This document shows positions 1-3,479 of a stretch of 3,479 nt of DNA, one piece after another (the first letter of the stretch is position 1; the number at the start of each line of letters is the position of its first letter). The stretch lies in the sequence record KM389437.1. The stretch is one strand, 5' to 3'. Under the pieces are notes generated by a model. The model ran no database searches. It saw only the letters and a program-made list of their open reading frames with translations, and was not told the origin of the DNA. The position numbers and the translations under genes are program-made. Source of the stretch: Escherichia phage Phi05_1999 B.

Positions 1-56
1 AGAGGAAGAGGAAGAGGAAGATATATATAAAACCCCACACATAGCGCACGTGCGCG
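1..56. other. Possible right arm of a phage replication origin embedded in the O gene: GAGGAA x3 tandem hexamer (2-19), (AT)n/A-rich run (20-34), perfect 12-bp palindrome GCGCACGTGCGC (44-55)
   Basis: Repeats and palindrome read directly from the sequence. In lambda the origin lies inside O as iterons, then an AT-rich region, then a palindrome. The iterons would lie upstream of the window and are not visible. Confidence 0.35.
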
Positions 57-442
57 AGGGTGCTCCGACCAGTGAAGCGAACGGTATGCCGTTGCAGGTG
101 GCTGAACCTGAATTTCTGGATGGCCTGAGTGAACCCATCGGGAAATTTCCGATGACCGATGGCTGGCTACCGTCGCCAGATTTTCGGCGGCGTGCTGCGC
201 TGTGGGGAACGGCCCTGCCGGAACCGGAATTTACACCTGCTGAACTTGCTGCATTCCGGGATTACTGGATGGCTGAGGGCAAAGTGTTCACGCAGGTTCA
301 GTGGGAACAAAAATTCGCCAGGCACGTAAATCATATCAGGGGAAAATCAAAAAATGCCGGGAAAAGCGATGAGCTTGACTGGAATAACACTGACTGGATA
401 GAAGGGGTGTGGGATGAAATCAACTCCAGAACTTCTCAATGA
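2..442 (+). CDS. O: Replication initiation protein O-like, C-terminal (P-interacting) portion; 5' end lies outside the window
   Basis: The frame of the 50..442 ORF stays open back to position 2 (EEEEEEDIYKTPHIAHV-REGAPT...), so the GTG at 50 is internal and the gene is truncated by the window edge. The C-terminal end (...SDELDWNNTDWIEGVWDE) resembles the lambda O C-terminus (...LDLTNTDWIYGVDL, from memory). Position immediately upstream of and overlapping a P-like gene matches lambda O-P order. Stop TGA 440-442. Confidence 0.75.
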   Translation, partial: EEEEEEDIYKTPHIAHVREGAPTSEANGMPLQVAEPEFLDGLSEPIGKFPMTDGWLPSPDFRRRAALWGTALPEPEFTPAELAAFRDYWMAEGKVFTQVQWEQKFARHVNHIRGKSKNAGKSDELDWNNTDWIEGVWDEINSRTSQ

Positions 443-1190
443 GTACGATCGCTTACGTGAGCATGGTGTTGCTGTGCATGAAGAGCGGCGGGACTGCAAT
501 GGCAAAAAGGAGCAGGTTGCTAGAATTTTCAATGAACTATTTGTCCAGTTACAGGCTGCATTTCCTGCAAGCGTTTCGACCATAAGGGAGCAGAACAAAC
601 TTAATGAATTCCGTAAGCAATGGATGCTTGCGTTTCTGGAGAATGGGATCACTACAATGGAACAGGTTAACGCTGGTATGCGCCACGCCCGCGCCAGTGA
701 ATCTCCGTTCTGGCCGTCGCCAGGGCAATTTATCAAGTGGTGTAAAGACAGCAAGATGGTTCTTGGCGTCACCATTGACGATGTGATGGCGGAGTTTCAC
801 CGGTACAGCAAGGAAAAAAGTTTATATCCTGGTGGTCCCGAAAGATTCCCGTGGCGGCATCCGGTTATGTACTGGGTCGTATGTGATACCCGCCGTGCAA
901 TGTATCAGCGCCAGCTTAGCGAGATTGAGGTTGAGAAACACGCGCGCAGGCTGCTCGATGATTGGGCGAAAAAGGTGGCTTCCGGACAGCAGATACCCGA
1001 TCCGGTGATCAGCATACAGGCAAAGCCAGAACCCATGAGTACACCTCCGGACACAGGGAGAGACGTTTACCATCCACCAGGGCGAAGTTTCGGGTGCATG
1101 CCTAACGCCGCCACCCTGGGGGGAATAACACCGGCGCAGTGGCTGATGGAGGAGTACAGGCGGGGAAAGGCAGCAGGATTTATCAAGTAA
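414..1190 (+). CDS. P: Replication protein P-like (DnaB helicase loader), 258 aa
   Basis: Translation aligns by eye with lambda P from memory: here LFVQLQAAFPASVSTIREQNKLNEFRKQWMLAFLENGITTMEQVNAGMRHARASESPFWPSPGQFIKWC versus lambda VFSQLLATFPASLANRDQNEVNEIRRQWVLAFRENGITTMEQVNAGMRVARRQNRPFLPSPGQFVAWC. N-terminal length before this block is the same. SD AAGGGG (402-407) lies 6 nt upstream of ATG 414. Start overlaps the O stop by 29 nt. Stop TAA 1188-1190. Confidence 0.88.
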   Translation: MKSTPELLNEYDRLREHGVAVHEERRDCNGKKEQVARIFNELFVQLQAAFPASVSTIREQNKLNEFRKQWMLAFLENGITTMEQVNAGMRHARASESPFWPSPGQFIKWCKDSKMVLGVTIDDVMAEFHRYSKEKSLYPGGPERFPWRHPVMYWVVCDTRRAMYQRQLSEIEVEKHARRLLDDWAKKVASGQQIPDPVISIQAKPEPMSTPPDTGRDVYHPPGRSFGCMPNAATLGGITPAQWLMEEYRRGKAAGFIK

Positions 1191-1195
1191 TACCA

Positions 1196-1215
1196 GCGCG
1201 ATAGCGCATTTTTTT
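1196..1215 (+). terminator. Weak intrinsic-terminator-like hairpin, GCGC-GATA-GCGC followed by A + T7 (tR2-like position after P)
   Basis: 4-bp all-GC stem (1196-1199 / 1204-1207), 4-nt loop, then T-run 1209-1215, located 6 nt after the P stop. The stem is short, so termination would be partial at best. Lambda has tR2 downstream of P. Confidence 0.3.
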
Positions 1216-1226
1216 ACGTCTCGATA

Positions 1227-1243
1227 ATTACCTGTTAGGTAAT
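1227..1243. promoter_or_regulatory. Perfect 7-3-7 palindrome ATTACCT-gtt-AGGTAAT (candidate operator, copy 1)
   Basis: Arms are exact reverse complements. A second near-identical copy lies 62 bp downstream, centre to centre. Confidence 0.4.
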
Positions 1244-1261
1244 AAAATGTTCTAAAATCTA

Positions 1262-1290
1262 TTGATTTCGTGTCTTATGTGGTTTTTAAT
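1262..1290 (+). promoter_or_regulatory. Sigma70-like promoter candidate: -35 TTGATT (1262-1267), 17-bp spacer, -10 TTTAAT (1285-1290)
   Basis: 4/6 and 5/6 matches to TTGACA / TATAAT with canonical 17-bp spacing. Predicted +1 near 1297, giving a very short leader to ATG 1308. Not verified. Confidence 0.25.
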
Positions 1291-1305
1291 TACCTAAGAG
1301 GTAAA
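1289..1305. promoter_or_regulatory. Near-perfect palindrome ATTACCT-aag-AGGTAAA (candidate operator, copy 2) overlapping the -10 element, predicted +1 and SD of the DUF1064 gene
   Basis: Same half-sites as copy 1 with one mismatch in the outermost position of the right arm. Overlaps SD AAGAGG (1296-1301) of the gene starting at 1308. Confidence 0.4.
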
Positions 1306-1307
1306 TC

Positions 1308-1652
1308 ATGAGAAAACAGATACAGGCTCTTGGTCGACTCAAAACAGGCCAGATGAACAAAACAGAATCTGCGTATTGCCAGCACCTTGAGCTGCGTAAA
1401 CGTGCAGGGGAAATCGCCTGGTATCGATTCGAGGGTATCAAGCTGCGGTTAGCTGACAACACGTTCTATACGCCAGATTTCGCTGTGATGCTCGCCACCG
1501 GAGAGATGGAACTGCACGAAGTGAAAGGTTTCTGGACCGACGACGCCAGGGTGAAAACCAAAGTCGCCGCAGATCAGTATCCGTTCCGAATCATCGGGGT
1601 AACGGTTAAACCAAAGAAAGCAGGTGGCGGCTGGAACATCGAAGAGTTCTGA
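1308..1652 (+). CDS. DUF1064-like protein with PD-(D/E)xK nuclease-like motif, 114 aa
   Basis: SD AAGAGG lies 6 nt upstream of ATG 1308. Translation contains AGEI (res 33-36), YTPDF (res 54-58) and ELHEVKG (res 68-74), i.e. D57 ... E71-x-K73, the spacing of a PD-(D/E)xK core. The overall pattern matches my recollection of the DUF1064 family found near phage replication genes. Stop TGA 1650-1652. Confidence 0.7.
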   Translation: MRKQIQALGRLKTGQMNKTESAYCQHLELRKRAGEIAWYRFEGIKLRLADNTFYTPDFAVMLATGEMELHEVKGFWTDDARVKTKVAADQYPFRIIGVTVKPKKAGGGWNIEEF

Positions 1653-1713
1653 ATCGACGATCTTTTTAGTTATCAATGTAATCAATAAGTTATGTGGATA
1701 AGCGAGGGTAAAG

Positions 1714-2331
1714 ATGGAAAGTAATATCAAAGGGTTAGTTGCCGCCGGGCATGAGATGGCTTCGGAACTGAACGCAGAATGTGGTGCCGTTGATATGCGC
1801 AGTGTGGCAAAGCTGATCAGCGATTTGGCAACGCAACTGGAAGTGCAACTGGTGCGTGCTAATGCGCTGGCAGCGGAGAATGCTGGGCTTAAGGCCTTCA
1901 AAACCGCCGTTTATCAGCAGATGGGCGTCGGATGTGATGCTCCTGAATTCTCCATTACGACAGGTTTGAGTAACTTACGTCGTTTTGCTGACACACTCCA
2001 CGCCATTGAACGTGAGTTCTTTACCAAAGAGCTACCTGATGAAGAGCACGAAGGCGAAACATTCAATGAATGTCCACTTAGCTGGGGAATGAGCGTCGAA
2101 CAGTACGTTTCCGAGTTTCGCAAATGCCTGGCTGAAGTGCGGGCGCAGGGGGTGGATGCTGCTATAGAAGCTGCAAAAAATCTGGTGGCCCAAGAATATG
2201 AGTATAAGGATTTCAAAGCGGCGCAGAGTGATTGCTGTATGCACCCTGGTTCAGACCTGGTAGGGAAGGTTGAAATGACTGAGTGGTTAGTTGACTTTGC
2301 TGCCCAGCTTCGCAAAGGAGGCAACCAGTGA
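1714..2331 (+). CDS. Hypothetical phage protein, 205 aa, acidic, helical N-terminal region
   Basis: SD GAGGG (1704-1708) lies 5 nt upstream of ATG 1714. Long ORF with ordinary amino-acid composition, co-directional with neighbours. Stop TGA 2329-2331 overlaps the next gene's GTG start. No family recognised by eye. Confidence 0.7.
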   Translation: MESNIKGLVAAGHEMASELNAECGAVDMRSVAKLISDLATQLEVQLVRANALAAENAGLKAFKTAVYQQMGVGCDAPEFSITTGLSNLRRFADTLHAIEREFFTKELPDEEHEGETFNECPLSWGMSVEQYVSEFRKCLAEVRAQGVDAAIEAAKNLVAQEYEYKDFKAAQSDCCMHPGSDLVGKVEMTEWLVDFAAQLRKGGNQ

Positions 2332-2627
2332 CTGTATGTCTTATTGATAAACGTCGACGTGGGCAACAAATACCATCTGTTGAAATGCCGAATCACACAT
2401 GGTTTTGCGTACTTGATATCGATGGTATGGATACGTTGGTTGACACTCGTCATTACTGCGATACCGCAACAGCTACTCCGGCGAAAGCAAAGAAAATGGC
2501 TGCTCTGATAGAAAACTGGACTCCACCTGATGGTTGGTGCAATGGGAATGATCGAGATTGGCACGAAAAAATGAAGGGCTATATCTGCGATTTTTTACGT
2601 AAATGCAACGGCTTCAGGGGGATGTGA
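2328..2627 (+). CDS. Hypothetical small Cys/His-rich protein, 99 aa (GTG start)
   Basis: Strong SD AGGAGG (2316-2321) lies 6 nt upstream of GTG 2328, which overlaps the upstream stop as GTGA (translational coupling). Six Cys and three His in 99 aa. An alternative in-frame ATG at 2385 has no SD. Stop TGA 2625-2627. Confidence 0.6.
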   Translation: MTVCLIDKRRRGQQIPSVEMPNHTWFCVLDIDGMDTLVDTRHYCDTATATPAKAKKMAALIENWTPPDGWCNGNDRDWHEKMKGYICDFLRKCNGFRGM

Positions 2628-2628
2628 T

Positions 2629-3201
2629 ATGACCAAAATTAACTATCAGGCACTGCGTGAGGCGGCAGAACGTGCAATTCCGGCAATGGAACGCCTGTTA
2701 ATGTTGCCAGTTGATGATGATTTGTTAAGTGAACAGGAACTTAAGGATTACGGTGTGGATATTGATGCGCTCAACGCCTTCAAATTTCTGACCGGACCAG
2801 AAACCGTGCTGGCGCTGCTGGATGAACGGGAAAGAAACCAGCAATACATCAAACGCCGCGACCAGGAGAACGAGGAAATTGCGCTAACGGTAGGGAAGCT
2901 GCGCGTTGAGCTGGAAGCTGCAGAGAAGCGCATTGCAGAACTGGAAGCCGAACCTGTAAGCCAAACTTACAAGTTGAACGAGCTGTCGGGCAACTATCCG
3001 GTAACTCCGGATGGTTGGATAAGCTGTAGTGAGCGAATGCCCGCTCAAGATGATTGGATTTTAATTTATTCAAAGCACGGCGAGTATATGGCAGGACAGG
3101 TACAAGGGGAATACGTGGAGTTGAGCGACGGCACTTTATCGTGGTTAGGGAACGCCTTGTACTGGATGCCTCTACCGGAACCGCCGCAGGAGGTTAATTG
3201 A
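2629..3201 (+). CDS. Phage protein with N-terminal ALREAAE motif (Ea22-like?), central coiled coil and C-terminal DUF551-like domain, 190 aa
   Basis: SD AGGGGGA (2616-2622) lies 6 nt upstream of ATG 2629, one nt after the upstream stop. Residues 85-108 have a heptad-like VELEAAEKRIAELEAE. The C-terminus PDGWISCSERMP...YWMPLPEPP matches my recollection of the DUF551 signature (W-x-WMPLPEPP). The N-terminus resembles ead/Ea22-like family starts. Family assignments are from memory only. Confidence 0.7.
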   Translation: MTKINYQALREAAERAIPAMERLLMLPVDDDLLSEQELKDYGVDIDALNAFKFLTGPETVLALLDERERNQQYIKRRDQENEEIALTVGKLRVELEAAEKRIAELEAEPVSQTYKLNELSGNYPVTPDGWISCSERMPAQDDWILIYSKHGEYMAGQVQGEYVELSDGTLSWLGNALYWMPLPEPPQEVN

Positions 3202-3395
3202 TGGTCTCCTTCGCGAAATATACGATTATTGACTGGATAGCATTCATTCAGGTTTTGCTCATCTGGTTTTATATGGCTTACAGGAGTGGACAGTGGATTG
3301 TCAGTGTAGCCTGTAGCAATGGATGGCGTTGGTGGAACCGAAAGAATAAAAAAAGCGCTGGCCTTGGCTTCGTTTTACGAAGCATTCAATCTTAA
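3201..3395 (+). CDS. Small Trp-rich single-pass membrane protein, 64 aa
   Basis: Strong SD AGGAGG (3188-3193) lies 7 nt upstream of ATG 3201, which overlaps the upstream TGA (TGATG). Hydrophobic segment IIDWIAFIQVLLIWFYMAY is followed by the basic tail WRWWNRKNKK. Six Trp in 64 aa. The ORF track starts it at TTG 3198, but ATG 3201 is better placed relative to the SD. Stop TAA 3393-3395. Confidence 0.55.
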   Translation: MVSFAKYTIIDWIAFIQVLLIWFYMAYRSGQWIVSVACSNGWRWWNRKNKKSAGLGFVLRSIQS

Positions 3396-3479
3396 CAGTC
3401 TTCAGCCTGGTTCTGTCGTTGTAGTCACCACTCAAAGCGGCATGACGATACAAATTCACAAGCCAAAGGAGGAAGGTCG

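What the first reader, a model, noticed from the sequence alone, without database searches (positions are those of the whole stretch)
1..56. Window appears to start inside an origin-like segment embedded in O
In frame with O the sequence runs GAGGAA x3 (encoding EEEEEE), then an (AT)n/A-rich run, then a perfect 12-bp palindrome GCGCACGTGCGC. Lambda's origin lies inside O as four iterons, an AT-rich unwinding region and a palindrome, so this looks like the AT-rich and palindrome side of an equivalent origin, with iterons expected just upstream of the window. The GAGGAA repeats could also be relevant to an O-binding or DNA-bending role, but that is speculative.
Basis: partly seen in the sequence, partly recalled or inferred. 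Interest (0 to 1): 0.45.

Follow-up and report, generated by a model that had tools for sequence, protein, structure and literature searches.

The report
Phage replication origin inside initiator gene
The first 56 bases of the window are most likely the DNA-opening half of a phage replication origin that sits inside the phage's own initiator gene, with the initiator-binding repeats just upstream of the window, the same layout as in phage lambda but built from unrelated parts.

Summary
In detail: (GAGGAA)x3 at 2-19, ATATATATAAAA at 21-32 and the palindrome GCGCACGTGCGC at 44-55.

The window is 100% identical to Escherichia phage Phi05_2388 B (Uetakevirus), so I could read the upstream DNA. The predicted repeats are there. 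The heptamer GTAACGC/GCGTTAC occurs at a 12-bp period, three exact copies plus one degenerate copy ending 2 nt before the window. It forms a 19-bp palindrome, and a second 19-bp palindrome lies 209 bp further up. The two 28-nt copies are in different reading frames.

Across about 140 distinct relatives from several phyla, the heptamers sit at the same two places and are followed by a purine-only run and then an AT run. Codon choice shows selection on the DNA itself: GGT 38/39, TTA 34/35, AGA 50/50.

The gene is not a lambda O homologue. It has an unclassified N-domain, a disordered linker that carries the origin, and a DnaT-like ssDNA-binding domain. A lambda-P-family helicase loader follows it. 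Module swapping breaks at window positions about 20-35.

The exact palindrome is expected by chance and is broken in close relatives.

Verdict: a probable iteron-type origin, a new member of a known kind, not tested by experiment.

The parts
1..21 (+). Purine-only run AGAGGAAGAGGAAGAGGAAGA, containing (GAGGAA)x3 at 2-19. It starts 1 nt after the last (degenerate) heptamer. Proposed as part of the DNA-unwinding region; it also encodes the acidic EEEEEE stretch of the linker.
   Evidence: It is the only homopurine run of 14 nt or more in 5.6 kb. All family representatives have a purine run here, (GAGGAA)n or (GAGAA)n, with purine fraction 0.78-0.81 against about 0.53. Arg codons in the tract are AGA 50/50 against 7.7% elsewhere. 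The block is invariant at synonymous sites in genes only 68% identical. Copy number is 2-5 in close relatives.
21..32 (.). A/T run ATATATATAAAA. It is the proposed melting point of the origin and the mosaic junction between the N-domain/iteron module and the C-domain/loader module.
   Evidence: The least stable 30-nt window of the gene starts at window position 3. Family-wide GC drops to 0.36 at +10 to +40 after the last heptamer. N-module similarity ends, and C-module similarity begins, at query nt 410-425, which is window positions about 20-35.
30..43 (+). Block AAACCCCACACATA, the left end of the DnaT-type C-terminal module. It is shared with initiators that have unrelated N-domains.
   Evidence: It is present at the start of the similarity in Rac-SA53, Actinobacillus phage pPE4 and PPompW prophages, and in epsilon15/SPN1S.
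44..55 (.). Perfect 12-bp palindrome GCGCACGTGCGC (codons A-H-V-R), within a GC-rich tract of alternating purine and pyrimidine (37-56). It is a possible boundary element of the origin; the role of the exact palindrome is doubtful.
   Evidence: Searches confirm it. It is expected by chance in 51% of shuffles. It is broken in close relatives L105, L106, L111, L112 and L113, and shortened in PPompW. However, inverted repeats with arms of 6 or more occur at this position in 18/44 family representatives against 32/430 control windows (Fisher p = 1.8e-8).
2..442 (+). 3' part (codons 131-276 plus stop) of the replication initiator gene. The full gene is L001 3612-4442, 276 aa.
   Evidence: phrog_2509 'replication initiation protein', E = 2e-129. 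Annotated as DnaT-like or primosomal protein I in relatives. In the AF2 model aa 91-160 are disordered.
146..358 (+). DnaT-like ssDNA-binding domain (aa 179-249) of the initiator.
374..409 (+). C-terminal tail LDWNNTDWIEGV, similar to the lambda O tail LDLTNTDWIYGV. Candidate contact with the P-type loader.
   Evidence: BLASTP of the pair, E = 0.003 for the single comparison. This is a weak match, and the contact is an inference.
414..1190 (+). Lambda-P-family helicase loader gene, overlapping the initiator gene by 29 nt.
   Evidence: Pfam PF06992, E = 1.6e-55. 39% identity to lambda P, E = 6e-49.

Best explanation
Window 1-56 is the right-hand, DNA-opening half of an iteron-type phage replication origin embedded in the linker-coding part of the phage's initiator gene.

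Proposed mechanism:
1. The N-terminal domain of the initiator (an unclassified family) binds GTAACGC half-sites. These form 19-bp palindromes in two clusters: one inside the N-domain coding region, and one that ends 1-13 nt before the window.
2. The resulting nucleoprotein complex destabilises the adjacent purine run (window 1-21) and AT run (21-32).
3. The C-terminal part of the initiator brings in the host DnaB helicase, bound by the lambda-P-like loader encoded next (414-1190). That C-terminal part comprises the DnaT-like ssDNA-binding domain and a lambda-O-like tail.
4. The AT run also serves as the joint at which N-domain-plus-iteron modules and C-domain-plus-loader modules are exchanged between phages.

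Shown by sequence and comparison: the repeats, their position, the DNA-level selection on repeats and purine tract, the domain identities and the mosaic joint. Inferred, not tested: binding of the N-domain to the heptamers, melting at window 1-32, helicase delivery and origin activity itself.
For: **Upstream repeats**
- The 28-nt repeat GTAACGCnnnnnGCGTTACAAAAGGAGT occurs twice, 209 bp apart, 25/28 identical, at codon phase 2 in one copy and phase 1 in the other.
- 5 of the 6 GTAACGC heptamers in the 5.6-kb locus lie at gene nt 149-376, where 0.54 are expected.
- In a whole related genome (ZX5, 39.6 kb) the only cluster is here: 5 copies in 228 bp, the rest singletons.

**Conservation**
- The heptamers are kept in genes 84%, 79% and 68% identical. 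The Rac-type gene has a 12-bp insertion that adds one heptamer, and its second cluster is in another frame.
- In 140 distinct loci from Enterobacterales, Pseudomonas, Planctomycetota, Verrucomicrobiota and others, the hits pile up at gene nt 100-199 (265 hits) and 300-449 (349 hits). Hits are sparse elsewhere in the ±1.5-kb flanks, apart from a small group just upstream of the start codon (41 hits at -100 to -1).

**Codon tests on representatives below 85% amino-acid identity**
- Gly50 is GGT in 38/39, against 24% gene-wide.
- Asn51 is AAC in 38/39, against 64% gene-wide.
- The Leu of 'ALP' is TTA in 34/35, against 11.7% elsewhere.
- Arg in the tract is AGA in 50/50, against 7.7% elsewhere.

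**Co-variation with the initiator**
- The epsilon15/SPN1S subtype uses TGTCCGC.
- Aeromonas phage pAEv1818 uses GTCACGC.
- Unrelated N-domains (K-12 YdaU, PPompW, pPE4) carry their own different repeats at the same place.
- Several of these are followed by the same tract grammar.

**Fit with the protein**
- The origin falls in the AF2-disordered linker, aa 91-160.
- The C-domain matches the DnaT ssDNA-binding fold.
- The next gene is a lambda-P homologue.

**Parallel with lambda**
- Read directly from the sequence: dyad iterons TCCCTC-N-GAGGGA, then the purine-rich AT tract AAAAGAAAAAAGAAAAGA, then a 28-bp palindrome. Recombination joints are annotated just after the AT tract.
- Two iterons plus the AT region suffice for unwinding in lambda (PMC7466680).
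Against: - There is no experimental evidence for replication from this site, or from any member of this initiator family, in the literature I could search.
- The AT run is only 12 nt, against 38 nt in lambda, and about 130 windows elsewhere in the 5.6-kb locus, mostly intergenic, are less stable.
- Glu and Lys codons are purine-only by necessity, so part of the purine run comes from coding a charged linker. Only the Arg (AGA) choice separates the two explanations.
- Some relatives carry an extra heptamer pair just before the start codon, which would also fit an autoregulatory role for these sites.
Confidence: 0.78

Rival explanations
1. The heptamer clusters are regulatory operators, for autoregulation by the initiator or for binding by another phage protein, and not an origin. 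Window 1-56 would then be only a charged linker next to them.
For: Several relatives (for example L019, L023, L025, L062, L161-L170) have an extra palindromic heptamer pair 19-42 nt before the start codon, where an autorepressor would bind. A conserved small Cys/His-rich ORF of unknown function lies directly upstream in the enteric group.
Against: The two invariant clusters lie inside the coding sequence, far from any promoter. They are always followed directly by a purine/AT tract that is itself under DNA-level selection. The heptamer follows the N-domain across phyla, including in loci where the neighbouring genes differ. Initiator binding sites that double as autoregulatory sites are common in iteron replicons (my own knowledge), so the upstream pair does not argue against an origin.
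Confidence: 0.1
2. The features are by-products of protein coding. An acidic, disordered linker gives GAR codons, 'AHVRE' gives the GC-rich palindrome, and a repeated peptide motif GNAxxVT gives the heptamers. On this reading there is no cis-acting function.
For: Glu, Lys and AGR-Arg codons are all purine. In Pseudomonas-type genes the second cluster reads GNAxxVS like the first. The palindrome is expected by chance and is not kept in close relatives.
Against: The two 28-nt copies in this phage are in different frames and encode different peptides, GNAGSVTKGV and VTPTALQKEL. Synonymous positions are fixed across phyla: GGT 38/39, TTA 34/35, AGA 50/50, against gene-wide usage of 24%, 12% and 8%. 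The GAG/GAA alternation is invariant in genes only 68% identical overall.
Confidence: 0.04
3. The conserved DNA block around window 1-35 is only a module-boundary sequence. It would be kept because it provides the homology for recombination between phage replication modules, and it would play no part in initiation.
For: N-module similarity stops, and C-module similarity starts, within window positions about 20-35. The same N-module is joined to at least three different C-modules with different loaders.
Against: Recent recombination cannot explain retention of the purine/AT grammar across Planctomycetota, Verrucomicrobiota, Pseudomonas and enteric prophages at 50-60% protein identity. In lambda the hybrid joints also lie just after the origin's AT tract. 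A joint and an origin are therefore compatible roles, not alternatives.
Confidence: 0.06

Closest known systems
ori-lambda inside gene O of phage lambda and lambdoid/Stx phages
   Same: - The origin lies in the middle of the initiator gene, in the segment between the DNA-binding N-domain and the loader-contacting C-domain.
- The repeats have internal dyad symmetry of about 18-19 bp (lambda TCCCTC-N-GAGGGA; here GTAACGC-N5-GCGTTAC).
- A purine-biased AT tract follows, then a palindrome.
- The next gene is a P-family helicase loader (39% identical).
- Hybrid and mosaic joints lie just after the AT tract.
(PMC3349717; PMC7466680.)
   Different: - The initiator is not homologous to O: no PF04492 hit, and only a 12-residue similarity at the tail.
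- The repeats share no sequence with lambda's.
- They come as half-sites at a 12-bp period in two clusters about 200 bp apart, instead of four tandem 18-bp iterons.
- The AT run is 12 nt, against 38 nt in lambda.
- The C-domain is a DnaT-like ssDNA binder.
DopC/DopE and lambdoid 'O-like N-domain + DnaT C-domain + P' modules (PMC5509034)
   Same: The architecture is the same: an initiator-like protein with a DnaT C-terminal motif encoded directly upstream of a lambda-P-family gene.
   Different: DopC has an HTH_36-type, O-like N-terminus. Its authors found no iterons, and it is a domesticated chromosomal gene. Here the N-domain is a different, unclassified family, and the gene carries a conserved repeat/purine/AT array.
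Origins inside initiator or replisome-organiser genes of other phages (P22 ori in gene 18; SPP1 oriL in gene 38). Named from my own knowledge; not checked here beyond the SPP1 mention in the title and abstract of PMC5737612.
   Same: The principle is the same: a cis-acting origin nested in the gene of the protein that recognises it.
   Different: The proteins and repeat sequences are unrelated, and I made no direct comparison.
E. coli primosomal protein DnaT
   Different: NCBIfam's DnaT equivalog scores 92 bits against a cutoff of 201. The N-terminal half is unrelated. The gene is a phage gene, and annotations such as 'primosomal protein I' over-name it.

Membership tests
Lambda-type origin embedded in the initiator gene (functional class) | Several copies of a short repeat, able to bind the initiator, inside the initiator's own coding sequence | tested here: met
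   GTAACGC/GCGTTAC occurs 5 times exactly, plus 1 degenerate copy, at gene nt 149-388, against 0.54 expected in the locus. The copies are conserved in position in about 140 loci. Binding itself was not tested.
Lambda-type origin embedded in the initiator gene (functional class) | An easily melted AT-rich tract directly beside the repeats | tested here: met
   The purine run and ATATATATAAAA at window 1-32 form the least stable 30-nt window of the gene. The family-wide GC dip reaches 0.36. The tract is short compared with lambda's.
Lambda-type origin embedded in the initiator gene (functional class) | The fragment supports autonomous replication when the initiator and loader are supplied | not testable with these tools
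   This needs a plasmid replication assay or marker-frequency analysis.
Lambda O protein family (Pfam PF04492 Phage_rep_O) | Sequence membership of the initiator | tested here: not met
   No Pfam hit other than DnaT. BLASTP against lambda O aligns only the last 55 residues or so, at E = 0.003.
Lambda P helicase loader family (PF06992) | Sequence membership of the downstream gene product | tested here: met
   E = 1.6e-55, 188 bits against a cutoff of 26. 39% identity to lambda P.
DnaT (primosomal protein I) equivalog | Full-length match above the NCBIfam cutoff | tested here: not met
   NF002770 scores 92.1 bits against a cutoff of 201, and only the C-domain aligns. The domain-level match is solid.
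PHROG 2509 'replication initiation protein' | Full-length profile match | tested here: met
   E = 2.3e-129, residues 1-268 on profile positions 1-277 of 277. The family name is an annotation, not a tested function.
Winged-helix / HTH iteron-binding initiators (Rep_3, RepA-like) | N-domain with a recognisable DNA-binding fold | tested here: inconclusive

The most novel reading that the evidence does not exclude
An undescribed origin 'grammar' may be shared by a very widespread prophage initiator family found in Enterobacterales, Pseudomonas, Planctomycetota, Verrucomicrobiota including Akkermansia, and others. The grammar is GTAACGC heptamers, then a (GAGAA)n or (GAGGAA)n purine tract, then an AT run, then a GC-rich inverted repeat. 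On this reading, selection on the origin DNA dictates invariant residues of the initiator itself (G-N-A, A-L-P, the charged E/K/R linker), and the purine tract rather than a long AT stretch is the element that opens. If so, the origins of thousands of uncharacterised prophages could be located from sequence alone, and the family would become a model for how one stretch of DNA serves as both coding sequence and origin.
Probability: 0.3. Interest if true: 0.6.

Novelty: new member of a known kind. Interest (0 to 1): 0.45.

Why it matters
An origin nested in the initiator gene is textbook biology, so the principle is not new. What this adds:
- It places the likely origin of Uetakevirus-type and many other prophages, including a prophage region of E. 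coli APEC O1.
- It links an unclassified, cross-phylum N-terminal domain family to a specific DNA motif.
- It gives a clear case of one stretch of DNA under two constraints at once, shown by codon choices fixed at 97-100% against background usage of 8-24%.
- It explains why replication modules in these phages break and rejoin at exactly this point.
- It corrects the 'primosomal protein I / DnaT' annotations.
- It provides a sequence rule for locating origins in related prophages.

Tried and rejected
**Sequence and fold searches for the N-domain**

**A link between the purine tract and the DnaT-like ssDNA-binding domain**
- Rejected as a requirement. The tract and heptamers stay with the N-domain when the C-domain is swapped (Klebsiella phi3.2 and Rac-type genes).
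- Only 1 of 10 distant representatives has a DnaT domain.

**The palindrome as a hairpin or an antisense terminator**
- ssDNA folding is no better than shuffles.
- The minus-strand terminator-like hit is within the chance expectation: 1 found against 1.8 expected.

**The palindrome as a conserved dyad**
- It is broken in close relatives and absent in PPompW.
- What persists is a GC-rich tract of alternating purine and pyrimidine, and, family-wide, some inverted repeat at this position.

**Tying the element to the experimentally known oriJ of prophage Rac**
- K-12 has no oriJ feature annotated.
- The oriJ plasmid paper (Plasmid 44:111) is not held in the library.
- The 'oriJ' primers of PMC3945230 map inside ydaV, about 260-410 nt downstream of the end of ydaU.
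- This neither supports nor contradicts the finding. K-12 YdaU also has a different N-domain (DUF1376).

**GC skew of a whole related genome**
- It follows transcription direction and is not informative.

**Alignment with ori-lambda**
- There is no sequence similarity to align. Only the architecture is comparable.

Full report
**1. What is in the window**

Positions 1-56 read AGAGGAAGAGGAAGAGGAAGATATATATAAAACCCCACACATAGCGCACGTGCGCG.
- (GAGGAA)x3 is at 2-19.
- A pure A/T run, ATATATATAAAA, is at 21-32.
- The perfect palindrome GCGCACGTGCGC is at 44-55.

Frame 2 is open from the window edge to a stop at 440-442. It encodes EEEEEEDIYKTPHIAHVRE and onwards.

How these features compare with chance:
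- The 21-nt purine-only run (1-21) is unique in the window and in 5.6 kb of surrounding phage DNA.
- The least stable 30-nt duplex window of the gene starts at window position 3.
- A perfect 12-bp palindrome turns up in 51% of shuffles of the window.
- As single-stranded DNA the region folds no better than shuffles.

Only the purine/AT part stands out statistically on its own.

**2. Source and upstream sequence**

The first 1200 nt match KM389252.1 (Escherichia phage Phi05_2388 B, genus Uetakevirus) at 100%. They match phage ZX5, phage HEMP4 and prophages in many E. coli genomes, including APEC O1, at about 99%. A direct comparison confirmed identity for window nt 1-1587.

In locus L001 (that record, reverse-complemented) window position 1 is L001 4001. 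The gene runs from L001 3612 to 4442 (276 aa), so the window begins at codon 131. The neighbourhood, in order, is:
- a repressor gene;
- a cro-like gene;
- a small Cys/His-rich ORF;
- this initiator gene;
- a lambda-P-family gene (window 414-1190);
- a DUF1064 gene.

**3. The predicted repeats exist**

Directly upstream of the window lie GTAACGC (L001 3957), GTAACGC (3969), GCGTTAC (3981) and a degenerate GAGTTAC (3993-3999, ending 2 nt before the window). They are spaced 12 bp apart.

The middle two form the 19-bp palindrome GTAACGCCAACAGCGTTAC. A second palindrome, GTAACGCTGGCAGCGTTAC, lies at 3760-3778.

The two palindromes belong to a 28-nt direct repeat (25/28 identical, 209 bp apart). 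Five of the six GTAACGC copies in the 5.6-kb locus are in this stretch, against 0.54 expected. In the complete 39.6-kb ZX5 genome the only cluster is here.

The two 28-nt copies sit in different codon phases and encode different peptides, GNAGSVTKGV and VTPTALQKEL. The repeat is therefore a property of the DNA, not of the protein.

**4. Comparative evidence**

*Close and intermediate relatives.* Genes 84% (Enterobacter phage BUCT554), 79% (Klebsiella phage ST11-OXA245phi3.2) and 68% (a Rac-type ydaU; phage 666R9) identical keep the heptamers at both places.
- The Rac type has a 12-bp insertion that adds exactly one heptamer.
- Its second cluster is in another reading frame.
- The block GTTACCAGAGGAAGAGGAAGAGGAAGATATAAATA is almost invariant, including the synonymous GAG/GAA alternation, although third codon positions elsewhere are heavily diverged.

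*The wider family.* A profile of the N-domain recovered 160 loci from Enterobacterales, Pseudomonas, Xanthomonas-type phages, Planctomycetota, Verrucomicrobiota (including Akkermansia) and others. In the 140 distinct ones:
- heptamer hits pile up at gene nt 100-199 (265 hits) and 300-449 (349 hits);
- hits are sparse elsewhere in the ±1.5-kb flanks, apart from a small group just upstream of the start codon (41 hits at -100 to -1).

*Codon tests.* In representatives below 85% amino-acid identity, the codons that carry the motif are nearly fixed against background usage:

| Position | Codon at the site | Usage elsewhere |
|---|---|---|
| Gly50 | GGT 38/39 | 24% |
| Asn51 | AAC 38/39 | 64% |
| Leu of 'ALP' | TTA 34/35 | 11.7% |
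| Arg in the charged tract | AGA 50/50 | 7.7% |

*The tract after the last heptamer.* Every representative that has the second cluster has a purine run there, (GAGGAA)n in enteric genes and (GAGAA)n elsewhere, followed by an ATAAA-type run. Purine fraction is 0.78-0.81 and GC is 0.36, against about 0.53 for both in the flanks.

*Co-variation with the initiator subtype*:
- The epsilon15/SPN1S subtype (about 36% identity) has TGTCCGC/GCGGACA in two clusters, then CAGAGAAGAGAAGAGAAGAGAAGATATTAAACCCC.
- Aeromonas phage pAEv1818 has GTCACGC, then (AGATAA)n.
- Initiators with unrelated N-domains (K-12 YdaU, PPompW, Actinobacillus pPE4) carry their own different repeats at the same position.

**5. 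The protein**

- Pfam sees only a DnaT domain at aa 179-249.
- PHROGs places the whole protein in phrog_2509, 'replication initiation protein'.
- NCBIfam's DnaT model is far below its cutoff.
- The N-domain has no Pfam or PDB sequence match.

An AlphaFold2 model built on 30 homologues gives three parts:
- a helical N-domain with a beta hairpin (aa 16-87, pLDDT 62-81);
- a disordered stretch at aa 91-160;

The N-domain found no convincing structural neighbour. The second heptamer cluster, the purine/AT tract and the palindrome all fall in the disordered linker, which is the part of the protein least constrained by folding.

The protein is not a lambda O homologue. Its last residues do resemble the lambda O tail, LDWNNTDWIEGV against LDLTNTDWIYGV. 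The next gene product is 39% identical to lambda P.

**6. Mosaic joint**

- Similarity to phages that share the N-module ends at gene nt about 410-425.
- Similarity to phages that share only the C-module (Rac-SA53, pPE4, PPompW) begins at 412-419.
- Both boundaries correspond to window positions about 20-35.

The same N-module is joined to a DnaT-type C-domain with a P-type loader, to a YdaU-type C-domain with a DnaC-like loader, and to a third type. Heptamers and purine tract travel with the N-domain. Only 1 of 10 distant representatives has a DnaT domain.

**7. The palindrome**

Evidence against a role for the exact sequence:
- In C-module relatives the equivalent sequence is GCGCGCGCGTGCGCG, or a 6-bp shorter form with no palindrome.
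- Among the closest relatives the perfect dyad is broken in L105, L106, L111, L112 and L113.

Evidence for some structural element at this position:
- An inverted repeat with arms of 6 or more occurs within 70 nt after the tract in 18/44 representatives.
- The rate is 32/430 in control windows from the same loci (Fisher p = 1.8e-8), 6% in shuffles and 9% in upstream windows.
- These repeats have unrelated sequences.

Some GC-rich or dyad element bordering the tract is therefore recurrent, but the exact 12-mer in this window cannot be claimed to function.

**8. Comparison with lambda, read from NC_001416**

Lambda has four iterons with internal dyads (ATCCCTCAAAACGAGGGA), then a purine-rich AT tract (…AAAAGAAAAAAGAAAAGATTATT…), then a 28-bp palindrome. 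Annotated recombination joints lie just after the AT tract, and gene P follows. PMC3349717 and PMC7466680 describe the same parts. PMC7466680 also notes that two iterons plus the AT region suffice for unwinding.

The layout here matches in order and geometry but shares no sequence, and the initiator N-domain is unrelated. PMC5509034 describes O-like proteins with a DnaT C-terminal motif next to P-like genes, and found no iterons in the domesticated versions.

**9. Conclusion**

The best explanation is an iteron-type origin nested in the initiator gene, with window 1-32 as its opening region and window positions about 20-35 as a module joint (confidence about 0.78).

Binding, melting and origin activity are inferred. 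I found no experimental work on this family in the searchable literature.

The attempt to connect it to oriJ of Rac was inconclusive.

It is a new member of a known kind. The conservation is striking and the dual coding is clear, but the principle is ordinary.

Noticed in passing
window 1228-1242 and 1290-1304; also L001 2167, 2229, 2941, 2958, 2989, 3150, 3326: The operator-like palindrome TTACCTNNNAGGTAA occurs 9 times in 5.6 kb, against 0.10 expected. Seven copies lie around the repressor and cro-like genes. Two perfect copies lie between the P-like gene and the DUF1064 gene, one of them overlapping a promoter-like site at window 1221-1248. This suggests a repressor-controlled promoter downstream of the replication genes.
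   Followed up: partly
window 374-409: The initiator's C-terminal tail LDWNNTDWIEGV resembles the lambda O tail LDLTNTDWIYGV (BLASTP E = 0.003 for the pair), although the rest of the proteins are unrelated. Both precede P-family loaders, so this may be the P-contact motif.
   Followed up: partly
L019, L023, L025, L026, L062, L063, L161-L170: 19-59 nt before the initiator start codon: Some relatives carry an extra GTAACGC/GCGTTAC pair just upstream of the start codon, which could be an autoregulatory site. This phage's lineage has none.
   Followed up: no
window 2-19; loci L112-L115, L005, L062, L118, L120, L133, L144, L145: The GAGGAA unit varies from 2 to 5 copies among close relatives. This fits replication slippage and changes the length of the Glu run in the linker.
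   Followed up: partly
window 37-56 and the equivalent positions in L009, L010, L011, L105-L113: The perfect palindrome is not what is conserved after the AT run. What persists is a GC-rich tract of alternating purine and pyrimidine (CACACATA + GCGCACGTGCGCG, GCACACGCGCGCG, GCGCGCGCGTGCGCG). A second C-module type instead has CCCCCC-N3-CCCCCC-AA-GGGGGG there.
   Followed up: partly
L008 (E. coli K-12 Rac prophage) 5241-5395, inside ydaV: The primers described as framing oriJ in PMC3945230 amplify a piece of ydaV, about 260-410 nt downstream of the end of ydaU. K-12 ydaU (DUF1376 type) nevertheless has its own ATGTTCAA-type repeats in two clusters, followed by an AT-rich tract and CCCCCCCGGGGG in its linker. 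Where oriJ lies exactly could not be settled.
   Followed up: partly
C-termini of the initiators in L005, L006, L007, L008, L012 (…IPPGFRG) and L017 (…PPGFN): Initiators that are not followed by a P-type loader end in a shared IPPGFRG-like motif, whatever their N-domain. It may be a docking motif for a host or DnaC-like partner.
   Followed up: no
L001 3419-3631 (upstream of the window): A 70-aa Cys/His-rich ORF (phrog_1081, function unknown) overlaps the start of the initiator gene by 20 nt. A hypothetical-protein ORF of similar size occupies the same position in BUCT554, Klebsiella phi3.2 and SPN1S, though its similarity to this one was not checked.
   Followed up: no
window 414-442: The initiator and P-like genes overlap by 29 nt in different frames, which suggests translational coupling.
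   Followed up: no

What the first reader, a model, noticed from the sequence alone, without database searches (positions are those of the whole stretch)
1191..1307. Regulatory spacer after P: two copies of a 17-bp palindrome bracketing a promoter-like element
ATTACCT-N3-AGGTAAT occurs perfectly at 1227-1243 and with one mismatch at 1289-1305, 62 bp centre to centre (about six helical turns). The downstream copy overlaps the candidate -10 element, the predicted transcription start and the SD of the DUF1064 gene, a repressor-like position. The upstream copy sits near -62 relative to the predicted start, a position compatible with looping or activation. A short GC hairpin plus T7 (1196-1215) precedes them, like lambda tR2 after P. 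Together this suggests the downstream operon is insulated from pR read-through and separately controlled by a dimeric DNA-binding protein that is not encoded in this window.
Basis: seen in the sequence. Interest (0 to 1): 0.6.

Follow-up and report, generated by a model that had tools for sequence, protein, structure and literature searches.

The report
Prophage repressor operators flanking internal promoter
The two palindromes are very probably binding sites for the prophage's own lysogeny repressor, placed either side of an internal early promoter; this is an ordinary phage control element, and the matching site in phage epsilon15 is already annotated.

Summary
ATTACCTGTTAGGTAAT (1227-1243) and ATTACCTAAGAGGTAAA (1289-1305) lie 62 bp apart, and 0 of 200 shuffles give two such sites.

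The window is the early-right region of an epsilon15/phiV10-like temperate podovirus (genus Uetakevirus). It matches Escherichia phage Phi05_2388 B at 100% over the parts the records share.

The conserved unit is ATTACC-N5-GGTAA(T), not N3. The same phage has 10 exact copies outside the window. They lie beside its repressor gene and ahead of other operons. The RefSeq record of epsilon15 annotates the site homologous to 1227-1243 as a repressor binding site.

The repressor gene lies about 1.1 kb upstream of the window. It is homologous to the tetrameric SPC32H Rep (PDB 5D50, E 4e-42).

Among closely related sequences the half-sites never vary, while the central spacer is the most variable stretch. 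In 152 of 153 operator pairs spaced 62-63 bp, TTGA sits 27 nt upstream of the downstream operator. The early-left promoter region has the same layout.

Weak points: binding, promoter activity and termination are inferred, not shown. The -10 (TTTAAT) lacks the usual A at position 2, and the hairpin stem is only 4 bp.

This is a new member of a known kind, of low to moderate interest.

The parts
414..1190 (+). Replication protein P homologue. It is the last gene of the upstream (replication) transcription unit.
   Evidence: Pfam PF06992, E 1.6e-55. Annotated as replication protein P in relatives.
1196..1215 (+). Terminator-like element: 4-bp GC hairpin GCGC-GATA-GCGC (1196-1207), then A, then T7 (1209-1215).
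   Evidence: Folds at -7.4 kcal/mol, z = -2.7. The stem and T-run are conserved across the genus while the loop varies. phiV10 RefSeq annotates the homologous element as a putative rho-independent terminator. The stem is too short for the scanner.
1227..1243 (.). Upstream operator (O-up), ATTACC-TGTTA-GGTAAT. Its centre lies about 62 bp upstream of the predicted transcription start.
   Evidence: Exact match to the motif. Homologous to the epsilon15 site 35906-35922, annotated 'protein_bind: repressor, lysogeny'. The half-sites are invariant in 23 close relatives while the N5 spacer is the most variable stretch.
1244..1261 (+). 18-nt A/T-rich linker between O-up and the -35. Its length is the same as in the early-left promoter cassette.
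   Evidence: The inter-operator DNA 1244-1288 is 76% A+T, against 51% for the window.
1262..1267 (+). Candidate -35 hexamer TTGATT, within the conserved block CTATTGA.
   Evidence: TTGA lies exactly 27 nt upstream of the downstream operator in 152 of 153 operator pairs, always in one orientation only. The block CTATTGA is fully conserved in 63 unique homologues.
1285..1290 (+). Candidate -10 hexamer TTTAAT, with a 17-nt spacer. Its last two bases are the first two of the downstream operator. It lacks the usual A at position 2.
   Evidence: Read from the sequence. The early-left cassette has AATTAT or GATTAT at the same position and distant relatives have CAGTAT. Not reported by the scanner.
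1289..1305 (.). Downstream operator (O-down), ATTACC-TAAGA-GGTAAA. It covers the predicted transcription start (about 1297) and the Shine-Dalgarno sequence GAGGT (1298-1302).
   Evidence: Conserved in all relatives as ATTACC-N5-GGTAAA followed by (N2)TCATG. Present in epsilon15 but not annotated there.
1308..1652 (+). DUF1064 gene, the first gene of the downstream unit. In epsilon15 and Tyrion a RuvC-like resolvase gene occupies this position behind the same regulatory cassette.
   Evidence: Pfam PF06356. Annotations. tblastn counts.

Best explanation
The 117-bp spacer is a 'terminator - operator - promoter - operator' cassette of an epsilon15/phiV10-like temperate phage (genus Uetakevirus).

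The two 17-bp sites (ATTACC-N5-GGTAAT/A) are operators for the phage's own lysogeny repressor, Rep. Rep is a two-domain helix-turn-helix protein homologous to SPC32H Rep, which is a tetramer. In this phage it is encoded about 1.1 kb upstream of the window.

**Proposed mechanism**
- In a lysogen, Rep occupies O-down (1289-1305), which covers the end of the -10, the transcription start and the ribosome-binding site. It also occupies O-up (1227-1243), six helical turns upstream.
- Most likely one tetramer holds both sites cooperatively and bends the 76% A+T promoter DNA between them. This shuts off a sigma-70 promoter (TTGATT-17-TTTAAT, start near 1297).
- That promoter drives the distal early-right genes: DUF1064, eae-like, DUF7739 and ead/Ea22-DUF551 within the window, and further genes in relatives, ending before the terminase.
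- The weak hairpin plus T7 after P ends, at least partly, transcription coming from the replication genes.
- On induction an antirepressor inactivates Rep, as shown for SPC32H. This promoter would then fire together with the phage's other Rep-controlled promoters.

**Shown here:** the motif, its genome-wide placement, its conservation, the fixed geometry and the Rep homology.

**Inferred:** that Rep (rather than, or as well as, the Cro-like protein) binds here; cooperativity or looping; promoter activity; termination.
For: 1. **Not chance.** The two sites are not expected by chance in the window. TTACC-N5-GGTAA occurs 8 times exactly in the 17.4-kb record of the same phage, against 0.01 expected. 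It occurs 10 times in the close relative ZX5, against 0 expected. All 10 ZX5 sites lie in the 8.6% of the genome that is intergenic (P about 2e-11).

2. **Placement in the same phage.** In Phi05_2388 B (100% identical to the window over shared parts) copies sit downstream of rep as a pair spaced 62 bp. Others sit between rep and the divergent cro-like gene, after the cro-like gene's terminator, ahead of the small terminase gene and the head genes, and in the region that holds the antirepressor and tail-fibre genes in ZX5. The same map holds in ZX5, SPC32H, phiV10, epsilon15, Tyrion, BUCT554 and BUCT711.

3. **Existing annotation.** Epsilon15 RefSeq annotates seven such sites as 'repressor, lysogeny'. 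One of them is the site homologous to window 1227-1243.

4. **The repressor.** The phage's Rep matches PDB 5D50 (SPC32H Rep) over its full length, E 4e-42, 42% identity. The block NLVNRW, which I read as the recognition helix, is invariant in six Reps that all have the same operator half-sites. Distant N-terminal homologues with other residues at that position have no such sites within 12 kb. SPC32H Rep binds palindromic DNA as a tetramer and carries a looping-type tetramerisation domain (PMC9638917; PMC9986798).

5. **Phylogenetic footprint.** In 23 unique sequences 92-100% identical to the window, both half-sites of both operators are invariant. The N5 spacer of O-up holds the most variable positions of the 200 bp compared.

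6. **Fixed geometry.** Among operator pairs spaced 47-77 bp in viral contigs, 117 are spaced 62 bp and 19 are spaced 63 bp. The next most common spacing, 76 bp, has 9. In 152 of 153 pairs spaced 62-63 bp, TTGA lies 27 nt upstream of O-down in exactly one orientation.

7. **Same layout at the early-left promoter.** After rep there is a terminator hairpin with a T-run, then O-up, an 18-nt A/T-rich linker, CTATTGACA, 17 nt, a -10 fused to ATTACC, a ribosome-binding site and ATG. That region must contain a repressible promoter, which supports the same reading here.

8. **The cassette stays while flanking genes change.** The downstream gene is DUF1064 or RuvC-like, and the upstream gene is P-like or DnaT-like.
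Against: - No binding, transcript-start or termination data could be consulted. The primary SPC32H and epsilon15 papers are not in the library. The epsilon15 'repressor' features are probably motif-based predictions themselves.
- The candidate -10 (TTTAAT, or TTAAAT in relatives) lacks the A at position 2 that nearly all sigma-70 promoters have (general knowledge). The scanner did not call it. The promoter may therefore be weak or need an activator.
- A start near 1297 would leave a leader of only about 11 nt, with the ribosome-binding site at its extreme 5' end.
- The hairpin has only 4 base pairs, so termination may be inefficient. The downstream genes might then be expressed mostly by read-through.
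- The Cro-like protein would be expected to use the same sites, so the ligand under lytic conditions is not settled.
Confidence: 0.78

Rival explanations
1. The sites are real operators, but the protein acting here is not Rep. It would be the small Cro-like lytic regulator encoded opposite rep, or another phage regulator such as the gp49-like protein at the end of the early-right operon. It would turn this operon down or up during lytic growth.
For: A 76-aa gene sits divergent from rep, with the same motif in the shared intergenic region. In lambdoid phages Cro and CI share operators (general knowledge). O-up, centred near -62, is a position from which activators can work.
Against: The motif surrounds rep on both sides and co-occurs with the invariant NLVNRW block of Rep, read here as its recognition helix. 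Epsilon15 RefSeq assigns the sites to the repressor. O-down sits over the -10 and the start, which is a repressing position. This rival is not exclusive of the main explanation.
Confidence: 0.1
2. The promoter is the other candidate, TCGATA-16-TAAAAT (1221-1248, start near 1255). O-up would lie in its spacer as the repressing site, and O-down would act as a downstream roadblock or auxiliary site.
For: It is the only promoter-like match the scanner reports in the spacer. TAAAAT has the canonical A at position 2 and T at position 6. An A-rich block after O-up is fairly well conserved in the P/DUF1064-type cassettes.
Against: Its -35 lies in the most variable part of the spacer and is not conserved. 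The early-left cassette and distant relatives have no equivalent -10 after O-up, yet they keep TTGA-17-(-10) fused to O-down.
Confidence: 0.08
3. There is no promoter here. The repressor sites act only as transcription roadblocks, in the manner of 'stoperators', that stop leaky read-through from the upstream early promoter in lysogens. The downstream genes would be expressed solely by read-through after induction.
For: The hairpin is weak and the -10 is non-canonical. Genome-wide repressor sites that block elongation are known in mycobacteriophage L5 (general knowledge).
Against: The CTATTGA block is perfectly conserved at a fixed distance in 152 of 153 pairs, and its geometry is identical to the early-left promoter. 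That is hard to explain without a promoter. A conserved hairpin plus T7 just upstream would make a read-through-only design self-defeating.
Confidence: 0.07
4. The palindromes work at the RNA level. They would form hairpins that hide the ribosome-binding site or serve as processing sites, rather than acting as protein-binding DNA.
For: The O-down palindrome pairs ACCU with AGGU of the Shine-Dalgarno sequence. Transcripts starting at about 1297 would lack the left arm, whereas read-through transcripts would carry it.
Against: The hairpins are weak (-5.5 and -4.2 kcal/mol; z = -2.2 and -1.2). The same motif occurs in regulatory regions that are transcribed in either direction or divergently. There is no Rfam match. 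The arms never vary, so there is no covariation to support pairing.
Confidence: 0.03

Closest known systems
Repressor operators of epsilon15-like phages (Uetakevirus), with the SPC32H Rep/Ant lysis-lysogeny switch
   Same: The 17-bp palindrome ATTACC-N5-GGTAAT is the same. The genomic position is the same, between the replication genes and the resolvase or DUF1064 gene. The site homologous to 1227-1243 is annotated as a repressor site in epsilon15 RefSeq. The phage encodes a full-length homologue of SPC32H Rep.
   Different: This instance is from an Escherichia coli phage whose Rep is only 42% identical to SPC32H Rep. The second site (O-down) is not annotated in epsilon15. I could not find the paired 62-bp layout, or its identity with the early-left cassette, described in any accessible source. 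Binding was not tested here.
Lambda CI at OR/OL: cooperative binding of repressor dimers, including to sites separated by whole helical turns
   Same: A helix-turn-helix lysogeny repressor binds palindromic 17-bp operators that overlap promoters. The paired sites lie on the same face of the helix (62 bp is 5.9 turns), which would allow cooperative binding with DNA bending.
   Different: The protein family and induction mechanism differ. In the SPC32H model Rep is inactivated by an antirepressor and is not cleaved (PMC9638917; my recollection of Kim and Ryu 2013). In lambda, adjacent operators are about 24 bp apart. Lambda also has no CI operators between P and the nin genes.
Lambda tR2 and the nin region downstream of gene P
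   Same: A terminator-like element follows the P homologue and precedes a block of accessory early genes, including a Holliday-junction resolvase in some relatives.
   Different: Lambda passes tR2 by N-mediated antitermination and has no promoter or operators there (general knowledge). Here the element is followed by a repressor-controlled promoter cassette. The hairpin here has only 4 bp.
Mycobacteriophage L5 gp71 'stoperators': many repressor sites spread through a phage genome
   Same: One repressor has many sites spread over the genome, outside the immunity region.
   Different: L5 sites are asymmetric 13-bp sequences, lie mostly within transcription units, depend on orientation and block elongation (general knowledge). 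Here the sites are palindromic, number about 10-14 per genome, and are all intergenic and promoter-associated.
Looping tetrameric repressors (Rco of plasmid pLS20, LacI, GalR)
   Same: The SPC32H Rep tetramerisation domain has the same fold as the loop-forming domain of Rco (PMC9986798). Paired operators here bracket a promoter.
   Different: A 62-bp centre-to-centre distance is much shorter than the classical loops. Looping is not shown here.

Membership tests
Operator of the epsilon15/SPC32H-type phage repressor (Rep) | 17-bp palindrome with half-sites ATTACC / GGTAAT separated by 5 unconserved bases | tested here: met
   1227-1243 matches exactly and 1289-1305 matches except for the last base. 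The annotated epsilon15 sites have the same form.
Operator of the epsilon15/SPC32H-type phage repressor (Rep) | The same motif clusters around the repressor gene of the same phage (its OL and OR regions) | tested here: met
   In Phi05_2388 B (100% identical to the window over shared parts) sites lie at window-relative -1833 and -1771 (downstream of rep) and at -1059 and -1011 (between rep and the cro-like gene).
Operator of the epsilon15/SPC32H-type phage repressor (Rep) | The phage encodes a Rep homologue with the conserved NLVNRW block, read here as the recognition helix | tested here: met
   L131:2703-3287 encodes a 194-aa protein that matches PDB 5D50 at E 4e-42 over residues 1-190. NLVNRW is invariant in six Reps. 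The gene lies outside the window.
Operator of the epsilon15/SPC32H-type phage repressor (Rep) | Half-sites under purifying selection relative to their surroundings | tested here: met
   Entropy is zero at all 20 half-site positions in 23 unique close relatives. The N5 spacer of O-up reaches the highest entropy in the 200 bp compared.
Operator of the epsilon15/SPC32H-type phage repressor (Rep) | Direct, sequence-specific binding by Rep | not testable with these tools
   This needs a gel-shift, footprint or ChIP experiment. The primary papers that may report it for SPC32H are not held.
Sigma-70 promoter | -35 and -10 hexamers with a 16-18 bp spacer, and A at position 2 and T at position 6 of the -10 | tested here: inconclusive
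   TTGATT (4 of 6), a 17-nt spacer, then TTTAAT (5 of 6) with T instead of A at position 2, so the scanner does not list it. The -35 position is conserved in 152 of 153 pairs, and related cassettes have canonical -10s (AATTAT, CAGTAT) at the same position.
Sigma-70 promoter | Transcription initiates there | not testable with these tools
   This needs 5' end mapping or a reporter fusion.
Intrinsic (rho-independent) terminator | G+C-rich stem, usually 5 bp or more, immediately followed by a U-run | tested here: inconclusive
   The stem is 4 bp, all G-C, followed by A and then U7. It folds at -7.4 kcal/mol, z = -2.7, and is below the scanner's 5-pair minimum. The stem and T-run are conserved with a variable loop across the genus. 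phiV10 RefSeq annotates it as a putative terminator.

The most novel reading that the evidence does not exclude
A single Rep tetramer clamps two operators exactly 62-63 bp apart and wraps the whole promoter between them into a very tight micro-loop. This terminator-operator-promoter-operator cassette exists as two paralogous copies, one at the early-left promoter and one at the boundary after the replication genes. It would let these phages run a segmented early-right operon without lambda-style antitermination. The strict 62-bp rule (136 of about 170 pairs in the 47-77 bp range) would then be the DNA-side signature of the unusual 'trans' DNA-binding mode proposed for SPC32H Rep. I could not find this described in accessible sources.
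Probability: 0.3. Interest if true: 0.45.

Novelty: new member of a known kind. Interest (0 to 1): 0.25.

Why it matters
It also shows that the repressor of this phage group controls almost every operon directly, not only the two promoters next to its own gene.

The module is common. It is present in 529 of 5,426 complete Escherichia coli genomes, and in Salmonella, Klebsiella and Enterobacter phages.

The very strict 62-bp spacing and the fixed promoter position give a concrete and cheap test of how the tetrameric SPC32H-type repressor engages DNA. For genome annotation it provides a simple rule: pairs of TTACC-N5-GGTAA spaced 62 bp, with TTGA 27 nt upstream of the second site, mark repressor-controlled promoters in these prophages.

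It does not reveal a new kind of mechanism.

Tried and rejected
- **Primary papers.** I tried to read Kim and Ryu 2013, Kim et al. 2016 and Kropinski et al. 2007. None is held. Statements about SPC32H Rep therefore rest on two later papers that cite them, on the PDB match and, where marked, on my memory.
- **Literature searches.** Searches for the motif, for epsilon15 with 'operator', and for DUF1064 with 'promoter' found nothing relevant. The paper on ZX5, a close relative, shows that its repressor and antirepressor affect the lytic-lysogenic switch but defines no operators.
- **RNA families.** Rfam at a permissive threshold gave no match in the window, so a known RNA element is rejected.
- **RNA-hairpin reading.** Rejected: the energies are weak and the motif occurs in regions transcribed in either direction.
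- **Chance.** Rejected.
- **A host transcription factor as the ligand.** I know of no Escherichia coli regulator with this site (memory only). The motif follows the phage across four host genera, so a phage-encoded protein is more likely.
- **The motif belongs to the DUF1064 gene.** Rejected: the same cassette precedes a RuvC-like gene in epsilon15 and Tyrion.
- **Co-variation test with repressors of different specificity.** Only weakly informative. The locus search was seeded with the NLVNRW block itself. All enterobacterial relatives share the motif. The only homologues with different residues in that block are distant ones in unrelated elements, and they lack the motif.

Full report
**1. 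The observation**

The window contains ATTACCTGTTAGGTAAT at 1227-1243 and ATTACCTAAGAGGTAAA at 1289-1305, 62 bp apart. With up to two mismatches allowed these are the only matches. None of 200 dinucleotide-preserving shuffles gives two.

They lie in the 117-bp spacer between a lambda-P homologue (414-1190; PF06992, E 1.6e-55) and a DUF1064 gene (1308-1652; PF06356).

The hairpin GCGC-GATA-GCGC (1196-1207) followed by A and T7 is present. Its stem is only 4 bp (-7.4 kcal/mol, z = -2.7), and the terminator scanner does not call it.

The scanner omits it because the -10 has T instead of A at position 2. It reports TCGATA-16-TAAAAT (1221-1248) instead.

**2. Where the window comes from**

The window is the early-right region of an epsilon15/phiV10-like temperate podovirus (genus Uetakevirus).
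- It is 100% identical to the overlapping parts of two unannotated records of Escherichia phage Phi05_2388 B.
- It is 93-99% identical, in parts, to phages ZX5, HEMP4, phiV10 and TL-2011b and to prophages next to guaA.
- The 200 bp around the spacer occur in 529 of 5,426 complete Escherichia coli genomes.

**3. What the palindromes are**

The RefSeq record of epsilon15 annotates seven 17-bp 'protein_bind: repressor, lysogeny' sites of the form ATTACC-N5-GGTAAT. One of them, 35906-35922, aligns with window 1227-1243. The partner site, 62 bp downstream over the ribosome-binding site, is also present in epsilon15 but is not annotated.

I scanned complete genomes for TTACC-N5-GGTAA. Each of ZX5, SPC32H, phiV10, epsilon15, Tyrion, BUCT554 and BUCT711 has 8-13 exact sites, at equivalent places:
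- a pair downstream of the repressor gene;
- one to three sites, exact or with one mismatch, between the repressor gene and the divergent cro-like gene;
- one site after the cro-like gene's terminator;
- the pair studied here;
- sites ahead of the small terminase gene and ahead of the head genes;
- sites between the antirepressor and tail-fibre genes.

In ZX5, 10 exact sites occur where shuffles give none. All 10 fall in the 8.6% of the genome that is intergenic (P about 2e-11).

In the records of the very phage the window comes from there are 10 exact copies outside the window, against about 0.01 expected in the larger record. The repressor gene lies at window-relative positions of about -1700 to -1116.

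**4. The protein**

The repressor of this phage (194 aa) matches SPC32H Rep (PDB 5D50) over its full length, E 4e-42, 42% identity. Six Reps that are 42-78% identical to this phage's Rep share the block NLVNRW, which I read as the recognition helix, and all share the same operator half-sites.

Distant homologues of the N-terminal domain in Paraburkholderia, Hydrogenovibrio and Thiomicrospira have different residues at that position. They have no exact TTACC-N5-GGTAA site within 12 kb; one of them has a single one-mismatch match. This contrast is weak evidence, because those elements are otherwise unrelated.

Two later papers summarise SPC32H Rep. They say it binds palindromic DNA as a tetramer, with each DNA-binding pair formed by subunits from different dimers. 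It is released by the antirepressor Ant and carries a tetramerisation domain of the DNA-looping type (PMC9638917; PMC9986798). The primary papers were not available to me.

**5. Conservation**

I compared 23 unique sequences that are 92-100% identical to window 1150-1349.
- All 20 half-site positions are invariant.
- The central N5 of the upstream site (1233-1237) and the few bases just 5' of it are the most variable positions of the whole stretch, coding DNA included.

This is the pattern expected for a protein that contacts the half-sites and not the centre. It also shows that the 'N3' form seen in this window is incidental.

In 63 unique, more divergent homologues the conserved blocks are GCGC...GCGC, T7ACG, TTACC, GGTAA, CTATTGA, TGTGG, AATTACC and GGTAAA(N2)TCATG.

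**6. Geometry**

I searched viral contigs for pairs of exact sites 47-77 bp apart. This returned 120 loci, and the scan stopped at its limit.
- The spacing histogram has 117 pairs at 62 bp and 19 at 63 bp. It then has 9 at 76 bp and 4 at 74 bp, and no more than 2 at any other spacing in the searched range.
- 62-63 bp is 5.9-6.0 helical turns.
- In 152 of 153 physical pairs spaced 62-63 bp, TTGA lies exactly 27 nt upstream of the downstream 17-mer, in one orientation and never in both.
- 84 of the 120 loci encode a Rep homologue within the piece fetched.

**7. The same cassette at the early-left promoter**

Downstream of rep, and reading in rep's direction, the same phage has the following order:
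- a strong terminator hairpin with a T-run;
- ATTACC-N5-GGTAAT;
- 18 A/T-rich nt;
- CTATTGACA;
- 17 nt;
- AATTAT, fused to ATTACC-N5-GGTAAC;
- a ribosome-binding site and ATG.

The spacer studied here has the same order and the same distances: 18 nt from O-up to the -35, and 27 nt from TTGA to O-down.

The early-left region must hold a repressible promoter. The gene upstream of it is rep, which is expressed in lysogens, while the genes downstream of it are lytic. The structural identity is therefore my main argument that 1262-1290 is a promoter and that the hairpin plus T7 is its upstream boundary.

A distant relative keeps the geometry with a canonical -10 (TTGAAA-17-CAGTAT) and has no equivalent of the alternative TAAAAT element. 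This favours TTGATT-17-TTTAAT over the scanner's candidate.

**8. Mechanism proposed**

In lysogens Rep occupies O-down, which covers the -10 end, the start and the ribosome-binding site. It also occupies O-up, six turns upstream. Probably one tetramer holds both sites and bends the 76% A+T DNA between them, which silences the promoter.

The hairpin plus T7 ends at least part of the transcription coming from the replication genes. On induction the antirepressor removes Rep, and this promoter fires with the others.

- Shown: motif, distribution, conservation, geometry and homology.
- Inferred: binding by Rep, cooperativity, promoter activity and termination.

**9. Weak points**

- The -10 lacks the A at position 2, so the promoter may be weak or need an activator.
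- A start near 1297 leaves a leader of about 11 nt.
- The hairpin has 4 bp.
- The epsilon15 annotation is probably a prediction.
- The Cro-like protein may share the sites.

**10. Comparison and novelty**

This is an orthologous instance of the epsilon15-type repressor operator. It works in the familiar way of phage operators that overlap promoters and bind cooperatively across whole helical turns.

It differs from lambda, which has no operators or promoter after P and passes tR2 by antitermination. It differs from L5 stoperators, which are asymmetric and lie inside transcription units. Both statements are general knowledge.

I found three points undescribed in accessible sources: the pairing rule (62-63 bp), the fixed promoter position, and the duplication of the cassette at two places in the genome. 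They may be described in the papers I could not read. I therefore rate this as a new member of a known kind, with interest 0.25.

Noticed in passing
window 1-60 (continues upstream in L131:1527-1605, minus strand): Inside the DnaT-like replication gene there is a run of GAGGAA repeats (3.5 copies), preceded by two GTTACC-containing 12-mers. It is followed by ATATATATAAAA and then the palindrome GCGCACGTGCGC. This resembles an origin of replication embedded in the initiator gene, as in lambda ori within gene O.
   Followed up: partly
window 1233-1237 and 1219-1226; also 1296 and 1299: Among sequences 92-100% identical to the window, the 5-bp centre of the upstream operator and the bases just 5' of it are far more variable than anything else in the 200 bp compared, coding DNA included. 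The upstream operator of the early-left cassette shows the same thing. This may be simple lack of constraint, tuning of repressor affinity through the uncontacted centre, or exchange between operator copies.
   Followed up: partly
L131:3310-3445 (same phage, downstream of rep); window 1196-1310: The early-left promoter region and the spacer studied here share the same order of elements and identical distances: hairpin with T-run, operator, 18 nt, CTATTGA, 17 nt, -10 fused to the operator. They look like two copies of one regulatory cassette.
   Followed up: yes
window 1308 onward, compared with L006:35987-36451 and L008:37345-37809: The gene directly behind the conserved cassette is DUF1064 in this phage, phiV10, SPC32H, BUCT554 and BUCT711. 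In epsilon15 and Tyrion it is a RuvC-like resolvase. The gene in front is a P-like replication protein in most of these phages but DnaT-like in epsilon15. The cassette therefore sits at a mosaic joint.
   Followed up: partly
Rep proteins: L131:2703-3287, L004:33739-34335, L006, L008, L009, L010: Reps only 42-45% identical overall keep the same operator half-sites and an invariant NLVNRW block, while most divergence is in the linker and C-terminal domain. Phages of Escherichia, Salmonella, Klebsiella and Enterobacter may therefore share operator specificity. Immunity differences may then rest on the pairing of repressor and antirepressor.
   Followed up: no
window 1680-1692 and 1725-1737: There are two exact matches to the IHF core consensus WATCAANNNNTTR, against 0.15 expected; 2 of 200 shuffles reach two. 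The first lies in the DUF1064-eae spacer, where epsilon15 RefSeq annotates an IHF site.
   Followed up: partly
window 1278-1282: TGTGG in the promoter spacer is conserved in 63 divergent homologues of this cassette, with no obvious role. It is not placed as an extended -10 element.
   Followed up: no
window coordinate about -674 (L131:2248-2262, minus strand): A single operator with one mismatch (CGTACCTCAAAGGTAAT) sits just after the terminator of the cro-like gene and ahead of the replication genes. It is conserved in ZX5, phiV10 and Tyrion. This suggests a further repressor-controlled boundary within the early-right region.
   Followed up: no

What the first reader, a model, noticed from the sequence alone, without database searches (positions are those of the whole stretch)
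1308..1652. DUF1064-like PD-(D/E)xK protein as first gene after the P terminator region
The 114-aa product carries a D57 ... E71-V-K73 arrangement typical of the PD-(D/E)xK nuclease fold and matches the DUF1064 pattern as I recall it. It sits where lambda carries ren/nin recombination functions, so it may be a small structure-specific nuclease for recombination or replication processing. A nuclease with a self-targeting or defence-related role is a less likely alternative. The function of this family is, to my knowledge, not experimentally settled.
Basis: partly seen in the sequence, partly recalled or inferred. Interest (0 to 1): 0.5.

Follow-up and report, generated by a model that had tools for sequence, protein, structure and literature searches.

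The report
Small T7-endonuclease-I-like phage nuclease gene
This is a real, already-annotated 114-residue prophage gene of the DUF1064 family, a small DNA-cutting enzyme distantly related to phage T7's junction-cutting endonuclease I; it most likely trims branched DNA during phage replication and recombination, though nobody has tested this in the lab.

Summary
ORF 1308-1652(+) encodes 114 aa with D57 and E71-V-K73 exactly as stated. It passes Pfam DUF1064 (31 bits; cutoff 24.7).

The window comes from a phiV10/epsilon15-type temperate podophage. These carry lambda-like O/P replication genes and a RecT-type recombinase but no annotated RusA, Rap or RuvC. In F116-type phages DUF1064 fills the slot after ybcO that RusA fills in E. 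coli lambdoid prophages. The best reading is therefore a junction-resolving or debranching nuclease. That function is inferred, not shown.

None of this is new. Near-identical proteins are already labelled DUF1064, and the family was placed in the PD-(D/E)XK superfamily in 2005.

A side finding: the gene follows a conserved weak terminator-like hairpin and is flanked by two copies of a phage-wide palindrome (TTACC-N5-GGTAA), which suggests its own regulated promoter.

The parts
1308..1652 (+). DUF1064-family PD-(D/E)XK nuclease gene, 114 aa plus stop
   Evidence: ORF list. Pfam PF06356 31 bits, above GA 24.7. PHROG 190 at 7e-43. 97-99% identical to proteins named 'DUF1064 domain-containing protein'. 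AlphaFold2 pLDDT 94.4.
1365..1367 (+). Codon for E20, the predicted first metal-binding acidic residue at the N-terminal end of helix 1
   Evidence: Kept in 148/149 representatives and invariant in alignment A1. Aligns with T7 endonuclease I E20.
1476..1478 (+). Codon for D57 of the T-P-D-F motif (the 'PD' element)
   Evidence: Kept in 150/151 representatives. Aligns with T7 endonuclease I D55.
1518..1526 (+). Codons for E71-V72-K73, the '(D/E)xK' element at the end of a beta strand
   Evidence: E71 is E in 142 and D in 8 representatives; K73 is kept in 149/150. They align with T7 endonuclease I E65 and K67. The strand spans residues 67-72 in the model.
1296..1301 (+). Shine-Dalgarno sequence AAGAGG, 6 nt upstream of ATG 1308, lying inside palindrome copy 2
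   Evidence: Read directly from the sequence. The region is conserved in relatives.
1196..1215 (+). Weak terminator-like element after P: GCGC / GATA loop / GCGC, then A and T7
   Evidence: Stem arms and T-tract are invariant and the loop is variable in seven phages. The hairpin appears in the minimum-free-energy fold. phiV10 annotates it as a putative rho-independent terminator. The consensus scan did not call it because the stem has only 4 bp.
1228..1242 (.). Palindrome copy 1, TTACCTGTTAGGTAA (a putative operator)
   Evidence: Two matches in the window against 0.00 expected. Arms invariant and spacer variable across hosts. The same palindrome lies near the starts of the other transcription units of phiV10-type genomes.
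1262..1290 (+). Promoter-like element TTGATT-17 nt-TTTAAT between the two palindromes
   Evidence: Read from the sequence. It has the same geometry as the region upstream of the early-left (recombinase) operon in phiV10: palindrome, ~22 nt, cTATTGA(C/T), 22 nt, palindrome. The scan's rule requiring A at position 2 of the -10 hexamer excludes it. This is inference only.
1290..1304 (.). Palindrome copy 2, TTACCTAAGAGGTAA (a putative operator), 62 nt from copy 1 and covering the ribosome-binding site
414..1190 (+). Context: lambda P-type helicase-loader gene immediately upstream
   Evidence: Pfam Phage_lambda_P 187.7 bits. PHROG 109 'P-like helicase loader'.

Best explanation
The gene encodes a minimal, single-domain, Mg2+-dependent PD-(D/E)XK endonuclease of the DUF1064 family, a distant homologue of T7 endonuclease I. 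Its most likely job is to act as a dimer that recognises and cuts branched DNA: Holliday junctions, D-loops and replication-recombination branches. That would let the phiV10/epsilon15-type phage resolve the intermediates made by its RecT-type recombinase and lambda-type O/P replication, producing unbranched concatemers that can be packaged.

In the proposed mechanism, E20 (helix 1), D57 and E71 bind the catalytic metal and K73 positions the attacking water. The basic, Gly-rich N-terminal arm (residues 1-17) and the conserved K83/K85 on helix 2 would contact DNA.

Shown here: the ORF, family membership, fold, conservation of the four residues, homology to T7 endonuclease I, and gene context. 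Inferred: nuclease activity, dimerisation, preference for branched DNA, and the role in the phage life cycle.
For: Family and fold:
- Pfam DUF1064 above its cutoff.
- PHROG 190, labelled 'Holliday junction resolvase', at 7e-43.
- AlphaFold2 model with pLDDT 94.4 and pTM 0.83, showing an alpha-beta-beta-beta-alpha-beta core.
- Foldseek against the PDB: the best hits are Bax1, Hjc, the AddAB nuclease domain and VRR-NUC.

Active site:
- E20, D57, E71 and K73 are nearly invariant in 150 representatives.
- hhalign of the family profile against T7 gp3 gives probability 92.1%, E=6e-7 and 33% identity over 72 columns. It aligns E20-E20, D57-D55, E71-E65 and K73-K67.
- Among viral models, a T7-type 'Endonuclease I' matches at Foldseek E=1.6e-4.

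Context:
- The complete phiV10 annotation has a RecE/RecT fusion and O/P genes but no RusA, Rap/NinG, RuvC or endonuclease VII.
- The E. coli A33 prophage and five Klebsiella prophages have the same layout, with RecT plus a YqaJ or DUF3799 exonuclease.
- In F116-type phages the order is NinB, YbcO, DUF1064 with overlapping stop and start codons. In DLP12, and in 71 of 80 E. coli viral contigs, the gene directly after ybcO is rusA, and none of those contigs has DUF1064 within 3 kb.
- In an Acinetobacter baumannii prophage, DUF1064 sits directly before the Q antiterminator. That is the slot rusA occupies, two genes before quuD, in DLP12.

Size: at 114 aa with no extra domain, the protein matches dimeric junction resolvases (RusA 120 aa, T7 endonuclease I 149 aa, Hjc chains of 120-126 residues) rather than sequence-specific restriction enzymes.
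Against: - No biochemical or genetic experiment on any DUF1064 protein was found. The PHROG label may itself be an annotation transfer.
- The protein fails the Pfam cutoff for the T7 endonuclease I family (14.9 against 29.1 bits). It also lacks the C-terminal ~50 residues of T7 endonuclease I.
- Dimerisation and the T7-type domain swap could not be tested.
- Vibrio phage X29 carries DUF1064 two genes away from a protein matching PHROG 3007, 'RusA-like Holliday junction resolvase'. That protein has no Pfam RusA hit, but the two functions may not be strictly exclusive.
- 'No other resolvase' rests on record annotation and precomputed Pfam hits, not on an exhaustive profile scan of every ORF.
Confidence: 0.55

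Rival explanations
1. A general early nuclease that nicks or degrades host or unprotected DNA during lytic growth, supplying nucleotides or recombinogenic ends, rather than a dedicated junction resolvase.
For: This was the original speculation for the family (Kosinski, Feder and Bujnicki 2005). From my own knowledge, not from a tool, T7 gene 3 endonuclease, the closest characterised homologue, also takes part in host DNA breakdown. The gene sits behind its own palindrome-flanked promoter-like region, which would suit a potentially toxic activity that must be kept off in lysogens.
Against: The family is found mainly in temperate phages and prophages; 530 of 5,426 complete E. coli genomes carry this gene. 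In such phages wholesale host degradation is unusual. There is no partner exonuclease or inhibitor gene next to it. Its positional exchange with rusA points to a recombination role.
Confidence: 0.15
2. A replication-restart or fork-processing nuclease tied specifically to the O/P replisome, for example cleaving stalled forks or theta structures to start rolling-circle or recombination-dependent replication, rather than a late debranching enzyme.
For: In all Uetakevirus-type genomes examined, the gene directly follows the replication genes, even where the replication module differs: SPN1S has a single initiator gene there. The intergenic region and the gene travel together as a conserved module.
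Against: In F116, X29 and Parlo the gene is not next to replication initiator or loader genes. It is next to NinB/YbcO or to unrelated genes. This explanation overlaps mechanistically with the best explanation and differs mostly in timing and substrate.
Confidence: 0.12
3. A defence, counter-defence or superinfection-exclusion nuclease, such as a solitary restriction-like enzyme or a nuclease targeting competing phages.
For: Some records call orthologues 'putative restriction endonuclease' (SPC32N). One staphylococcal prophage has a DUF1064 gene next to a methyltransferase. The downstream genes are a mosaic accessory region of eae/ea22/DUF551 type.
Against: No PADLOC model matches. There is no adjacent methyltransferase or specificity subunit here. 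The protein has no recognition domain. The MT-A70 methylase of these prophages lies in the opposite early-left operon and is not linked to this gene. The closest characterised homologue is a resolvase.
Confidence: 0.07
4. A T4 gp4-like head-completion nuclease or packaging-associated nuclease, or a catalytically inert DNA-binding protein.
For: The T4 gp4 family was linked to DUF1064 by remote profile searches. A 'Head completion nuclease' appears among the viral structural matches at E=4e-3.
Against: The gene lies in the early-right operon with replication genes, not in the structural module. All four catalytic residues are nearly invariant, which argues against an inert protein.
Confidence: 0.04

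Closest known systems
Pfam PF06356 (DUF1064), e.g. phiV10 gp45 (YP_512300.1), F116 gp36, S. aureus phage phiH ORF25
   Same: The query scores above the Pfam gathering cutoff. It is 98% identical to phiV10 gp45 and 82% to F116 gp36. It has the same length, the same E...PD...ExK motif and the same phage or prophage setting.
   Different: Nothing substantive; it is a member. This proteobacterial clade scores only modestly against the Pfam model (31 bits; F116 26.7; Parlo 20.9, which is below the cutoff), so it is a divergent branch of the family.
T7 endonuclease I (gene 3 product; Pfam PF05367; PDB 1fzr, 1m0d, 2pfj)
   Same: Profile-profile homology at 92% probability, with the catalytic tetrad E20/D55/E65/K67 aligned to E20/D57/E71/K73. 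Both share the YTPDF and E-x-KG-x-W-x-D motifs and a basic Gly-rich N-terminal arm before E20. Both are small phage early proteins.
   Different: It falls below the Pfam family cutoff (14.9 against 29.1 bits). It is 35 residues shorter and lacks most of the T7 C-terminal region. The domain-swapped dimer and junction selectivity that define T7 endonuclease I are untested here. T7 is virulent, whereas this phage is temperate.
Archaeal Holliday junction resolvase Hjc (PDB 1gef, 2wcw, 1hh1, 1ob8)
   Different: There is no sequence-level relationship (10-14% identity) and no Pfam Hjc hit. The resemblance is at fold level only.
RusA (Pfam PF05866), the resolvase of lambdoid prophages such as DLP12 and phage 82
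   Same: It occupies an equivalent genomic slot. ybcO-rusA in E. coli lambdoids corresponds to ybcO-DUF1064 in F116-type phages. Both lie just before the Q antiterminator. Sizes are similar (120 against 114 aa).
   Different: The fold and catalytic residues are unrelated and there is no RusA profile match. Any equivalence is functional analogy inferred from position.

Membership tests
DUF1064 (Pfam PF06356) | Whole-protein score at or above the Pfam gathering threshold (24.7 bits) | tested here: met
   31.0 bits, E=3.7e-7, residues 18-92 against profile positions 19-102 of 117. The closest database proteins carry a precomputed PF06356 hit and the name 'DUF1064 domain-containing protein'.
DUF1064 (Pfam PF06356) | Small stand-alone protein encoded in tailed phages or prophages | tested here: met
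   114 aa. Found in phiV10, SPN1S, F116 and other phages, and in prophages at guaA.
PD-(D/E)XK nuclease superfamily (Pfam clan) | Restriction-endonuclease-like alpha-beta-beta-beta-alpha-beta core fold | tested here: met
PD-(D/E)XK nuclease superfamily (Pfam clan) | Conserved acidic residue on helix 1, then (P)D, then (D/E)xK on consecutive strands | tested here: met
   E20 148/149; P56 131/151; D57 150/151; E71 142 E plus 8 D; K73 149/150. Positions relative to the strands are as expected.
PD-(D/E)XK nuclease superfamily (Pfam clan) | Divalent-metal-dependent phosphodiester hydrolysis | not testable with these tools
   Requires purified protein.
T7 endonuclease I family (Pfam PF05367) | Score at or above the Pfam gathering threshold (29.1 bits) | tested here: not met
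   14.9 bits, E=0.021. phmmer against PDB chains gives E=0.22, and the family profile against the PDB gives E=0.022.
T7 endonuclease I family (Pfam PF05367) | Catalytic residues E20, D55, E65 and K67 present and alignable | tested here: met
   hhalign probability 92.1%, E=6e-7. All four residues fall in aligned columns.
T7 endonuclease I family (Pfam PF05367) | Intertwined, domain-swapped homodimer with composite active sites | not testable with these tools
T7 endonuclease I family (Pfam PF05367) | Structure-selective cleavage of four-way junctions | not testable with these tools
   Requires biochemistry. Only indirect context evidence is available.
RusA resolvase (Pfam PF05866) | RusA profile match | tested here: not met
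   No RusA hit at E<=0.1. The positive control, E. coli RusA, scored 82 bits.
Known anti-phage defence nucleases (PADLOC-DB) | Match to any defence-system protein model | tested here: not met
   No families at E<=0.1.

The most novel reading that the evidence does not exclude
DUF1064 proteins are the long-unassigned junction-resolving enzymes of epsilon15/phiV10-type and many other temperate phages. On this reading they are a stripped-down, 114-residue version of T7 endonuclease I that lacks its C-terminal third and may dimerise differently. In this phage group the gene would be expressed from a third early promoter, bracketed by the same palindromic sites that flank the promoter-like region of the early-left operon beside the repressor gene, which would keep a potentially toxic nuclease silent in lysogens.
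Probability: 0.3. Interest if true: 0.4.

Novelty: already known. Interest (0 to 1): 0.22.

Why it matters
Little changes for this window, because the gene and its family assignment are already in public databases. What remains is a very common phage and prophage family (4,659 clusters at 50% identity; about 10% of complete E. coli genomes carry this gene) that still carries a 'domain of unknown function' name. Public records also give it conflicting labels: 'helicase subunit of the DNA excision repair complex', 'putative restriction endonuclease' and 'RusA-like'. A simple junction-cleavage assay could turn the DUF into a named resolvase family and correct those annotations. It would also explain how recombinase-bearing phages that lack RusA, Rap and RuvC debranch their DNA before packaging.

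Tried and rejected
- I recalled that SPP1 G44P was a characterised DUF1064 resolvase. The paper shows G44P is RusA-like, so I dropped that lead.
- The sequence-only search of the PDB gave only marginal hits (E=0.22, or 0.022 with the profile). It was useful only because the catalytic motif aligned, and hhalign later put it on firmer ground.
- NCBIfam gave nothing meaningful. PADLOC gave nothing for the focal protein. Rfam gave nothing in the window.
- Literature searches for 'PF06356', 'endonuclease I-like' plus 'Holliday junction', and 'T7 endonuclease I-like' found no experimental work.
- The YbcO-anchored scan of viral contigs returned only near-identical E. coli copies (96-100% identity). 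It confirms that ybcO-rusA is the norm there but is not a diverse test of displacement.
- The apparent RusA and DUF1064 co-occurrence in Vibrio phage X29 could not be settled. The protein has no Pfam RusA hit but does match a PHROG labelled 'RusA-like'.
- I tried to retrieve the epsilon15 genome paper (PMC2698709; id confirmed from a reference list) to see whether the TTACC-N5-GGTAA palindrome is already described. The paper is not held. My recollection that a similar inverted repeat was reported there is unverified.
- The homologous-protein hits were all more than 80% identical, which is too shallow for conservation analysis. I used the 50%-cluster representative search instead.

Full report
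**1. The observation**

The window contains an ORF at 1308-1652 on the + strand, encoding 114 aa. ATG 1308 is the first possible start, because TAA lies in frame at 1302-1304. It is preceded by AAGAGG at 1296-1301. A further acidic residue, E20, lies upstream.

**2. Family, fold and conservation**

Pfam assigns the protein to DUF1064 (PF06356) at 31.0 bits, above the 24.7-bit gathering score. There is a sub-threshold hit to Phage_endo_I (14.9 bits). PHROGs places it in phrog_190, labelled 'Holliday junction resolvase', at 7e-43. PADLOC and NCBIfam give nothing meaningful.

The word-indexed protein search returned 6,867 relatives. The best 120 are all at least 81% identical, and those that carry a source name are called 'DUF1064 domain-containing protein'. 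The exhaustive search of 50%-identity representatives found 4,659 clusters at E<=1e-3.

I aligned the best 150 of those representatives, which are 48-76% identical to the query. E20 is kept in 148/149, D57 in 150/151, E71 in 142 with Asp in a further 8, and K73 in 149/150. N17, Y23, G34, F41, E42, F58, G74, K83 and K85 are also nearly invariant.

An AlphaFold2 model built on that alignment is confident (pLDDT 94.4, pTM 0.83). It shows helix 18-32, a run of strands, helix 78-90 and two more strands. D57 sits just before strand 58-62, and E71 lies at the end of strand 67-72 with K73 just after it.

Neither is met.

**3. Relationship to T7 endonuclease I**

A single-sequence search and a profile search against PDB sequences hit T7 endonuclease I only weakly (E=0.22 and 0.022). 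Both nevertheless aligned YTPDF and E-x-KG.

A profile-profile comparison of the family alignment with T7 gp3 gives 92.1% probability, E=6e-7 and 33% identity over 72 columns. It aligns E20 with E20, D57 with D55, E71 with E65 and K73 with K67. From my own knowledge of the T7 endonuclease I literature, those four are its catalytic residues.

Among predicted viral structures, T7-type 'Endonuclease I' proteins match at E=1.6e-4, and a T4 gp4-type head-completion nuclease appears at E=4e-3. These are the same remote links reported in 2005.

The protein is therefore homologous to T7 endonuclease I. It is not a member of that Pfam family, and it lacks most of the T7 C-terminal region.

**4. What the window is**

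The upstream ORFs are the C-terminal part of an O-like initiator with a DnaT domain, and a lambda P-type helicase loader. Downstream are an eae-like ORF, DUF7739, an Ead/Ea22-DUF551 ORF and DUF4752.

The DNA matches phiV10/epsilon15-type temperate podophages (genus Uetakevirus), such as vB_EcoP_ZX5, phiV10 and TL-2011b. No single record covers more than 64% of the window. The focal gene and its flanks occur in 530 of 5,426 complete E. coli genomes.

The analogy to lambda's ren/nin region is therefore only positional. These phages have no nin region and no Q gene. The early-right operon runs from O/P through DUF1064 and a mosaic of small accessory genes into the terminase genes.

**5. Function inferred from context**

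The complete phiV10 annotation contains a RecE/RecT fusion and O/P genes. It has no RusA, Rap/NinG, RuvC-like or endonuclease VII gene. The E. coli A33 prophage and five Klebsiella prophages have the same layout, with RecT plus a YqaJ or DUF3799 exonuclease and no RusA or NinG Pfam hit within 10 kb. SPN1S and BUCT554 keep DUF1064 directly after their replication genes.

In Pseudomonas phage F116 and a related prophage, the order is NinB, YbcO, DUF1064 with overlapping stop and start codons. In DLP12 the order is ybcO then rusA. In 80 E. coli viral contigs carrying ybcO, rusA was the adjacent downstream gene in 71, and DUF1064 was never present. That set is highly redundant, so it shows the norm in E. 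coli rather than a broad trend. In an A. baumannii prophage, DUF1064 directly precedes the Q antiterminator.

Together these observations suggest that DUF1064 fills the slot and the need that RusA fills elsewhere.

There is a caveat. Vibrio phage X29 has DUF1064 two genes from a protein that matches a PHROG labelled 'RusA-like' but has no Pfam RusA domain.

**6. Most likely mechanism**

The gene most likely encodes a dimeric, metal-dependent endonuclease selective for branched DNA. It would resolve recombination and replication intermediates before packaging. E20, D57 and E71 would bind the metal, K73 would act as the catalytic lysine, and the conserved basic N-terminal arm together with K83/K85 would bind DNA.

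The fold, the residues and the homology are shown. The activity, the oligomeric state, the substrate preference and the in vivo role are inferred. I put this at about 0.55.

The rivals are:
- a general or host-DNA nuclease, which was the 2005 speculation;
- a fork-processing role tied to the O/P replisome;
- a defence-type nuclease, for which there is no PADLOC support;
- a gp4-like head-completion nuclease, which is in the wrong genomic module.

**7. Comparison with what is known, and novelty**

DUF1064 was predicted to be a PD-(D/E)XK nuclease related to T7 endonuclease I and TnsA in 2005. It was listed in the Pfam PD-(D/E)XK clan by 2007 and used as a known clan member in 2010. phiV10 gp45, which is 98% identical, is annotated DUF1064 in RefSeq.

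I found no experimental study. All seven open-access papers that mention the family are computational or annotation tables. The finding itself is already known, and interest is low.

**8. Regulatory side finding**

The 117-nt P-to-DUF1064 spacer is conserved across E. coli, Salmonella, Enterobacter and Klebsiella phages. It contains two elements.

The first is GCGC-N4-GCGC plus T7 at 1196-1215. phiV10 annotates this as a putative terminator, although the consensus scan misses it.

The second is a pair of TTACC-N5-GGTAA palindromes at 1228-1242 and 1290-1304. Their arms are invariant and their spacers variable, and the second copy covers the ribosome-binding site.

The same palindrome occurs eight times in the 39-kb phiV10 genome:
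- a pair with the same 62-nt spacing just downstream of the repressor gene, upstream of the early-left operon that carries the recombinase;
- one copy in the divergent region between the repressor and the early-right genes;
- the pair upstream of DUF1064;
- one copy near the start of the small-terminase gene, where it falls 46 nt inside the annotated coding sequence in phiV10 but upstream of the start codon in the Klebsiella prophages;
- one copy upstream of the portal operon;
- one copy beside the minus-strand gene p24.

The early-left region and the DUF1064 region share one geometry: palindrome, about 22 nt, cTATTGA(C/T), 22 nt, palindrome. This suggests that DUF1064 heads a separately controlled early transcription unit.

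The binding protein has not been identified. The HTH repressor has been shown experimentally to control lysis versus lysogeny in ZX5, and it is the obvious candidate. I could not check whether the epsilon15 genome paper already describes the palindrome.

Noticed in passing
window 1228-1242 and 1290-1304; phiV10 genome positions 87, 3252, 20497, 31953, 32015, 32727, 35070, 35132 (L006/L002); also L001, L007-L011, L014, L015: A 15-nt palindrome, TTACC-N5-GGTAA, with invariant arms and a variable spacer, recurs 8 times in the 39-kb phiV10 genome, mostly in intergenic regions near the starts of transcription units. Chance expectation is about 0.04 per genome, and 0.00 were expected in this window. 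Pairs spaced 62 nt apart flank promoter-like elements both upstream of the early-left operon and upstream of the DUF1064 gene. It is probably the operator of a phage regulator. I could not confirm whether it has been described before.
   Followed up: partly
window 1196-1215: A short GCGC-GATA-GCGC hairpin followed by A and T7 sits directly after the P stop codon. Its arms and T-tract are invariant in seven related phages. phiV10 annotates it as a putative rho-independent terminator, but its 4-bp stem is too weak for the consensus scan.
   Followed up: partly
window 1186-1320: As RNA, the two palindromes can also pair with each other over a long range and sequester the ribosome-binding site (MFE -33.3 kcal/mol, z = -3.7 against shuffles). 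The arms never vary, so there is no covariation to tell an RNA structure from a protein-binding DNA site.
   Followed up: partly
window 1-50: A tandem AGAGGA repeat (3.5 copies) followed by ATATATATAAAA and the palindrome-like CGCACGTGCGCG lies inside the O-like initiator reading frame, where it encodes EEEEEEDIYK. By analogy with lambda, where ori lies inside the O gene, this repeat plus AT-rich stretch could be part of the replication origin.
   Followed up: no
window 414-442: The O-like gene (ending at 442) and the P-like gene (ATG at 414) overlap by 29 nt in different frames. The same overlap is annotated in the E. coli A33 prophage, whereas phiV10 has a 4-nt overlap.
   Followed up: no
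orthologues of window 1308-1652 in public records (OQ921333.1, PP445227.1, KC911857.1; S. aureus phage ASZ22RN ORF58): Public annotations of this gene family are inconsistent and partly wrong. They include 'helicase subunit of the DNA excision repair complex', 'putative restriction endonuclease', 'endonuclease I-like superfamily protein', 'RusA-like crossover junction endodeoxyribonuclease' and 'hypothetical protein'.
   Followed up: partly
window 1651-3479: The accessory region downstream of DUF1064 is mosaic. No phage record covers more than 64% of the window. Positions 2128-3479 are 99.9% identical to the P22-like phage CUS-3, and positions 1-1587 and 1651-3479 are 100% identical to two separate records of 'Escherichia phage Phi05_2388 B'. 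ORF 2629-3201 combines Ead/Ea22 and DUF551 domains.
   Followed up: no
window 3198-3395: A 65-aa DUF4752 ORF with a hydrophobic N-terminal half, possibly a small membrane protein. It has a weak PADLOC hit to KwaA (E=0.022, 12 bits), which is probably chance.
   Followed up: no
L004 6662-7291 (Vibrio phage X29): A 209-aa protein annotated 'RusA-like Holliday junction resolvase' lies two genes from DUF1064. It matches PHROG 3007 (8e-46) but no Pfam family, and the record's own note says 'similar to DNA clamp'. Whether this phage really has two resolvase candidates is unresolved.
   Followed up: partly

Follow-up and report, generated by a model that had tools for sequence, protein, structure and literature searches.

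The question raised by this locus is whether a short, tryptophan-rich open reading frame encodes a working membrane protein of its own or is what remains of a larger gene. The window that we analysed, 3,479 nt of Escherichia phage Phi05_1999 B (KM389437.1), carries this frame on the + strand at 3201..3395, from an ATG at 3201 to a TAA ending at 3395, 64 codons with the product MVSFAKYTIIDWIAFIQVLLIWFYMAYRSGQWIVSVACSNGWRWWNRKNKKSAGLGFVLRSIQS. The initial annotation had described 64 residues with one hydrophobic segment, a basic Trp-rich tail and six tryptophans, and reading the sequence bears out each of these properties: the best Kyte-Doolittle 19-residue window covers residues 8-26 (mean 1.82), the basic tail that follows holds six K/R and no D/E in residues 28-51, and six or more Trp in 64 residues have a probability of ~4.5e-4 at a Trp frequency of 1.5%. 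The frame had also been taken for a complete stand-alone gene, and this does not hold, as it ends early through a 1-nt insertion, a run of seven adenines (A7) where phage CUS-3 has six (A6). We consider it highly likely that the window ORF represents a conserved phage accessory gene (DUF4752 / PHROG 667) in a frameshifted form that is most probably inactivated. The DUF family to which this truncated allele belongs is already catalogued, and RefSeq already lists the allele as a pseudogene.

An extra adenine between two halves of one gene

The first 51 codons (3201..3353, + strand) are the native 5′ part of the gene: they are identical to residues 1-51 of CUS-3 ECRS218_0060 and encode a predicted transmembrane helix (residues ~8-27), then a brief hydrophobic stretch at 32-38, and lastly GWRWWNRKNKK, which is basic and Trp-rich. 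The frameshift site is the A7 homopolymer at 3348..3354 (+), which in intact alleles is an A6 run read as AAA AAA for K50 and K51; with one extra A in this run, the ribosome would be out of frame after residue 51. Codons 52-64 (SAGLGFVLRSIQS) and the TAA stop (3354..3395, +) form an out-of-frame tail of 13 foreign residues, at the position where intact homologues read ALAL[AD]SFYEAF.... From 3355 to 3479 (+) the remaining 3′ part of the gene is found displaced into the +1 frame, with ALALASFYEAFNLNSLQPGSVVVVTTQSGMTIQIHKPKEEG corresponding to residues 52-92 when the protein is intact. This 3′ part continues past the end of the window, and in identical genomes it ends 7 nt later, overlapping the GTG of the ASCH-domain gene. 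The alternative products across the A-run would have the junction peptides ...NKKALALASFYEAF... and ...NKKSAGLGFVLR.

The lesion is isolated in an otherwise unchanged stretch of DNA. A megablast search with window 2600..3479 returned 100% identical segments in K1 ExPEC/APEC chromosomes, including those of ATCC 11775, APEC O1, S88 and SF-468, and a 99.9% match to phage CUS-3, from which the window differs across these 880 nt solely by A7 against A6. In a three-way DNA alignment the window and ATCC 11775 both have A7 and CUS-3 has A6, with no other difference. The CUS-3 stretch is a single intact 94-codon gene, and the equivalents of window 3201 to ~3486 in the identical chromosomes carry the RefSeq label “DUF4752 family protein, frameshifted”. 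The RefSeq/PGAP pseudogene copies in ATCC 11775, ZJ3920 and SF-468 are 100% identical to window 2128..3479, A7 lesion included; the gene is alike in all of them, and the window differs only in its upstream mosaic, where 1..1893 resembles a second prophage.

Some gene callers predict a second reading frame in frameshifted alleles. The remnant ORF MDGVGGTERIKKALALASF... (3319..3479, +) starts at an ATG at 3319, without an obvious Shine-Dalgarno sequence, shares the frame of the displaced 3′ part and is 55 aa long when complete. Several databases list it as a protein (P0029 in our collection), and PHROG 16281, which matches residues 49-94 of the repaired protein, is built from the 3′ remnant ORF of broken alleles; that family therefore consists of pseudogene fragments. 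A mis-annotation is avoided once the “Trp-rich membrane protein” of 64 aa and the remnant ORF of 55 aa are recognised as the two halves of one broken gene. As the front half of a gene cut by one extra A, the window ORF would be an ordinary decaying prophage gene rather than a new small toxin.

The intact DUF4752 protein

Family assignment rests on Pfam DUF4752 (PF15944), an 84-position model whose gathering threshold of 27 bits is exceeded both by the 64-aa ORF (50.9 bits, positions 2-47) and by the repaired 94-aa protein (117.4 bits, positions 2-84). The window ORF does not carry a full-length domain (~84 positions, ~85-95 aa) in a single intact frame; since it is limited to positions 2-47 and A7 breaks the frame, it is to be regarded as a pseudogene or truncated DUF4752 allele. 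A PHROGs search places the repaired protein in phrog_667 (function not known). The initial annotation had proposed a check for homologues with an intact frame in related prophages: such homologues exist, but they are 92-94 aa long (CUS-3, 94 aa; ST104 orf7, 94 aa; HK106 gp31, 92 aa); it is the copy in the window that is decaying. An exhaustive HMM search covering 1.84 billion cluster representatives found DUF4752 in only 44 clusters, with most full-length members at 82-108 aa, and a genome-contig scan, whose reach was limited by its pattern-based design, gave two loci, one in a probable E. coli phage contig within a Segatella MAG and the other in Kosakonia oryziphila (51% identity).

In all 31 members that we aligned, a hydrophobic helix at the N-terminus is followed by a basic juxtamembrane stretch, a (K)A(V/L)xxFYDAF-type helix and a PG...TT.xG β-hairpin. 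The hydrophobic helix and the GWRWWNR motif noticed in the window are accordingly conserved parts of a real protein family, the Trp-rich motif being conserved in close relatives only and replaced in distant members by a plain basic RRRK-type stretch. The C-terminal part is kept in every full-length member aligned, down to 17-30% identity. Compared with the intact members CUS-3 ECRS218_0060, ST104 orf7 (YP_006363), HK106 gp31 and VT2-Sakai orf78, the window shares residues 1-51 with CUS-3 and lies in the same genomic place, after an Ea22/DUF551-type gene and before an ASCH gene, with overlapping start and stop junctions; unlike them, it lacks the conserved C-terminal 43 residues.

An AF2 model built on the 31-sequence alignment (mean pLDDT 63.7) has a helix over residues 4-45 (pLDDT 88 over 11-30), followed by a second helix at 50-61 and a hairpin at 72-76 and 82-86, both of low confidence (pLDDT ~53 beyond residue 50); the support that the model gives is limited to the secondary-structure layout. 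A Foldseek search of BFVD found fragments of the DUF4752 family only, and a profile search against PDB sequences gave no match at E≤1. The single hydrophobic segment with its flanking charge bias fits a bitopic inner-membrane protein, for which one helix of ~19-21 residues is expected, and the intact protein would probably be oriented with its short N-terminus outside and its C-terminus in the cytoplasm, because the basic stretch of residues 28-51, free of acidic residues, should stay inside by the positive-inside rule.

These features suggest how the protein might work and what the lesion may have cost it. The intact protein would hold a small helix-plus-β-hairpin C-terminal domain at the membrane, and this cytoplasmic domain may act on a target of the host or the phage early after infection or induction. 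In the window allele the extra A would yield the native membrane-anchor half followed by the foreign residues, and the conserved C-terminal ~43 residues would stay untranslated in the +1 frame; with the C-terminal domain lost, the allele would be a loss-of-function remnant, tolerated by the prophage presumably because the gene is dispensable.

Selection acts most strongly where the window allele has lost its reading frame. Over 76 distinct intact haplotypes pN/pS is 0.11 overall, 0.20 in codons 1-51 and 0.069 in codons 52-91, so that the lowest value falls in the part no longer translated from the window allele. These ratios indicate that the intact DUF4752 gene is under purifying selection, strongest in the C-terminal part that is lost here. 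In temperate phages of enterobacteria, Stx phages among them, DUF4752 is a compact, well-conserved and wholly uncharacterised membrane protein, and the form worth studying is the intact 94-aa protein and not the window allele. The natural A6/A7 pair (CUS-3 or UTI89 against APEC O1 or S88) provides near-isogenic on/off alleles.

Alleles of the A-run and other readings of the lesion

The 90-nt segment that we searched for is present in 519 records among 5,426 complete E. coli genomes; in about 30 of the 519 the match to the A7 allele is exact along all 90 nt, the other matches listed spanning at most 89 nt. Exact pattern scans of IMG/VR gave one A5, at least 120 A6, seven A7 and no A8 matches. 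With run length ignored, the haplotype of the window is common to 29 A6 loci and 8 A7 loci; the insertion is therefore recent on that background. A7 is also found independently on other haplotypes (phage GER2 and loci L210/L214, 7 positions different from the window), A5 on yet another (locus L090), and A5-type and A8-type products occur in our protein collection (P0022, P0025 and P0019, the last of A8 type). The gene is broken elsewhere as well, by premature stops in 5 of the 81 A6 haplotypes and by a T4 → T3 deletion in Stx2 phage 86, and such lesions away from the A-run fit plain decay. Deposited complete phage genomes, those of Stx2 phage 86 and GER2, are among the carriers of broken alleles. 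Taken over these sequences, the A-run is probably a mutational hot spot for slipped-strand indels and not a designed switch.

Stx2 phage 86 had first appeared as a candidate for a further A-run indel through its two-piece tblastn matches, which was ruled out when the DNA showed the T4 → T3 change at codons 22-24. In the record of this Stx2-converting phage (NC_008464; positions 1501..1781 of our locus L227) the broken DUF4752 gene is left unannotated, and RefSeq places across the DUF4752 region a reverse-strand ORF, gp43, which is probably spurious.

A first alternative reading of the lesion, suggested by the initial annotation, is that the 64-aa product is itself functional, as a toxin, an exclusion or abortive-infection effector or a lysis modulator, and is either neofunctional or a still-functional truncation. 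The 64-aa form does retain the membrane anchor and the conserved GWRWWNR motif, its start context (Shine-Dalgarno sequence and overlap with the upstream stop) is intact, and the allele, which is common in K1 ExPEC/APEC genomes, has been copied from one prophage to another. Exactly this 64-aa product occurs in 969 index blocks of assemblies, and the A7 allele is present in two different prophage types of K1 ExPEC/APEC strains; so wide a distribution could mean that the product is tolerated or even useful, and not merely decaying. We nevertheless regard a working 64-aa protein as improbable, as the part that it has lost is the most constrained of the family and is kept in the full-length members aligned, and its 13-residue tail is an out-of-frame reading that varies between independent A7 alleles by the underlying SNPs only.

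Searches for a toxin, defence or lysis function also speak against a working 64-aa protein. No toxin family (Hok/Gef, Ldr, Ibs, TisB and similar) was matched in Pfam, NCBIfam or PADLOC and no holin family in Pfam, NCBIfam giving no match of any kind, and the repaired protein and its three upstream neighbours had no match in PADLOC-DB (2023 version, which does not cover every exclusion protein). Rfam gave no match in the window at E≤1, and hence no antisense or other known RNA. The gene sits in an early accessory operon and not in a lysis cassette, its neighbours being replication and Ea-type early genes and ASCH, followed by terminase or xis/int. Hok/Gef-type type I toxins, HK97 gp15 and the P22 Sie proteins are small single-pass membrane toxins or exclusion factors, and the 64-aa product is like them in its small size, one hydrophobic helix and basic flank. 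It differs from them in having no sequence or profile match to them and no Rfam antisense RNA, in being embedded and coupled in an operon rather than forming a separate cassette, and in belonging to a family defined by a conserved soluble C-terminal domain that these proteins lack.

A second reading makes the A-run a recoding or contingency site, at which programmed +1 ribosomal frameshifting or transcriptional slippage on A7 would produce anchor-only and full-length protein side by side, or reversible A6/A7/A5 switching would make the gene phase-variable in populations of lysogens. Indels have recurred independently at this one run (A7 at least twice, plus the A5 and A8 types), and on AAA-AAA-A a tRNA-Lys that moves one base forward can pair again perfectly. 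Slight slippage at an A7 run, in transcription or on the ribosome, could restore some of the full-length protein. Slippage of RNA polymerase on long A/T runs is known for runs of ~9 or more; for classical phase variation, 6-7 is a short run. Most alleles by far are A6 and single-frame, and diverged members do without the run altogether (AAG GAT GAT AAA in Kosakonia; SDEK and KDPK in P0014 and P0023). The codon after the run is AGC, neither a slow nor a stop codon, and no Shine-Dalgarno-like stimulator lies directly upstream, unlike prfB-type +1 sites; a conserved slippery run and two-frame architecture with a stimulatory element, as in programmed frameshifting, was not found. Together with inactivating lesions outside the run, namely the T4 → T3 deletion and the premature stops described above, these observations make a recoding or contingency site decidedly improbable. 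Highly doubtful, too, is the more specific proposal of a contingency locus at which reversible A5/A6/A7 slippage or low-level transcriptional slippage on A7 toggles an early prophage membrane protein between full-length and anchor-only forms, the anchor-only form being retained in K1 ExPEC/APEC lineages for its benefit to the lysogen.

Finally, we give almost no credence to a homopolymer sequencing or assembly error in a gene that is intact in its source genome: homopolymer indels are a common type of error and CUS-3, from a related K1 strain, has A6, but A7 recurs in many independently sequenced genomes (APEC O1, S88, ATCC 11775 and both prophages of SF-468), and the 969 index blocks likewise speak against it.

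Junctions, neighbours and the mosaic window

The upstream gene (2629..3201, +) encodes 190 aa, an Ead_Ea22 N-terminal part (PF13935, 1.1e-29) joined to a DUF551 C-terminal domain (PF04448, 5.9e-11). Its TGA (3199..3201) overlaps the DUF4752 ATG by 1 nt, the shared A, and the Shine-Dalgarno sequence GGAGG of the DUF4752 gene (3189..3193, +; 7 nt before the ATG) lies within its last codons (..PQEVN*). The overlap of the ATG with the upstream stop, which the initial annotation had pointed out, is thus confirmed, and the translational coupling that it implies is conserved: a 1-nt stop/start overlap (TGATG or TAATG), with a GGAG[GA] Shine-Dalgarno sequence inside the last upstream codons, is found in 85 of the 88 loci. 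A specific partnership with the DUF551-like gene, proposed on the strength of that overlap, is not supported, as the upstream protein is exchangeable between loci. Its length varies between 58 and 341 aa, with many dissimilar DUF551-type C-termini; at some loci it encodes a Lar-like protein or one of no family, and the common part is the last few codons (..QEV[KN]*) only. Distant DUF4752 genes follow yet other genes: in VT2-Sakai one for a DksA-like zinc-finger protein, in Klebsiella phage Chronis one for a hypothetical protein, and in phage D6 a gene separated from the DUF4752 gene by a 92-nt gap. The junction is kept while the upstream protein varies, and so represents a conserved mosaic joint with translational coupling rather than evidence of a specific partnership.

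On the downstream side, 74 of 84 loci show an 8-nt overlap between the DUF4752 stop and an ASCH-domain gene. Across the family, synteny and junctions in phage early accessory regions are conserved, as expected of a member: in P22-like, lambdoid, Stx and SPN1S-like phages the DUF4752 gene belongs to the early accessory block, where it usually has an Ea22/DUF551-type gene before it and an ASCH-domain gene after it and overlaps both with its start and stop. The lambda exo-xis and P22 ea-region genes (Ea22, Ea8.5) belong, like DUF4752, to an early dispensable block, and the upstream gene here is likewise of the Ea22 family with a swappable C-terminal domain. In lambda, ea8.5 lies just downstream of ea22, and DUF4752 fills the corresponding slot after the ea22 homologue. 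The two have no sequence relationship, and DUF4752 differs from Ea8.5 in its predicted membrane anchor. DUF551 is the C-terminal signature of one Stx Ea22 variant (PMC10834534), and Ea8.5 has a hybrid homeodomain/zinc-finger fold (cited in PMC10834534). The term DUF4752 was not found in the literature that we searched, and the exo-xis region papers in it make no mention of the gene.

The upstream gene has its own annotation history. In identical genomes PGAP splits the 190-aa ORF into an ‘ead/Ea22-like, missing C-terminus’ pseudogene and a 54-aa hypothetical protein (WP_229001816.1), and in the window the Ead_Ea22 + DUF551 ORF is intact over 2629..3201 (counterpart 6030..6602 of locus L001). 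Its relatives are 217-341 aa long, and the 190-aa form may thus represent an Ea22-type protein with an internal deletion.

The remaining genes of the window are tightly packed and all on the + strand: a DnaT-like gene cut at its 5′ end (50..442), the Replication protein P gene (414..1190), a DUF1064 gene with its ATG at 1308 (1308..1652), a gene for a 205-aa protein of no family (1714..2331) and a DUF7739 gene (2328..2627). The 205-aa ORF has no Pfam match above threshold (a 20-bit partial match only) and no PADLOC match, and its slot in related prophages is taken by other genes, of 159 aa or ‘eae-like’. As a whole the window is a mosaic, in which 1..1893 is 98.5% identical to the second, SPN1S-like prophage of K1 strains and 2128..3479 matches the CUS-3-like prophage at dsdC with 100% identity. 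Both prophages co-reside in K1 ExPEC/APEC strains, and the presence of the frameshifted allele in both prophages of strain SF-468 suggests exchange between them; the whole window was not found in any one complete E. coli genome, the best coverage being 84%.

Two further features lie towards the 5′ end of the window. Within 1219..1313 there are two operator-like palindromes, ATTACCTgttAGGTAAT (1227..1243) and ATTACCTaagAGGTAA (1289..1304), 62 nt apart. They bracket a promoter-like site (1221..1248) that closely precedes the DUF1064 gene, and a phage regulator could bind to them. At the window edge, positions 1..20 contain three tandem GAGGAA hexamers (agaggaagaggaagaggaag), apparently inside the 5′-cut DnaT-like gene: the GTG at 50 is the first start codon after the edge, and the DnaT-like gene of relatives starts further upstream.
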